From: a virus
IMG/VR virus record: IMGVR_UViG_3300006931_000001
Span: 53,395-117,394 of that record
Strand: one strand, 5' to 3'
Length of the DNA stretch: 64,000 nt
Positions 1-64,000 of this stretch are shown here, in pieces. A program made the position numbers and the translations under genes. The notes under the pieces are model-generated. The model saw only the letters and a list, made by a program, of their open reading frames with translations, made no database searches and was not told where the DNA came from. The first letter of the stretch is position 1. Each line of letters opens with the position of its first letter.

Positions 1-2136
1 AAGCTTTTTTCAATATTCACAGCTAAAGGTGTAGACCTAGATGAACGGATGCGAGATTTAGGCTCTGACATCTTTCCAGAAATGCGGCGTTTAGCTGCAA
101 ACACATCAATCGGGACAATTACTGTCGGTGATGGCGCACTGCTAGTATCCTCAGCCTTAGCCGCAGATACAACGCAGAATGCTCTTACATTTTCCTCTCT
201 AATCGGTGACGGTTCCAAATTTCCAATCAGTGGCGGAATCGTATTAGAGCAAGGCACTACACGGCAAGAGACTATAGTATATAAAAGATCTGGTGATGTA
301 TTTACTGTTTTGTATCCAACTACCGGATGTGTGAATTCACATCCTGTTGGAGGTACAATTCTGTCTATCGCTACACGATCTTTTCTTCAGGCTCCGGTTA
401 GTATCGGCGCGACGATTATTACTCTACCTACCGGAACAGGTGCAGCTTGGGCTAGTAGTGGTAGTGTGATCCTAGATCAAGGTACTGTTAGCGAAGAAAA
501 AAAGACGTTTACGAGATCTGTAGATACATTGACAGTAGCTGCACTAACATTTGGTCATAATGCAGGTACTAGTTTAATACAAAGCACATTTGGTTCGGAT
601 CGTAATATTCCATTTAGTCAGGTTTGTTATGTACCAGCAACCGACACGTCTAAAGAGATTGATTTTCGTGTATCACAAAGCAATGCAAAATTGCTTGATG
701 GTGCATTTGTATCAGATCCAATAACAATTGAAAGTATTCTTCCTGGATCTGCAACAAAAGTTGGCTCTAATATTATTACAAAATGGCAATCTCCTCCATT
801 TACGGGAGCTACCGTAACAAATCCTACAGCCGTTACGCGTGGTAGAGAACGAGAAGATGATAGTTCATATGTGCAGCGTGTTGTTAATTTTATTCAGAGT
901 CTCTCTAGAGGCACACCATTAGCAACTACAACGCTAACAAACGGTGTCACAGATCCGGTTACTGGAGCACAGGTAGCTTTTGCTCAAATTGTAGAGCCCG
1001 TAGCTCCCGGAATGAGTGTCCTTTACATATCTGACGGTACAGCGACTTTTGCACTTACGCAGATACAGTTTCAAGGTAGAGACGTATTAATTAGTGATGC
1101 TGAATCTGGAGATCGACGAGGTAAGCTTTCACAGTATGGTCCTTTTGTAGTCTCAGCAACTACGCCGACTAGTCCAAGAATATTTACAAGTTTTCAGCGT
1201 GGCACTGCTACAGCTGTCGCGGCGGGTTCACTTACCGATACTACCAAATCCTTAAGTATCAATTTCTATAACGGTGCCTATCTTAAAGCAGATGACAATA
1301 CGTTTTACAAAATCAACAGTAATACAGCAAATACATTTACGTTAGCTACGACGTCGACACCGTCTTTGGGTGTATACGCCATTGTAGATTTTGGAACGTT
1401 TCCGCAAATTAGTAGTACATCGACCAGCGTATCGGCTAATACATTAACTGATACTACACAGACGATGACCATAAATGCGCATGTTGGTAAGTGGGTTGTA
1501 GATTCAGCTGGGAAAGCCTGGCAGGTTACAGCAAATACAGCTACTGCTTTTACTCTTGCAGCGAGCGGTGCGACTCCTGCATCAGGAGCTTATACGCTGA
1601 CAGCTGGTAATCCGATTCCTCTTATACCTGGTACTGATTATTTATTTAACCAGACTAACGGTGATATTGAATTAGTGCTAAGCAAGGCTTTGCAGTTAAA
1701 TGATTGTATGTTAGCTGCATCCGATGGAGCGAATCCGTCGGTTGGTGCTTATACATATACGACTGGTTTAGGAGCTTACGTACAGCGTTTGGTAAATGGT
1801 GATCCTAGTGATTTTACGAATTTTCCAGGTATCCGCGCTGATGGTACTCAAGTCTTAGTAACTGCACCGATTACAGTGTCTACTACATTTACGTTACAAG
1901 TTATTGCTGCACGAGGATTCTCCGATCAAGATATTACAGCTGATGTACAGAGTGCAGTAGAGACATACGTAAATTCTCTTGGAATTGGTGAAGATGTTAT
2001 TATTTCTGAAATAATTCGTGTGGTGAAGAGTCTGGTAGGTGTTGCAGATGTCAAGATGATCGATCCGACGTCGAACGTGACAGTGCCTGCGGGCTCTATC
2101 ATGCGTATTACAGCGTCGAGTGTGGTGCCAGTATGA
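1..2136 (+). CDS. Baseplate J-like (wedge) protein, 5'-partial, with inserted beta-rich domains
   Basis: Frame is open from base 1 (KLFSIFTAKGVDLDER, the A-x-G-x-x-LD motif); also VTNPTAVTRGREREDDSSY, SLSRGT and C-terminal YVNSLGIGEDVIISEII..V.GVADV typical of baseplate J/gp47. Confidence 0.85.
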   Translation, partial: KLFSIFTAKGVDLDERMRDLGSDIFPEMRRLAANTSIGTITVGDGALLVSSALAADTTQNALTFSSLIGDGSKFPISGGIVLEQGTTRQETIVYKRSGDVFTVLYPTTGCVNSHPVGGTILSIATRSFLQAPVSIGATIITLPTGTGAAWASSGSVILDQGTVSEEKKTFTRSVDTLTVAALTFGHNAGTSLIQSTFGSDRNIPFSQVCYVPATDTSKEIDFRVSQSNAKLLDGAFVSDPITIESILPGSATKVGSNIITKWQSPPFTGATVTNPTAVTRGREREDDSSYVQRVVNFIQSLSRGTPLATTTLTNGVTDPVTGAQVAFAQIVEPVAPGMSVLYISDGTATFALTQIQFQGRDVLISDAESGDRRGKLSQYGPFVVSATTPTSPRIFTSFQRGTATAVAAGSLTDTTKSLSINFYNGAYLKADDNTFYKINSNTANTFTLATTSTPSLGVYAIVDFGTFPQISSTSTSVSANTLTDTTQTMTINAHVGKWVVDSAGKAWQVTANTATAFTLAASGATPASGAYTLTAGNPIPLIPGTDYLFNQTNGDIELVLSKALQLNDCMLAASDGANPSVGAYTYTTGLGAYVQRLVNGDPSDFTNFPGIRADGTQVLVTAPITVSTTFTLQVIAARGFSDQDITADVQSAVETYVNSLGIGEDVIISEIIRVVKSLVGVADVKMIDPTSNVTVPAGSIMRITASSVVPV

Positions 2137-2978
2137 TACTTCCACCATACAACGTACAATTTATTACATCTACATCTGTACTCAATTCTCGTAATAATAC
2201 ATTTATATTTTCGATGCCTACAACTGTAGATGTAGATGACACGGTGTTGTTATTTACATGGTCTGGTGAAACTAATGATTCAAAATTAAATACAGCAGCG
2301 CTGCCTAATAGTTGGTCTTTGCTTTCAGAAATTAACACACCAACACGTCAACAAGTATGTTTGCTTCGTCATACAGTGTTGACTGAAGAGACAGCTACAT
2401 ATACGTTTCCTGAAATTACCACAGGAGTCGGACTTCCCTTATTTGGTTTTAGCTTAGCTTATCGTGGTTTAGATCCGTCCACTGCTTTAATATCGGCAGG
2501 TGTAACGGATATTACTACTAATACTGTATTGTTTAATTGTCCAAGTACAACACTAGTGAAAAATTCTGATGTCTATTTAGGATTCACAGCTGGTTTGTCT
2601 TCGATACCGATATTCAGTACACCGCCAATTAACGCAACAGAGCGTGTAGATTCTAGTGGTACACTGATTTCAACATATCATGCATCTGCATTTGAATTAC
2701 TCACTCACAAGCTTGGTACTACAGGTGTACAAACTGTAACATTAGATACAGCATCAACTGGTGTAGCTGCATCTTATGCATTAAAGGCGATTTCAGGTAA
2801 CGTTGATAATTACAAAACTAAATTGATGCGTCAGATGATTCAGCGTTCGCCGCTCGATACGCGCCTGAGTTCGCCGCTTGGCGTATTACTGCATGTTGTA
2901 GGAACGCAAGACAACGTAATTGGTGGATTATTCGGTGATAGTGATTTTCTTCCAGATGATCCTGCAGGAGCATTTTGA
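2133..2978 (+). CDS. Putative baseplate/tail-associated structural protein
   Basis: 281-aa Thr/Ser-rich ORF, ATGA-coupled to baseplate J. Confidence 0.55.
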   Translation: MILPPYNVQFITSTSVLNSRNNTFIFSMPTTVDVDDTVLLFTWSGETNDSKLNTAALPNSWSLLSEINTPTRQQVCLLRHTVLTEETATYTFPEITTGVGLPLFGFSLAYRGLDPSTALISAGVTDITTNTVLFNCPSTTLVKNSDVYLGFTAGLSSIPIFSTPPINATERVDSSGTLISTYHASAFELLTHKLGTTGVQTVTLDTASTGVAASYALKAISGNVDNYKTKLMRQMIQRSPLDTRLSSPLGVLLHVVGTQDNVIGGLFGDSDFLPDDPAGAF

Positions 2979-4102
2979 TGGCGACGTCATGGCCTTCTGT
3001 AATTCCGATAGCTTCTACACAGCCTAGCGGTTCTGTAGAGCAAATTAGCGCGATCCAGTCAGCACGAGCTTCAATGCTATTAGCTTATGCAGAAGGTGCA
3101 TACCTAACAGCTATTGGTCAAAATTACGGTGTACCTCGTGCACCACAGTTAACATCGAGTGGTGATGACTTATATCGTCGGATCATCCCGGTACTTGCGT
3201 GGAGTCCGAAGATGATCAAACGGACGACGTACGTACTATTAGAGACATTATTTGGATCTCAACAGTCTCTAATTACTGCTGGTGTGCGTCCGTGGCGTAT
3301 TTTTGAAGTTTCTGTTAACGAAATTGTCTTTGAAATACCAGCAAATTTAATGGCTACCAGTAATGAAAATGCCAGCTACCTTCATGGCTGGGTTGGCTAC
3401 GCATTCAATGCCACGGGTAGTACTGCAAACTCATTCACAACACCTGGTGACGTACGAACCGCTGCAGCAAATTCACTAATAGGTGCAGCTGTATTTCGTT
3501 TATATCTCAGTGGAGCTTGGACTACCAACACAGCGACTGGTATAACATATGACGCAACTACGGATACAACTACTGTTACATTTGCGAGTCCTGTAATACC
3601 AAGTGGTGGGTGTCCGTTTTTTGTAGATGTCACAGGTAATGGAACTACTACGAGCTATCGTGGTGATTATCTAGCACCCAGTGTATATATCTCAGCATTC
3701 ACTACAGCGCCAGGAGTTGGTACGACATCGACAATTTCTGTACTAGGTGATGCTACCAAAGAATTAGTAGCTAATGGTTCTGTTCATTTATCATTTGGAG
3801 CCTCTACAGCTGATGTAATCTTGAGTGTAGATCCAACGTATGATCCTACTACGAATCTAAGTACGTTGACAATAACCACTACAATTTCATTAGGTTTGAG
3901 TGGGTTATTATTTAGAGCTCAAGAAGCTGCAGATGGCACTTCACCAGCAACCGCACCTCATAACGATCGTGTCTACCTAGCAGGTAATGGTTTATATGAA
4001 GTGTTTCAATATTACTATGATTTGCTTGTAAGAGCTGCTGGTATTATTGTTCGCTTGGAAGTCGTATCAGATTACACGCATACACATAGGAGTGTTCCAT
4101 GA
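2978..4102 (+). CDS. Baseplate wedge protein (gpI-like N-terminus)
   Basis: AEGAYLTAIGQNYGVPR...DDLYRRII motif and C-terminal LVRAAGIIVRL; TGATG overlap with upstream gene. Confidence 0.65.
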   Translation: MATSWPSVIPIASTQPSGSVEQISAIQSARASMLLAYAEGAYLTAIGQNYGVPRAPQLTSSGDDLYRRIIPVLAWSPKMIKRTTYVLLETLFGSQQSLITAGVRPWRIFEVSVNEIVFEIPANLMATSNENASYLHGWVGYAFNATGSTANSFTTPGDVRTAAANSLIGAAVFRLYLSGAWTTNTATGITYDATTDTTTVTFASPVIPSGGCPFFVDVTGNGTTTSYRGDYLAPSVYISAFTTAPGVGTTSTISVLGDATKELVANGSVHLSFGASTADVILSVDPTYDPTTNLSTLTITTTISLGLSGLLFRAQEAADGTSPATAPHNDRVYLAGNGLYEVFQYYYDLLVRAAGIIVRLEVVSDYTHTHRSVP

Positions 4103-7100
4103 GTGCAGGAGATGTCACAAATCCAAAACGCGTTCGTGTGAGTGCTAACCAGCGTGTTGACGCTGTTGATGTAGATGCACTCAGCACTGAATTACTAGAA
4201 CATAATGACGCGCAAGCGAGAGCTGAATTATTTACACCTTTGAACGTTGGAGGCACATCACCTACCGGGATGATTCTGACAGGCTACAGTTTGACGCTAA
4301 ACCCTACTGGTGGAAGTGATGGCAAAGTTAGAATTAATCCAGCTCTCGGTGTCGCCGTGGACGCAGATGGTAGATTGATTGTCAAAGAAAATGGAACACA
4401 AATTGACGTATCGATTCCTAGCGGCACGAATCAATTATATATTTATTGGAATGAAACAGCCGTAGATGCGGCTACACGTCGTTTTATTTCTGTAACTTCG
4501 CCTTTTAGTGAGTCACCAAAAACCACTAATACACGTTTTCAATCGACATTTGGTACATGGGTTCGGTCTGGTAACGCTACTACGATAGTAGCGACAGATA
4601 ATGTGAACGGCCAAACAAAAGCGCTTGTGTGTATTGGTATTGTTACTAATACTGCAGGAGTTATCTCTGTAACAGGTTACGATACGATACTAGCGCCAAA
4701 TGGTACAACCATTACAAATAGATTGAGTACGATTACTCAGCCTACTACAGTACCAGCTAATAACTCAACGAGCGGCACGTTTCAGACATTACATGATTTG
4801 GTAAAATCTCTTGGTTATCTGTTAGGTAGAGCTATTTACAATAGCAGTACGTTTTTAACGCCAAGTGCAGCAAATAATTTTGGTGCTTATAGTCAACCTG
4901 TAATCGGCGTAGACAGAGCCGGACGTGAGATTTATGATACGGTGACTATCGGTGATGGAGTATCTGTTTTTGGTTCATACAATAGAAATCAATTTGCAAC
5001 TGATGACCAGATGCTTAATGCTGCGTTGGCTACATTGGCAACGCGAGCTACTTCGGGATTAGCGGTTGGCTATCTGCTAATCAAGCCAGGTGTTACATTA
5101 TCTACATTTACTGGAAACGTAACTGTACCAACTAACTGTCGTGTTGTGATTCAAGGCTCGGGTGATTTATCTGCATCACCTCAAATAATTATCAACAGTG
5201 CAGTTGGTTTTACACTCGCTAGCACAACGACCAGTTTTTTAGCATTCGAGAACATTTCTATTAGTAATATCGGTACAGCAGTTTTACACAGCATAACTAC
5301 AACATTTCGTGCGAAACGTTGTATTTTTACGAGAAACGGAAGTGCTGCAGTTTTACCGTTATTTACAACTAATACTGCTGTTACGACAATCTCTGACTGC
5401 ATATTTGATAGATGTACATTTATCGAGTCTGGTATTAATGCCTATGATGATACGAAATACATGTTCATAGACACAGGTACCAATAATACACAAGGTGTAC
5501 CAACACGTTTTGTATTATCGAGATGTATATTTACCAACACGACAAATTTCTCTCAACGAGGAATTCGTGTAGGGAACATTAATGAAGGTTTGAATATTGA
5601 TGATTGTAAATTCCAATGTACACAAACAGGAGCTGCTGCTCCTGTAAATATAACACCTTTTTGGGTGGAGTTGATTTCACAGTCTGGTACTTTTGCTTCT
5701 GGCATGGATCGTAGAATTCGAGGATGTATATTTAATGCTTGCGGTGATTGGAACTCCAAACCAATAATGTGTGGTATTTCACTTACAGACGTATGTGGAT
5801 TAACAATATCACACTGTGATTTCCAGCGTATTTTACGACCCGTCAATATTCCTTTAGGAACACAGGGTGGTAGTCAAGATGTAAAAATTTTAGGTTGTCG
5901 TTTCTTACAGCGAGCTAATGGTATTACGATTCAGACAAATACGAGTACATCAGGCGGCGGTGTAGCAACTGGACCTCTAAATCACATCGCAGCAATCAAT
6001 ACTACAAGCACATTAAAGAATTTCACAGTACAAGATTGTTATTTCGAGGCTTGGGTTTGTTATCATGCAGATAGTTCAGTAAGTACAAGTATCAATGTTA
6101 CTTATCGGGGTTGCACATTTATCGATAGTATGTTGTTATTTGGAGATCCATTCTCGCCTGTATCTTCTTTTCAAACAGTAGATGTAAATCACTGTACATT
6201 TCAACGTACATCATCCTCTATTACTGCATTTATTCCGGTTCGTATTCATGGACCGACACTTAAACAAATTTCTGTTTCAAGTTGTTTTTTTAGAGGTTAT
6301 GCATTTGCGAGTACGAATGTTACACCTCTGTGTATAGATCTTGGAAGTGGTTCACTTGTTACAACTTTAGACCAGATACACATTGATGGTTGTAGTTTTG
6401 CAGATTGTGATAATGAAACAATGAATTATTTAGGTAGTTCTACGACTACATTACATTCATTGATTTTCTTATACGCTACGACACTTATGGTTGATATTAC
6501 CGTAACGCGTTGTCGTGCATCTACGATTATGTCCTCTGCGGTTAGAGGTACTGCTAGTAATTTACAGCACGTTACATTTGTAGGTAGTTCATCATCTAAT
6601 GTTGGACCTACTACTGTTCAAAATATGCAAATTTCAAATAATGTTATAGGAGACATTAGTTCTCATTGTGGATTAGTAAATACTTTTGGTCTATCTAAAT
6701 TCGTTTTTAACTCTTTGTTGATCTCTGATAATCAGCATACAATTAAAATGAACGACGACATAGTTACTGGGGCTGGTTATGATGATCAGTGGTCTGGTAC
6801 CTATCTTAATATTCCGTCATCTTCTACAGAAATTTCTGGTGAATTGTCAGTTAGTGGAAATGTTTATTATATTGTTAATACAAATGGAGGCTCTGGATTA
6901 GGTAGTCCGATTTATAAAATGATATATCATCGTGATGACAGTGTAAGTGCAACATCAAGTCAGTGGGGATCAGTGCTTATAGCGAATAATGTATTAACTG
7001 TAGATATTAATGCTAGTTCAATCAATGCTGTAAACTTTATTGGTTTAGTTGGTGGACTTACTTTTGTAAATAATATAGCTCGACGCAAAGATCTTCGAAC

Positions 7101-7215
7101 AGGCACTGCTAACGTTGCTTTTACTAAATTTTTTAGTGGTGTTAGTAGTGCGGTTCCAGCAAAGCCCGGTGCTGGAGTTACTTGGACTAATAATAATTGC
7201 TGGGTAGATCAATAA
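4099..7215 (+). CDS. Tail fibre/tailspike with right-handed beta-helix receptor-binding domain
   Basis: 1038 aa; N-terminal baseplate-anchoring region (GVAVDADGRLI), then many I-x-x-C-x-F beta-helix repeats; follows the wedge genes. Confidence 0.75.
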   Translation: MSAGDVTNPKRVRVSANQRVDAVDVDALSTELLEHNDAQARAELFTPLNVGGTSPTGMILTGYSLTLNPTGGSDGKVRINPALGVAVDADGRLIVKENGTQIDVSIPSGTNQLYIYWNETAVDAATRRFISVTSPFSESPKTTNTRFQSTFGTWVRSGNATTIVATDNVNGQTKALVCIGIVTNTAGVISVTGYDTILAPNGTTITNRLSTITQPTTVPANNSTSGTFQTLHDLVKSLGYLLGRAIYNSSTFLTPSAANNFGAYSQPVIGVDRAGREIYDTVTIGDGVSVFGSYNRNQFATDDQMLNAALATLATRATSGLAVGYLLIKPGVTLSTFTGNVTVPTNCRVVIQGSGDLSASPQIIINSAVGFTLASTTTSFLAFENISISNIGTAVLHSITTTFRAKRCIFTRNGSAAVLPLFTTNTAVTTISDCIFDRCTFIESGINAYDDTKYMFIDTGTNNTQGVPTRFVLSRCIFTNTTNFSQRGIRVGNINEGLNIDDCKFQCTQTGAAAPVNITPFWVELISQSGTFASGMDRRIRGCIFNACGDWNSKPIMCGISLTDVCGLTISHCDFQRILRPVNIPLGTQGGSQDVKILGCRFLQRANGITIQTNTSTSGGGVATGPLNHIAAINTTSTLKNFTVQDCYFEAWVCYHADSSVSTSINVTYRGCTFIDSMLLFGDPFSPVSSFQTVDVNHCTFQRTSSSITAFIPVRIHGPTLKQISVSSCFFRGYAFASTNVTPLCIDLGSGSLVTTLDQIHIDGCSFADCDNETMNYLGSSTTTLHSLIFLYATTLMVDITVTRCRASTIMSSAVRGTASNLQHVTFVGSSSSNVGPTTVQNMQISNNVIGDISSHCGLVNTFGLSKFVFNSLLISDNQHTIKMNDDIVTGAGYDDQWSGTYLNIPSSSTEISGELSVSGNVYYIVNTNGGSGLGSPIYKMIYHRDDSVSATSSQWGSVLIANNVLTVDINASSINAVNFIGLVGGLTFVNNIARRKDLRTGTANVAFTKFFSGVSSAVPAKPGAGVTWTNNNCWVDQ

Positions 7216-7227
7216 AAGGAAATAATT

Positions 7228-7569
7228 ATGTATCCACGTGGAACACCTGTAATTATTAATGGTCGAACTGGAGGAACTCCAGGACCAGCTACGACAACTG
7301 TAGCCCGTATCAGAATTCCTAATCCAGCGCGTAATCAAGGAAAATTAGATGCTGTCGCACCTGTAGCTTTTGCTCGACGTTTACAGATAACTAATTTGGA
7401 TGCTACAAATAATTTACTAGTGTATCTTGGTAACCAAGATGCGCCAGTTGATTTTTTGACTGTCAAGCCAAATACGCAGCTAACTTGGGACGTCCAGATG
7501 ACGGAATTTACGGTAGCATCTAGTGCTAGTACGGTTCAATGGGAAGCTTTAGCTATCGTAGCATCATAA
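7228..7569 (+). CDS. Small putative virion protein
   Basis: 113 aa, beta-rich, RBS AAGGA, in tail module. Confidence 0.5.
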   Translation: MYPRGTPVIINGRTGGTPGPATTTVARIRIPNPARNQGKLDAVAPVAFARRLQITNLDATNNLLVYLGNQDAPVDFLTVKPNTQLTWDVQMTEFTVASSASTVQWEALAIVAS

Positions 7570-7599
7570 TATATTATATTAATCATATAGGAGGAAACC

Positions 7600-8097
7600 A
7601 TGAACGGAGCGCAGTTGTCGCCACCAACGACTGTTGACTTAGCGCAACAGATGCCACAAATGTGGCAGTATGGCGTTCTGGGTGTGGTAGTAGTGGTGTT
7701 TGCTCTTGTTATTAAATTCTTATACAAAAGGAACGAAGAGAAAAATGCGTTATTGCTGTCTAAGGTGGAAGCCAAAGAGGCTGAAGTCAGCAAAGAACGT
7801 AGTGAATTTGGTAAAGAACGTGAAGGTTGGGCTGCAGAACGTGCACGCTGGGATGCACGAGAAGCCTCTATCAGACATGAATTTGAAGAGCGGCATACTG
7901 AATTAGTTAAGACGTATGCTACACAGATTCTTAAATTACAAGATGAATCAAGAATCCGTGAGGATGCTATCCGAAAGGAAGCATTAGATACGTCTAGACA
8001 AATCGGTGAAGCCGCGGCGAGAGCAAATGACTCACTTACGCAACTCCTCCAAAAATTCTACGAGAGAATGGTTTCTCACACACCACGTGGGTACTAG
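7600..8097 (+). CDS. Holin-like single-TM coiled-coil protein
   Basis: One TM helix (QYGVLGVVVVVFALVIKFLY) then charged coiled coil; strong RBS GGAGGA. Confidence 0.5.
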   Translation: MNGAQLSPPTTVDLAQQMPQMWQYGVLGVVVVVFALVIKFLYKRNEEKNALLLSKVEAKEAEVSKERSEFGKEREGWAAERARWDAREASIRHEFEERHTELVKTYATQILKLQDESRIREDAIRKEALDTSRQIGEAAARANDSLTQLLQKFYERMVSHTPRGY

Positions 8098-8106
8098 GAG
8101 GATTTA

Positions 8107-8391
8107 GTGGCGCTTCACAAAAAACTAGATCCATTAATGGATTCTGGTATTCGCAGGATTCGTAATCGTGCCTGTGAATCTTATGATCGTCTGGCAGCTG
8201 CAGCAAAACAGGTGTCAGAAGAAATGGATAATCCAGATGTAACTCACGGAATTCCTGTATGGCCTCTCGATGATGAAGACAGCTTGATTATATCTGTAGA
8301 ACAAGCTGTTAGTCGCCACAAATCAATCACTGAACCACCGCCAATTGTTCTAGATCCTGAATCTAAAGTGAAAGGTAATAAACATGAATGA
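8107..8391 (+). CDS. Hypothetical protein
   Basis: 94 aa, GTG start with AGGAG RBS. Confidence 0.55.
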   Translation: MALHKKLDPLMDSGIRRIRNRACESYDRLAAAAKQVSEEMDNPDVTHGIPVWPLDDEDSLIISVEQAVSRHKSITEPPPIVLDPESKVKGNKHE

Positions 8392-9013
8392 CTACAATGA
8401 CTACGTTCGGCTCTCTGGTAATCTTATGACTGGCTTGGCATGCAGTACACAGCTGCATGAGAATATTGCAAATGGTAGTGCTAGTGCAATCTTCGTGCAC
8501 ATGCAGCCAAAAGATTGGAAACGTAACAAAAACACAGGATTATTGGAACCCGACTATCGATGGATTGATGACGCTGTTATGGGACGAACAGTGTCTGGTG
8601 ATAGTTGCATGATTTTGGATGTTCAGGAAATTCATAATCTAGTTACCAATACTGGACGTGTGTTTCTTCACACACAAGGTTATGCAACTACAGGTATTGG
8701 ATCGAACGGTCTAAATTATATTGCACTATCTAATGACGCAACTGCGCCAGCCGCTTCTGATACTACGTTAGCAGCTGAGATCGTGGCTAACGGATTATCG
8801 CGAGCTCAAGGTACAGTAACGCTGCCTACAGGGTCTGGTAACCAGACCACCGTTGCAAAAACTTTTACTGCAACTGGTACACAGGCTGCTCAAAAAGCAG
8901 CATTATTTACAGCATCATCTTCTGGTACTATGAATCACGAATTATTGTTTACTCAACGTTCGTTGATTGCTGGTGATACGCTGGCTGTTACTTTCACGAT
9001 TACATTAGGCTAA
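8384..9013 (+). CDS. Virion structural protein (tail-fibre/collar-like)
   Basis: HNLVTNTGR...YIALSNDATAPAASDTTLAAEI...GDTLAVTFTITL pattern common in phage tail-associated proteins. Confidence 0.6.
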   Translation: MNDYNDYVRLSGNLMTGLACSTQLHENIANGSASAIFVHMQPKDWKRNKNTGLLEPDYRWIDDAVMGRTVSGDSCMILDVQEIHNLVTNTGRVFLHTQGYATTGIGSNGLNYIALSNDATAPAASDTTLAAEIVANGLSRAQGTVTLPTGSGNQTTVAKTFTATGTQAAQKAALFTASSSGTMNHELLFTQRSLIAGDTLAVTFTITLG

Positions 9014-9015
9014 TT

Positions 9016-9447
9016 ATGGCGTTATATTCACTTGCACAACGTACTACAGCCACAGCCGCAGCATCGCCATCCTGGGAGATTCGTTCTACCTCTGGAAACA
9101 AGCCAAAGGTTCTACAGTTAGAGCTCACTCAAAACACGGCCGTAGCTGGCGTGTACGGCATCGGAAGGCCAGCGGCTATCGGAGTGACGCCTACCTCGCC
9201 ACAAACGTTTGTAGACGAAGCTGACGGCAACGGAGCAACGGCACAGACTACGGCAGCTGTTGCCTGGGGAACCGCTCCAACATCACCAACAAATTTTAAT
9301 CGCAGATATTCTGTGGTTAACACTGCCGGTGCTGGATTTATTGCTGTATTTCCAGGAGGATTAGGACTTCCAGTTTCCGGCTCTATTGTAGTTTGGATTA
9401 TCGCAACTGCACCTGTCTGCGATGTCGCAGCGGTTGTATCGGAGTAA
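9016..9447 (+). CDS. Putative structural protein
   Basis: 143-aa Ala/Thr/Gly-rich beta protein in tail module. Confidence 0.5.
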   Translation: MALYSLAQRTTATAAASPSWEIRSTSGNKPKVLQLELTQNTAVAGVYGIGRPAAIGVTPTSPQTFVDEADGNGATAQTTAAVAWGTAPTSPTNFNRRYSVVNTAGAGFIAVFPGGLGLPVSGSIVVWIIATAPVCDVAAVVSE

Positions 9448-9451
9448 ATTC

Positions 9452-9700
9452 ATGCCAGATGTGCTCAAAGGTAATCGTGACACGTTGCCAGATCACGGAA
9501 CAACATCTGGTGATTTGGTGATTCATTCTTTGGTAATCAATATTCATGCCAGTGGAGCTCTTTCAATCCACGGTCCTCTTGAAAATAGAGAATGGGTTTT
9601 AGCTGTTCTCGAGAATGCAAAAGATGCTTTGAATAATTACCACGGACGTCGATCGTCTTTAATTGTTCCAAGTAAGGACGTATCGATTCAGGAAATGTGA
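9452..9700 (+). CDS. Hypothetical protein
   Basis: ATG at 9452 after GGAG; 82 aa. Confidence 0.5.
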   Translation: MPDVLKGNRDTLPDHGTTSGDLVIHSLVINIHASGALSIHGPLENREWVLAVLENAKDALNNYHGRRSSLIVPSKDVSIQEM

Positions 9701-9707
9701 GCGTACA

Positions 9708-11981
9708 ATGCCGACCAGTTATGGATTATTCAATCTGCACTATTTCTACTCTCAAATCCAGAGTGTTTTAGATGCAGCTGATCCTAGAGAGTGCTTACTC
9801 TGGACTGATGATTTAGCCGCCGATACTCAGCAAATTCGGTGGCAGGAGGTGAGACTCGCTGGTCGTTCTCGTTTTCTTAACATGAATGGTTTGTCGCCAT
9901 CATCTGCAGCTCTTGGCTATTCTTACGTTAGTTATTCGCCACGAGTAGAGCGTGTTGGATCACAAACAGGTGAATATCCACATCTGTTACATAAAACAAC
10001 AGAGTGGATGTTCAACACGCTTTTAACGCCTCTGGCTACGAGTACAACATTAGGAGCAGCCACAACTTATACCAGTGAGAGTCAGACAATATACGTTCCT
10101 GAGACAAAAGAGCGTGTTTTTGAGAGTGTACGGTTTACTGTATTTGTGCGCTCAGAATTTACAGCATCTAATTCACTGACTGGTGTTAGGCTAAGTTTCA
10201 GTTTAGGCGGTGCAACTTCATTTTCTTATGATCAATTAGTGACGTTAGCTGGGACTGCTAGCAGAAATATTTCAACTGAGATTGATTTCGATCTAACTGA
10301 TTATTTCAATGCACGATTTGGTAGTGGTGCCAGTCAAACCGCTCAAGCTGTCGTTAGCGCATCTACAGGTACAGCTTCAAGCATTAATGGTTTATGTTTT
10401 AAGCTTACAATAACCTACGGTTTTGATCCGCTAGCAGCTACTACGCGAATCAAAACGATTCGTATTCCTATTCATTCACAGAGCACAAGTTTAACTAATG
10501 CGCAGCAAGAAATTGGCACGGATGGTGTAGCACCTGCACCCTCTGGTCAAATTCCAGCTCTAGATACATTTTTAGTTGAGCAGAGTAAGACATACAGGAA
10601 AATATTTCTGGATTTATATGCCAATGATGGAGCGACAACTGCAGGGACGAATTTCACGCCGCAAATCCAGATTGATGCTGTAGCAGAGGTAGCTCGAGCA
10701 ACAGTCGACACAACGATAGCGCCGGCGATGCCGTGGCGAGATTCTTATGATATTTCTGGTATCACTACAAACGCGACGCATACATTTAGTATGCGTTGTG
10801 ATACCACAGTAACTGGTAGATTGTTTTGTGTTGGTGGTTTTATTGTAGTTAATTATGAGTATGATCATGCTGCAACTGTTACCAACAATTTAGCTACCTA
10901 CGAAGCTATTGTACCGTTAACTCAATCTGCAGGTTACGGTGAGCAAGAATTAACACCATACGATGGATTAGTTTCTGTAAACTTACCAGCTAATTATCAA
11001 CGCTTATTGGCAATTTTTGATATACATGAGCCTGGTACAATCATATTAAAACAGAGTGGTGTATTTTCTGTAGTTTCTGTATCTACAGCCAGCACTGCAT
11101 TTACGAGACGTGTAGGTCAACAAATAGTGCGTTCTTTTACACCATTGAGCAGTATTGGTCCGATGTTTCTTGTTCAGCGCGTAGATACTACAGCTGGCTG
11201 GTCGATTGTACGTGGAACGAATCGACTGACTTTAGACATCTGGGGAAATGGTAGAACAGCACACAACGGAGCTTTCGCTGTTATTAATTATACAGCTGGA
11301 GTTAGACAAGATGTAGATCGTGGCGCACATCCTGTCAATTTCTTGCAACGTGTGTACGATTCTAATATTGTTACGTCTAGTATCGAAGTAACTCGTGAGA
11401 GTGGTGGGCAGCATCTACCGACACTTGGATTACCATACCGAATTATCGGAGCTTATATTGCCAGCCATATATTTACATCTGCTGCAATCGCAATTGGCAT
11501 TGCCTTGGAACAGCGAGATGGCGAATGGGAAGGTGATTTAGGCTACTCCATATGCATAGGTACTTCACCACACGTAGTTAGTTGTGGTGTTAATATGCTT
11601 TTGCCTATCACTATTCACATCACACAAGATAATTTGCATAATAATAAAATTGATCTGACACAAAGACGTCGGCAGATAATTGCAAGTCAGAATAGTACGA
11701 TGGCTGGTTGGTCTACATGGATTACATATCATCAGCACGCATTTACAGTATCTGGAACCGTAACATTATTTGGTGTACCAGCAAGTGATGGTGATGTTGT
11801 GGAAATCTACGCTGGTAACAATAGTGATCCAACTACACCCGTAGATTTGATAACACGAACCATAATTTCAGGCGGTAGTGGTGGATTTACAGCAACTGTA
11901 CCTGACAATATACGAACGTATTTTGCTAGTTATAATAATGGTGTAGTTTCAGGACGTAGTCTTGTGGGAGTTCCGGTGTAA
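9708..11981 (+). CDS. Large putative virion protein
   Basis: About 757 aa, Thr/Ser-rich, C-terminal Ig/carboxypeptidase-regulatory-like strand pattern (FTVSGTVTLFG...GGFTATVPDN). Confidence 0.55.
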   Translation: MPTSYGLFNLHYFYSQIQSVLDAADPRECLLWTDDLAADTQQIRWQEVRLAGRSRFLNMNGLSPSSAALGYSYVSYSPRVERVGSQTGEYPHLLHKTTEWMFNTLLTPLATSTTLGAATTYTSESQTIYVPETKERVFESVRFTVFVRSEFTASNSLTGVRLSFSLGGATSFSYDQLVTLAGTASRNISTEIDFDLTDYFNARFGSGASQTAQAVVSASTGTASSINGLCFKLTITYGFDPLAATTRIKTIRIPIHSQSTSLTNAQQEIGTDGVAPAPSGQIPALDTFLVEQSKTYRKIFLDLYANDGATTAGTNFTPQIQIDAVAEVARATVDTTIAPAMPWRDSYDISGITTNATHTFSMRCDTTVTGRLFCVGGFIVVNYEYDHAATVTNNLATYEAIVPLTQSAGYGEQELTPYDGLVSVNLPANYQRLLAIFDIHEPGTIILKQSGVFSVVSVSTASTAFTRRVGQQIVRSFTPLSSIGPMFLVQRVDTTAGWSIVRGTNRLTLDIWGNGRTAHNGAFAVINYTAGVRQDVDRGAHPVNFLQRVYDSNIVTSSIEVTRESGGQHLPTLGLPYRIIGAYIASHIFTSAAIAIGIALEQRDGEWEGDLGYSICIGTSPHVVSCGVNMLLPITIHITQDNLHNNKIDLTQRRRQIIASQNSTMAGWSTWITYHQHAFTVSGTVTLFGVPASDGDVVEIYAGNNSDPTTPVDLITRTIISGGSGGFTATVPDNIRTYFASYNNGVVSGRSLVGVPV

Positions 11982-12721
11982 TGGCGTTCGATATTAGAAT
12001 TGGTGTTGTACCTAGCAGCAATTTTAATATTAATGTAGGTTCACAGGTTATTGTAGGTCTGAATGAAACCATAGTTATATCTGATAGCATTGACACTCTT
12101 CAAAATCTAAATCTAGCGTTAGCAGACTCTGTTAGTGTAACTGACACATTTTCGACACTACAAGCTTTTGGTTTGTCATTATCTGAGTCTATTAGTGTAG
12201 TTGATAATGTTACTGTATTAAGTGGATTTATTGTTCCACTAGTTGACTCTATTTCTGTAACTGACGGTGTAGTCGTTTTACAAAGTTTGAACGTACTACT
12301 AACAGAAACTATTTCTTTACTTGATTCTTTAAGTACACAGACAATTCTACAATTGTCATTAGCAGAATCGATTTTTGCATCAGACACTCTATCGACAATT
12401 GGTAGTTTTTTCAGTAGTGTATTTGATACTATTTCTTTAAGCGATAGTGTAGTAATATTAGATTCGTCTTTAGTATTATTTGACATCTTGCTACTGAGTG
12501 ATTCAATTTTTTGTGTTAAGACATCAGTAATTCAGTTATTAGAGACTGTAAACTGCACAGAGAATTTTGTATTTTCTCTCACAGGTAATATCAATTTATA
12601 CGAAACACCAATTAGACTTCGAAACTCGATCGATCCGCATATACCTATTACTACGCCTAGTCTGACGGGTACATTAACAGCACTTGATGATCTCGTAGGA
12701 ACTTTGCGAAATCTGCAATAA
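11981..12721 (+). CDS. 20-aa repeat (L-x-E/D-S/T-I-x-x-x-D) structural protein, paralog 1
   Basis: Repeats such as LADSVSVTD, LSESISVVD, LVDSISVTD, LTETISLLD at 20-aa spacing. Confidence 0.6.
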   Translation: MAFDIRIGVVPSSNFNINVGSQVIVGLNETIVISDSIDTLQNLNLALADSVSVTDTFSTLQAFGLSLSESISVVDNVTVLSGFIVPLVDSISVTDGVVVLQSLNVLLTETISLLDSLSTQTILQLSLAESIFASDTLSTIGSFFSSVFDTISLSDSVVILDSSLVLFDILLLSDSIFCVKTSVIQLLETVNCTENFVFSLTGNINLYETPIRLRNSIDPHIPITTPSLTGTLTALDDLVGTLRNLQ

Positions 12722-12735
12722 CTGGGAGAAATAGC

Positions 12736-13656
12736 ATGAGTGATTTAGCAGGCTTTCTCGCGATGTTCTTAGGTGGTCCATCTGCAATTGTTACACTAAA
12801 TGATGCAATTTCTATTACAGAGCAATTAACAGTACATTCTGGACCAAATGTTGGACTTGTAGAGGGAGCAATTACTGTAAGTGACGCATTTAATAATATC
12901 GCGCATTTTAATGTTATTCCGATTGAGGTTGTAACTCTTACGGATAGTGTACCTGTAATTGCTAACTTGATCTCAACGTTGAGTGATCAAATTTCATTGA
13001 TAGATAACTCAGTAGCATCTTCTGGTATATTTATTTCTATATCAGAAAGTGTAGGATTATCAGATTCTGTTATTACTATATTTACTACACCTATTGCGTA
13101 CACTGCGTCACTCAGTGAAACGGTAAATATTGCAGATGCGATATCACTGATGATTAATGCTGTCGTATTTCTAGCAGATACTGTACCTATAATAGACAAC
13201 ACAGTTTTATCGCAAGCTAGTAGTTTACTATTTAATGAATTATATTTTATTTCAGAAAGTATTAGTAACAGCTACGTATTTATAGCTAGCCTCGCTGATA
13301 CAATACTCAGTGCTGAAAATCTCGGTACACAAAAAACTGCAATTATTAATAACACTGAAAATATTACGCTATTAGAAGACTTAGCTATAACTTTTAATAA
13401 CGCAGTAAGCGGTCTAGAAAATGTAATACTTTCTGAAATTGTTAACGTATCTCGAAGTATGCAGTCAATTTTCGCAGATTCACTGATTATAACTGATTCA
13501 CTATCAGTAATAGCGCATAGAAATGTACAAATTTTTGAAATCCCAATAAAAATTAATACTACTATAGTAACGCCGAGAACGCTAGCACTCCTAGATTTTG
13601 TAGGAGAGTTGTCAACAGAAGATAATGAGTTAATAGGAACCTTGGAGGATGCATGA
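12736..13656 (+). CDS. 20-aa repeat structural protein, paralog 2
   Basis: Same repeat (LNDAISITE, LSDQISLID, LSETVNIAD) and a C-terminus similar to the upstream gene. Confidence 0.6.
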   Translation: MSDLAGFLAMFLGGPSAIVTLNDAISITEQLTVHSGPNVGLVEGAITVSDAFNNIAHFNVIPIEVVTLTDSVPVIANLISTLSDQISLIDNSVASSGIFISISESVGLSDSVITIFTTPIAYTASLSETVNIADAISLMINAVVFLADTVPIIDNTVLSQASSLLFNELYFISESISNSYVFIASLADTILSAENLGTQKTAIINNTENITLLEDLAITFNNAVSGLENVILSEIVNVSRSMQSIFADSLIITDSLSVIAHRNVQIFEIPIKINTTIVTPRTLALLDFVGELSTEDNELIGTLEDA

Positions 13657-14057
13657 CAGCTTGTTGTGATATTTTGGTATCACGAGATCCATATGAACTA
13701 TACCAAGGAGAAAGCCGTCACTGGGTATTAAGCGTAACACAACAAAATACAGGAATGCCACAATCAATTGCAGGAGCTAAGCTCTATCTAACAGTACGAG
13801 CTAGAATCGAAAATGTAGATACATTGATTTTACTACGCAATCAAGCGGCTGGCGGTAGTGATTCTCAAATACTCATCAGACCAGACACAGGAATCGATAT
13901 CGGTAAAGCTGATGTGTATACATCTGTTTCTGATTCATCTACTATAATTCCAGGAGATTATTGGATAGATGCATGGGTAGTGCTTACAACAGGTGAGCAT
14001 CGTCCAATTATTAGAACTCGAGCGTTCAAGATCAGGCCCGCGGTTACTAGATTTTAG
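13653..14057 (+). CDS. BppU-like baseplate/adaptor Ig-fold protein
   Basis: ELYQGES...SIAGAKLYLTV...PGDYWIDAWV...FKIRPAVTR pattern. Confidence 0.5.
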   Translation: MTACCDILVSRDPYELYQGESRHWVLSVTQQNTGMPQSIAGAKLYLTVRARIENVDTLILLRNQAAGGSDSQILIRPDTGIDIGKADVYTSVSDSSTIIPGDYWIDAWVVLTTGEHRPIIRTRAFKIRPAVTRF

Positions 14058-14065
14058 GAGACATA

Positions 14066-14440
14066 ATGGATACTTTTAAATTAATAGGACATTCTTCTAT
14101 TAGACCGCCGATCACCAGCACGACTCTGTCGGGTGATATGTCGATAGAAGCTGATATTGATGAAGAATTAGCGCTTACACGAAAATACGCACAACTAATT
14201 CAGTTGGTTACTGATGGTGCTCAAGTTGTCAGTCTGGGTGGAATAACGCTAGCATCTTTAATTATCATTAAAACGGATAACCCTATAATTGCTACGTTTA
14301 CCTCTACTGCAGGTAGTGGTGTGGTTCCGATAGGCCGGTGGTTTAGTGTAATTACAGAAGATGTACCTGTTACTGCTATCTCATTGCAGAGACCATCAGG
14401 TATCCTTACAAACGTTCGGTTGACGCTAGGCCAGCTCTAG
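14066..14440 (+). CDS. Putative virion protein, last gene of structural block
   Basis: 124 aa beta-rich, AGGAG RBS. Confidence 0.5.
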   Translation: MDTFKLIGHSSIRPPITSTTLSGDMSIEADIDEELALTRKYAQLIQLVTDGAQVVSLGGITLASLIIIKTDNPIIATFTSTAGSGVVPIGRWFSVITEDVPVTAISLQRPSGILTNVRLTLGQL

Positions 14441-14592
14441 GTACCGTGTCATCGGCGCACGCGTGTCTGTATGGTGCACGGTGTGCGTTGCTGCTCGTCG
14501 AGAAATTCCGCAGACTTGACAGGCTTGGTGTGCTCGTGAGATACACTATCTCCGATGCGGTCTGCGCTTACAAGACACACTAGAGGTGCGCG

Positions 14593-16011
14593 ATGAAGCA
14601 CACGGTTACCATACGGTTGCTAGACAATCGTCGGTGTTCCGTATTTGGTTTGGATTCTAAGATAACGCGATTGCTCGATGAGGCGTTAGCGATCGAAGTT
14701 CAAGGTGCACAATTTCAGGCATCAGTACGGCGTGGACTCTGGGATGGTAAGCGGCATTTATTTTCCAAAAAGACGAACACATTTCCACACGGCTTGCTTT
14801 CGCGAGTCGTTTCTTTTTTGGAAGATTTGAAGCTATACGTAAAGATTCGAGATAAACGAGCGAAACATATTCCTAAGCCAGATCTCTCGCTTGTGCATAA
14901 AAATATGCTCAAGGGAGATATTACGTTGCGTCCGTATCAACTCAAGGCGATACGTAGAGGCTTGAAGAGACAGCGTGGTATATTCTGGTTAGCTACGAAT
15001 TCCGGTAAAACTGAAGTATCTGCAGCTATCATTAAAACACTCATTAATCATAGAACTCTGTTTCTTGTTCATAAACAAGCTCTGCTAGATCAAGCACGAG
15101 CTCGCATAGCTCTCAGACTTGGGACGATAGAAGAGCATATTGGTGTAATAGGAGCTGGACGTTTTGATCCTAAGCATATAACAGTGGCAACAATTCAGAC
15201 GTTGTCACGCAAGATGCATCCGAAGAAACGAAGACTAATTCAAGCGTATTTTAATACTATTGGACAGCTACATATTGATGAAGGTCATCATAGTAAAGCT
15301 ACAACATGGTATAAACTAATAAATCGAATTGATGCACAATTTCGATTTATCTACAGTGGAACACCATTCGGTAGTGGTAACGGATTGATGGTAGAGGCGT
15401 GCACTGGTCCGATTATTCATCGAGTTACCAACGATGAACTCATCAAACTAGGTGTGAGCGCTAAACCTACGATTGAGATTATACAGTGTGAAAAACCTGT
15501 ATTAGCTAATGATTTGTCGTGGGTAGACGTGTATCAGCAAGGAATTGTTGAGAACGATGCTCGCAATGCTCTTATTGCTAAGCGTGCTCATAAATTTACT
15601 AAAGCGCGCCTGAAGACGATGATTTTGGTGACTCACCTTCGACATGGTGATCTCATAAATCAGCATCTAGATGCGCTAAGCATCGCTTACGAGTTCGCTC
15701 ATGGCCGGATGCCTCGGTCCGCACAGCGCGATGCTGTAGCGCGTTTTGAGCATGGAAACATTGATGTCTTGGTAGCTTCGCCGATCTTCGATGAAGGTGT
15801 CGACATGCCAGCTATACGAGCATTGATTGTTGCAGACGGAGGTAAGAGTGTACGTGCTGCACTGCAAAAGATCGGTCGTGGTTTGCGTAAGAAAGAAGGT
15901 GTAAATGCACTTGCTGTAGTAGATTTTGCCGATATGAGTCATAAATGGCTTGCTCGGCATTCGCAAGACCGAATTTCTATCTACGAAAATGAAGGCTTCA
16001 AGCTGAAATGA
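14593..16011 (+). CDS. Superfamily 2 DNA helicase (UvsW-like)
   Basis: Q-motif LRPYQ, Walker A ATNSGKT, DEGH, SGTP, EGVDMP, QKIGRGLR. Confidence 0.92.
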   Translation: MKHTVTIRLLDNRRCSVFGLDSKITRLLDEALAIEVQGAQFQASVRRGLWDGKRHLFSKKTNTFPHGLLSRVVSFLEDLKLYVKIRDKRAKHIPKPDLSLVHKNMLKGDITLRPYQLKAIRRGLKRQRGIFWLATNSGKTEVSAAIIKTLINHRTLFLVHKQALLDQARARIALRLGTIEEHIGVIGAGRFDPKHITVATIQTLSRKMHPKKRRLIQAYFNTIGQLHIDEGHHSKATTWYKLINRIDAQFRFIYSGTPFGSGNGLMVEACTGPIIHRVTNDELIKLGVSAKPTIEIIQCEKPVLANDLSWVDVYQQGIVENDARNALIAKRAHKFTKARLKTMILVTHLRHGDLINQHLDALSIAYEFAHGRMPRSAQRDAVARFEHGNIDVLVASPIFDEGVDMPAIRALIVADGGKSVRAALQKIGRGLRKKEGVNALAVVDFADMSHKWLARHSQDRISIYENEGFKLK

Positions 16012-16017
16012 GGAACG

Positions 16018-16560
16018 ATGCCAAAAAAGCAGCGTAGAAAGCTTGCAGCACAACTAGCAGCTCTGTTTCATGATCATCTAATTGAGCGTAGTTTACTAAC
16101 CCTGCATAGAGGACGTAAAATGCGAACTCAGTTAGATGATTTATCTAAAACAGAACGTCAAGCCTTCCTTAAAGCCGCGGCTATCGTTTATTTGGTTGGA
16201 GCAGATCCTCGTGAATTTATCGCAGCACAATTCCAAGCTTGGGAAGCTTATTCTCAGGCATTCGGAAAGTACATACTACCTCACCCAACTACTCTTTCTA
16301 CTCTTGGAGCTCAAGCACGATATGCGCAGTACAAAAAACAGCAAGAGGCTAGAGCAAATCGCAAGTCACCTGTAAAAGAGAAAAGTCTCAAAGAGCACTA
16401 CAGAGAAGAAAGAAAATTGGCTGGTCTGGTACGTATTATGCGCAAGCCGCCAGAGGACATACTCACACAGCGGCCAGAAGAATTCACACCGGACTTCCTG
16501 CGAGTTCGTGGAGTGTGGAAGGTAGTCAAAGAGCTCTATCAAGAGCGTACAGCTGTATGA
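16018..16560 (+). CDS. Hypothetical replication-associated protein
   Basis: 180-aa basic ORF between two helicases, coupled to the DnaB-like gene. Confidence 0.55.
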   Translation: MPKKQRRKLAAQLAALFHDHLIERSLLTLHRGRKMRTQLDDLSKTERQAFLKAAAIVYLVGADPREFIAAQFQAWEAYSQAFGKYILPHPTTLSTLGAQARYAQYKKQQEARANRKSPVKEKSLKEHYREERKLAGLVRIMRKPPEDILTQRPEEFTPDFLRVRGVWKVVKELYQERTAV

Positions 16561-17870
16561 GTACCAAAAAGAAGCCAGGTGTATTCGATTATGGTATTTC
16601 ATTTCAAAGCAAGCTTGTACGTGTACTCTATGACGACGTAGATTTTACTACAACATGTGGTGTCCATCTCAAAACTGATGCATTTGAGAAACGAATACAT
16701 CGCTGGTTTGCTGACAAAATAATCGAGTACGCAAAGAAACATGGGCATGGTGTTAGTATCGACGCTCTGAGGATTGGACTCAAGCGTGATGCTAAAATAG
16801 GCAAATTTCCAAAAGATAATCTTGAAGCTGCACATGCGATGCTCGAAAAACTCGAGCGTCCACTTAAGGAACGCTCTTTTATAAAGGAAGAGCTCTTCAA
16901 ATTCATCAAACATCAGGCGATTCGTAGCGCAATTCTCAATGCTGCACAGGCCGGTGGTCATCTCGATCACGGTGATTACGATGCTATTGATGAGGATTTT
17001 GCTAGAGTCACTGAGATCCAAGAGTCACTCACAGGTGGCTTAGGTACTTTTTTTGTACGTGATGTCAAAGCACGTACAACGAAACGTAAAAAATACACCA
17101 AAGATGGTATCAGCACGGGGACCAAAGCTGATGACTATCTAAAGCCAGGTGGAGTACCTCGAAAGAATCTGGCTGTAATTGTAGCTCCTTCAGGCAAAGG
17201 CAAGAGTCACAATTTAGTTCACATTGGTAAAAGCGCAATTGTTGAGAGTAATGTCAAAGTTTTGCATGTTACATTGGAATTGTCTGAAGATGCTATTTTA
17301 GATAGGTACGATGCGACGTTCAGTGATATTCCTGCACAGCGTCTAGAAGAAAAGCCTATAGCTGTCAAGCGTGCAATCAAACAACTTGGTGAGCAGTATG
17401 GTGAATTCTTGGTAGTGAAAGAATTTCCATCTGCGACACTTACTGTCCCTGCATTGCGTGCATACATTCGCCAGTTGGAGCGTATCGCATTTTATCCAGA
17501 TGTCGTAATTGTAGATTACGCGGATGAAATGCTGCCATCGTGGACATCTAAAAATGATGATCCGTATGAGGCTATGGGCCGCATTTATCGCGAATTACGC
17601 AAAATGGCTCATGAGCTACAAGTTGTAGTCTGGACAGCAAGTCAAACCAACAAAACAGCACTTAACAAAGAATTTTTTGACTGGAATGATATTGCAGACT
17701 CATCCAAAAAAGTGATGATAGCTGATTATGTAGTGTGTTTCCTACAGACACTTGCAGAGAAAAAGAAAAAAGAAGCACGTTGGATGGTAGCAAAGAGCAG
17801 ACTCGGTCCTGATAAATTTGATATTAAATTGCGTGTTGATTGGTCGCGTTCACAAATAAGGAGTGTGTAA
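16557..17870 (+). CDS. Replicative DnaB-like (SF4) helicase
   Basis: Walker A APSGKGKS, HVTLELSE, Walker B VIVDYAD, WTASQTN, AKSRLG; ATG at 16557 overlaps upstream stop. Confidence 0.92.
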   Translation: MSTKKKPGVFDYGISFQSKLVRVLYDDVDFTTTCGVHLKTDAFEKRIHRWFADKIIEYAKKHGHGVSIDALRIGLKRDAKIGKFPKDNLEAAHAMLEKLERPLKERSFIKEELFKFIKHQAIRSAILNAAQAGGHLDHGDYDAIDEDFARVTEIQESLTGGLGTFFVRDVKARTTKRKKYTKDGISTGTKADDYLKPGGVPRKNLAVIVAPSGKGKSHNLVHIGKSAIVESNVKVLHVTLELSEDAILDRYDATFSDIPAQRLEEKPIAVKRAIKQLGEQYGEFLVVKEFPSATLTVPALRAYIRQLERIAFYPDVVIVDYADEMLPSWTSKNDDPYEAMGRIYRELRKMAHELQVVVWTASQTNKTALNKEFFDWNDIADSSKKVMIADYVVCFLQTLAEKKKKEARWMVAKSRLGPDKFDIKLRVDWSRSQIRSV

Positions 17871-17930
17871 TATTAATCAGTAATCTAATTATAATAATTA
17901 ATAATTACTAACTTAGATTTGGAGATGACA

Positions 17931-18854
17931 ATGAAACAATTAGTTTCACAGATCATATTAGCAGCGTGTATAGCTATACCTACAGCAGATGCCAATACAG
18001 GATTCGGGCCTGTTACCACAATATCTCTGTTTGGAGGAAATAATAACGATTTGACTATTGGAACTAGTTTCGCACTGATCACACCACATGCGAATGGTAC
18101 GTCTGTTGTTACTGGTGTTAGTCGTAGTGGTTATTCGGCTAACGATATCGTTTGGATTTTTAATGCATCATCAACATTAAATTTGGTGATGACAGCAGAT
18201 GACAGTAATTCATCTGGAATTAATCAACTGCATTTGCTAGATCCAACTGTTACTGTATTACCTTGGCATTCAGTTGGAATTATTCTGGATTCGACAAATG
18301 GCTGGCGCGTGCTTGGTGGATCATCGCAAGCTGGACCTACAGGTCCAACAGGTGCACAAGGTCCAACTGGACCTACGGGTGCACAAGGCGCACAGGGACC
18401 TCAAGGCATCCAAGGAATTCAAGGCTCGCAAGGATCACAAGGTCCAATTGGTGATACAGGATCTACTGGTCCAACTGGATCTACAGGTCCTGCAGGACCT
18501 GGATTTGGTACAATTTCAAGTGCGAGTCCAGCACGTACATTAAATAGTGCCTCATTTACTCCAAGCACAACCAAGGTTACCTTGGTGCATTATTCTGTAC
18601 GTATTGCATCTAGCCTGACACTGACATCAGGTGCGGCTGGTCGTGTGCAATTGGTGGTTGATGGAACGGTGAGAGGTAGGTGTGCAGGTGGAAATACTGG
18701 AACTCTCACGGTTGGCTTGAGTTTGGTGACCACAACAGAGTGTATGTTGACATATTTAATACCAGCAAATAGTACGGTACAAATTAATACCGTAAATGAA
18801 ACTGGTACGCCGACATATACGTTGACGACGATCGACGAACAGACTCTGAATTAA
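17931..18854 (+). CDS. Collagen-like protein with N-terminal signal-peptide-like segment
   Basis: [21 protein letters not shown] leader; 19 Gly-X-Y triplets; GGAG RBS. Confidence 0.75.
18333..18503 (+). repeat. Collagen Gly-X-Y coding repeat (19 triplets)
   Basis: [27 protein letters not shown] ... GPA GPG, 9-bp periodicity. Confidence 0.9.
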
Positions 18855-18860
18855 CCAATC

Positions 18861-19247
18861 ATGGCACTCAAAAGCGAGAATGGCTTACTTCGATGTCCGC
18901 GATGTGAAGCGGACATTTACTTTGGGCGTTGCTCTTCTCGCGAGTGTGGTTGGCAAGCGCCGTGGCGCTTAGAGCAAGAGGCAAGGCGTAAAGCTAAAGT
19001 CAAACGTGGCTACGGAACACCGACTAAGCTTGCGCCTAAAGTTGGAGAATTTCCAAAACCTAAGCGTGTTGTAAAAACTGAGAGTGGTAAAATTATACGA
19101 CAAGAGTACAATTGTCCTATATGTAAAGGAAAAGGCTGGTTACTGAATCCGTGTACTAGTTGTGAATTGTGCTTTGGCAAGGGTATTATAGGTTATATGT
19201 TATTAATGCAATGGTGGAGTGTCGTAAAAAAGGATCAAGAGTCATGA
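18861..19247 (+). CDS. Zinc-finger protein
   Basis: CPRC...CSSREC and DnaJ-like CPICKGKG...CELCFGKG motifs. Confidence 0.65.
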   Translation: MALKSENGLLRCPRCEADIYFGRCSSRECGWQAPWRLEQEARRKAKVKRGYGTPTKLAPKVGEFPKPKRVVKTESGKIIRQEYNCPICKGKGWLLNPCTSCELCFGKGIIGYMLLMQWWSVVKKDQES

Positions 19248-20308
19248 ATCTCGGAGCTCGTATGCGAGCGCTTGTCAGATTGTTTGACATCAGAACATAT
19301 TTGAAAAAATATGATCCTGACGCAAAAGATCACGGCAAAGAAATGTCCGTGGATTGTCCATACTGTATCGAAGAAGACAAGCTAAAAAAGCTCTGGGTAT
19401 TGTGCGAAGATCGAAACGGAAAACGTGCTGGACACTGGATTTGTTATTACTGTCAATCAGGCGGCACTGATGTTGTCTCACTCATACGATATATTGAGGA
19501 TTGTTCTCTCTTTCAAGTTTTCGAAATTCTCACAGCTGATCGTGCAGATGCACAGCATGTTGATTTACGGATTCTGATTCAAGACACACTTTTTGGTGTA
19601 GATGGTTCAATCGAAGCACATTGGGATGAAACACCAATCAAGCCTATTCCATTACCTGACAGTTTCAAACGTATTAGAGATGTTAATCAATATCCGTATT
19701 TAGCACGACGTGGTATTTCTCAAGAGCGTGTTGATTTATATGGTTTAGGCGTGTGCACAGTTGGTGCAGGCAAGGAAGCCAAATACACAAATCGGCTAAT
19801 AGTACCTGTAATATTGCACGGTCAACAAATATTTTATATCGCACGATATATGAAAAAGATACCTCCTAAAGGAGTGAAAAAATCACTGTATCCTGTAGGA
19901 GCTAAATCTGGTCGTACATTATTTAATTACGACACAGCGAAACAGTTTGAACGTGTGTACCTGGTAGAGGATGTATTTTCCGCGATGGCTATAGGCAAAC
20001 GTGCGATGGCTACATTTGGAACATCTTTTAGTCAGTACCAAATGGATTTATTGTTACGTAGTGCAGCGCAAGAAGTAGTCATCATCTGGGATAGAGATGA
20101 TGGAGCAAAAGCTGGCCAGAGTGGCTATGAGAAAGCGCAAAAGGTGGCAGAGCGTCTATCCGAATTCTGGCGTGTGAGGAATGTACGGCTACCAGACGCA
20201 CGAGATCCAGATGAGATCAAACGCTCTGAACTCCGACGCTTGGTGAAGGCTACGTCTGTACTCGATGAAAGCTCGGCGTGGCGAGCTACTGTGCTTTCTC
20301 GTTTGTGA
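19244..20308 (+). CDS. DNA primase (zinc finger + TOPRIM)
   Basis: CPYC..CYYC zinc motif, YLARRGI, RLIVPV, LVEDVFSA, IIWDRD, DPDE. Confidence 0.9.
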   Translation: MNLGARMRALVRLFDIRTYLKKYDPDAKDHGKEMSVDCPYCIEEDKLKKLWVLCEDRNGKRAGHWICYYCQSGGTDVVSLIRYIEDCSLFQVFEILTADRADAQHVDLRILIQDTLFGVDGSIEAHWDETPIKPIPLPDSFKRIRDVNQYPYLARRGISQERVDLYGLGVCTVGAGKEAKYTNRLIVPVILHGQQIFYIARYMKKIPPKGVKKSLYPVGAKSGRTLFNYDTAKQFERVYLVEDVFSAMAIGKRAMATFGTSFSQYQMDLLLRSAAQEVVIIWDRDDGAKAGQSGYEKAQKVAERLSEFWRVRNVRLPDARDPDEIKRSELRRLVKATSVLDESSAWRATVLSRL

Positions 20309-20311
20309 GCT

Positions 20312-20338
20312 CTGCTAGCATCCTTGGAATGCTAGCAG
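20312..20338 (+). terminator. Stem-loop after primase (terminator or processing site)
   Basis: CTGCTAGCAT-N7-ATGCTAGCAG perfect 10-bp inverted repeat; no U-tract. Confidence 0.4.
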
Positions 20339-20462
20339 CCGATGTAGGTGCAGGTAGCCTGCTGGCTAAGTTCCTGGCGGACCTCGTAGGAAATCGTGTA
20401 AGTGTGCGATTTTGCTACGAAAAAAGTTAGCGCATAAAATATCCTGCATGCTCTGTATAGAC

Positions 20463-20762
20463 ATGGCGACCTCGAACGTAACGACCGCGAGCAAGCAAGC
20501 TAACAGCTGGCAATTTACGTGTAATTACACATACAGCTCTGGTCGTAAGTGTGATGATGAAAATCTCCATCGTCGATACAAAGATCCGCATAATCATACT
20601 GCAGAAACTAGTCTCTGTTGTGACCGCACTGGTTGTGATCTAGCTGCTAGATCTGATCAGATATACATCACCATAAGAGCGATAGATCTCTACAAAAAAT
20701 TTTGTGATAAGCACTGGCTTGAAGAGTCTTACGCTCAGCGCATGTATAATATTGGTCTTTGA
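20463..20762 (+). CDS. Cys/His-rich hypothetical protein
   Basis: ATG at 20463; several Cys/His pairs. Confidence 0.5.
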   Translation: MATSNVTTASKQANSWQFTCNYTYSSGRKCDDENLHRRYKDPHNHTAETSLCCDRTGCDLAARSDQIYITIRAIDLYKKFCDKHWLEESYAQRMYNIGL

Positions 20763-20786
20763 ACAGAGCTCGAAAGGAGAGGGAAA

Positions 20787-21245
20787 ATGGACACGAAAAT
20801 TCATAGCGTGGCAGTATTCGGCTCTAATGGATCTTATCTAATAGGCGTAGAAACAACAGAGGTCTCTCCAAATCTGATAGCTTTGGTACGTCGTCCAATC
20901 AGGAAGACGGAAGTTCTCGGTTACGCAGCATCAGAAGGTACTCAAGATATATTTTATGGTGTTGTCGTTTTGCGTGAGACAAATGGTAAATTATCACAGT
21001 GGCGTATCTCACGTTCCGGAAGCAGTGAATTTACACCTACTGAGCCTCCGTATTATGTGCCTTATCTGAATTTACCAGATGAAGAGCATGGATGGAGATG
21101 GCAGGAAACACCTGTAGATTTGCCGGGGCCGGCTGATCGATTTTTCATCGGTACCAAAGAAGTAACCTCAGAAGAGGCACATGCACAATGTGCTGCTTTT
21201 GAAAAAATGAGAGATGCTGAGATCAACAAACTCAAGCTCTATTAA
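20787..21245 (+). CDS. Hypothetical protein
   Basis: 152 aa, strong RBS AGGAGAGG. Confidence 0.6.
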   Translation: MDTKIHSVAVFGSNGSYLIGVETTEVSPNLIALVRRPIRKTEVLGYAASEGTQDIFYGVVVLRETNGKLSQWRISRSGSSEFTPTEPPYYVPYLNLPDEEHGWRWQETPVDLPGPADRFFIGTKEVTSEEAHAQCAAFEKMRDAEINKLKLY

Positions 21246-21252
21246 ATAAATC

Positions 21253-21486
21253 ATGATCATTATTGATTTTTCGCAATCAGTGGAGTTGGATAATACAACA
21301 ATTCTGTTTCGACGAGTCGCACTTGAGAGGCTTAAGGAATATGGTGCGGCGATTTATGCTAAATATATCCTTCCAATGGTTGAAGACTGTAACGCAGCTC
21401 TTACGGGTGATGTGGTAGCTCGTCAACGCGTTATTGAAACTCTGAGAAGTGAGCTCGCACCATTTAGCGGAGGCGTACTGTGTTGA
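21253..21486 (+). CDS. Hypothetical protein
   Basis: 77 aa in tightly packed + strand array. Confidence 0.5.
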   Translation: MIIIDFSQSVELDNTTILFRRVALERLKEYGAAIYAKYILPMVEDCNAALTGDVVARQRVIETLRSELAPFSGGVLC

Positions 21487-21725
21487 TGACGCAAGAGTAT
21501 TTTGATTTTGTGAGCATCGCACGTGCAATAGTCGTTAAGAAATTGGCAAACAAATTGAACACGTGGACAACAGGTCCGCGTGCTGGACAAATGTTTCACA
21601 AGAATTTTAGCGATCATCGTGCATTCAAACGCATGGTAGATGCGCATGTTCGAAATGAGTTTCAAAAGTATCTCCATATCGGTGCTAGGATACGCGCTCT
21701 AGCAGATGAGGATTTGATTAAATAA
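21486..21725 (+). CDS. Hypothetical protein
   Basis: TGATG coupling, GGAGG RBS. Confidence 0.5.
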   Translation: MTQEYFDFVSIARAIVVKKLANKLNTWTTGPRAGQMFHKNFSDHRAFKRMVDAHVRNEFQKYLHIGARIRALADEDLIK

Positions 21726-21752
21726 CTCCTAACGAACGAGTAGTACAAAAAA

Positions 21753-21914
21753 ATGACGTTATATGCGAAGCCTCTTACGCTTGCGCAACTTGCCGCAACG
21801 CTTAGACCGATGTATCGAACGCGACAGCCGAATTCACCTCAATTGGTGTATATCGGTGAAGTTGTGTTAGATATGAAAACCGCTGTATTCATCTCAGGAG
21901 ATTCTCATGTGTGA
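21753..21914 (+). CDS. Small hypothetical protein (53 aa, not in ORF track)
   Basis: MTLYAKPLTLAQLAATLRPMYR... fills the gap and overlaps the next start. Confidence 0.4.
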   Translation: MTLYAKPLTLAQLAATLRPMYRTRQPNSPQLVYIGEVVLDMKTAVFISGDSHV

Positions 21915-22152
21915 TCGGTGCAGAGAAAAGATTATAGCGATCAATACTTTTCTGGACAGACTCAAGGAAGTACACGGTCAGATCGAAATCATCGGTTTCG
22001 TGAGAGATACTGACGGCGAACCTATGCCGATTATGTTGATCGAGGCTCCACCTGAACATCTGATCGAAATCCACCAACTTGGTCGTGCTGCAGGTATTCA
22101 AATGCCCGAGTCTCCAATTGCCGTTAAGGCAAGAGAGTTTGGTGCTTCGTGA
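21907..22152 (+). CDS. Hypothetical protein
   Basis: 81 aa, AGGAG RBS. Confidence 0.55.
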   Translation: MCDRCREKIIAINTFLDRLKEVHGQIEIIGFVRDTDGEPMPIMLIEAPPEHLIEIHQLGRAAGIQMPESPIAVKAREFGAS

Positions 22153-22367
22153 TCACTCAGAACTCGTCAAATCAAATATCAACAATTCCACTGAGCGAAC
22201 AAAGACGCATTCACGAAGATGATGAAGTCCGTTGCGGAGATATCATGTATCTTCGTGATGACGGATCGCCATCACGGCGACTGTGTGGAGGTTGCAGCTC
22301 GCTGACTGATACCGGGATGCAAAATCCAGACGGCTGCATGGAATTACTGGAGTCAACTTTAAGATGA
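22149..22367 (+). CDS. Hypothetical protein
   Basis: GTGA overlap, Cys motifs. Confidence 0.45.
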   Translation: MITQNSSNQISTIPLSEQRRIHEDDEVRCGDIMYLRDDGSPSRRLCGGCSSLTDTGMQNPDGCMELLESTLR

Positions 22368-22558
22368 TGTGGTTCGCGTATGCAGTTATTTGGCTCGCAA
22401 CAAGTGGAGCTGTTTGTTTTGGAATTTACCGTACAGGCGATATCAGTTGCTTGTGGGCATTATTGATTCCTGGTTTATTAAGTTTTTCTTCTAACAGATC
22501 CGATAAGTCCGTCAATGCAAACTCTCAAAGGAAAGAAACTGACAATGACGAAGACTGA
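22364..22558 (+). CDS. Small membrane protein
   Basis: Two short hydrophobic helices (WFAYAVIWLATSGAVCFGIY; CLWALLIPGLL). Confidence 0.55.
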   Translation: MMWFAYAVIWLATSGAVCFGIYRTGDISCLWALLIPGLLSFSSNRSDKSVNANSQRKETDNDED

Positions 22559-22916
22559 TGATAATGGCAAGACGCTTCCTATGCTTGTTTCCATGCGCGT
22601 CAATGTAAATACTTTATGCAGTAATGGCGGCAAAAATAAAAAATTAATTCCTGGAGAACTAGTCACACAAAATCCAGGTGAATCTATAAATGCTTTCGCA
22701 CTTCGACTTGTCACGTATATTACTGCAGAACATGATCGTATTACTAACAGTATTATGAATATTGATATGGTGAAAGACAAACTGATATCACTAGCTACAG
22801 AACTTAAGGACATCGGATTCACTAATATTGCTGATGGACTTATGAGAGAAGCCAAGTATTTATATCCGTCATCTATTGGTGAATATAAAGACGATGACGA
22901 AGATGATGAAGATTAA
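22545..22916 (+). CDS. Hypothetical protein
   Basis: ATG at 22545, acidic C-terminus. Confidence 0.5.
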   Translation: MTKTDDNGKTLPMLVSMRVNVNTLCSNGGKNKKLIPGELVTQNPGESINAFALRLVTYITAEHDRITNSIMNIDMVKDKLISLATELKDIGFTNIADGLMREAKYLYPSSIGEYKDDDEDDED

Positions 22917-22956
22917 AAACTAAAATCCATTACACACGAAAGAGAAAGGCAGCTCT

Positions 22957-23433
22957 ATGGAACAACGTCAAGACCGTCCTCAGTGGAAACTTGCAAAACT
23001 CTTCACTCACGATGAACAGCTTTTGCTGAGTGGACCACGTTATGCGGTTCGTGTGAGCAAGCTCGATCAAGGATACCCACGCTACTCCATCATGGTGGGA
23101 GCCTTGGTTCCACCTCGAATCGAAGCTGAACACAATGGTGTCGCTCGACCAGCCGCAATTCCATTTGATGTCAATACGTGGCGATTCGTAAATCACATCA
23201 ATCTGGTTTATACCACGAACAATGGTGTCGCTATGCCAGATAACGCGATTGAGAAGATCAACGCGTTACTGGTATTGGCACGTGGTTGGATCACCTCAGA
23301 GGTGCAGCGCCACACCGATGAATTTATCGAGAGAAAGCAGTCACGCGAAATGCGTGATATCAGTCGTGGTGCACCTGTCACGGCACACACCGGAAAGACC
23401 GCCAAGGCTAAGGCCAAGGCAGCGTCCAAGTAA
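22957..23433 (+). CDS. Hypothetical protein
   Basis: 158 aa, basic C-terminal tail, GC3-rich codons. Confidence 0.6.
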   Translation: MEQRQDRPQWKLAKLFTHDEQLLLSGPRYAVRVSKLDQGYPRYSIMVGALVPPRIEAEHNGVARPAAIPFDVNTWRFVNHINLVYTTNNGVAMPDNAIEKINALLVLARGWITSEVQRHTDEFIERKQSREMRDISRGAPVTAHTGKTAKAKAKAASK

Positions 23434-23474
23434 CTTACTCAAGCGTTAAATGCAATAGCAGCAAGGAGAGACAT

Positions 23475-23783
23475 ATGGCAAAGAATGCAAAGAGCAAAGA
23501 AAAGCAAGATTACGGATACTCGGCAGACAAAGATGTTGTTCTGAAAGATTTAGGCACAATCGAAGGTGGAGGGCGCGGCGGTGATCTTTCTCTTCGAATT
23601 GTGAGCTACGCTGGCGGTGCAGCCAAGCTCGCAATCACGCGCACTGGAGTCAACGCGGACACGAGCGAAACATGGCATTCTCCTAAACTCGGTCGGTTGA
23701 ACTTCAAGGAATTGGAAAGTCTGATGCCACTCATGGAGAAAGCATTGCGGTATCTGGAAAAGAAAAATAAGAAGAGCGAATAA
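23475..23783 (+). CDS. PC4/YdbC-like ssDNA-binding or transcriptional-coactivator-like protein
   Basis: KDLGTIE...LSLRIVSYAGGAAKLAITR...KLGRLNFKELESL matches the PC4/YdbC strand-helix pattern; strong AAGGAG RBS. Confidence 0.55.
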   Translation: MAKNAKSKEKQDYGYSADKDVVLKDLGTIEGGGRGGDLSLRIVSYAGGAAKLAITRTGVNADTSETWHSPKLGRLNFKELESLMPLMEKALRYLEKKNKKSE

Positions 23784-23859
23784 CTAGATTCGCGTTTTCG
23801 TAGACGGCGTGTGCAAGACACACGCTGTGTGCGAGAATAAAAACCTTGGAGGTAGATGC

Positions 23860-24252
23860 ATGCGTGATGTTACTGTAACGTTTCTTGGTGTTGGTGATCG
23901 TGAGTCAATTATCGAAATGTTTCCATTCGCTGAGCAAGCCGACGATGATGTTGGTAGTACAGTAACTCAGCATCTAAGTTGTCTACAGCTTGTAGAGGGA
24001 GCGGACTTGGAAACAGACCAATGTTTTTCATCCTTCATGGATGCTGTAGTCTTGCAGTTTTCCAGAGAAGTTCCTTCTGATGTTGACTTGGATGTTTTAA
24101 TTAGAAGCATCCAACATGAAGTTACGTTAATACGCACGCTTTGGCCTATGCTTAATGAGCGTAGAAAATCCATACAAGACGACAGAGATAAATTCTGGTT
24201 CATGTTGTCGTGGTCTACATCAGATGAGGAGGAATGCGATGCAATTCACTGA
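23860..24252 (+). CDS. Hypothetical protein
   Basis: ATG at 23860 after GGAGG. Confidence 0.55.
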   Translation: MRDVTVTFLGVGDRESIIEMFPFAEQADDDVGSTVTQHLSCLQLVEGADLETDQCFSSFMDAVVLQFSREVPSDVDLDVLIRSIQHEVTLIRTLWPMLNERRKSIQDDRDKFWFMLSWSTSDEEECDAIH

Positions 24253-24511
24253 GTGCAAGTGCGGTAATGCTGCGCGCTATATCAACGCGCGTGGTGAATT
24301 GTGTTGTGGCATTTGCCCTCTAAAAGAGCGCATCGATTCGATTCAGCTACGAAATGTAGCTCCACTATTAGCATGGGTACGCAAATACCAAGATAATGTT
24401 TATCGCATGCAGAATACATACATGGATCACGCTTCTGCACATGAGTGCAGGAAAACAAGACAAGCACTTGATCTAGAGCTAGCTGATATCGTACAAAACA
24501 AACCGGAGTAG
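24239..24511 (+). CDS. Cys-rich hypothetical protein
   Basis: CKCG...CCGIC; GAGGAGG RBS. Confidence 0.5.
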   Translation: MQFTECKCGNAARYINARGELCCGICPLKERIDSIQLRNVAPLLAWVRKYQDNVYRMQNTYMDHASAHECRKTRQALDLELADIVQNKPE

Positions 24512-24513
24512 CT

Positions 24514-25623
24514 GTGGATAAGCACCAACATATATGGGTGCGAGTCGAGAGGCGTGATACGGTTCGTGTTGTTTGCGAAATTTGTAATATATCACCGCCA
24601 ATTAGTAAGGCAGTGGTGCGTTTAGTTGTTCAGAACAAAATGGTGCGGTGTCCGTACGGATTTACGGATCACATGCTCACCGTCATGCCAGACGGCAAAC
24701 GCGTACGAAAAAAACAACCGTTGCATGATTGTTATCTCGACAGCTTGACGCCTGGTCATCGTTGCCGTGATCCAGAAAATACTGGCGCAGGACGTTGTCC
24801 TCACGTCAGAAAATTGATGAAAGAGCATGGCCTACGAACGTACGATCGCGTGCTGGTAGCGACGCGTGCGCGGCGTGGCGTGCTTCATCAGGAGTGGCCG
24901 CTAAACGTCGTTTACGCGCCGCTGGACGACGCTGGACGCACGTGGACGGCCGTCAACACGTTCACCGGCCAGCGTCATCCGGTGAGTTTACATGCCGAGC
25001 AACCGCATCGGCGAACGTTAGCCGGCGCTGACATTTGCCAGGAGTACGAGCGCTCAGTGGTCACGGTTAACGGAATGATGGTGCAAACGCAAAAAATAGG
25101 CTTGCCGTGGAACGGCGTACCGCCACGCGATAAGTGGCGGTGTACATGCAAAAATTGCGTGAAAGGAGTAGTAGTGGCGCGAACGCAGAACAAGAGCAAG
25201 AAACCAAAAAATGAACAGCCTATTGACAAACCTCCATCATCGGATGCGGCTCCATATGTTCCAGCACTTCACAGCATGTGGAAGCGTGATGAAAAAGGCA
25301 TGGTCTATGCTGGACCAAAAAAACCAACTGGTCGTCGCTTCAAGAATCAAAAGGATTTTGAAGACTATCAAACAAAACACGTGACACCTCCGCAGCCGGC
25401 AGAAGATAAAGCATTAACGATCGGCGAAGCCTTAACCACAAGACTTCGTACGATCGCAGCTGGTAACGCCGCTGCTGATAAGAGAATTGCAGCATATCGT
25501 GCACGACCTTGTGTTTTATCGAAAGACAAAACATGGTGCACAGCGCACGATCGGCCTGCAGTCAAAAAACTGTGCGATATCGGAAGAGATAACAAGCGCA
25601 AGAAACTCAAGAAAAAAAAGTAA
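24514..25623 (+). CDS. Multi-zinc-finger basic hypothetical protein
   Basis: 369 aa, several Cys/His clusters (CEIC, CTCKNC, WCTAH..LC), Lys-rich tail. Confidence 0.55.
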   Translation: MDKHQHIWVRVERRDTVRVVCEICNISPPISKAVVRLVVQNKMVRCPYGFTDHMLTVMPDGKRVRKKQPLHDCYLDSLTPGHRCRDPENTGAGRCPHVRKLMKEHGLRTYDRVLVATRARRGVLHQEWPLNVVYAPLDDAGRTWTAVNTFTGQRHPVSLHAEQPHRRTLAGADICQEYERSVVTVNGMMVQTQKIGLPWNGVPPRDKWRCTCKNCVKGVVVARTQNKSKKPKNEQPIDKPPSSDAAPYVPALHSMWKRDEKGMVYAGPKKPTGRRFKNQKDFEDYQTKHVTPPQPAEDKALTIGEALTTRLRTIAAGNAAADKRIAAYRARPCVLSKDKTWCTAHDRPAVKKLCDIGRDNKRKKLKKKK

Positions 25624-25804
25624 CAAAATTGATGTCGATTGTATGTGAGGTTTTGCAGGCTGTTGGATTGGGGTCCATTATAGGACACACATTCTATTGG
25701 CTTGGTGTATGGCGACGTCAGAGACAACATAAGAAGCTGTACCTGAAGCAGCGACAGAAAATGCTATCAGGTGATTACGAAGAAATCAGAATTGAGAAAA
25801 TTAA

Positions 25805-26983
25805 ATGAAAAAAGATGCAAAGTATTGTAAGGTGACATGTCTCGAGTGTAATGAGTATGAGGATCATATTCTTGTGCCTCATATTCGCAAAAAGCATGAA
25901 ATGGATCCTGTGGTCTATCTGGAGAAACACGGAGGCTTGGATAAAGCGCCGCTTTGGTCCAGCTTTGGTTATTCTTACATAGCTAAATTACATTCTAACG
26001 CGAATGTTCCGATCGCCAGACCGAGGCGACGAATACAGGTGAGTAAACTCTTTCCAGATTTTGGAAAGCGCACCAATACGATACCCAGAGGCAAAGTTTC
26101 TGTATTCGATACACCAGGTCCGCTCACGCCAATATTCAATGAGCATTATATTTTTCCTGAAGAGCAAACTCTGGACCTGATTGTGCTCTTGGAAAAGCCT
26201 CAGCGTAATCGCGCGTGGATTCAAGGATGGAGCGGTACCGGCAAGACGGATCTTGTTCGGAATCTTGCGGCGCTGGTCGGTGCTGAGCTCTTGCTGTGGA
26301 ACCTCGATGCGTTTCAGCAGCGTAGCCATATTGTCGGCCACTGGACGGTAAAAGACGGCGCTACGGTGTGGCAAGATGGAGTGCTACCACGCGCCATGAA
26401 GCAAGGTTATTGGTGTTTGTGTAATGAGCTGGATACCAGCAATCCGGACGCCATGAATATCCTCAAGCCTGTGTTAGAGGATCCGCCGTATCTGATGATC
26501 GAAGAAACAGGTGAAATCATCAGTGAAGGTCATGGCTTGCATCCTGATTTTAGAATTATTGCTACAGCCAATACTTGGGGTCGCGGTGACACCACAGGAT
26601 TGTTCGTTAATACGAACACACAGAGCGATGCCGATTTGAGACGATGGAGTGGTAGACTTCTTTTGGATTACATGCCAAAAGAAGATGAACACAATATGCT
26701 CGAAAAATATTTCCCAGATAAACTCGACAAAGACGAAATAATCAAATTCGTGAGTGTCGCGAATAAAGTTCGCGATGCATTCAAAGCAGGTAAGATTGAC
26801 AAGACGTTTTCACCAGCTGAGTTGATTAATTGGTGTGAAAACTTTCTTGCCTTTGGTAAGACCGTGCATCATGCAGCACGTGTCAGTTTCCTACAATCAT
26901 GTACGCCAGATGTTGGATTGGCTATTGGTGAAATGATTAACGCAGTGTTTGGTGTGGAGAGTGGCACCGCGAAAGCGGAATAA
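25805..26983 (+). CDS. MoxR/CbbQ/CobS-family AAA+ ATPase with N-terminal C2H2 zinc finger
   Basis: Walker A GWSGTGKT, WQDGVLPRAM, Walker B LCNELD, HPDFRIIATANTWGRGD; CLEC...HIRKKH. Confidence 0.88.
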   Translation: MKKDAKYCKVTCLECNEYEDHILVPHIRKKHEMDPVVYLEKHGGLDKAPLWSSFGYSYIAKLHSNANVPIARPRRRIQVSKLFPDFGKRTNTIPRGKVSVFDTPGPLTPIFNEHYIFPEEQTLDLIVLLEKPQRNRAWIQGWSGTGKTDLVRNLAALVGAELLLWNLDAFQQRSHIVGHWTVKDGATVWQDGVLPRAMKQGYWCLCNELDTSNPDAMNILKPVLEDPPYLMIEETGEIISEGHGLHPDFRIIATANTWGRGDTTGLFVNTNTQSDADLRRWSGRLLLDYMPKEDEHNMLEKYFPDKLDKDEIIKFVSVANKVRDAFKAGKIDKTFSPAELINWCENFLAFGKTVHHAARVSFLQSCTPDVGLAIGEMINAVFGVESGTAKAE

Positions 26984-26984
26984 T

Positions 26985-27539
26985 ATGTACGCAGCATATT
27001 TGCTCTGCACAAAATTCTCTAAATACACTGGAATATTTTTAGGACAATTTGACTCGCCACCACAGGTAGTATTGAGCGTAGGAAAAATCGGACACATCCG
27101 TGAAACGCTCAAATATACTTCCACAAAAAGCGGTCCTTTTGCAGATGCAAAGCACGCTTTTAGGTACGCAAAGAAGATTGAAGCGTCACGCTTAGATATG
27201 GATGACTACTTCGTAGCCTGGTCATTGACATCATCGAACCAATGGCCAAGGCTCGATGTAGAATTTGAAGCGCCTAACGGACGACTGAGTAATGTATACG
27301 CAGGAGATGTACCCGCATGGTGGTATGATTTACTAACTTCTGCAGCTGGTAGTGCAGCACTACCAAAAACTGCCAAAGCTGTTCTAGCTGCGCGTAAGGA
27401 GCGCCATAGAGAGCTCAAAAGTAGATTCAAGACGCTGGCAAAAGAGACAGACGAATCAGTAGAGCCAGAAGAGAAAGAAGATAACAGTGAGCAAGTCATC
27501 AAAAGAAAACCGCGATTCAGGTATGTCCCACGGAAGTGA
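26985..27539 (+). CDS. Hypothetical protein
   Basis: Lies between AAA+ and vWA genes. Confidence 0.5.
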   Translation: MYAAYLLCTKFSKYTGIFLGQFDSPPQVVLSVGKIGHIRETLKYTSTKSGPFADAKHAFRYAKKIEASRLDMDDYFVAWSLTSSNQWPRLDVEFEAPNGRLSNVYAGDVPAWWYDLLTSAAGSAALPKTAKAVLAARKERHRELKSRFKTLAKETDESVEPEEKEDNSEQVIKRKPRFRYVPRK

Positions 27540-29640
27540 GTTGTCTATCGCGATTGAAGACTACAAGAGTGGCCTTGAAAAATTCGTAGCCATGTTTGCG
27601 AATAACTATGGCTTGAAGCTCGTTTTTCGTGGCGCTAAGGCATACACGAACGGCAAGATCATTGTGGTTCCAGAGTTGAGCATGCTCGAGCGGCCACGCA
27701 TGAGTAAGCAAGACGTAAAAGACGCGCTTGATTTTCTCATGTGTACACGTGGCTTCGTGTATCATGAAGGAAGCCACATCATTTACAGTGAATTCGAAAC
27801 GGTCAAGGATCGGATCGATAAAGTTGGCGGCAAGAAATACCACCAACTGGCGAATGTGTTGGAGGATGATCGGATCGAGTATCTGGTATCTGGAGTGTAC
27901 CCAGGCGCCAAAGAAGTTTTGATCTTTACACGAGATTTTGTGTATGATCAGGCAATCAAAGCCTTTGATGACAAAGCTAATAAAATCTCGAAATATACAT
28001 ATTTGATGTATGCGATAGGACTGATCGGTGCACTGTCGTCAACGCGACATGCTCTGTGGTCGCATATACCAAAGGACATAAGAACACTAGCCGAGGAGTT
28101 GAGACCTCTCATCTTGAAGGCCACGCGAGCATCGGCATCAACATCTAAGATGCTCGATATTGCAGAAGAAATTTGGCGACGACTGATCAGTGAAGATGAA
28201 CAAAAGGAGACAGAAAAGGAGAATAAAAAAGACAGCAAGAAAAAGAAAAACAAGAAAAATAACAAAAAGAAAAACAAGAAAAATGAACGTAGCAAAGGAG
28301 ACAAAGATGATAGATCTGATGGACAAGATGATGATGGAGAAAATAGTGATGAATCTGGAAATGTTGGTGGAGATGATGACAGTGCTGATGAGAGTGGAGA
28401 CGACGAAAACGAAGATAATAGCGATGGAGCTACAAGACAGCGACATGGACAACGAGACGAAGACGAAGACAACGGAGGAGACGAGACTGGAGACAGCGAA
28501 GATAAAAGTGAGAGTGATGAAACGGGTGATAGCGAAACTGAAGACAACAATATTGGAAACGGAGACGGAAATGAAGAAACTCCAGGATGCGATAGTAGCC
28601 GAGGAAAAACTTCGGCGCTAACTGATGACGATGATGTCGATGATCTTATCAACACAGAAGGCGTACTCACGAAGAAAGCGATAGAAAATATCGCGCATCA
28701 GTCTACGGGTGTATATCGAGTATACACCACGGAATATGATCAAATTCAGCATCTGAATTTACCAGAAAATAAAGATGGCCGTGAATTTGTGGCACGTCTA
28801 GACTCAGAGACGCGAAGTCACTATGGACCTCTGGCTCGTAATTTTGAAAACCTACTCAAGGCGCGTTCGCGTCAACGCTATGTATATGGTTTGAGTGAAG
28901 GTGACCTAGACGAGGCTAGTTTGTATCGTCTGGCGCAAAGCAATTCGGTCAAGAGCGCCGCGTTGCAGAAACAAAGCAGAGCTGTTTTCAAGCAACGCAC
29001 AGAGGTGCGCTCTTTGGATGATACCGTGGTTGCCTTGACAGTAGACCGATCCGGTAGCATGTCCCACAGAGGTAGTGGAAGTAACAGCCGCAAGGATAGG
29101 CTGGCTATGCAGTGCACTGATATCCTAGGTCAAGCATTGCATGCGGTAGGAGTTCCGTTCGAGGTTACAACTTGGACCACGAATAGTGGAATACCTAGCG
29201 CTGACATCGACCGTACTATTTCTAATCTGTACACAAGATTCTGTGGCTTAGATTTTTTGATCCTCAAGTCTTTTGATGATGACTGGAAGCTTAAGAGATC
29301 TAATTTACAGTATCTAGCAGCACAGCGCTGCAATGTTGACGGAGAAAGTATTTGGATTGCAGCATCACGACTAATGCAGCGTCGTGAGAAACGTAAAGTC
29401 ATGTACGTCATAAGTGACGGCCAGCCAGCCGGAGAAAACTATGACGTGATCCTAGCATTATATAAGCATCTCAAGGATACTGTGATTCGCATCAGACAGG
29501 CTGGTGTAGAAATTCACGGTGTAGGAGTAGGAGCACCTGAAGTTGAACAATTCTATAGGCCACATTTCATCAATGTGATCTCAGCTTCAGAGCTCTCGAC
29601 CATGGTAATTACACATCTCAAGCAAATGTTGCATTTGTGA
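27487..29640 (+). CDS. CobT-like vWA-domain protein (partner of MoxR ATPase)
   Basis: N-terminal AYTNG, HEGSH, NVLEDDRIE; Lys/Asp-rich linker; MIDAS DRSGS...NVDGE...VISDGQP; start may be 27523. Confidence 0.85.
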   Translation: MSKSSKENRDSGMSHGSELSIAIEDYKSGLEKFVAMFANNYGLKLVFRGAKAYTNGKIIVVPELSMLERPRMSKQDVKDALDFLMCTRGFVYHEGSHIIYSEFETVKDRIDKVGGKKYHQLANVLEDDRIEYLVSGVYPGAKEVLIFTRDFVYDQAIKAFDDKANKISKYTYLMYAIGLIGALSSTRHALWSHIPKDIRTLAEELRPLILKATRASASTSKMLDIAEEIWRRLISEDEQKETEKENKKDSKKKKNKKNNKKKNKKNERSKGDKDDRSDGQDDDGENSDESGNVGGDDDSADESGDDENEDNSDGATRQRHGQRDEDEDNGGDETGDSEDKSESDETGDSETEDNNIGNGDGNEETPGCDSSRGKTSALTDDDDVDDLINTEGVLTKKAIENIAHQSTGVYRVYTTEYDQIQHLNLPENKDGREFVARLDSETRSHYGPLARNFENLLKARSRQRYVYGLSEGDLDEASLYRLAQSNSVKSAALQKQSRAVFKQRTEVRSLDDTVVALTVDRSGSMSHRGSGSNSRKDRLAMQCTDILGQALHAVGVPFEVTTWTTNSGIPSADIDRTISNLYTRFCGLDFLILKSFDDDWKLKRSNLQYLAAQRCNVDGESIWIAASRLMQRREKRKVMYVISDGQPAGENYDVILALYKHLKDTVIRIRQAGVEIHGVGVGAPEVEQFYRPHFINVISASELSTMVITHLKQMLHL

Positions 29641-29650
29641 GGAGGTATTT

Positions 29651-30616
29651 GTGAGCAAGAAAACAACGAATCTGAAAAAGAAAGCCGTGCAGTATTACCA
29701 CGAGCACTATGCTCAATATAAACTTCCCGCAAATAAAGTCACTGCATTAAAAGACGTGATATTCGCTGCGCTCAGCAGCGATGGTGATGTAAAGAAGCTG
29801 GTTAATAAATGGGCAGCGCGCAAAGGTGTGACGCTGTCTTCGTCAGATGTGACACGCACGGAGCCTACGCTTCTCGATAAGAAGAGCCTGAAAGAAGTGC
29901 TCACGGTTTTGAACGACGCGAATGTACCAAACACGACATATGAAAAAAGTGAGAGCAAAGAAGAGCTGGCGCAGCGCGCAACAGCTGCACTTAGCAATTT
30001 GCCATCACCTAAGTTGATACAGAAGCTCGGATCAATTGACCCTGAAAAACTCAAAATGCTTCAAGGTGATGGAGCGTGTCTCGGTCTGTTTGTGGATCTG
30101 AAACAGCCCGAATGCCAGGTCTGTACAGATAAGACCGCTTGTGTGTCTGCTTATATAACTAACTTGAATGATAATTTGTCTTCATTCAAGGATGCGTTGA
30201 TAAATCTGAAGACAGATGTACATGCATCTGAAGTGTCTGGAGAAGACATGAAGAAAATCAAAGAGAAGAGCAAAGAGAAAAAAGTCAAACATGTCAGTAA
30301 GCGATTGGCATATAATGCTGAGACAGCCGTATATGTGATGGACATCGCAAATCCGCTGAAAGCTTCCAAGGAACCGGAAGCTCATGCGGTGATCGCTTCG
30401 GTCCTTAAGCGTGTACCGACGACGTTAGGAGAAATCCGTTCGCTACTTGAAAAGCAACACCAGTTGGTGTATGACTCTGACCGTGAATTTATGGAGGAGA
30501 TGATCGAACAGCTGCGTGACTACGGTGTAGTATTGCTATGGACTGACCTCACAAAAACTCAACGTCAACAGTATAAGAAAGATTATAGTTCGGATGATGA
30601 GGATGATGATGAATAG
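29651..30616 (+). CDS. Hypothetical protein with Cys cluster
   Basis: CLG...PECQVCTDKTAC; GAGGAGG RBS; acidic tail. Confidence 0.6.
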   Translation: MSKKTTNLKKKAVQYYHEHYAQYKLPANKVTALKDVIFAALSSDGDVKKLVNKWAARKGVTLSSSDVTRTEPTLLDKKSLKEVLTVLNDANVPNTTYEKSESKEELAQRATAALSNLPSPKLIQKLGSIDPEKLKMLQGDGACLGLFVDLKQPECQVCTDKTACVSAYITNLNDNLSSFKDALINLKTDVHASEVSGEDMKKIKEKSKEKKVKHVSKRLAYNAETAVYVMDIANPLKASKEPEAHAVIASVLKRVPTTLGEIRSLLEKQHQLVYDSDREFMEEMIEQLRDYGVVLLWTDLTKTQRQQYKKDYSSDDEDDDE

Positions 30617-30695
30617 CAGCTAACTATGTGAATGACTAAGAGTAGATTTTATTTTACCGTTTGTGTCTCTGACTTGAAAATCAAAGGAAACTACA

Positions 30696-31163
30696 ATGGC
30701 CAAGGTTCAGATTTCACCAGAACTCGCTCAGATTCTTCTCGCTCTTGCCAAGGATGGACTCAGCAAGGAACAGCTCAAGCTCCTTAAGGCTGCAGCCAAG
30801 GCCAAGGCGTCGTCTGACGACGATGATGACGATGATGACGATGATGATGACGATGATGACGACGATGATGATGATGATGACGATGATGATGACGACGACG
30901 ATGACGATGATGATGACGATGATGATGATGACGACGATGATGACGACGATGATGACGATGATGATGATGATGACGACGATGATGATGACGATGATGATGA
31001 CGACGACGACGAACCGAAGGTGAAGGTTAAGAAGCGTGGACCAGGTCGTCCGCCTGGCAGCGGTAAGAAGGCCGCTGGCAAGCGTGGACCAGGTCGTCCG
31101 CCTGGTTCCGGAAAGAAGCGTGGACCTGGACGTCCGCCAGGCTCCAAGAACAAAAAGAAGTAG
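30696..31163 (+). CDS. HMGA-like protein: poly-Asp tract plus three AT-hook-like repeats
   Basis: 40-aa helical N-terminus, 65 consecutive Asp, 3x KRGPGRPPGS; AAAGGA RBS. Confidence 0.75.
   Translation: MAKVQISPELAQILLALAKDGLSKEQLKLLKAAAKAKASSDDDDDDDDDDDDDDDDDDDDDDDDDDDDDDDDDDDDDDDDDDDDDDDDDDDDDDDDDDDDDDDDDEPKVKVKKRGPGRPPGSGKKAAGKRGPGRPPGSGKKRGPGRPPGSKNKKK
30816..31010 (+). repeat. (GAY)65 trinucleotide tract encoding poly-Asp
   Basis: Uninterrupted mix of GAT and GAC codons. Confidence 0.95.
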
Positions 31164-31262
31164 CCTCACGTAGGCTACGAGCATTCTCCTAAAATCGGAG
31201 AGTAGGTACTTGCGGTGAAGTAATGGCAGATGTGAATAATTTCCTTCTGCCGTTACTTGTTT

Positions 31263-31343
31263 GCGCGAATGGTGGAACGGTAGACACGGCAGACTTAAAA
31301 TCTGTTGCCTCACGGCGTACGAGTTCGAGTCTCGTTTCGCGCA
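31263..31343 (+). tRNA. tRNA-Leu(UAA)
   Basis: Acceptor GCGCGAA/TTCGCGC, D-arm TGGTGGAACGGTAGACAC, anticodon arm GCAGA-CT-TAA-AA-TCTGT, long variable arm, GTTCGAGT T-loop; CCA not encoded. Confidence 0.93.
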
Positions 31344-31350
31344 CGGTTTA

Positions 31351-31422
31351 GGATCTGTAGCTCAATGGTAGAGCGTGCGTCTCATAAACGCTTGGCCGCT
31401 GGTTCGATCCCAGCCAGATCCA
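31351..31422 (+). tRNA. tRNA with CAU anticodon, probably tRNA-Ile2 (lysidine); elongator Met not excluded
   Basis: Acceptor GGATCTG/CAGATCC, TAGCTCAATGGTAGAGC, loop CTCATAA, GGTTCGATCC; G1-C72 pair argues against initiator; 3' half resembles bacterial Ile2 tRNAs. Confidence 0.88.
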
Positions 31423-31442
31423 CGTAAATGTGAAAGGATATT

Positions 31443-31658
31443 ATGTATAATATGTATTTAAGATTCTGTATTTGCATCAGTGCACAACAGCAATATGAAT
31501 GTGCACGCTGTCAGCGAACATTTTGTATGTCATGTGACAGACCATCGGAACGTAAAGAGACTAAAACTGTTGTTCGTTATTGTCCCGACTGGAGATGCCA
31601 ACGTGAGAAACAAATTGAAGAAGGTTTGCTCACAGTAACTCCAAAGAAAAAATCATGA
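31443..31658 (+). CDS. Cys-rich zinc-finger-like protein
   Basis: CICI..CARC..CMSC..CPDWRC; AAAGGA RBS. Confidence 0.55.
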   Translation: MYNMYLRFCICISAQQQYECARCQRTFCMSCDRPSERKETKTVVRYCPDWRCQREKQIEEGLLTVTPKKKS

Positions 31659-31852
31659 ATATCCTGACACTCATTGGAATAATTTACACAGCAGTTGGTT
31701 TGGTACACGTTGGTTATTGGCGGTTTCAAGGAATAATCGGTGGTTCAGATATCTGTTCTGATGATGTTATTGACATTGTGTTCGCACTTTGTTTCTGGCC
31801 GCTCGCTGACATAATTCTTCTGTGGTTATTATTAAAAAGGAAGAGTAATTAA
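31655..31852 (+). CDS. Small membrane protein
   Basis: Two hydrophobic segments with WP motif. Confidence 0.5.
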   Translation: MNILTLIGIIYTAVGLVHVGYWRFQGIIGGSDICSDDVIDIVFALCFWPLADIILLWLLLKRKSN

Positions 31853-31855
31853 TCC

Positions 31856-34123
31856 ATGCGTGCTCCTGTAACATTCGTAGACACGCCTAAAAAAGCCCGC
31901 ACGGCGATGGATAGGTGGTACAGAGAAGCGCGAAAGTTGCCAACGGCATCAGATACTGAATTCGAGAGTGATGGCTCGATGACATTGATGTCGCTATCGT
32001 GGGATAGCTACAAGGTTAGAATCGTTGTAGAAGGCTACTTAGTGAAGGATTTTTTTGGTGAGCATCTAACCGATCCTAAAACTAAGTTAGTGTTTCAGAA
32101 TTATGATGCAGATGCACGTACGTTTCGATCAGAACGTATGAACCTCGATGCAGCTTTTCACGCTGATACGCTTGTGCTCGGATGGCTGCATGATGAAACA
32201 TTGAGGAACCATGGATTGAAGCCTCAATCCATGCATTTTCTTCACTGGCCTCGGAAAGAATACCAAAATTTATTTGCCTACGTTCCTGTAGGTAAACGCA
32301 AGCCTGTGATCTTGTCTCCTGCAGAATGTATGTACAAGTTGCCGCAAGAGGCTCTCGATGCAGGCGCAGATCAGGAAGTGCTTCGTGAGTTGATGATCAA
32401 CTACAACGGAGATGATAGCGCCAGCACAGTAGCGCTATACTGGAAGCATCGGCGGTACCTGACAGAGATCGGCTACTGGAAAAATTACCTGGAAATTGAT
32501 CGGCCGTTCACGTTGACGTTGATGCAGTGCCAGGATCGCGGCGTGCTGATTGACCTGACACGCATCGCGACCATCCGTCGTCTGGTCGGTCAGCGCATCA
32601 TGCGCAGCGTACACGCGTTCCGAGCGCTCTCAGGCAAGCCTGACATCAACCTGAACAGCGGTCCGCAGCTTCACAAGCTCCTGATCGAAGAGCTTGAATG
32701 GCCGATAAAAACCATGGTGGATCCTCGCACTGGAAAAACCGTACTGGATCCGATGGCCATGACCAAAGGTGGTAAGACCTCAAAGCCGCGGCCTAAGCTC
32801 GGTGCAGAATCTTTACATTGGTGGGCAGAAGAACATGGCTTTCCACTTGCACAAATTAAACTAAATTATAATCGCGAGGTCACCAAAGAACGTACCTTCC
32901 TGAAAGGTATCATTCATGGTGTAAGCGATGACGGCCGATTACGTTCACGATTTAATCAGATAGGTGCAGATACTGGCCGCATCAGTAGTCGCAAGCAAGA
33001 CAAGAAAATTGTCATTACCTTCACCAACCGTCGCGGTGAAGTAAAGCTCAAAGAAAAGAAGGTTAAGGTCGGTGCTAATCTTCAGAATATTCCATCGCGT
33101 AAGGAAAAAGACCCCGATGGTATTCGTGGTGCTTTTATCGCTCCAAGTGAGCATCGTATCACAGCACGTGGCTTTGTTGCTCGTGAGCTCTTTAACCTGG
33201 TAGTAGCTGACTACTCTGGTTTTGAGCTCTGCATGATGATCTACTGGACATATGCCATTAGAACGAAAAATAAGCGTATGCTCGGTATCATGCAGAAGTA
33301 CAAAAGTCCGTCTGCATGTCATGCGTTTACTGCTATTAACATGTACGCTCCATCTACATGTAGAGTAGAAACACCACAGGCAGAAAAAGCCGCTAAGTTA
33401 GGTTTCAAGCTCAAAGCTGGACGTTTAGAGAAACTTGGCGATATTCCAATGGACCATTGGAAATTAGCTAAAATTCTTTTTCCAGATCAATACACGCTAA
33501 GTAAGAACAATAATTTCAACCTGCTCTATGGTGGTAGCGCGCAGATGATGGCGCGCTTACGTGGTTTGAATTATCGTGACCGCAAAGTGTTGCGAGAGTG
33601 TGAGCAGCAAATGGAAGCGTGGAACGACACGTATCCAGAAGTCGTAGAATATCAACATTACATGGTACAGCATGGTTACGAACATGGTTGGGTACCTACG
33701 ATTTCTGGTCGTAGAGCTAATGTTCGTGACTTGCTGGAAGATGAGTCACAGAAAGGTCACGGTGAGCGTAAATGCATGAATACACCGTGCCAAGGCTCAG
33801 CGGCTGATATTGTCAAAGTAGCAATGAATCTCATCGAAAATGATGAGGAGTTAAATAGCTACACTACTAAGGCAAAAGTCGAGAGTCGTAAATCACGTCA
33901 ATTTCGTGATGCGCTCAAAAAAGCTGAGCTCGCGCTAGTGCCAGCTGTATCATTGTTGTTTCCTGTCCACGATGAAATCATCGTGGAAGCTCCTGTAAGG
34001 ATTATAGACCCCGTGACTCAACGTGTGGTCTATTGCATGAAACAGCCATTTAAGGAAAAATTACCGTTCGAGCTAGACGTCGAAGCCAAAGCTGCGTTTG
34101 ATTGGTTGTCTGCCAAAGGATAA
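31856..34123 (+). CDS. Family A DNA polymerase with 3'-5' exonuclease domain
   Basis: Exo DTE / NYDAD / YNGDD; TGRISS, NLQNIP, motif A ADYSGFEL, motif B KNNNFNLLYG, NTPCQGSAAD, motif C VHDEI. Confidence 0.95.
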   Translation: MRAPVTFVDTPKKARTAMDRWYREARKLPTASDTEFESDGSMTLMSLSWDSYKVRIVVEGYLVKDFFGEHLTDPKTKLVFQNYDADARTFRSERMNLDAAFHADTLVLGWLHDETLRNHGLKPQSMHFLHWPRKEYQNLFAYVPVGKRKPVILSPAECMYKLPQEALDAGADQEVLRELMINYNGDDSASTVALYWKHRRYLTEIGYWKNYLEIDRPFTLTLMQCQDRGVLIDLTRIATIRRLVGQRIMRSVHAFRALSGKPDINLNSGPQLHKLLIEELEWPIKTMVDPRTGKTVLDPMAMTKGGKTSKPRPKLGAESLHWWAEEHGFPLAQIKLNYNREVTKERTFLKGIIHGVSDDGRLRSRFNQIGADTGRISSRKQDKKIVITFTNRRGEVKLKEKKVKVGANLQNIPSRKEKDPDGIRGAFIAPSEHRITARGFVARELFNLVVADYSGFELCMMIYWTYAIRTKNKRMLGIMQKYKSPSACHAFTAINMYAPSTCRVETPQAEKAAKLGFKLKAGRLEKLGDIPMDHWKLAKILFPDQYTLSKNNNFNLLYGGSAQMMARLRGLNYRDRKVLRECEQQMEAWNDTYPEVVEYQHYMVQHGYEHGWVPTISGRRANVRDLLEDESQKGHGERKCMNTPCQGSAADIVKVAMNLIENDEELNSYTTKAKVESRKSRQFRDALKKAELALVPAVSLLFPVHDEIIVEAPVRIIDPVTQRVVYCMKQPFKEKLPFELDVEAKAAFDWLSAKG

Positions 34124-34127
34124 AATC

Positions 34128-34475
34128 ATGTACATTTGCGATTTTTGTAGTGTTTGTCAAAATCCTCGTACGACTGCAATTAAGGTGGTTACTCAAGTAA
34201 GGACATATGATTTGAAGGATCGTTTGGGTTATGATATTACACAAGAGATTAATGCGTGTTTTCAGTGCGCTGTGCGTGCATCGCAACTCAGGCCAGAAGC
34301 TGTTAAGGCACGTAGTACGATTATGCTGAATACTTTGCGTATGCAGTTGGTGAGCCTCGGCCTGTCACAACCGGATCCTGATATTCTGCCAGATTGGCAG
34401 GTGGAATTAGCCTTGCGAGATATGTTGCGTAAGCCAAATCCACAGCCGATGCCGCTTGCTCAGTTGTTTGCTTAA
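34128..34475 (+). CDS. Zinc-binding hypothetical protein
   Basis: MYICDFC...ACFQC; AAGGA RBS. Confidence 0.55.
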   Translation: MYICDFCSVCQNPRTTAIKVVTQVRTYDLKDRLGYDITQEINACFQCAVRASQLRPEAVKARSTIMLNTLRMQLVSLGLSQPDPDILPDWQVELALRDMLRKPNPQPMPLAQLFA

Positions 34476-34491
34476 TTTACGAATAAGGATA

Positions 34492-34773
34492 ATGATTATG
34501 GATGATATCAATGACAACAAGCACGAGAGTAGAGCCGTGAGTGACAAGCGAGTTGATTATGTACCACGTGGATTTCATGACATATATTATTGTCATGTAG
34601 TTAATGAGCCCGAAATTCTCTAATATCGTGATAATTTGCCTATATGTCTTCACTGTGGTGAAAATCCCGTCGAGAGTGAACACAAGGACGGACTTCACAC
34701 ATTCATATGCCATATCCATAAAACACCAAATTATGGACCATGGATTATAGACGACGTTGCCAAAAATAGTTGA
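34492..34773 (+). pseudogene. Small Cys/His ORF interrupted by in-frame TAA (34621-34623)
   Basis: MIMDDIND...YYCHVVNEPEIL*YRDNLPICLHCGENP...KNS* in one frame; AAGGA RBS. Confidence 0.45.
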
Positions 34774-34788
34774 AGAAAGAAAAAGATC

Positions 34789-37089
34789 ATGAAGATCACT
34801 GCATGCAAGCTTGGCAAATATTTTCTTGTTCATCAAACCATGTCTACCACTGAGGCATTGCCTTATTCAAATAAACGCGCTGTGAATCACGTTGTGGTAC
34901 TTGATTGTAGTGGGAGTATGACTTGTGATCTTCCAAAATTGCGAGAGAATCTCAAGGCTCGCTTGCCGCAACTCATCGGTGAAGATGATACGCTTTCTCT
35001 CGTGTGGTTCAGTGGACGTTCTGAATTTGGTGTTATTGTCGAAGCTTTGAAAGTCAGCACTCTGAAAGATTTGGCGTCTGTCAATAAGATTATTGACCGC
35101 TGGCTGCGACCGATCGGCATGACTGGATTTGTCGAGCCTATTGCAGAAGTTTCGAAATTGATCGAGCGTGTCAAAAAGAATAATACCAACGTATTTTCTT
35201 TGTTTTTCATGAGTGATGGTTGTGACAATCAATTTTCACAATCGCAAATTCTAAGCGAGTTGACCAAATTGGATGGTCAGTTAGCGAGCGCCACGTTTGT
35301 GGAATATGGCTACTATGCTGATCGTCAACTGCTGTCCAAAATGGCGGAAACGGTTGGCGGTACACATATCCATTCAGATAGTTTTGAATCATATGAACCT
35401 GTATTTACCAAGGCTCTGTCTCAGACAGGTCTTTCACCTGTCAAGCAAATTACTGTGGAATTACAAGCTCAACCTATTGGTGATTTTGTATTCTACATAC
35501 ATAATAATGAAGTAATCACACATAGTGCGAAAGAATCACGTGCCACGATTAACGATGGTACTCAAGACATATTTTATGTGTGTAGTGAGATCATGCATGC
35601 TGGCGTTGGTGTTAGTGATTCATCACTGTATGCAGCATTAGGTTTATATGCTGTACGCATGAAATCAGACGTAGTTATGGAAATTCTTCGATACACAGGA
35701 GATGTAAAATTCATTGATATGTTTGCCTCTTGTTTTGGCAAACAAAAATATAGTGAATTTGTCAAGGCAGTTTACGCTGCAGCATTTTCGCCTGATTGTC
35801 GATATACACAAGGTCAAGACTACAATCGTGTACCCGCAGATAATGCGACCACACTATTGGATGTTTTAGATATTTTGGTGAAGAGCGATGCTTATGTCTT
35901 GCTCGATCATCCTGCATTTCAGTATAATCGTATTTCACGTGGCACATTAAGTGCAGATGAGAATCTGTCAGCTGCAGAGCAAGACACTATCCGTGACATC
36001 CAAGCCAAGATGTCAACGGAAAAGAACGCAAAGAAACTGAAGGCATATCAGGCTCAAATTGACGATATTCTAAACACCAAAAAAGATGCCTTGGTATTTG
36101 AGCCAAAAGCAATGCCTGGCGGTTACAGCATTTCCAGCCTTACCTACAATGAAGAACGTCCCAATGTTTCTATTCTTGTGAGAAAGGCTGGTACTGTAAA
36201 TCTGTCATCTCGTGCTGATACTGCACCAACCGGCAGTCCTGCATTTATGAGTTTGATGAAATCAGAAGGTGCAGTAATTCACACCTTCATTTATCGTAAT
36301 TATGCCATCATCAAAGATGGTCTGGTCAACGTTGATAAATTGCCCGTGCGAGTAGATCAGACAACACAATTGATGCTTACGGCATCTGGCGTAAAGATGG
36401 AGCCACTGTTTTCAGAAAAAGCCGATGAGTGGTTACTGGATTTCAAAAATTTGCCAATTGTTAATCGCAAAATGGTCAAAGATGTATCTGCCGAGGAAAT
36501 GGCCAAACTGGAATTTAGTCTGATCAAGGCACAAGCTCGTGCCAAGGTGATAAAGCACATTAGGAACGAGCGTTATCCTGATGTGAAAATTGAAGGTTGG
36601 AAGAGTGTGTATGGTGACGAAGCCACACACTGGCTAGCAGAGCAAGGTCTGACAGAATACAAAGGATATTCGCCAAAGACAGTACAAGCACCGGCCAAGG
36701 ATGTGTACAGAGGCAAAGCTCTTGAAGTCAAGCTTGCCGGGTATTCTGCACTGCCACCTGTCGATAAAGTCAGAGAAATGCTTCGTGATAGTAAAGCACT
36801 CAACGGTCCAAGCACGTTGATGGCAGAAGCAATCAAAGATGTTGAAACTTGGCTGTTCAAAAATCCTGAAAAGCTTCACAAGAATTGGCTTACTGAATTG
36901 GAGAAAGTCGAAGTGTCCAACGTGCGTAGCCTACAATTTCAGGCTGCACTAATTCGTTTCAGCATTATTGTTGGTCAGACCTGGTTCCAAGAGTTTTCTT
37001 CGCTTGAAGAGAATACGTATTCTTGTGTATGCGATAAAACAAAAGTGAAAGCAACATTTGTGTTGAGTGAAGTAGATATTCCGATCTGA
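34789..37089 (+). CDS. Large vWA-domain protein
   Basis: MIDAS LDCSGSM, GMTGF, FMSDG at N-terminus; 766 aa. Confidence 0.8.
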   Translation: MKITACKLGKYFLVHQTMSTTEALPYSNKRAVNHVVVLDCSGSMTCDLPKLRENLKARLPQLIGEDDTLSLVWFSGRSEFGVIVEALKVSTLKDLASVNKIIDRWLRPIGMTGFVEPIAEVSKLIERVKKNNTNVFSLFFMSDGCDNQFSQSQILSELTKLDGQLASATFVEYGYYADRQLLSKMAETVGGTHIHSDSFESYEPVFTKALSQTGLSPVKQITVELQAQPIGDFVFYIHNNEVITHSAKESRATINDGTQDIFYVCSEIMHAGVGVSDSSLYAALGLYAVRMKSDVVMEILRYTGDVKFIDMFASCFGKQKYSEFVKAVYAAAFSPDCRYTQGQDYNRVPADNATTLLDVLDILVKSDAYVLLDHPAFQYNRISRGTLSADENLSAAEQDTIRDIQAKMSTEKNAKKLKAYQAQIDDILNTKKDALVFEPKAMPGGYSISSLTYNEERPNVSILVRKAGTVNLSSRADTAPTGSPAFMSLMKSEGAVIHTFIYRNYAIIKDGLVNVDKLPVRVDQTTQLMLTASGVKMEPLFSEKADEWLLDFKNLPIVNRKMVKDVSAEEMAKLEFSLIKAQARAKVIKHIRNERYPDVKIEGWKSVYGDEATHWLAEQGLTEYKGYSPKTVQAPAKDVYRGKALEVKLAGYSALPPVDKVREMLRDSKALNGPSTLMAEAIKDVETWLFKNPEKLHKNWLTELEKVEVSNVRSLQFQAALIRFSIIVGQTWFQEFSSLEENTYSCVCDKTKVKATFVLSEVDIPI

Positions 37090-37097
37090 AAAATACT

Positions 37098-37310
37098 ATG
37101 CTAACTGAGAGACATAGCGACATCCTGAAAAAGCTAGTATTGGATTTGCACGCTAATAATGAAATCACTGTAATGGCTTGTGATACATTATTAGCAACAA
37201 TTCATCAACTTACATTTCAAAAAGAACATGAACAGTGGTTGTGGGATTTTCTTCTGCGCAGTGATGACAATTTAGCTACGCAACTGCTTAAGCAGTTGCT
37301 TAAACAGTGA
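37098..37310 (+). CDS. Hypothetical protein
   Basis: 70 aa in operon. Confidence 0.45.
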   Translation: MLTERHSDILKKLVLDLHANNEITVMACDTLLATIHQLTFQKEHEQWLWDFLLRSDDNLATQLLKQLLKQ

Positions 37311-37311
37311 G

Positions 37312-37791
37312 ATGAGTAAACGACGCAAGAAATTTTTTGCTACACGTGAGTGTGCAGCTATCATAGCGCGTCACCCTACCACAGGTAAGGAAATCATAGT
37401 TAATTACCAAAAAGACGCAATGATAGGACCAAATATCGATGAAGAATTAACACGATTTCCTGGTCTGTTAGCGTGGTGGTTGCAACTACGTGACATCGCC
37501 AAAGATGATCTAGACGATGCACGACACAGAGAACATAATATTGAGGAAGATCTCGGCATCAAAATCCGAGACATGACGGAAAAACGAGGTGAACGGCCGA
37601 CAGAAACTTTGATTAAGACTCGAGTTCGTGCACATCCTAAAATGCGCTCAGCCTTTCGTAAGCGCATGTTGGCTGAGCGCAGATGGCGACAGCTCAATTC
37701 AGCTGTCGAAGCAATGATTGAAAAAAAATGGGCGATGCGTTCTATGATAGAACATAAACGCATCGATTTTGTATCTAAAGACTCCTACTAG
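37312..37791 (+). CDS. UvsY-like recombination mediator (putative)
   Basis: Helical protein IDEEL...AWW...PTETLIKTRV...VEAMIEKKWAM directly upstream of SSB and RecA. Confidence 0.5.
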   Translation: MSKRRKKFFATRECAAIIARHPTTGKEIIVNYQKDAMIGPNIDEELTRFPGLLAWWLQLRDIAKDDLDDARHREHNIEEDLGIKIRDMTEKRGERPTETLIKTRVRAHPKMRSAFRKRMLAERRWRQLNSAVEAMIEKKWAMRSMIEHKRIDFVSKDSY

Positions 37792-37801
37792 GAAAAGACA
37801 C

Positions 37802-38830
37802 ATGAAGATAAACAAAGGCAGAAAAGTCAAACGTCATTCTGACAAGAGTGAAGATGACGATGATGACTTAGCAAACATGCGTGAGAAGTATCGGAAGTAT
37901 CAGGCACGTGAGGAGGGAGGTGGTGGAGATCGTGGTGATTTCGATGTCTTGAAAGAAGGCAGTAATAATCGACGATTTTTGCCTATTAAAGGCACAAGAG
38001 AATTCTATTTTGAAGCGCCTGTTCACTGGAGTGTTGGACCGACAGCTCAGAAGGTGCGATGTATTGGTGCTTTCAATGAGAAAGGCTATATTCTCCCTAC
38101 CACGAAATGTCCTGTTTGTCGACGGTTTTTGGTAGAGCAGCAGAAAGTTAATAAGAAGTATAAGAGAGGTACAGAGGAAGGTAAGAAAGCGTATTTCGAG
38201 GTCAAGAATGCTTACCATCCTAAAGTGCGTTATTTCAGTAACGTTCTGAATGAGGAAGGCGAAGTTAAGATCTTAGAGTACGGAGAACAGATTTTTGGTC
38301 AGTTGCTTAGTCACTGGTTCGAAGATGGCTCCAAGGTCGGTGATTTTACGGATATTCATGATGGCAGGTGGATGAATATCCGTAAGATTATCCCAAAAGG
38401 AAATACGAACAAGACTAACTATAAAGTCCAGCCTGATGATGAAACATCAGAAGTCGAAGATTGGAAAAAGATTCGTAAGCAGTTGCACGATCTCAACAAA
38501 GCAGCAGGTGAGCTGACAAAGCCAAAGGAGATCAAAGCCATGCTAGATGGTGATGACTTGGATGACGATGACAATGATGACGATGACAATGATGACGAAA
38601 GTGATGATACAAGCGAAGACGATGATGAGAGTGACGACGATGATGAGAGTGACGACGATGATGAGAGTGACGACGATGATAGCGATAGTGGTAGTAATGA
38701 TGATGACGACGATGATGAAGAAGACGACGATGATGAAGAAGACGACGATAATGATGATGATACTGATGATGACGATGAAGATGATGAGCCTGTGAAACGT
38801 AAGAAATCCAAAAAGCATCGTCGTCATTAA
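37802..38830 (+). CDS. Single-stranded DNA-binding protein (gp32-like) with very long acidic tail
   Basis: [13 protein letters not shown]...C...CPVC zinc site, [20 protein letters not shown]; Asp/Glu tail; upstream of RecA. Confidence 0.7.
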
Positions 38831-39834
38831 TGCGTAAGAAAAAAGCACCTAAAATTATATACAAAGATACTGGAATTTACGCACAAGACGATAATCATAT
38901 TGTGCGTATATCCAAAAAAGAACGAAAGAAAATTGAGGCCAATCTCGCAAAAGAAGTTGCGAGGCTTCACAAGAAATATGGCGCAGAGAGCATCGTACCC
39001 GTTGTAGGCAAGCGAGGCGTTAAGGTAGATACATTTTCTACTCTAATGCCAGAGCTCAATGATTTATTAACAGGAGAATCTGACGACGATAACAACACCA
39101 TTGCCGGCTCTGGTACCGGCATGCCTAAAGGTCGGATCATCGAAATCTACGGCCCAGAATCGTCAGGAAAAACAACGCTCACACTTCACCTTATTGCAGC
39201 TGCACAGCGACAAGGTGGAGTGTGCGCGTTTATTGACGCTGAACACGCGCTAGATACGGCATATGCGGCGAAGCTACACGTCAAGCTACGACGACTCTTG
39301 CTTAGCCAGCCTGATTCAGGTGAACAGGCTGGTGATATTCTGAAAGACATGGTCAAGAGCGGTGTCTACACCTTGATCGTCGTCGACTCTGTAGCGGCGC
39401 TCGTACCGCAAGCGGAGTTTCTCAGCAAGAAATCTGACGGTGAGCGACGCACAGGTGAGACAGTGATGGGTGGTCAGGCTCGGTTGATGAGTCAGCTACT
39501 TCGTAGATTGACACGCCTATGTGCCAAGAGTGGAACCACTGTAATATTCACCAATCAAATTCGTATGAAGATTGGTGTTATGTGGGGAAACCCTGAAACC
39601 ACTCCAGGTGGCAATGCGCTGAAATTCTATGCATCGATACGGCTCGATGTGCGAAAGGTCAAGACACTCAAAAAAGGCACAAGCGTCACAGGCCATCGTG
39701 CACGTATCAAGTGTGTAAAGAATAAAGTTGCGCCTCCATTTAGAGAACTTTACGGAGATATTAAGCCAAATCGCGGTATCGTGCAGCTCTACGCAGATCC
39801 ACATTTTGGCAAGAAAGGAGCCACTGATGATTGA
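38830..39834 (+). CDS. recA: RecA recombinase
   Basis: [86 protein letters not shown]. Confidence 0.96.
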
Positions 39835-40201
39835 TTCAACACAAATGATCGAGCTTGACAAGCGCCTATCAGAGCATGAGCGCGCAATTGAGCGTGCTAT
39901 GACTGCCGAATTTCACATGCAGACACTGTCTCGAGAGATCGAGCGTGTTCGTGTAGAGATGACATCTGCACGACAGCAAGTATCAAGCACGAGAGCTCTA
40001 CTGCTCGCGTGCATCGAAGAATTGAGTCCTACAGCAATCTTGGCTGAAGGTCCAGATGGGTTGTATCTAGAAAAAGAACAAACAACATCGCCTATGCCGA
40101 ATATAGGAGAACCGTGCAACTGTGCGGTTGCTGGTGTCAGAGAATGTAAGCGTCATGGAGTTTTGATAAACGAAGTAGCAAAAAGAGGAACAAACACATG
40201 A
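39827..40201 (+). CDS. Hypothetical coiled-coil protein
   Basis: ATG at 39827 after AAGGAG; C-terminal CNC...CKRH. Confidence 0.5.
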
Positions 40202-40413
40202 GTGAATTTAAACAATATAGACGTAGTCAAATTGCAGAATTACGTCCGTGGATGCCTGAAGATGATCTAAGTAATGTCGCAATCTCGGTACCTGATCGTA
40301 ATAACGGAAGTCCAAAACAAGGAGACATGATCGCACGAAATCCCAAAAATCACGAAGATCAATGGCTTGTATCAGCACAATATTTTGCTGATAATTTTGA
40401 ACCTCTTGTCTGA
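40198..40413 (+). CDS. Conserved small phage protein (PGDYG-like pattern)
   Basis: FKQYRR..IAELRP...GSPKQGDMIARNPKNHEDQWLV...YF.DNFE. Confidence 0.6.
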   Translation: MSEFKQYRRSQIAELRPWMPEDDLSNVAISVPDRNNGSPKQGDMIARNPKNHEDQWLVSAQYFADNFEPLV

Positions 40414-40439
40414 ATTCACACGTTACAAAGGAATAAATC

Positions 40440-40607
40440 ATGGAAAAGAAAAACAAGTCTGACAAGATTAGCATCCGTCGTGAGTCAATTCGTGAGCTGA
40501 ATCCCGTCACGGAACTACCGACCGTGAATGGTGGCGGTATGTGTAGCACTGCCGCACCGACAGGTATGTGCTGCACGCAAAGCAAGACGTGCACTAAAAC
40601 GCTCTGA
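40440..40607 (+). CDS. Lanthipeptide/RiPP precursor-like peptide (double-glycine leader, Cys/Ser/Thr-rich core); not in ORF track
   Basis: MEKKNKSDKISIRRESIRELNPVTELPTVNGG|GMCSTAAPTGMCCTQSKTCTKTL*; AAAGGA RBS; fills intergenic gap. Confidence 0.72.
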   Translation: MEKKNKSDKISIRRESIRELNPVTELPTVNGGGMCSTAAPTGMCCTQSKTCTKTL

Positions 40608-40668
40608 CTTGTAACTAAATAATTTAGTCTAGCTTAATCTGTAGCATTATGCGAAGATAAGGAGCGAT

Positions 40669-41268
40669 ATGAAAAAACGAGACAAATCTCTCAAAGTCAA
40701 AAAGCGCAGAATTCGTAAGGATATTGATAGGCGAGAAGAATGCATCAAACGATGCACACGTTTGTTATTTCGTCTTGATCGTCTGAATCGTCGTTATTTT
40801 AGAGGTGATTCAGCTGATATCAGACTTTGCAATGAATCGCTAGCACGCATTGTGGAGTACGTAAAAACGATGCCTGCGTCGTGGAATCCGCGTTCTAAAG
40901 GAAAGAACGCAATGATTCCTGGAATGAAGATTAGAATACGTGACGGTATTGAAAAATCACGTATGGCTACGATTAAGCATCTTGGAGGTCCAAAGCGTTT
41001 CTATGGAGCGCTGATTGTATCAGAAGACACACCCAAGACATTCATTGTCAAGCTAACCGACGGTGTGAAGACAGTTGCTTGGAAGCGCGACATTGAACCA
41101 ATTTGTGAAGGCGGACCAGAGCCTGTGGTGATTGATGATACACCTGAACCTGTGGTTCGTGAGGTAACGCCAGTAGATCCATTACAGAAGAAAGCTATTG
41201 AAAACAAGCACATCGAGCATGCACTGGCCGCACAGGCGGAAGAGAGCAAGAAAACAGGTGCGTCTTGA
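40669..41268 (+). CDS. Basic hypothetical protein
   Basis: 199 aa, AAGGAG RBS. Confidence 0.55.
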   Translation: MKKRDKSLKVKKRRIRKDIDRREECIKRCTRLLFRLDRLNRRYFRGDSADIRLCNESLARIVEYVKTMPASWNPRSKGKNAMIPGMKIRIRDGIEKSRMATIKHLGGPKRFYGALIVSEDTPKTFIVKLTDGVKTVAWKRDIEPICEGGPEPVVIDDTPEPVVREVTPVDPLQKKAIENKHIEHALAAQAEESKKTGAS

Positions 41269-41525
41269 ATCATTTTGTGGTTACTGATAGCACCATGATC
41301 CTGTGCATCGGTTACGACAAACACCAGATGCAACTAGAAGTTGTGTTTTCAACGTCGCTTGACTACGTGTATGAGTATAAGAATGTACCGCTACAGACTG
41401 TTAACGGTTTGATGTTTAGTGAGAGCATCGGTAGTTATTTTGCAGCCAACATCAAATCGCACTATCACTTCACCAAGAAACCTATCTCTGCTACTCTGAA
41501 ACGAAAGCTTCACATCAAAGGATAA
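41265..41525 (+). CDS. KTSC-domain protein
   Basis: DSTMILCIGYD...LEVVF...VYEYKNVP...LMFSESIGSYFAANIK. Confidence 0.85.
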   Translation: MNHFVVTDSTMILCIGYDKHQMQLEVVFSTSLDYVYEYKNVPLQTVNGLMFSESIGSYFAANIKSHYHFTKKPISATLKRKLHIKG

Positions 41526-41765
41526 ATGACTATGAAGAAAGATAAGAAGAGCAAGAAAGCTGACAAGGCGACAAAGAAGTCTAAGAAGGCCAAGCGCAAG
41601 ATGCCCAAGGGTGATGCACATCCTGCATCCAAGATCACGGACGCCAAGATCGAGAAGATGCGAGCGAAGTACGAGACAGGCAAGTATACACAGGCAGACC
41701 TGGCTAAGACCTTCGGTTTGTCTTTGCCGTATACTAATCGAATCCTCAAAGGACACGCACGGTAA
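41526..41765 (+). CDS. Small Lys-rich helix-turn-helix DNA-binding protein
   Basis: GDAHPASKITDAKIEKMR...YTQADLAKTFGLSLPYTNRILKG, like the HTH found C-terminal in phage HNH proteins but without a nuclease domain. Confidence 0.7.
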   Translation: MTMKKDKKSKKADKATKKSKKAKRKMPKGDAHPASKITDAKIEKMRAKYETGKYTQADLAKTFGLSLPYTNRILKGHAR

Positions 41766-41768
41766 GTC

Positions 41769-42032
41769 ATGCCTCGAATTTTCGTTGCTGTGAGCGATAA
41801 GAAGGATGACGTACCACGTCGTCTGGTGACAGGTGGCCTAGCAAATCTCAAGAAAGAGATGAAGGAGTATCCTGATACACGGTGGGTGGTATCGCTGTAC
41901 AATTTTAAACCAAGTGTGGATAATATCTGCACATTGATTAAAGGCATCACTTCAAAGAAAGCCATGAAACTCGTAACAGAGAATTATGAGTTTGAGGTGA
42001 ACAGCGGAGGTCGCCTGCGTCAAGTCAGTTAA
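41769..42032 (+). CDS. Hypothetical protein
   Basis: 87 aa, followed by terminator. Confidence 0.55.
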   Translation: MPRIFVAVSDKKDDVPRRLVTGGLANLKKEMKEYPDTRWVVSLYNFKPSVDNICTLIKGITSKKAMKLVTENYEFEVNSGGRLRQVS

Positions 42033-42059
42033 TTGCCACCACAAACGCTCGACAGATTT

Positions 42060-42092
42060 AAGGCTCTACGTTGAATGCGTAGAGCCTTTTTC
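42060..42092 (+). terminator. Rho-independent terminator
   Basis: AAGGCTCTACG-TTGAATG-CGTAGAGCCTT followed by T-run. Confidence 0.85.
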
Positions 42093-42120
42093 TATTCTCA
42101 TTTAAAGGATAATTTGGCTT

Positions 42121-42453
42121 ATGCCTCGTTTTCTCGTGACATATGTAATTCCTGAACAACACCACAAGCGAATTGTAGAATTACCATCTCCAGAAATTGC
42201 TGCAAAATTTGTGACAGATACGACACTTAATGCAATTAATATTAAAGTAGAGGAGCTTGGTAATAATGATGAGTGCACATCCAATCTAGAAGTATATCAA
42301 TGGTGTTCAGAGTGTGATCTTCCGATTTGGACATCAGATCCCGATGATTCTTATATAGGATGTAACGATCCTAGAAATCCATTCGTGCATACTGCATGTG
42401 CAAAAGCTCGCAAGAATATACTAGAATATACTAGAATGTGCAGAAAGCCATAA
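42121..42453 (+). CDS. Zinc-binding hypothetical protein
   Basis: WCSEC...HTAC; AAAGGA RBS. Confidence 0.5.
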   Translation: MPRFLVTYVIPEQHHKRIVELPSPEIAAKFVTDTTLNAINIKVEELGNNDECTSNLEVYQWCSECDLPIWTSDPDDSYIGCNDPRNPFVHTACAKARKNILEYTRMCRKP

Positions 42454-42476
42454 GAAAATATGAAAGCATATATAGG

Positions 42477-43607
42477 ATGGATCGTATCAAAATGCATGTA
42501 GTCCTTGTATCGGATATTCATATCCATCCGTGGCAAGAGCATTCGTCTTTAAGACACGATGGTCCTAGCCGCTTACTGGATTGTGTTACTGTACTAGATG
42601 ACGTGCTTAGATACTGTCTAAATCATAGTATAGAGCACGTAATTGTAGGCGGTGATTTATTTCACAAGCGTGGAATTGTATACACGCAAGCTTACAATTT
42701 GATCGTGGAAAGATTAGCTGCGTTCAAGAAACATAGAATATCCGTGTATATGGTTGACGGAAACCACGATCATGCAAATAAGACAGGTACAGTGCACTGT
42801 GTGCAAGCCTTAATTGCAGCTAATTTGGTTTTTGGCATACCAGCATTTAGAGGCTACACGCTGTGGGACTTTAGAGAGCCTAAAGAAGCTGGTACTGAAC
42901 TCATCGTAAGTGCGTTGTCTTACTGCGATGATAAACATCAATTTGATAAACGACTAACACGTGTTTTGAATCAGTACGAGCATACTAGTAAAGGCTATCC
43001 TCATATTTTGGTGTGTCATCATGGATTCAAAAATGCACGTGTCGGTACAGCTCTTGAGTACCAAGTAAAAGAAGAAATTGATCCTGAAATACTCAGAGGC
43101 CATTTTGACCATATTTTCAGTGGTCACTATCATACGAGACAAAAAATTGGTGCATTAGATAACGCAATTTACATCGGCTCACCTTTGGAAAATACCAGAG
43201 GAGAAGGAGGAACACGTAAAGGATTTATTGACTACAACACGAAGACACATGATTGGAAATTAGTACCTATCAAGCGTCCGAAATTTATTGTGTTATCACA
43301 AGAAAGCATCAATGATAAAAATTATGACGACGTGGAAGGTAACTACGTTGATGTGGTTTACACTAAACTGAAAAATCCAGATGCATTTAGAGAACGACTG
43401 TTCAAACTCGGAGCGGCTGGTGTGAAGTTAGTACCACGAGCTCAAAAACGCGTGTCAGATGCGCCAGAAACGCGTTTGGATGTGAACCTCGGCATGGATG
43501 GCCGAACGCTCTTGAAGCGCTACCTGGCGCATTGTAAAGCATCTAAAACTCAACGTACGACATTACTTGAACTTGGTATTGAGCTCTTAGAAAAAGCACA
43601 ACAATGA
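42477..43607 (+). CDS. Mre11/SbcD-like metallophosphoesterase nuclease
   Basis: SDIH, GGDLFH, GNHD, CHH, SGHYH, YIGSP; start 42477 or 42492. Confidence 0.92.
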   Translation: MDRIKMHVVLVSDIHIHPWQEHSSLRHDGPSRLLDCVTVLDDVLRYCLNHSIEHVIVGGDLFHKRGIVYTQAYNLIVERLAAFKKHRISVYMVDGNHDHANKTGTVHCVQALIAANLVFGIPAFRGYTLWDFREPKEAGTELIVSALSYCDDKHQFDKRLTRVLNQYEHTSKGYPHILVCHHGFKNARVGTALEYQVKEEIDPEILRGHFDHIFSGHYHTRQKIGALDNAIYIGSPLENTRGEGGTRKGFIDYNTKTHDWKLVPIKRPKFIVLSQESINDKNYDDVEGNYVDVVYTKLKNPDAFRERLFKLGAAGVKLVPRAQKRVSDAPETRLDVNLGMDGRTLLKRYLAHCKASKTQRTTLLELGIELLEKAQQ

Positions 43608-43930
43608 TATTAAAGCAATTTCTGACTGTCTACAGAGGCGCAAGTGTGGATACAGGAGGACTTTTATATTTTAACAATGCATATTATGATACATTAAAAC
43701 AGGCTATTGCTGATTCTAAAGACATTCCTCATCAATATAATTGGAGACCAGAGCCACAACCTGCTATAGAACTCACAGGAGGAGAAATATACATACTAAC
43801 TAAAATAATATTACATAAATACGATGATGATGCTAAACGCATTAAAGCGCTGGCTAAATTAACTGACGAAGAAAAAATATTATTAGGTTTGAAAAAGATA
43901 ATAGATTTGAAAAGTGAATCCAACAAATGA
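43604..43930 (+). CDS. Hypothetical protein
   Basis: Ends with ALAKLTDEEKILLGL, a common phage C-terminal motif; ATGA coupling both sides. Confidence 0.55.
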   Translation: MILKQFLTVYRGASVDTGGLLYFNNAYYDTLKQAIADSKDIPHQYNWRPEPQPAIELTGGEIYILTKIILHKYDDDAKRIKALAKLTDEEKILLGLKKIIDLKSESNK

Positions 43931-44916
43931 TTCAACAGATAGAGCCAGCTGGAGCCAAGGCCAAAGAGTGGGACAAACTAAATCCACTTTTTGCGGATCC
44001 GCAGTGGACTATAGAACCTAAATTGGATGGATGGCGTTTTCTGTTACACGTTGGAAATAAACTTCCACGCGTTTATTTGACAGGACGACATATTACCAAA
44101 AAGACAGGTACGTACAGCGAGAAAGGAGAATGTGCACCTCACTTACTTCCAATTGGTAACACACGTCGAAAGATGCTTGATAAGTTTGGATATACAGTAA
44201 TTGACGGTGAAATTATGCCGCCGCTAGGCGCTGGATTTAGAGATTTAGCTGGCATAATGAATGTAACGCCAGACAAAGCACACGCACGGATTGAGGAGAT
44301 TGGGTATCCTGAATATCATGCGTTTGATTTATTATATTACGATGGTAAAGATGTACGATCAAGACCACAATCGTGGCGCTATGCTACGCTCCACGAGCTA
44401 ATTTGTACTATGTGGGAAGAGCATACTTACGTATATGGAGTACAAGGCTTCAGTAAAGATAAACTCTTGCGATACAATAATTGGGTGGCTGGTGGAGGTG
44501 AAGGCGCCATCCTCAAAGACTCTAACGCCGAATACGGCAAAGGATGGGTGAAGGTAAAAAAGAGCGTCACATTAGATGTTGTAATTACGGGCTTTACGGA
44601 AGCCAATGAAGGCGTTACTGGAAAATATAAAGGCCAGATCGGTGCAGCTCTCATCAGCGTATACGACCAAAATAAATTAGTCGAAGTTGGTCAAGTGAGT
44701 GGCATGACTGATGAGATTCGACTTGACATGTCAAGTCAACCAAAGAACTACATTGGTAAAGTCGTAGAGGTACAAGCGCAAGAGATGGCAAAAGATCGAC
44801 TCAGGCATCCGCGGTTCAAGCGTATGCGTCCTGAAACAGCTGCAAAGCATGCAACGATGAGGAAGCTGTTAATTGATTTATCTAGTATGGCTGTGAAGAA
44901 AGAAAAAATGCCATGA
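43927..44916 (+). CDS. ATP-dependent DNA ligase
   Basis: EPKLDGWR, IDGEI, AFDLL, EGAILK, WVKVK, OB-fold LRHPRFKRMR. Confidence 0.93.
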   Translation: MIQQIEPAGAKAKEWDKLNPLFADPQWTIEPKLDGWRFLLHVGNKLPRVYLTGRHITKKTGTYSEKGECAPHLLPIGNTRRKMLDKFGYTVIDGEIMPPLGAGFRDLAGIMNVTPDKAHARIEEIGYPEYHAFDLLYYDGKDVRSRPQSWRYATLHELICTMWEEHTYVYGVQGFSKDKLLRYNNWVAGGGEGAILKDSNAEYGKGWVKVKKSVTLDVVITGFTEANEGVTGKYKGQIGAALISVYDQNKLVEVGQVSGMTDEIRLDMSSQPKNYIGKVVEVQAQEMAKDRLRHPRFKRMRPETAAKHATMRKLLIDLSSMAVKKEKMP

Positions 44917-45239
44917 TAAAATGTCCGCGTTGTAGTTTGAATCTACTCAAGCCTGCAGATGTTGTTTACTACAAATGTCCATGTGGTTGGACAGGCACGT
45001 ACGGAGCAAATTTTATTTCTTCTGCTGTTAAAAAAGAAGAAGCAGAATTTGAAACATTCGAATTCGATGAAGACTTGGCGTTTGCAAAGCTCGTACTCAA
45101 TTCACCACTGTACAGTGATGTGACCAAGAGTCTCGCGCGACACGTTATAAAGCAAAACGAAATCGTACGTAATTATATCAAAAATAAGGATGATCCTAAA
45201 ACTTTTGAAGTAATCAAAAGAGCATTTTCGTGCGACTGA
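44913..45239 (+). CDS. Zinc-ribbon hypothetical protein
   Basis: KCPRC...KCPCGW. Confidence 0.55.
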   Translation: MIKCPRCSLNLLKPADVVYYKCPCGWTGTYGANFISSAVKKEEAEFETFEFDEDLAFAKLVLNSPLYSDVTKSLARHVIKQNEIVRNYIKNKDDPKTFEVIKRAFSCD

Positions 45240-47080
45240 TTACAGTTAGTGCTGAGAATTTTATCAGCATAGGACCGCGTATTACGCTCAATCTACGAAA
45301 ACGTGGGTTGGTGTGTGTGGAAGGTGAGAATCATGACGATCCATCTACTAAGAGTAATGGATCTGGAAAAACTACTGTATGTCTAGATACTGTTAGTTGG
45401 TGTTTGTGGGGTGTAACCACGCGTGGCTACGAAGGTGATGATGTAGTAAACAGACATGTAGGTAAGAATTGTCTTGTGCGTGTGCATCTATCTATACACA
45501 ATCAAGATGTGATCGTAATCCGTGCACGTAGTCACGATAAATACAAACACCAGCTGCGTCTGAAGATAGATGGCCATGATATGACTGGCGCGTCTACAAA
45601 AGAAACGCAAACAGCAATTGAGCGTTTGTCTGGAATGAACGCACAGACATTTCTGAACAGCGTCATGTTCGGTGCAACGCCGGGATATCGATTCAGTGCG
45701 CTTACAGACAAACAGCAAAAGGACGTATTTGATGATGCTCTTGGTATGTCTCAGTACACGCGAGCTCATGCGGTAGCTCGTGAGGAATTGCGAAATGAAC
45801 AGGCTGCGTTTGACAGCCTAGAGCTCATTGCAGCCAATGTTCGGTCTTCATACCACGAAGTACGCCGACGATTGAAGACGCTAATACGTAAAGATAAGCA
45901 TCATACTAATAAACAGCGACAAAAATTAGTCCATAGGAAAAAGAAATTAGCTCACGAAATCACAAAACTCAAAAGTCAAGAGCTGTCTAAAAATAATGTA
46001 TCATCTAGAATTAAAAAACTAGATGTACAAACAGCAAAGCTTGATACAAGACGTCTAGCACTGCATGGAAGAATTTCTTTATTTCGTACAAGATTATCCG
46101 TACATCAGAACAAAATCAAACAGCAAAACAGAGCGCTAGCACGTAGTGCGATCAAAGAAGAATCATACACTTGCGAAGAATGTGGTTCCGTAATTACAGC
46201 AGCTATGCGTCAAGTCCATGAGGATAAGCTTACACAGGACAGAGCAGCAACTCTGGATTTAATAGCTAAGGTAGAATTACGAATCAACAAATTAGAACAA
46301 CAGGAGACGAATATTGAAAAACAAATACAAGTTTTGTCAGAAGAGAAAAACAAGTTTCAAAAGAAATATGTGAATGCAAAAATCCTTCTAAGCAAATTAG
46401 AGGATAAGCGTGATGAGTGGCGACGCATAATACAAGAAATCAGAGATTTAGTAGATCAGGTAAGTCCGTATTGTTCACTCATTGACACAGCGAAACTAGA
46501 GTTGCGCAATTTCAAAAAAGAAATCAGCAAGACAGCACAGCAACTCAAAAAACACAAACGTGCAATTAGTAAGTTGGAATTTTGGATTGAAGCATTTGGA
46601 CCTAAAGGTTTACGATCCTACTTGATAGATACAGCATTGCCGTATCTCAACGAGCGTGCTGCTTACTATACGCAGATGCTTACTGACAGTGCTATAGACA
46701 TAGAATTTCGAACACAGAGCAAACTCAAAAACGGTGCTCTTGCTGAGAAATTCGAAGTAGCTGTGCGCAACAATCATGGCGCTGCTACCTACCGAGGTAA
46801 TAGTGGTGGAGAAAAAGCCAAGGTTGATCTCTGTGTCGGACTAGCGCTGCAGGATTTGGTGATGTCACGTGCTGTCACGCGTACTAACGTGGCTTTCTTC
46901 GATGAGGTCTTTGATAAGATGGATGAGGCTGGTGTAGAGCGCGCTGTGAACGTGCTCATGGAGGTAGCTAAGGAGCGTGAAAGCGTGTTCGTAGTGACGC
47001 ACCTAGAAGCTCTGCGAGATTATTTCCCGACATCTATCACAGTGGTTAAGCAAGCTAAAATGTCAAGATTGGAAGAGTAA
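45230..47080 (+). CDS. Rad50/SbcC-like ABC ATPase
   Basis: ENFISIG, Walker A NGSGKTT, coiled coil with CEECG hook, signature SGGEK, Walker B FFDEVFD, VVTH. Confidence 0.93.
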   Translation: MRLITVSAENFISIGPRITLNLRKRGLVCVEGENHDDPSTKSNGSGKTTVCLDTVSWCLWGVTTRGYEGDDVVNRHVGKNCLVRVHLSIHNQDVIVIRARSHDKYKHQLRLKIDGHDMTGASTKETQTAIERLSGMNAQTFLNSVMFGATPGYRFSALTDKQQKDVFDDALGMSQYTRAHAVAREELRNEQAAFDSLELIAANVRSSYHEVRRRLKTLIRKDKHHTNKQRQKLVHRKKKLAHEITKLKSQELSKNNVSSRIKKLDVQTAKLDTRRLALHGRISLFRTRLSVHQNKIKQQNRALARSAIKEESYTCEECGSVITAAMRQVHEDKLTQDRAATLDLIAKVELRINKLEQQETNIEKQIQVLSEEKNKFQKKYVNAKILLSKLEDKRDEWRRIIQEIRDLVDQVSPYCSLIDTAKLELRNFKKEISKTAQQLKKHKRAISKLEFWIEAFGPKGLRSYLIDTALPYLNERAAYYTQMLTDSAIDIEFRTQSKLKNGALAEKFEVAVRNNHGAATYRGNSGGEKAKVDLCVGLALQDLVMSRAVTRTNVAFFDEVFDKMDEAGVERAVNVLMEVAKERESVFVVTHLEALRDYFPTSITVVKQAKMSRLEE

Positions 47081-47081
47081 G

Positions 47082-47384
47082 ATGCAGATTAATAAAGGTT
47101 TGATGATGCGAGATAATCCGATTATCGGTAAACGTTGTCACATTTATCCCGTCAAGCATGAAGAATCTCACGATCATGTAGAATATGTAGTATTAGATGT
47201 TACGACACTATACGAACCCATATGGGAAAATAGAGCTATAAATAATCAAATTCAACGTATCTTAATTGATAGTAAAATATCAACATATTTTACTGTGATG
47301 ACACCTACAGGCTATGTTCAACGATTTGAACTCTTTGGTGGTGACTGGGAAGCTAGAGTTCTTGGCGTAGGAGATGATAAGTGA
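47082..47384 (+). CDS. Hypothetical protein
   Basis: 100 aa in operon. Confidence 0.5.
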   Translation: MQINKGLMMRDNPIIGKRCHIYPVKHEESHDHVEYVVLDVTTLYEPIWENRAINNQIQRILIDSKISTYFTVMTPTGYVQRFELFGGDWEARVLGVGDDK

Positions 47385-47998
47385 CACGAGAAGCACGACT
47401 TACTGTTTGGCAAAATCGTGCGAATAGCTGCAAAAGATGTGATTTTGCAATCACACGTACTAGAGCTGTGTTTGGTGAAGGCTCTCACAAAGCTAAAATT
47501 ATGTTAATAGGTGAAGCTCCTGGCGAACAAGAGGATTTGTCTGGTAGACCTTTTGTTGGTCGTAGTGGTAAACTACTTGATTTTTTATTATCCAAAGCTA
47601 AGCTAAATAGGACAGAAATATACATTGCCAATACAGTAAAATGCAGACCACCAAATAATAGACAACCTACGAGTTTCGAATTAGATGCATGCAAGAGATT
47701 TCTCGTAAATCAAATACGCATAATTAAGCCTGCAGTAATCGTAGCGCTTGGCCGTACCGCATACGATGCACTCACACAGCCTGAATATGAAGAGCCCGTA
47801 TCAAGCCTACGTGGTATAGCTATGAATGGTCGGATACTGCTTAATGGCATAGGCAAAGATGATGGTGTAACAAAAGAGTTTGCAGAGAGCTGTCACGTAG
47901 TTGTCACGTATCATCCGTCTTATGTGCTACGAACGCCCAGAGCGGCTAAACTCGTCGTGAAAGACCTGAAGCTTGCAAGCAAACTCGCGATGCGATAA
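47381..47998 (+). CDS. Uracil-DNA glycosylase, family 4 (Fe-S)
   Basis: CKRC, VFGEG, GEAPG, GRPFVGRSG, NTVKCRPPNNR, VALG, TYHPS. Confidence 0.93.
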   Translation: MTREARLTVWQNRANSCKRCDFAITRTRAVFGEGSHKAKIMLIGEAPGEQEDLSGRPFVGRSGKLLDFLLSKAKLNRTEIYIANTVKCRPPNNRQPTSFELDACKRFLVNQIRIIKPAVIVALGRTAYDALTQPEYEEPVSSLRGIAMNGRILLNGIGKDDGVTKEFAESCHVVVTYHPSYVLRTPRAAKLVVKDLKLASKLAMR

Positions 47999-48018
47999 GC
48001 TCGTATCGAGGTCAATGT

Positions 48019-48789
48019 ATGAAGCGCGATAAATTGATACGGCGAATGAGAAGAGCACATATAGCTGCGCAGAGAGAACACACGTCTACAATCTCTAAAA
48101 TGAAGACAGCTCTGGCCAAGAGCATGGTCAGTGGTTTTGACGACGAGACATTCACGACGACCAAATCTCGTAGCCTCAAAAAACTGCGTAATTATACGTT
48201 CGCAGGTTGGGCGCGCTATAGCGTAAAAGCACGAGAGCGCTGCAAGCATAAGCGCAAAATCAAGGTTAATAAACACTGGCGCCAGTGTCGACGATGCAGA
48301 CTGTGCATACCGAGACTCGGTAAGCCACCAAAATTCATCAAATTACCGCCGATTCTTAAGGACGTAATACTTCCACCACGCTACGAAGATGATCAGAGAG
48401 CAGACCTTCGTGGCATGCTGACTGAGTCAGGAATTGCACTTAACAAATTTATTAGACTGAATGTAATCCAATACAATTGGAAAACAGATCCGTTCATTGA
48501 TCGATTCAGTGTGGAATTACGCTTTGGAAAACTTGGATGGAAGACAGTAGCAGTGGTATATGAAACGCACTGGTACAAAATATTGCCGCTTGTACAAGCA
48601 GCGAATCCAAAGAAACCCAAAAAGCTGTTCTATAAACTACAAAAGAAATTAGGCACTCAATGGCCGGAGCCCTGGCTTCCTTCTCCATGGAAGCGGAAAG
48701 GTTCCTGGCGTTTATATTGGGACAAGAGCACGATAGCCACAGTCAAGAATGGAACCGTAATTTACGGCAAAGCTAAGGAAAAAGTATGA
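48019..48789 (+). CDS. Highly basic hypothetical protein
   Basis: 256 aa, Lys/Arg/Trp-rich, CKH...CRRC. Confidence 0.55.
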   Translation: MKRDKLIRRMRRAHIAAQREHTSTISKMKTALAKSMVSGFDDETFTTTKSRSLKKLRNYTFAGWARYSVKARERCKHKRKIKVNKHWRQCRRCRLCIPRLGKPPKFIKLPPILKDVILPPRYEDDQRADLRGMLTESGIALNKFIRLNVIQYNWKTDPFIDRFSVELRFGKLGWKTVAVVYETHWYKILPLVQAANPKKPKKLFYKLQKKLGTQWPEPWLPSPWKRKGSWRLYWDKSTIATVKNGTVIYGKAKEKV

Positions 48790-48863
48790 CTTTCTGGTGT
48801 GGAATTATCATAGCTGTAATAATATTTGTTGCGCTTTCCTTTGAACCGCAAAGGAAGCCATAA
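48786..48863 (+). CDS. 25-aa membrane peptide (not in ORF track)
   Basis: MTFWCGIIIAVIIFVALSFEPQRKP; ATGA and TAATG overlaps at both ends. Confidence 0.45.
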   Translation: MTFWCGIIIAVIIFVALSFEPQRKP

Positions 48864-49432
48864 TGCGAGGTAAAGGAAAACGCAATAGATTAGCTGTGCA
48901 TATGAGTAGCGCTAAAATGACATGGCGTTCTCCCACACCTCTAATTAAGAGACTCAAAAAAGCATGGAAAAAGCATGGAGGTATTGGTCTTGATCCATGC
49001 GCTAGCAGCAAACGCAAGCATTGGTTTGCGTCACACAATCTCACAGGTGATGGCACATCAAAAGACGATGGCTTGGATGCTAGCTGGCGTGGATATGGAT
49101 TGGTCTATGCCAATCCTGTGTATGGTTACAAATTGAAAACCTGGATCATGAAAGCAGTCTACGAGTTTAGACACAAAGAGTGGACTGCAAAAGAAGCACT
49201 GCGATGTGAAAATGATGAATTAATACTTCTTACACCTGCACGAACCGATACTAGATGGTTTCACGATCACTTACTTCCTTACGTTGACGCTGTGTGCTTC
49301 ATCAAAGGACGGTTACACTTCGACGACAAGAAACATCCTGCACCATTTCCATCCATGTTGACGTATATCGGAACACGTAAAAAACTATTTAAGCAAGTCT
49401 GCAAACGCTTAGGATTGGTGATAATGCAATGA
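48863..49432 (+). CDS. Phage DNA N6-adenine methyltransferase
   Basis: WRSP, LDPCAS, DGLDASW, YANPVY (NPPY-like), LTPARTDTRWFH, FIKGRLHF, APFPS. Confidence 0.88.
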   Translation: MRGKGKRNRLAVHMSSAKMTWRSPTPLIKRLKKAWKKHGGIGLDPCASSKRKHWFASHNLTGDGTSKDDGLDASWRGYGLVYANPVYGYKLKTWIMKAVYEFRHKEWTAKEALRCENDELILLTPARTDTRWFHDHLLPYVDAVCFIKGRLHFDDKKHPAPFPSMLTYIGTRKKLFKQVCKRLGLVIMQ

Positions 49433-49824
49433 AAGGTCGAGTAAGACTGACTGACGAGCAAGCGCTGAAAATGAGCGCTGAGTACAATCTCCTGCTAGAG
49501 CAAGCTGCAACACAGCTTTCAGACCATAAAGACTGGTTGGTCCAGCAGATTTATCTCGTCTCTCAAGAGAATTGGGAAGAGATTTTGCTGAGCAAAGGTG
49601 GTGCTAGTTGCTCTCTTACGGAATATACGGCTAGGATACTCATTGATATTTACCAGCTTAAAATCGCTCAAGTCATCGTAGAGCCGCATGCTAGAGATAA
49701 TAAAGGAGAACTCACATTATCTATTATGTATGAATATCCTTTGGAATTGTATGCATTCTTGCGAAACGAAAAAACACCTAAAGCTCTGAGAGATACACTA
49801 GCAGGCGGCATCGATATTGATTGA
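49429..49824 (+). CDS. Hypothetical protein
   Basis: 131 aa, ATGA coupling. Confidence 0.5.
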   Translation: MKGRVRLTDEQALKMSAEYNLLLEQAATQLSDHKDWLVQQIYLVSQENWEEILLSKGGASCSLTEYTARILIDIYQLKIAQVIVEPHARDNKGELTLSIMYEYPLELYAFLRNEKTPKALRDTLAGGIDID

Positions 49825-49828
49825 AAGG

Positions 49829-49889
49829 TATGTTATGCGTAAACTTATTAAATTTATATGTTATGCGTAAACTTATTAAATTTATATGT
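49829..49889. repeat. Perfect 28-bp tandem duplication spanning a gene start
   Basis: TTATGCGTAAACTTATTAAATTTATATG twice (49833-49860, 49861-49888). Confidence 0.95.
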
Positions 49890-50462
49890 CCTATTGGACA
49901 CGAAGAGGATCGTTTAGTTAACATTGATATAACTAACGATTGTTGGCCTCTATCACAAGAGGTAGAACGATGCACTATGAAGCCACAAAATCCAAATCCT
50001 GAATATATTTCTGATTTCATCAAGTCTGAAGTTAAAATGCCACCCGTATCTTCAGTTTTCAAATCAGAAGCTGAAATACCAGCTGAAATGTCACTGTGGC
50101 AAGTACATCGTTGTGATTTAGCACCCGTTGCGAAAGCTTGTGAAATTCACATAATTGATACGTTGAGAACATTTAGTGGTTGGATTATTCGTGATATGTA
50201 TAGTGGTGGATGTAGCCATGGCCTACGTCGCTCTGATGCTGAGCATATTGTCGCGCTTCATAATGCGTCGATTTCGCTCAGTGATACTAGTGAAAATTCA
50301 ACAGATAAAGAAGCAGAGGAAGTTGATCCACTATTCAATCTAGAAATTGATACACTCAAAAAACTATTGCATCGAATTGCGTCATATACTACAGCTGTTG
50401 ATGATGTTTCTGCGCTGGTAAAAGCATTTCTTGACTTAAAAGAAAACGTGTACGGAAGCTAA
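49863..50462 (+). CDS. Hypothetical protein with zinc-ribbon-like N-terminus
   Basis: MRKLIKFICPIGHEED...; starts in second repeat copy. Confidence 0.5.
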   Translation: MRKLIKFICPIGHEEDRLVNIDITNDCWPLSQEVERCTMKPQNPNPEYISDFIKSEVKMPPVSSVFKSEAEIPAEMSLWQVHRCDLAPVAKACEIHIIDTLRTFSGWIIRDMYSGGCSHGLRRSDAEHIVALHNASISLSDTSENSTDKEAEEVDPLFNLEIDTLKKLLHRIASYTTAVDDVSALVKAFLDLKENVYGS

Positions 50463-50466
50463 AATT

Positions 50467-51177
50467 ATGAAGCGTGATGACTCCGACCTTGAATGCATGA
50501 AAAAACAGCTACGCAGGCTGTCTAGTAGAGGTCCAGTGCGTGACACGCACAAGGAGCCAGACACGTCACTAAAACGCGTCCAGAGCAAGCGGAAGCGCCA
50601 AAACAGCAAGACCAAAGGCAACTCCTACGAGAACAGAATTGCAAAGAAATTTGCACATTGGAGTGGTCTAGAGATTAAGCGTACGCCTAGTAGCGGTGGA
50701 TGGGGAACAGCCGCATTTGGAGTTACTGGTGATTTAGTATGTACCAGTAAGAAATTTCCATTTCACGTAGAGTGTAAAAAGCGTGAAGGCTGGACATTGG
50801 ATGATCTAATCATTGGAGTTCGCAAGCGCGATACACGCTCTATCATTGCATGGTGGCTGCAATGTATAAATTCGTGTCCAAAGAATAAAATTCCAGCGTT
50901 GGTGTTTGCTAGAAATCATTTACCTGATTTGCTCATGCTCAAGCGCACGGATTATGGCTCTCTGTTCAAAGTCGGTGACTTCACACGTGATCTGATTCCG
51001 CACTTTGTATTCAATATGGACGAATATGAAGTGGTGATAATAGCACTAGATGATTTCTTTTTGCGAGTCAGACCACCGAAAGGTTGTAAACATCGCAAAA
51101 AATGGGTGGCTGGTAGTGCAGGTGATTTAATAAAAATAGCCAGAGACAAAAACGACAACACGTCATCGGAGGATTGA
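50467..51177 (+). CDS. Holliday junction resolvase (Hjc-like PD-(D/E)xK)
   Basis: SKTKGNSYENRIAK, RTPSSGG, GDL, FHVECKKRE, WWLQ. Confidence 0.85.
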   Translation: MKRDDSDLECMKKQLRRLSSRGPVRDTHKEPDTSLKRVQSKRKRQNSKTKGNSYENRIAKKFAHWSGLEIKRTPSSGGWGTAAFGVTGDLVCTSKKFPFHVECKKREGWTLDDLIIGVRKRDTRSIIAWWLQCINSCPKNKIPALVFARNHLPDLLMLKRTDYGSLFKVGDFTRDLIPHFVFNMDEYEVVIIALDDFFLRVRPPKGCKHRKKWVAGSAGDLIKIARDKNDNTSSED

Positions 51178-51179
51178 AA

Positions 51180-51659
51180 ATGTCTACGACAATTGTTACT
51201 GAAATCACGACGCTTTTCCAGGATATGACAATGGCCGTGTCGCAACGCATCGGTGCACACGTAATTGCTATGGTCAATCATGCATTTAGTACCGTAAAAG
51301 ATATTAACCACGTATTTAGTTTATTAAATAATGTAGATACAATTTCAGTACGACGCAGCAAGAAACAGCGTGCTGTTAGTCATGCGAAGAAAAAAACAGA
51401 GAAACAGCAATCGACAGAAACTGCTGATACGTCACAATCAGCAGATAAGAAAAAGATCCAAAAGAAGTTCAAGAAGCGAGAAAAGAAGAATAAGGATAAA
51501 ATGTATCGTCTGCGTAAATTGGTTGCATCTGGTGTCGGCCTAAAGCCAGACGACGTCGAATTTGTGAAGGAGTATGAACGCAAGCACAGTGTGAAGGTTT
51601 CGCTTTTGGCGCAATTGAAAAGCGAAGCGAAAGAGACAGAGAGTCATGCCCAAGAGTAA
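51180..51659 (+). CDS. Basic hypothetical protein
   Basis: GGAGG RBS; Lys-rich. Confidence 0.5.
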   Translation: MSTTIVTEITTLFQDMTMAVSQRIGAHVIAMVNHAFSTVKDINHVFSLLNNVDTISVRRSKKQRAVSHAKKKTEKQQSTETADTSQSADKKKIQKKFKKREKKNKDKMYRLRKLVASGVGLKPDDVEFVKEYERKHSVKVSLLAQLKSEAKETESHAQE

Positions 51660-51825
51660 AAATCGTCGTAGTGTCAGCATTACAGCTGAGACTTACGATA
51701 GATTAACAGTGTATTGCACTCACAAGAATAAGAAGCGCTCTCCGATCGTTGAGCAATTACTGCTCCAATTTCTCGATCGAGAGGCTCAATTTACTGTACC
51801 TAACGAAAATCAAGAAGATGGCTAA
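51646..51825 (+). CDS. Ribbon-helix-helix DNA-binding protein (59 aa, not in ORF track)
   Basis: MPKSKNRRSVSITAETYDRLTVYC....KRSPIVEQLL: alternating strand then two helices. Confidence 0.6.
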   Translation: MPKSKNRRSVSITAETYDRLTVYCTHKNKKRSPIVEQLLLQFLDREAQFTVPNENQEDG

Positions 51826-52189
51826 GTACAGATTTATCGATTTTGAGTGTCCACACTGTGGTCATCAAGAAGAACGTTTTTTACACTTTGAAGGCGACAC
51901 ACCACCCGAGCAAGTATGCGGAGCGCTGATATATGATCCAAACCTGCATATCGTAGGTCAAACTGTTTGGGGAGTCCTAGAGACTGGTGTCCATTTTCAA
52001 GTATGCAATAATGTAATGCATGCTCTTGACTCATGTGCACGGATCAAGACAATCGTAAAAGGAAATTCTGATTATAACGATCGTGAACGACATCGCCTAG
52101 AAAAGCGTTCGAATGAGCACTGGCTCAAAAAAGGACGTGACGAAGCCATCGACAGACAGCGTTTGATGAATAAGAAACTTGAACTCTGA
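51818..52189 (+). CDS. FmdB-like zinc-ribbon protein
   Basis: YRFIDFECPHCGHQEERF...VC. Confidence 0.55.
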   Translation: MAKYRFIDFECPHCGHQEERFLHFEGDTPPEQVCGALIYDPNLHIVGQTVWGVLETGVHFQVCNNVMHALDSCARIKTIVKGNSDYNDRERHRLEKRSNEHWLKKGRDEAIDRQRLMNKKLEL

Positions 52190-52198
52190 AGGAATATT

Positions 52199-52516
52199 AT
52201 GAGATCGAAAGTACCAAATAAGATTACGAGCGAACATGTGGATGAGATTGTGAATCTGGTAGAAACAATCGTCTGCATGATTGTTGACAACGCAGAGACA
52301 GTCACAATCACACCAACCGTGTCCGAGAATAAAACTGGCATGATCATCGAGATCAACGTGGATCCTGATGACATGCCATTCCTTCTCGGACGCGACGGCC
52401 AGAACATCGGAGCCATCGACAGGCTCACGCGTGCGGCGTGCGCTCGGCTCGGCGTGGATTGTCACGTCAACGTACTGGAGCGGCACGACATGACCGAGCG
52501 TCGAACGGATGGGTGA
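52199..52516 (+). CDS. KhpA-like single KH-domain RNA-binding protein
   Basis: LVETIVCMIVDNAETVTI...IEINVDPDDMPFLLGRDGQNIGAIDRL follows the KhpA/YlqC pattern with GxxG loop. Confidence 0.8.
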   Translation: MRSKVPNKITSEHVDEIVNLVETIVCMIVDNAETVTITPTVSENKTGMIIEINVDPDDMPFLLGRDGQNIGAIDRLTRAACARLGVDCHVNVLERHDMTERRTDG

Positions 52517-52652
52517 ACGCACGTTCCGGTATCTCCAGTGAGGTCTGTGACATCACAGGCTTTCGACGAGAGCTAACTGATTCTGGCCTCTAGGTTGATG
52601 CTCCCTTTGTGATGTGGTTGCGCTGTGACAAATCTTGGCTTACGCTGTCCTG

Positions 52653-52925
52653 ATGAGAAAAACAGGACGACGACGCAAGAGGAGCATCAAACTGCAGGTA
52701 CAGCATCGTAAGGCGATGTGGTACATGAGCCGCGGCTACCCCGCTCGGTACGCCGCCTGGAAGCTCGGCGTTCACTATAAAACGGTGGAAGCCTGGCATC
52801 GGAAAGCAGGCACGGACGGTCGCGCTTACCGTCGGTTATTGGCTCGTGTAATGGCACTTGAGCCTATGCGTCAAAAGCAGTTTGCAGAGAAACTCAATAG
52901 CACTCTCTACGGGAGTGCCAAATGA
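52653..52925 (+). CDS. Helix-turn-helix protein
   Basis: GYPARYAAWKLGVHYKTVEAW; start uncertain (52635 or 52653). Confidence 0.55.
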   Translation: MRKTGRRRKRSIKLQVQHRKAMWYMSRGYPARYAAWKLGVHYKTVEAWHRKAGTDGRAYRRLLARVMALEPMRQKQFAEKLNSTLYGSAK

Positions 52926-53668
52926 GCAAGAATAAGAAGCCAAAAGAAAAGAAGTCAAATGGAGCTGTACATACTCGTAGTGGTAATCGTGATTCTGCTG
53001 TTATTGCAGATACAAATTCTGCTGTTAGCAAAACATCTGGTAAAGAAGAAATAGAAGATAGCTCTTGGACGTGGACTCCACAGCGTGAAATGTGCCTGGA
53101 TATGATGTTTAAAGGAGCATCACAGCGCGCGATCGCTCTGGAAACTGGAGTTCATTATAACACGATAGGTAACTGGATTCGACGTCCAGAATTTATGCAA
53201 CGGTTGGCTGAGCTCGGAGCACAGCAGGCTCAGCAGGTGCGGTTAATACGCATACAGCAAACTAATGCATTCACGTCACGTATCAGCAAACTTGCTGATA
53301 TTACATTAAAATCAGCAGAAGAAAATCCACGAAATTCTGTAGCTGCAGAAAAAGCTATTGTATGGCTTGAGCAATTTAAGAGTTTCAGAGAAGAGGAGCG
53401 AGTCAATGCTGGTGAAAATGTTCACCGCGTTCAAATGTCTGGTGTGGTTGGTCATGTGCACGGCGTACGCCAAGCCAGCTTCAGGAGTTTCCTCACAGAG
53501 GCTGTAGAGAAGAATATTATCGATGTGGAAGCCATCGAGGCATCTGGTGACAGCGCTGGTGATATAATCATAGCGATCGTGCAAGCTGCACTCAGAGAAG
53601 GTGATGTGCTAGATACCATCACTGAAGAGGATAAACAGCTTGCGCTGGCGGAAGGAACTCCGCAGTGA
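52922..53668 (+). CDS. Putative terminase small subunit (HTH)
   Basis: SQRAIALETGVHYNTIGNWIRRPEF HTH plus helices; coupled directly to TerL. Confidence 0.65.
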   Translation: MSKNKKPKEKKSNGAVHTRSGNRDSAVIADTNSAVSKTSGKEEIEDSSWTWTPQREMCLDMMFKGASQRAIALETGVHYNTIGNWIRRPEFMQRLAELGAQQAQQVRLIRIQQTNAFTSRISKLADITLKSAEENPRNSVAAEKAIVWLEQFKSFREEERVNAGENVHRVQMSGVVGHVHGVRQASFRSFLTEAVEKNIIDVEAIEASGDSAGDIIIAIVQAALREGDVLDTITEEDKQLALAEGTPQ

Positions 53669-55467
53669 AGATCGTCAAAGGCTCACATATCAGCAGTGTG
53701 GATGCAGCTGAGATAAAACGTATTCTTGGCAAAATTCCAGACGGCTCCATCGGTGATGTGCTTGAACAGTTATCTAGAGAAGATCCTCTCATTTTCTGTA
53801 ATTACTACAGAAAACTACGAGGTTATCCTCTAACATATGATGCTCGTAAGGCACTCAGTGACACAGCGATTGCTGAACTCAGGAAGAAATATCCAGACGA
53901 TCCTGATGATCAAAAATCACCATTTAAATTACAGCTTCTAACCACACAATTACGACATCGACCATTTCTGATCCAGCCATTGCGAGACAAGCATCGGCAT
54001 AAAGTTTATCAGAAGGCTCGCCAGGTTGGTGTAAGTGAGCTGTCCATTACGGAGACAGCTCATTTTTTGTGGGCTAATCCTAATAAAAAGTGGATATATA
54101 CATTTCCTCGTGATACACAGCTAAAGGAATTTAGCGTCACACGTATCTCAGAAATGTTCAATGAGACAGCGCGCACCAAGAGCATGCTCACTGCGCCGCC
54201 TGCTACCTATGTGCGCAAGATTGGTAGCAGCTATCTCATCCTGCGTAGCGCTTGGGAAAGCCAGTTAGGTGAAGGTGTTGACGCCGATGGTGTCACGTTC
54301 GATGAGAAAGATCGAATGAAGGAAGGCGTGGAGCTGGCCTTCATTGAGTCGATGAAATCTTCACCGTATAGCCTACTACGCGAGGTGAGCACACCGACCA
54401 TACCAGGACGCGGCGTCAATAAATCATTCATGCACAGCGATCAGCAAAACTGGCTAGTACGCTGCATGAAATGCACACTCGAGCAAGAGATCGAGTATCC
54501 AGATAACATCCTACAATTAATTAATATTCCAACAGGTGTACGAGAAATACCACCGAACAGCTACGATTTTCGATGTCGTAAAACGAAATGTCGAGGTCCG
54601 CTGAATCGGATGGAAGGTCGCTGGGTACCTAAATATACACAAAACAAAGATATTCGTGGATATTTTATACCACAAGCCATAGCTCCGTGGATCAGTGCCA
54701 CAGGCATGATGGCTGAGCGACTGATAAAATACCAAGGATTCTGGCAATTATGGACTAACTATGTCCTAGGATTGCCAGCGATGGGTGAAAACATCCTCGT
54801 AAGTGAGGATGATTTTAAGCGTGCCTGCGCTGGTCATGGATTACTCGCACATCGTACAAGTGATTGGGATTGTGTGAGTGTTGGCATCGATTGGGGAAAT
54901 CTCAATTGGTGCGTGGTGATGGCACGCAACGTACACAATAATAGACCATATCTCATAGGACTGTATATTGCTCAAGACAACGACGCAAAGGAGCTAGATG
55001 CAGCTAAAGCGATCGAGCGATACATCGGACCATTTCAGCCGGATATTATCATCCCTGACGCAGGTTACGGTAAGGATCGCAATGCTTATTTGCTTCGTAA
55101 GTTTGGTCAAGGCAGGCTGTATGCATGCTGGTACAACCCCAGCACTAAGGCATCGCGTACATTCCAGCCTGTATGGAGTGCACCTGAACAAGCACGCCTA
55201 TTGGTGGACAGAACGATGACGCTGAAACGCACATGCCAAGCGTTGCAGGAAGCTGAATTTGGTCTACCTGATCTTGATCTTCAGGATATGCAGACATTTC
55301 AAAAGCATTTTCTCAATCTCGCGCCTTTACGTGTAGAAGAAGGCGGCGAGATATTTGAAGAGGTTACGAGCAAAGGTGATGACCACTTTGTACATGCCTG
55401 TGGTTATGCATTTATTGGATTAGATCATCTCATGAAAGGTGGAGCATTTAACTATGATTTCTTGTGA
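53665..55467 (+). CDS. terL: Terminase large subunit
   Basis: Walker A QKARQVGVSE, YTFP, Walker B VTFDEKD, VSTPT, CxxC zinc region, nuclease VGIDWG / PDAG / DDHFVHA. Confidence 0.92.
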   Translation: MKIVKGSHISSVDAAEIKRILGKIPDGSIGDVLEQLSREDPLIFCNYYRKLRGYPLTYDARKALSDTAIAELRKKYPDDPDDQKSPFKLQLLTTQLRHRPFLIQPLRDKHRHKVYQKARQVGVSELSITETAHFLWANPNKKWIYTFPRDTQLKEFSVTRISEMFNETARTKSMLTAPPATYVRKIGSSYLILRSAWESQLGEGVDADGVTFDEKDRMKEGVELAFIESMKSSPYSLLREVSTPTIPGRGVNKSFMHSDQQNWLVRCMKCTLEQEIEYPDNILQLINIPTGVREIPPNSYDFRCRKTKCRGPLNRMEGRWVPKYTQNKDIRGYFIPQAIAPWISATGMMAERLIKYQGFWQLWTNYVLGLPAMGENILVSEDDFKRACAGHGLLAHRTSDWDCVSVGIDWGNLNWCVVMARNVHNNRPYLIGLYIAQDNDAKELDAAKAIERYIGPFQPDIIIPDAGYGKDRNAYLLRKFGQGRLYACWYNPSTKASRTFQPVWSAPEQARLLVDRTMTLKRTCQALQEAEFGLPDLDLQDMQTFQKHFLNLAPLRVEEGGEIFEEVTSKGDDHFVHACGYAFIGLDHLMKGGAFNYDFL

Positions 55468-55672
55468 GTGCTTGAATGTGGTTGAAAATCAAGGTCTAGA
55501 TATTACACCAGTGCTGGATAAAGACGGTACCATCTTATGGTGGTCTGTCGGTAAACGCTGTGTGGACGTCAAAACAGGTAGAAACTTTACAGTTAATACT
55601 GTGGAAGGTTCATCTATCTGTGAAGGCGTTTACAATTTCATGAGCAAATATCCATTATGTCGTTCCGACTAA
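55454..55672 (+). CDS. Hypothetical protein
   Basis: GGAG RBS, overlaps TerL stop. Confidence 0.45.
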   Translation: MISCECLNVVENQGLDITPVLDKDGTILWWSVGKRCVDVKTGRNFTVNTVEGSSICEGVYNFMSKYPLCRSD

Positions 55673-55905
55673 ACAATAATTTATGTATTGGTGTGGCTAA
55701 GCCGGACGGCGGACGCGTTCATTATACTGAAAGAATCGTTACTCGTATCGTGCTGAGTGAACCTATGACATTAATTCCCGGACGCATTATGCGTTTTGAG
55801 GTTGGTATATGTGAGATATGTTACGACTACATGAATCCTCCTGATGATGAGGATAAAGAAGACTCCACAGTTACGGAAGTAGATCCTCCAAAAGAGATAG
55901 GATAA
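55657..55905 (+). CDS. Hypothetical protein
   Basis: 82 aa, C...H...CEIC. Confidence 0.45.
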   Translation: MSFRLNNNLCIGVAKPDGGRVHYTERIVTRIVLSEPMTLIPGRIMRFEVGICEICYDYMNPPDDEDKEDSTVTEVDPPKEIG

Positions 55906-55911
55906 TGATCA

Positions 55912-56127
55912 ATGACTGAACAAGAAATCACAGAATCAGCTATTACTATTCAAAACGAGATTATAAGAATTGTAGACAGTAATGCTGAAATTGGTCTTAT
56001 AGTTTTAGCTATAATAGTAGACAAACTCATACGACTTGTATGTCAAACACCTGAAAAAATCTTATCATTTAATCAAGAGATACTAACTAAACTCAAAGCT
56101 AAAATTCTAGAACTAAATCAAAACTAA
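55912..56127 (+). CDS. Hypothetical protein
   Basis: 71 aa, AGGA RBS. Confidence 0.45.
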   Translation: MTEQEITESAITIQNEIIRIVDSNAEIGLIVLAIIVDKLIRLVCQTPEKILSFNQEILTKLKAKILELNQN

Positions 56128-56156
56128 AATTCTCGAACTAACAAAGGAAAAACAAA

Positions 56157-57599
56157 ATGAATCGTCATGCTTTGCTTATTCTGCCATTCATCATCGCTTG
56201 TCACAGCTCTTGTCGCTCTGAATTTCAAACCAAAACACAAAATGCAACACAAGCTGTCAGCGCAGGATGTCCATCTCCTGTTCCCAATGACGGACAAGAC
56301 GACACCGCTCTACTGCAACAAGCTATCGATAATCGCTGCTGCCTAGATCCTGGCATCTATGACGTGATAACACCTACACCAATTCCTGGGCAGCGTCGGC
56401 GTTACGATATGCTCAAGATTACACCGAGCGGACAGCTCTGTGGTTCCAACGCAGAATCCACAATTATCGTATTTCATGGTGACGCTGGAAATCAGGACTG
56501 GCGTGGCGTGGAGATGACAGGTTCATCCATCTCTGACATCACGCTACGCACAGACAGTGCGATGATTAACACGGTGGAGCAGACGCATCTTGTGCACAGC
56601 ACAGGTCCAAGCGTCATTACTGTTGAGAGAACAGTCTTGGATCATCCAATTCGAGGCACGCTGCCAGGCGGTGATTGTCTGGACCTAGTAGGATATTCAC
56701 CAGACCAAATCATCACAGCTGTGGTGAGGAATAATAATTTTCTTCATTGTGATCGTGGCGGTCTGCAGGTTCACAGTGGCGCTTATGATCTGATCGTAGA
56801 TAGTAATGTATTTAACGATACAGGTGACGTCGACATCAACAGTGAAGGCTCTGGCGGGTCTGGTCGATGGACAATCACACGCAATAAATTCAAGAAATCC
56901 GCGAATAATCAAGGTGCATACGCCATAGCTCTTGATTTGGTTGATGACGTTGTGGTGGCAAATAATACCATGGAACGTGGTATGTATCTATATTCTGCTA
57001 CACGAGTAGCCATCACACACAACGTGATTGACGCGTCGAGCGGCAACAGTGCTGCTAGTGGCGCTGTGGAACTCACCAAAGCGAGCAATCAATGCCAGAT
57101 TATGGATAACGTCATCACGAGACGTGCAGCATTGCCAGCTGGACCTGTGGTGCACGTAGGTCCGCACGGTACAGAACAGGCTCAAGATGTTGCTATCACG
57201 CGAAATGTGATGCACCAAGAAACCACCAATGATGTGATTTTCTTGGAAGGTACAGCGAATATATCCATGTTCGATAACACAATTTCATACGAAGGTGGCA
57301 CATCTACATCAGTTGCTGGACTGCGTTTGCTCGGTAGCGGTGGAGCATCTGGCACGATGACATCTTATATTTCTCTCATTCACAACACATTCAATGGAGC
57401 TCTGGCTCAAGCTATTCTCACCGGAGGCGCCAATGGACGTCAGAATATAGGTTCACTACTTGCGGCATGGAATACAGCATCTGTCAAAGGTTTGCAATGT
57501 GTAAATCTTAGCGGAATCACAGGACCAATTATGCTTGTGTACAATCAATGGTTAGCTACTAGCTGCGGCGTACCGTCGATTGCTGTAACTATCCCATAG
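56157..57599 (+). CDS. Putative lipoprotein with right-handed parallel beta-helix (pectin-lyase-like) fold
   Basis: MNRHALLILPFIIAC lipobox-like leader; PNDGQDDTALLQQAID...LDPGIY; repeated I-x-x-N-x-F/I rungs. Confidence 0.78.
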   Translation: MNRHALLILPFIIACHSSCRSEFQTKTQNATQAVSAGCPSPVPNDGQDDTALLQQAIDNRCCLDPGIYDVITPTPIPGQRRRYDMLKITPSGQLCGSNAESTIIVFHGDAGNQDWRGVEMTGSSISDITLRTDSAMINTVEQTHLVHSTGPSVITVERTVLDHPIRGTLPGGDCLDLVGYSPDQIITAVVRNNNFLHCDRGGLQVHSGAYDLIVDSNVFNDTGDVDINSEGSGGSGRWTITRNKFKKSANNQGAYAIALDLVDDVVVANNTMERGMYLYSATRVAITHNVIDASSGNSAASGAVELTKASNQCQIMDNVITRRAALPAGPVVHVGPHGTEQAQDVAITRNVMHQETTNDVIFLEGTANISMFDNTISYEGGTSTSVAGLRLLGSGGASGTMTSYISLIHNTFNGALAQAILTGGANGRQNIGSLLAAWNTASVKGLQCVNLSGITGPIMLVYNQWLATSCGVPSIAVTIP

Positions 57600-57634
57600 A
57601 CATCATTTGCATTTATGCAGACTAGAGGTTCAGC

Positions 57635-57865
57635 ATGTTGTCATTTATTCAGGATTTTGAAAGTCAAGTTAGTAAACTAATTACTTGTTTATATGCACAC
57701 ACAGGTAAGAACGCACTTATTAGTGTAAAACTAGCATCACCTGCGTTTGATACAATTCGCGATTATTATGTAAGTCGTGCAATTGTACTTAGCATGACAA
57801 TTAAGGATTCGTACTTCACCATAATGATATTTGGTGGTTTAGTGAAAATCGAACGAGAGGAGTAA
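57635..57865 (+). CDS. Hypothetical protein
   Basis: GAGG RBS, 76 aa. Confidence 0.45.
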   Translation: MLSFIQDFESQVSKLITCLYAHTGKNALISVKLASPAFDTIRDYYVSRAIVLSMTIKDSYFTIMIFGGLVKIEREE

Positions 57866-57870
57866 TCTAA

Positions 57871-58107
57871 GTGAGCTGTCCACATGGTTCGATGTCAGAC
57901 CCTAAGACGTGTAGTCAATGTCTTGGCATTGTTGCGAAACGCATTACCGTACATAATGGTGAAGTACGTATTAATGCAGTACCACTAGACGTAGAAAACA
58001 AACCGCGAGGTCGTGAACTAATTAAAAAGTACAACACAGCAGCGTTTCGTACTGCCAGAGACTCTAAGAAGCAACGCGCTGCAGCTGTACACCGGAAGCA
58101 GAAGTAA
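57871..58107 (+). CDS. Hypothetical protein
   Basis: CPHG...CSQC; GAGGAG RBS. Confidence 0.5.
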   Translation: MSCPHGSMSDPKTCSQCLGIVAKRITVHNGEVRINAVPLDVENKPRGRELIKKYNTAAFRTARDSKKQRAAAVHRKQK

Positions 58108-58124
58108 ATCAGAGATTAGCAGTC

Positions 58125-58391
58125 ATGAAGCCATCTGAGCGTTCTGCAAATAGATTCTTGTATCTTCAAAAGCTGAAGGAACAGCGTACAGCTAATAAGG
58201 AACTCATCAACAGGAAAAACGCTTGGAAAGAAGCGCAAAGGCGACAGCAACATATATTCACAACTGAAGAAAAAGTGCAAATATTATATTCTCTACGTCG
58301 TCTTGCTGCAAATCTAGAGATGTACTGTGCTTTGCTAATAACAGAAGATGTCAACTGGAGAAGTAAATATGCAGATAAAAAAGGCTCGTAG
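58125..58391 (+). CDS. Hypothetical protein
   Basis: 88 aa, helical. Confidence 0.45.
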   Translation: MKPSERSANRFLYLQKLKEQRTANKELINRKNAWKEAQRRQQHIFTTEEKVQILYSLRRLAANLEMYCALLITEDVNWRSKYADKKGS

Positions 58392-58886
58392 AATTTATAA
58401 TACACAAAATTATCAAACACTTATTGATACTATAAGACATATAGTTGAAGAACACGCAATAATTATAAATGTTCCCTTGAGCTCAAGTTACGAAACAACA
58501 TCATCTATATCTATTCCGTTTTCGTCTTATTCTTACTGGTTCAGCCAACGCAACGTACAGTGACAAGATCCAAAACATCAAAACCAAAGAGCAGTGATCT
58601 ATTACGAGCACGTCATGCGCAATGTATTGGTGAGATGGTTGGTCTGTACCTTCAAATTGCGTACAAAACTGAGCCGTGGTGGCGCTGGACATGCTCACTC
58701 GCCATAGCTCTGCAGCTACAGAAAGCTATTATATGCTCAAAGACGTAAGCATATATAAAGAATTGGCACGCTATCCAATTAATAGATGGCGCTCACAACT
58801 CGGAAAACATATGCACATACCAGCACGCTACTGCTCTAAGCTCGCATGTGAGATTCAAGATCCTGACACGCTAGTAAACTACAAAG

Positions 58887-59450
58887 ATGCACATCGTCAA
58901 GGGTAGACGTAATCACTCACTGTGTTTAAGCATTACATCACAAAAATATATTATTACATATTTTGGTGCAAGGTTCGGATTTGATCTTAAATCTACTGTG
59001 TTTGAATTCATAGTAGATTTAGTCAAACCACGTCATGAAATGAGGGCACCATACATCGATTATGATGCTTTTAATTCTGTATTTAACCATCAGTTACATA
59101 TAAATCGAGCTCAATATTCAGATATGTGGATTTTTACATGTACGTGTCTTCCACATGTAAAATACGAAATACCATTAATTGATCTGGCGAATAGAATTAC
59201 TTACGGAAACGTCGGTGGTCCGAAGAGCGTCTATATGCAAGACACAATTACTATATCACCAAAATTAATTGAACAGCTCACAAACAAACTGGAATCTTAC
59301 ACTGGATTATCTCGGCTGAATGGTCGAAATTTCGTACTGTATTGTTGTCTCTGTTCGTGGATTGGTGAAGTTAACGCAGCACACGCATTTACAATGACAT
59401 GTCCTGACTGTAAAAAACAATCTATTAGAATTTGGGATTCCGCCAAATGA
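58887..59450 (+). CDS. Cys-containing hypothetical protein
   Basis: CTC, CCLC, CPDC motifs; may be shorter than annotated. Confidence 0.45.
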   Translation: MHIVKGRRNHSLCLSITSQKYIITYFGARFGFDLKSTVFEFIVDLVKPRHEMRAPYIDYDAFNSVFNHQLHINRAQYSDMWIFTCTCLPHVKYEIPLIDLANRITYGNVGGPKSVYMQDTITISPKLIEQLTNKLESYTGLSRLNGRNFVLYCCLCSWIGEVNAAHAFTMTCPDCKKQSIRIWDSAK

Positions 59451-59788
59451 CTCAAGAATATGTCGAAACCTGGTACAGCATCTCACAGCATGTTGGCAAG
59501 TCCGAGCGTGCTGTGCGGTACATGGCAAAATCCAAAGAGCCTCTACCTGTGATCAAGATTGGAGGTGTGACTCGGATGTATCTCAAAGATTACGATGCCT
59601 GGCTAGAAGCACGACGCCTTAGAGTAAAGCCAAAATTAACAGCTTCAGAAAGAGAAGACATAAAAATTATTCTAGATAAGGCTGGTGTTCCGAGTCTCGA
59701 TGAGACTATTGGATTTAGTAGTATTATTGATAGAATTCAATGGCTGGTAGACCGAGTGGAGAATGCGCAGATCTCAGAGGTCAGATAA
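59447..59788 (+). CDS. Excisionase/AlpA-like HTH DNA-binding protein
   Basis: WYSISQHVGKSERAVRYM...PLPVIKIGG...DYDAWL. Confidence 0.65.
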   Translation: MTQEYVETWYSISQHVGKSERAVRYMAKSKEPLPVIKIGGVTRMYLKDYDAWLEARRLRVKPKLTASEREDIKIILDKAGVPSLDETIGFSSIIDRIQWLVDRVENAQISEVR

Positions 59789-60040
59789 ATGCCGACACGT
59801 CAAGAGCTGGAGCAAGAATTGCCGTATATGATTCGTGCACTTGAGAATTTCTTGCAGAATAAATTTGGCGTACGTATGGGGCTTACATTGTTCTTATTCG
59901 AGCTCAATAAAGAACCAAGCAGCGTTGCGTACATCTCGAACGCGCAGCGCGCTGATATGATCGAAACAATCAAAGAGTGGATCGCGCGTCAGGAAGTCGG
60001 AATGATGACCGACCCGGCCGGTCCGCTTGGAAGAGCATGA
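59789..60040 (+). CDS. Conserved small phage protein
   Basis: GLTLFLFE...YISNAQRADMIETIKEWIAR pattern. Confidence 0.6.
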   Translation: MPTRQELEQELPYMIRALENFLQNKFGVRMGLTLFLFELNKEPSSVAYISNAQRADMIETIKEWIARQEVGMMTDPAGPLGRA

Positions 60041-60282
60041 TGCGCAAGCTCAAATTGAAGATCGATGCGCTCTTACTTATTTGGATCACAGCTCTCGTTA
60101 TGCTAATCATAATGTGTGTTATGGCAGAGCAGCAACATGAGATCTGTGAAGACACGGGTGGACATATTGAACAACGCGATTGTGTCGTAGTACCAAGCTA
60201 CATGTCGTGTGGTGATGGATGTTCGACAATCATATCAACTCCAATCTGCAATTTTGTATGTGTGAAACATGAAAGTCCATAA
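60037..60282 (+). CDS. Membrane-anchored Cys-rich protein
   Basis: TM helix then CEDTGG...C...CGDGC...C..VC. Confidence 0.5.
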   Translation: MMRKLKLKIDALLLIWITALVMLIIMCVMAEQQHEICEDTGGHIEQRDCVVVPSYMSCGDGCSTIISTPICNFVCVKHESP

Positions 60283-60601
60283 AATCATCACAATAGCAGA
60301 GGCTCAAGTAGGCATGCATGTTACAAAAGTTTATAAGTCTACAGGCTTGTCTGTTAATCCTAACTCAGAATTAGTACGTAAAACATTACTTAACCGGAAT
60401 AATCCGCATTATATAGTATGCTTCAAAGATTTTGAACCTGATTTTGTACATATATACAAAGAAAAAACTCTATTGGAAATTGAAATCGAAGATACTACTA
60501 TCTACAGAAGCACGTATCCACACGTATGTCCTAGATGTGGTAAGCCAGCATATGTGGGACTTAATAACGTAGATTGTTCAAATAACTGTGAGATAAAATG
60601 A
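60269..60601 (+). CDS. Hypothetical protein with C-terminal zinc ribbon
   Basis: YPHVCPRCGKPAYVGLNNVDCSNNC. Confidence 0.55.
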   Translation: MKVHKIITIAEAQVGMHVTKVYKSTGLSVNPNSELVRKTLLNRNNPHYIVCFKDFEPDFVHIYKEKTLLEIEIEDTTIYRSTYPHVCPRCGKPAYVGLNNVDCSNNCEIK

Positions 60602-60744
60602 GCAAAGATAAACCGTCACCAGAGTTAGTTATAGCAGTTATTGTTACATTTATTCTTTTCTTCTTAGCTACCAAAATTATGATTGCAAATGTCATATACA
60701 ATGAATGGACATGTGCATTTGCGCACTGTACCAAAGTAAAGTGA
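60598..60744 (+). CDS. Small membrane protein (48 aa, not in ORF track)
   Basis: MSKDKPSPELVIAVIVTFILFFLATKIM...WTCAFAHCTKVK. Confidence 0.5.
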   Translation: MSKDKPSPELVIAVIVTFILFFLATKIMIANVIYNEWTCAFAHCTKVK

Positions 60745-60757
60745 AGAGGAAAGCAAA

Positions 60758-61048
60758 ATGAGCGATTGTGAACATCTAAATTTTAGTGCAGATGTAAAAG
60801 TTGGACGCCTTACCGAGAATGAAGGTGGATCAGTAAATAATTTCGTAGCAGATATTAGCATCAAATGTATTGAGTGTGGTGTACCTTTCCATTTCCTTGG
60901 AATCAACGCTGGATTTAGCTACTTAAATCCAACACGAGATGTCGATGGGACCACACTGCACGCACCTATTGCTCCCGGCGAAGTGCCATGGCCAGCAGTC
61001 GGACGGTTGGTCTTTGATTTGAGAGGCGGCGGGAAAGGTCAACAATGA
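60758..61048 (+). CDS. Conserved small phage protein
   Basis: CEHLNFSADVKVGRL...CIECGVPFHFLG...DGTTLHAPIAP. Confidence 0.6.
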   Translation: MSDCEHLNFSADVKVGRLTENEGGSVNNFVADISIKCIECGVPFHFLGINAGFSYLNPTRDVDGTTLHAPIAPGEVPWPAVGRLVFDLRGGGKGQQ

Positions 61049-61239
61049 GCGATGATGTCATGACTGATAGAGCGCATGCAGCTGATCAACGAAACAGCAC
61101 AGCTGTCAAGATAGTGGAAGAATCTGAGCGCATGCTCACGAGCCTATTAATGAATACTGGACCAGAACGAATGGCTCTCAATGATCGTCGAGTAATCATT
61201 AAAGTGGTTGAACGCTTGCGTCGCATTCGCAGACTATAA
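61045..61239 (+). CDS. Hypothetical protein
   Basis: 64 aa, ATGA coupling. Confidence 0.45.
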   Translation: MSDDVMTDRAHAADQRNSTAVKIVEESERMLTSLLMNTGPERMALNDRRVIIKVVERLRRIRRL

Positions 61240-61259
61240 CGAAAATAGGAGAAACGCAG

Positions 61260-61655
61260 ATGTCAGACAAAGATATTGCATTTTTCGTGATAATTCTATT
61301 TGCATTAATAATGCTAGGTATGATTCAGCTACTATTGAGACAACGCAAAACTCAGACAAACACAGAAGAAATCTCCTACGATCTACACAGCTCAGAAACA
61401 ACTCCAGTGCCTTGCTCAGCTTGTGGCAAAGCACCACGGCTAAAGGAACGTTGGTGGCGAAACACACCAACTGGACCTCTTCTAGTCACCAAATGGTACG
61501 AATGCAGGCGCTGGTTTGGATTGCGTCTGTGTAACATTGGACCAAATCACACCAACGAAAAAGCCTGGGGAGATTTAGCATCAAAGTGCGCACTGTATAA
61601 ATGGAATAACACTATGCGGAATGAAGTGCAAATTAATGGAAATAAAGAAGGCTAA
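61260..61655 (+). CDS. Membrane-anchored zinc-ribbon (Lar-like) protein
   Basis: TM helix then PCSACG...YEC...C...ALYKWN. Confidence 0.5.
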   Translation: MSDKDIAFFVIILFALIMLGMIQLLLRQRKTQTNTEEISYDLHSSETTPVPCSACGKAPRLKERWWRNTPTGPLLVTKWYECRRWFGLRLCNIGPNHTNEKAWGDLASKCALYKWNNTMRNEVQINGNKEG

Positions 61656-61968
61656 AAGACTAAATGCTATTATCAATTACTTAGTATTATACAATAACAA
61701 ACCTGCCTGTCTGCCAAGAAATGATGTAAATTTCCACATACTAGATCCACAACACAATACTTGGGATAAAGCGAGTTTCTGGGAACTAGATAATGCACAA
61801 GAATATGCCAAGAGGTGGCTCGCAATAGTATTAGCTGATACATCATTTTTTCCTTGGCCTCTAGTGCCAAATACAGTATATAGGCATATACCAGAGAGAT
61901 CTCACGTTTTCACAATGGAAATTAGACAAATTGATATGCAGTGCGTGCGGAAGGATTATATTCTTTGA
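61636..61968 (+). CDS. Hypothetical protein, paralog of 62376-62810 C-terminal domain
   Basis: YLVLYNNKPAC...WDKASFWELDNAQEYAKRWL. Confidence 0.55.
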   Translation: MEIKKAKRLNAIINYLVLYNNKPACLPRNDVNFHILDPQHNTWDKASFWELDNAQEYAKRWLAIVLADTSFFPWPLVPNTVYRHIPERSHVFTMEIRQIDMQCVRKDYIL

Positions 61969-62130
61969 TGGATTTAATTGAACGATTTTTAGTTGGCTTA
62001 ATTCTTGGAGCAGCTTGGGAACAATGTCTCAAGAATTGCCATCTCGTACAAGATCCACTACTGTGGAATTACGATCTGGCAACTCAACATGTATTTCAGA
62101 GATGGCCAATCACTGACAATTAGAGATAAA

Positions 62131-62373
62131 ATGAGCACTCTATTAATATTTCTGGCTACTTTTGCATCTGTCGGTCTTGGATGTTTCCAGACAATAAATA
62201 TTGTCAATGGTTATAAATGGCGTACCGCATTAACTTCAACTGTGCAAAGCATCGCAGCATTAACACTGTACAAATATGCACCACATGTAAGCACTATTGA
62301 CGCAGCATCTGCATTTATTTTGGGCGCTGTTTGTGGCGGTCAATTATCCTTGTATGTTACAACTAGAGAGTAA
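62131..62373 (+). CDS. Small three-TM membrane protein
   Basis: Three hydrophobic segments; FQTINIVNG. Confidence 0.55.
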   Translation: MSTLLIFLATFASVGLGCFQTINIVNGYKWRTALTSTVQSIAALTLYKYAPHVSTIDAASAFILGAVCGGQLSLYVTTRE

Positions 62374-62375
62374 TC

Positions 62376-62810
62376 ATGAGCAGAATCGAAGATGCAGCTA
62401 TCGCATTACGACGTGCCGATGAGGATGTCAAGCTGACACTCTCCAGACACAACGAAGCTCTACAACGCCGTGATGCAGCTCAACAATTTCTCAATGAAAT
62501 TGTTGATAAAGAAATTCGACGACGCAATGAAAATGGAATTACTAAAACAAAATATCAAGTATTGGATAATAACAAGCTCGCATGTTATCCGCACCATGAC
62601 GTAGACGAATCTTGGAATAATGCGGAATTCGACACAATTAAAGAGGCACAAGAATATGTCAAGAAATGGCTTTTTATTTCTTGGAATGACTACCTTCCAG
62701 AAAATATAGAATTGAATAAAAAATATAAGTGTTCAGCATACGGTGACATAATAGAAATCAAAGAAATGGAGTATTGGTACGACACTACAGAAGGAGAGAA
62801 ATCCAAATGA
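62376..62810 (+). CDS. Hypothetical protein
   Basis: Coiled coil then YQVLDNNKLAC...WNNAEFDTIKEAQEYVKKWL. Confidence 0.55.
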   Translation: MSRIEDAAIALRRADEDVKLTLSRHNEALQRRDAAQQFLNEIVDKEIRRRNENGITKTKYQVLDNNKLACYPHHDVDESWNNAEFDTIKEAQEYVKKWLFISWNDYLPENIELNKKYKCSAYGDIIEIKEMEYWYDTTEGEKSK

Positions 62811-63097
62811 AGCAATTATTTACATTTATGTGTCTTAGAGGACACCAAAAAGAGTGGATGTTGGAGGCTAATGAAGACGGATCTCCAATCTATGAAATAC
62901 TGCATGGTCGAGAAATCAAACCATTGTGCTTGCCATTTAGATAATAGACAATCTCATGGGATTAATATAGAATCTGAGAGCATGGCTTATCTTGAGAAAG
63001 ACAAGGACAGCCTAACAGAATCACAGTGTGCACAATTACGAAATTCTGGCGAATTTCAAACCAAATGGCAGCATCCTTCCACTAAGGAAATCTCAAA

Positions 63098-63559
63098 ATG
63101 AACATGTCACCAGAAGTGCTAAGAGGTCTAGAGCTCCTACGCCGTCACTTAGATGAAGGTGGCCACGATTGGACCGAAGGAACTCAAATGCAAGATGTGC
63201 AAGCCGCAAAAGACTGGCTCATGCAAACCACGCACACGCAAAAAATCACGTACAACTTCAGTACCAAGAATCTACAAAAACACATGTGCACAGGAATAGT
63301 CACCGGACCACAATCGGAGAGATTCTTCACACTGACGCTAGAAACAAAAAGAAATGCAATATCTACATCTACTAAAGCTATCTGGGACAGCGAACGCCTA
63401 GAAATCCGTACAGCTCTAGAATCCATCTTCCAGGAAGTAGAGAAGGAAGAGGCGAGAGACTTCTCAGGAGGAGACGTAGTACCTACACATTTTCCATCTA
63501 ATGCATTCGGTCTGTGCAGATGTCCACGCTGTGTAGCTGATGGAAAGAATAGGAAGTAG
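63098..63559 (+). CDS. Hypothetical protein
   Basis: 153 aa, AAGGA RBS, C-terminal CRCPRC. Confidence 0.5.
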   Translation: MNMSPEVLRGLELLRRHLDEGGHDWTEGTQMQDVQAAKDWLMQTTHTQKITYNFSTKNLQKHMCTGIVTGPQSERFFTLTLETKRNAISTSTKAIWDSERLEIRTALESIFQEVEKEEARDFSGGDVVPTHFPSNAFGLCRCPRCVADGKNRK

Positions 63560-64000
63560 AGTAGAGAACATGGAGATATTTTGGTTCGTGCTTAAGCTGA
63601 CAACGCTCGCTACACTTGGTATAGATCTTGGTTTTGAGATTGGAATTTAGAGTAAGAGGAGAGAAAAGAGGAATAAGTAGAGAATTACAGCAAAATAGAA
63701 GTCAGGAACTCGGAGTAATGGAGGAGTTTAATCAGTAGTTACAGCGCAAGACGACGGTATTATCCCACTATGCGTGTTCCACCTGGAGATGAGGGAACTA
63801 AATTGGCATTTATTTATTATTTGATATTTCTCTGAATCTAACATCAGAGTAACGAGATAGCCAGCACCACCCGGTACTATCGCAGTGGTGAGTTGTGTGT
63901 CCCTTCTCTAGTACGCACTGGTCTTTTCGTCCATTGTGCTCCCAGACTTCTTGACAGAGATTAGTTCTCTTAGCTTTATTTATCTGCATTTTTCCATATC

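Follow-up and report, generated by a model that had tools for sequence, protein, structure and literature searches.

A soil phage with a complete genome of 117,394 bp and direct terminal repeats carries a small gene whose product is best explained as a precursor peptide with a double-glycine leader of the "L1a" type, probably matured and exported by host machinery as a lanthipeptide (probability about 0.55). RiPP precursors are usually taken to belong to gene clusters of bacteria. If a virus supplies the substrate only, this would mean that a compatible leader suffices to commandeer the biosynthetic enzymes of a host, and that some soil natural products are specified by phages. The gene lies in a 64,000-nucleotide stretch of the phage genome, which was analysed as a whole and is called the window here; positions in Table 1 and in the text are those of the window.

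Table 1. Positions of the precursor gene, its parts and neighbouring features in the window
Feature	Position	Strand	Basis or remark
recA	38830..39834	+	Pfam RecA, E 8.9e-96; upstream of precursor gene
Antisense ORF, 128 aa	40208..40594	antisense	overlaps precursor gene
Shine-Dalgarno-like AAAGGA	40427..40432	+	read from sequence; 7 nt 5′ of ATG
Precursor-peptide gene, 55 codons, stop included	40440..40607	+	ORF listing, homologues
Leader, residues 1-32	40440..40535	+	Lys-rich N-terminus, I10-x-I12-x-R14-x5-L20, E25-L26-x-x-V29-x-G31-G32 site
Predicted core, residues 33-55: GMCSTAAPTGMCCTQSKTCTKTL	40536..40604	+	4 Cys, 8 Ser/Thr
Weaker consensus hairpins	40741-40764, 41394-41411	+	consensus scan
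Intrinsic-terminator-like hairpin (strongest, sole one of 12 pairs), then T run	42060..42088	+	consensus scan only

The peptide and the conservation of its gene

The ATG-initiated frame on the plus strand translates, letter for letter, into the peptide given by the sequence-only reading, and the details of the core noted there were also correct: 23 residues follow G31-G32, with cysteines at C35, C44, C45 and C51, eight serines and threonines, and a GMC duplication at residues 33-35 and 42-44. The leader helix, I10-S-I12-R-R14-ESIRE-L20, corresponds by sequence to LxLxKx5L with conservative replacements of L by I and of K by R. The fit to LxLxK-x5-L claimed for it thus stands as I-x-I-x-R-x5-L, by conservative replacements only and not as a literal match. 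The double-glycine site reads E25-L26-P-T-V29-N-G31-G32 (V at -4, L at -7 and E at -8). The core composition would permit (methyl)lanthionine rings, judging by the spacings T41-G-M-C44 and S48-K-T-C51; C35 would be unusable for a canonical N-to-C lanthionine because the core has no Ser or Thr upstream of it. Inspection by eye found no nisin-type lipid II motif in this core, and the whole peptide had no match in Pfam or PHROG. A likeness to the hevein-like Ac-AMP2 from a PDB profile search (common P-[ST]-G-M-C-C-[ST]-Q) was set aside as chance, the best E being about 1. Hevein-type chitin binding requires aromatic residues, and the window core has none.

The size of the ORF is not significant by itself, as 5 kb contain 50 ORFs with 30 aa or more; because small ORFs are common in the region, the reality of the gene rests on conservation. 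Comparison of homologous sequences confirms that 40440..40607 is a real gene under purifying selection. Homologues with intact start and stop codons occur in at least five genomic contexts of 43-69% GC; they are 52-57 aa long, and start, stop and length are kept in all full-length copies. A 21-residue stretch, GGGMCSTAAPTGMCCTQSKTC, made up of the last two leader glycines and 19 core residues, is identical in the window, L001, L002, L004, L006 and P0002-P0004, with one change in L005 and two in L007. Over these 21 codons three of the four other lineages compared have no amino-acid change, and synonymous sites are near saturation (pairwise difference 0.59-0.97 between lineages, 0.32 for L001 vs L007). 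Ser48, for instance, is encoded by AGC in the window and by TCG or TCC in L004 and L005. Comparison with the close relative L003, across a region of 88% nucleotide identity, gives eight synonymous and no non-synonymous codon changes in 40 codons; for the 32 leader codons the counts are again eight and none, so that the leader is also under selection. Sequence conservation ends at the ORF borders, and the variation falls on third codon positions. In the phages of 69% GC the gene has a GC3 of 0.93 with the core unchanged, that is, it is fully adapted to that genome.

Divergence between lineages is concentrated in the leader: whole peptides are 54-64% identical to the window copy, almost every difference falls in that part, and the junction is kept as G-G or G-A in all full-length homologues. 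There is one precursor copy per phage, and in two related phages the gene sits at non-syntenic positions. A core pattern search of IMG/VR returned no match beyond G001 and G002. The core is the same in genomes 26 GC points apart and despite saturated synonymous divergence, and none of the cellular genomes searched has it; taken together, these findings suggest a conserved function on the phage side.

Leader family and cellular relatives

The sequence-only reading had placed the leader among those of class I lanthipeptides. NF038153 (lant_leader_L1a, curated cut-off 22 bits) does match residues 1-22 of the window peptide, at 13.8 bits and E 0.048, which is below that cut-off; TIGR04149 (cut-off 25 bits) and TIGR01847 do not match it. 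Among its homologues, NF038153 gave 21.9 bits for L005, 18.3 for P0003 and 14.0 for P0004 and no match for P0002 or L007, and P0004 scored 24.5 bits with TIGR04149. No homologue reaches a curated leader cut-off singly, then, the best falling at 21.9 of 22 and 24.5 of 25. The relationship is clearer at the level of profiles. A profile built from seven phage-type peptides found 47 proteins at E<=1e-3. Forty-three of them are short peptides (43-75 aa) in which a hypervariable Cys/Ser/Thr core follows a KKLxLNRETxRxL...GG leader. When 46 family members were tested, NF038153 matched 33 (E<=0.01, best 6.6e-11), TIGR04149 16, NF038158 seven and TIGR01847 (bacteriocin_sig) one. The nearest Atlas clusters are annotated "class I lanthipeptide leader" (score 0.86), which is taken as a lead only. 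With the ELxxVxGG site present and the leader homologous to the L1a family at profile level, the anatomy of a double-glycine-leader RiPP precursor is borne out.

Two known groups are close enough to be compared directly. Class I LanAs with LxLxKx5L leaders that end in GG, often with a C39 protease in the cluster, have been described in Bacteroidetes (Walker et al., 2020, 10.1101/2020.03.13.990614, PMC7268733). The motif and the Gly-Gly site by which that work recognizes them are both found in the window peptide, which resembles L1a class I LanAs in its Lys-rich N-terminus, LxLxKx5L-type helix, Gly-Gly junction and Cys/Ser/Thr-rich core of about 20-25 residues. It differs from them in being phage-encoded, with no LanB, LanC or LanT in the phage, and in scoring below the NF038153 cut-off; furthermore, the phage core is invariant across lineages, unlike the usual hypervariable cores of the L1a family. 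The second group is TIGR04149 (GG_sam_targ_CFB), the radical-SAM-modified GG-leader RiPPs, whose leader is related, as the 16 of 46 family members indicate. Its members are recognized by a leader above 25 bits and an adjacent radical-SAM maturase, neither of which is found for the window peptide; unlike in these systems, there is no Radical_SAM in the phage, and the radical-SAM-linked cores seen are of another type (..TISICKYCTTPLD..).

Cellular relatives were sought by running a degenerate DNA pattern of the leader (its KKLxLNRETxR variant) on genomes and counting neighbour enzymes in loci of 8 kb, with ORFs of 250 aa or more considered. The pattern gave 119 genome loci, and Acidobacteriota account for 68 of the 80 listed titles. 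Twelve of the 119 have a LanC-like ORF, at a median distance of 68 bp from the peptide, and five have LanB; one or the other occurs in 14, with a LanB/LanC pair at, for example, L051, L068 and L124. C39-ABC exporters were found in ten and radical SAM in six. Most of the loci have no enzyme inside 8 kb, and in several (e.g., L017, L022 and L024) there is a C39-ABC exporter without LanB or LanC. The prospect that relatives lie beside lanB or lanC in bacteria was accordingly realized for the leader, at the 14 loci, but not for this core, which was beside no enzyme.

Individual genomes of Acidobacteriota and Phycisphaerae contain 15-18 leader matches each, scattered over the genome, a pattern that suggests promiscuous enzymes acting on many substrates. 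In prochlorosin-type systems, one promiscuous lanthipeptide synthetase serves many scattered precursors; prochlorosins are class II (LanM) products with Nif11-type leaders. The setting of 15-18 scattered leader-matching peptides per genome is alike, and an extra, foreign precursor could be accepted there. A literature search on prochlorosin genes in cyanophages gave no relevant paper.

Searches for the core itself and for the host were negative within their scope. Two core patterns had no match in 185,579 species genomes, and profile searches of 401 Acidobacteriota and 401 Planctomycetota genomes, with 16 candidates per genome scored, gave three and two genomes at E<=1e-4, none with the core. 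The search of viral contigs for loci related to P0005 and P0008 found none. With the leader pattern, IMG/VR gave a single match, rejected as chance because it was out of frame with any such peptide; since the pattern covers the KKLxLNRETxR variant only, this result is uninformative on other phage leader variants. Host-indicating matches were also sought by tblastn of RecA and of a vWA-like 766-aa protein against cultured phages, and only distant ones were found (at most 60% and 33% identity, respectively, in phages of many host phyla).

An orphan gene in a DNA-metabolism module

The statement that no Lan enzyme, YcaO, radical SAM enzyme or transporter is visible in the 64 kb held up, and for six domains (LANC_like, Lant_dehydr_N, Lant_dehydr_C, Radical_SAM, YcaO and Peptidase_C39) it extends to the complete 117,394-bp phage, where none was found. 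The search set consisted of those six domains. In positive controls the LanC search recovered seven and two copies from two genomes; Radical_SAM was absent from G000, G001 and G002 and present in 14 of 14 control genomes. LanB and LanC were likewise absent from the partial genomes G001 and G002, and neither was found within 8-10 kb of the homologues L001, L005 and L007. The status of orphan precursor is therefore supported for the enzymes searched. A literature search found no paper that reports orphan precursors of lanthipeptides from phages, though the supplementary lists of Walker et al. (2020) could include prophage-borne LanAs; in PMC11118758 the wording phage- or virus-encoded occurs 0 times.

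The module around the gene consists of DNA-metabolism genes (SSB, RecA, KTSC and Mre11/Rad50-like). The description of the gene as part of a recA operon is right in that it lies two ORFs downstream of recA on the same strand; the shared transcription unit is putative, and the hairpin at 42060-42088 is a possible end of it, judged by consensus. No tyrosine integrase was found in the phage, which is consistent with the label "lytic" but does not prove it. The sequencing runs matched are two DNA runs, which may be the source samples; RNA runs were none listed.

Proposed maturation and competing explanations

The modification of the peptide, the class of that modification, its export and its function are what we infer from these comparisons. 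Given that the phage is without the maturation and export enzymes searched for, the peptide probably depends on host machinery. During infection, the resident leader-guided machinery of the host would take up the phage precursor, a LanB dehydratase and a LanC cyclase would form thioether rings in the core, and cleavage behind Gly-Gly, together with secretion, would fall to a C39-peptidase ABC exporter. The part with a function would be the core so set free. Its sequence stays constant across unrelated phage contexts and the leader drifts, as would be expected if each leader is fitted to the enzymes of a different host. The role of the mature peptide might be antibacterial, directed against rival phages, or one in signalling. 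When the C39 domain of an acidobacterial exporter was used as a stand-in for that of the host, complex prediction with the peptide gave 0.19 against a mark of 0.32, with no controls, a score that counts neither in favour of binding nor against it. Lanthipeptide is the best-supported class by sequence, although not a settled one, because bacteria also have this type of leader at loci with a radical-SAM enzyme and at loci with an exporter only.

A stronger version is offered tentatively, namely that this is a phage-specific ring peptide of a soil-phage lineage, with a 23-residue core frozen by selection and a leader re-tuned to the promiscuous LanBC/PCAT machinery of each host, encoded by a single-ORF moron that moves between phages. 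Just as tentative is the suggestion that the antibiotic factory of the host would thereby make a molecule specified by the phage, which might, for example, block rival phages or neighbouring bacteria. If this were true, compatibility of the leader only would be a general viral route to reprogram RiPP biosynthesis. The fixed core with its varying leaders would also amount to a natural experiment in which the adaptation of leaders to different enzymes can be followed.

Other explanations would account for part of the evidence. The peptide could be an unmodified double-glycine peptide, like class II bacteriocins or peptide pheromones, which a host C39-ABC exporter would cut and secrete and in which the cysteines would form two disulfides; we regard this as unlikely. 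Of the hallmarks of such peptides, the GG site is present with V, L and E at the positions given above, Peptidase_C39 is absent from the phage, and TIGR01847 matches one family member and not the window peptide. The even number of core cysteines (four) and the exporter-only loci among the cellular relatives would fit such a peptide, but the nearest relatives with a related core have three cysteines (P0005, P0008, P0009 and P0016) or two, and C45 is not conserved. Nor is there a bias towards even cysteine counts in the family, the cores being 59 even to 49 odd among the genome loci and 15 even to 25 odd among the profile matches, and Ser plus Thr equals or exceeds Cys in 107 of 108 and 37 of 40 cores, respectively. 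Parity and Ser/Thr excess together argue for thioethers over disulfides, as far as sequence can tell, and the lanthipeptide leader model matches 33 of 46 members, vs one of 46 for the bacteriocin signal. A somewhat less likely explanation is that the peptide acts as a decoy, a competitive inhibitor of a leader-recognising enzyme or exporter of the host (for example, one of a RiPP anti-phage system), in which case the product would be irrelevant. A phage that supplies the precursor only could be doing just this, and the location of the gene in a replication/recombination module fits early or middle expression, if timing can be deduced from position. Class I lanthipeptide clusters with anti-phage function do exist, the lanthiphages, which have so far been reported from Actinobacteria only (Shomar et al., 2024, 10.1101/2024.06.26.600839). 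They share with the phage gene a class I lanthipeptide theme linked to phage-bacterium conflict, but each is described as a whole bacterial cluster located in a defence island, unlike the phage precursor, which stands by itself and has another type of leader, one whose family is found mainly in Acidobacteriota. A decoy should moreover conserve the leader, as the part to be recognised, and leave the core free to drift, and it fits poorly because the opposite is seen between lineages, the core being invariant while the leader diverges.

Slightly less probable again is a small intracellular Cys/Met-rich protein, for example a metal-binding protein or a regulator, which would never be cleaved and whose likeness to a leader would be inherited history. 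The two GMC motifs and the CC pair, the lack of a C39 peptidase in the phage and the DNA-metabolism neighbours would suit such a protein; it is at odds with selection on the leader in the comparison with L003, with the kept G-G or G-A junction, and with the secreted-RiPP architecture of leader and core in the wider family. By contrast, it is very improbable that there is no gene on the plus strand at all, whether the frame is a chance ORF or the antisense ORF is the real gene. Wobble positions are common to the antisense and the plus frame, so the antisense frame also appears conserved across the core, where it translates as VQHIPVGAAVLHIPPP in the window and L001. It was rejected as a gene: in L004 and L005 it runs into stops right beside the core, and its start is not consistent. 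Start, stop and length are kept on the plus strand, the neighbouring genes are all on that strand, and it is the plus-strand product that matches the leader models.

A conserved 55-codon gene and its frozen core

The small ORF picked out by the sequence-only reading is present as described: its 55 codons encode MEKKNKSDKISIRRESIRELNPVTELPTVNGGGMCSTAAPTGMCCTQSKTCTKTL, a Shine-Dalgarno-like AAAGGA lies 7 nt 5′ of the ATG, and the core after G31-G32 holds four Cys, eight Ser/Thr and two copies of GMC. ORFs so short often arise by chance (an ORF listing gives 50 of at least 30 aa in 5 kb), so the case for the precursor rests on conservation. Three homologues of 52-57 aa came from a word-based search, and eight homologous loci from scans of viral and metagenome contigs. 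In a close relative (L003), whose RecA is 99% identical to that of the window and whose precursor surroundings are 88% identical with 17 gap openings, codons 1-40 carry eight synonymous and no non-synonymous changes. Between lineages the flanks of the ORF are unalignable, and nucleotides within it vary at third codon positions over the whole length. An antisense ORF of 128 aa also seems conserved over the core because its wobble positions are common to the + frame; stops break it in L004 and L005, two of the homologous loci, and its start is unstable, which rules it out as a real gene. The conservation shows a real, strongly constrained + strand gene.

Constraint was followed across lineages in the 21-codon stretch GGGMCSTAAPTGMCCTQSKTC, comprising the final two leader glycines and 19 core residues. 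The window, L001/L002/L006, L004 and the homologous proteins P0002-P0004 share every one of these residues; L005 has one change (GAG) and L007 two. Whole-peptide identity to the window copy is only 54-64%, and nearly all differences fall in the leader. Over the same stretch the pairwise synonymous difference between lineages is 0.59-0.97 (the exception being L001 vs L007, at 0.32), with zero amino-acid changes in three of the four other lineages; the small non-zero pN values come from L005, L007 and a codon switch at Ser48 (AGC in the window, TCG/TCC in L004/L005). Even in the 69% GC viral contigs that carry the gene the core is the same as the window's, and a GC3 of 0.93 means that the gene there is fully adapted to a 69% GC genome. 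The usual RiPP pattern is therefore reversed: the phage core is frozen while its leader drifts.

The leader family and its bacterial enzymes

The peptide has no Pfam or PHROG match, and its sole NCBIfam match, to NF038153 (lant_leader_L1a, “class I lanthipeptide”), is sub-threshold (13.8 bits, E 0.048; cut-off 22). L005 reaches 21.9 bits against that same cut-off, and P0004 scores 24.5 bits (cut-off 25) with TIGR04149, which describes radical SAM-modified GG-leader RiPPs. A family profile built on seven phage-type peptides and run against 1.84 billion representatives returned 47 proteins at E ≤ 1e-3. Of these, 43 are peptides 43-75 aa long that combine a KKLxLNRETxRxL...GG leader with hypervariable Cys/Ser/Thr cores, and four are concatenated multi-unit forms. 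NF038153 matches 33 of the 46 members tested (best 6.6e-11), TIGR04149 matches 16 and NF038158 seven. The peptide's own HMM match is thus below the cut-off, but the family profile shows the phage leader to be homologous to L1a class I lanthipeptide leaders. Walker et al. (2020) describe class I LanAs whose leaders carry an LxLxKx5L motif and in many cases end in Gly-Gly, often with a C39 protease in the cluster; the phage leader fits that description, with I-x-I-x-R-x5-L as its motif and, at the cleavage site ELxxVxGG, V in position -4, L in -7 and E in -8. The nearest Atlas clusters, annotated “class I lanthipeptide leader” (score 0.86), are a lead only.

A core motif, G[LM]CSTxAP[TS]GxC, is common to the phage peptide and the family proteins P0005, P0006, P0008-P0012 and P0016, the cores themselves not being identical. 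The resemblance of P-T-G-M-C-C-T-Q in the phage core to P-S-G-M-C-C-S-Q in the hevein-like plant peptide Ac-AMP2 was dismissed as chance (E 0.85). The multi-unit proteins (P0007, P0013, P0022, P0026) concatenate two to eight leader+core units each and are possible RiPP precursors with several cores and internal leaders; P0013 has eight matched stretches in 1277 aa, and a repeated NHNE[TK]L spacer separates the units of P0007 and P0026.

A search of the species-genome collection with a degenerate KKLxLNRETxR pattern gave 119 stretches, all but a few encoding Cys-rich GG-leader peptides. Acidobacteriota, mostly Thermoanaerobaculia, make up 68 of the 80 titles listed, a bias due to the search pattern chosen; the remainder are Planctomycetota, Myxococcota and others. 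From the 8-kb loci, ORFs of 250 aa or more (321 in all) were clustered, and for each of the ten largest clusters a single representative was searched with Pfam. LanC-like proteins (13 ORFs at 12 loci) have a median distance of 68 bp to the peptide; C39-ABC exporters account for 12 ORFs at 10 loci, and LanB occurs at five loci. LanB or LanC is present in at least 14 of the 119 loci; the count is a minimum, since the peptide can lie at any point of its 8-kb piece. Radical SAM genes occur at six loci, each with a core of another type (..CKYCTTPLD..). Peptides of that type also adjoin a family of about 296 aa (seven loci: L053, L061, L092, L105, L125, L126, L127), a candidate uncharacterised RiPP maturation protein whose one representative has no Pfam match and which lies beside radical SAM genes in three of the seven (L061, L105, L126). 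One exporter, at L017, carries an extra N-terminal GAF domain, an unusual sensor-exporter fusion. The leader profile gives 15-18 matches per genome in four acidobacterial and Phycisphaerae genomes (G003, G004, G007, G407), and one 2.9-Mb genome has seven LanC genes. Thioethers fit the family cores better than disulfides, since even Cys numbers are not favoured and Ser+Thr nearly always equals or exceeds Cys.

Proposed maturation by the host

The viral record (117,394 bp), of which the window is bases 53395-117394, has direct terminal repeats and is rated 100% complete. A six-frame HMM search of all of it found no LANC_like, Lant_dehydr_N, Lant_dehydr_C, Radical_SAM, YcaO or Peptidase_C39, which upholds the orphan status first proposed for the window and extends it to the full record; the LanC search gave seven and two matches in two bacterial control genomes, and the Radical_SAM, C39 and YcaO searches also matched in controls. 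Bacteria have enzymes and exporters for L1a-type leaders; of the types searched for, the phage has none. Host LanB/LanC, or another leader-guided enzyme, would then mature the phage core, and a host C39-ABC exporter could release it. The alternative raised earlier, that the peptide serves purely as a decoy occupying a host leader-recognising enzyme, is argued against by the sequence pattern because the core is frozen while the leader drifts. A frozen core and drifting leader would be expected if the leader were re-fitted to the enzymes of each host and the product's target were conserved. Shomar et al. (2024) report class I lanthipeptides that act against phages from Actinobacteria; in the literature searched, no orphan lanthipeptide precursor carried by a phage is described.

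Gene context and mobility

Each phage has a single copy of the precursor gene, and no tyrosine integrase was found in the phage. The gene sits in a replication/recombination module, with all neighbours on the + strand, in the order UvsW-like and DnaB-like helicases, family A polymerase, SSB-like protein, RecA, two small ORFs, peptide gene, KTSC-domain protein and Mre11/Rad50-like proteins. No sigma-70-like promoter was predicted immediately upstream of it. No RNA run among those searched contains the precursor stretch, which is evidence neither for nor against; matches to cultured phages are too distant to indicate a host. The SSB-like protein ends in a C-terminal tail of some 100 residues, nearly all Asp/Glu/Ser.

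Coordinates of features in the window and in related loci
Feature	Sequence	Position	Strand	Detail
SSB-like protein	window	37769-38830		PHROG 1192, E 5e-20
Precursor ORF	window	40440-40607	+	ATG at 40440; stop ends at 40607
Predicted core	window	40536-40604	+	residues 33-55
Weaker terminator-like hairpins	window	from 40741 onward	+	scan
Strongest downstream terminator-like hairpin	window	42060-42088		12 pairs; scan
Precursor gene	G002	4826-4987	other strand	near thyX and M23 peptidase
tRNA array	L004	1-3257		see text
Serpin	L005	5193-6305		full length, Pfam E 2.7e-104
C39-peptidase ABC exporter with GAF domain	L017	2185-5415		

In IMG/VR the core occurs, besides the window's own record, only in G001 and G002 (69% GC viral contigs; L142-L149). 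It had no confirmed occurrence in the 185,579-species collection, and was absent among the best matches of 401 Acidobacteriota and 401 Planctomycetota genomes. G001 and G002 are distant syntenic relatives of the 43% GC phage (G000, the whole record): about 45 of its ORFs match G002 at 26-60% amino-acid identity with order kept. A 26-point GC gap of this kind is unusual within a single phage lineage and suggests that the hosts differ strongly in base composition. The precursor gene is itself non-syntenic: a KTSC homologue lies closely 3′ of recA in G002, and between them is a short match to another ORF and no precursor gene. Elsewhere it lies inside a tRNA array on the opposite strand (L004, L008; 12 tRNAs in 3.3 kb), downstream of serpin, MarR-like and AAA_33 genes (L005), or beside thyA and a ParB-like gene (L007); these four contigs have no other gene in common with G000 or G002, and no RiPP enzyme within the 3-10 kb examined. 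Judged from these gene orders, the precursor is apparently a gene that moves between genomes as a single ORF. This mobility, a core invariant across 43-69% GC and an apparent restriction to phage-like contexts are the points of interest. The twelve tRNA genes of L004 and L008 are all on one strand with small ORFs interspersed, and in L005, a phage-like metagenome contig of 44% GC, the precursor homologue follows 3.7 kb downstream of the serpin.
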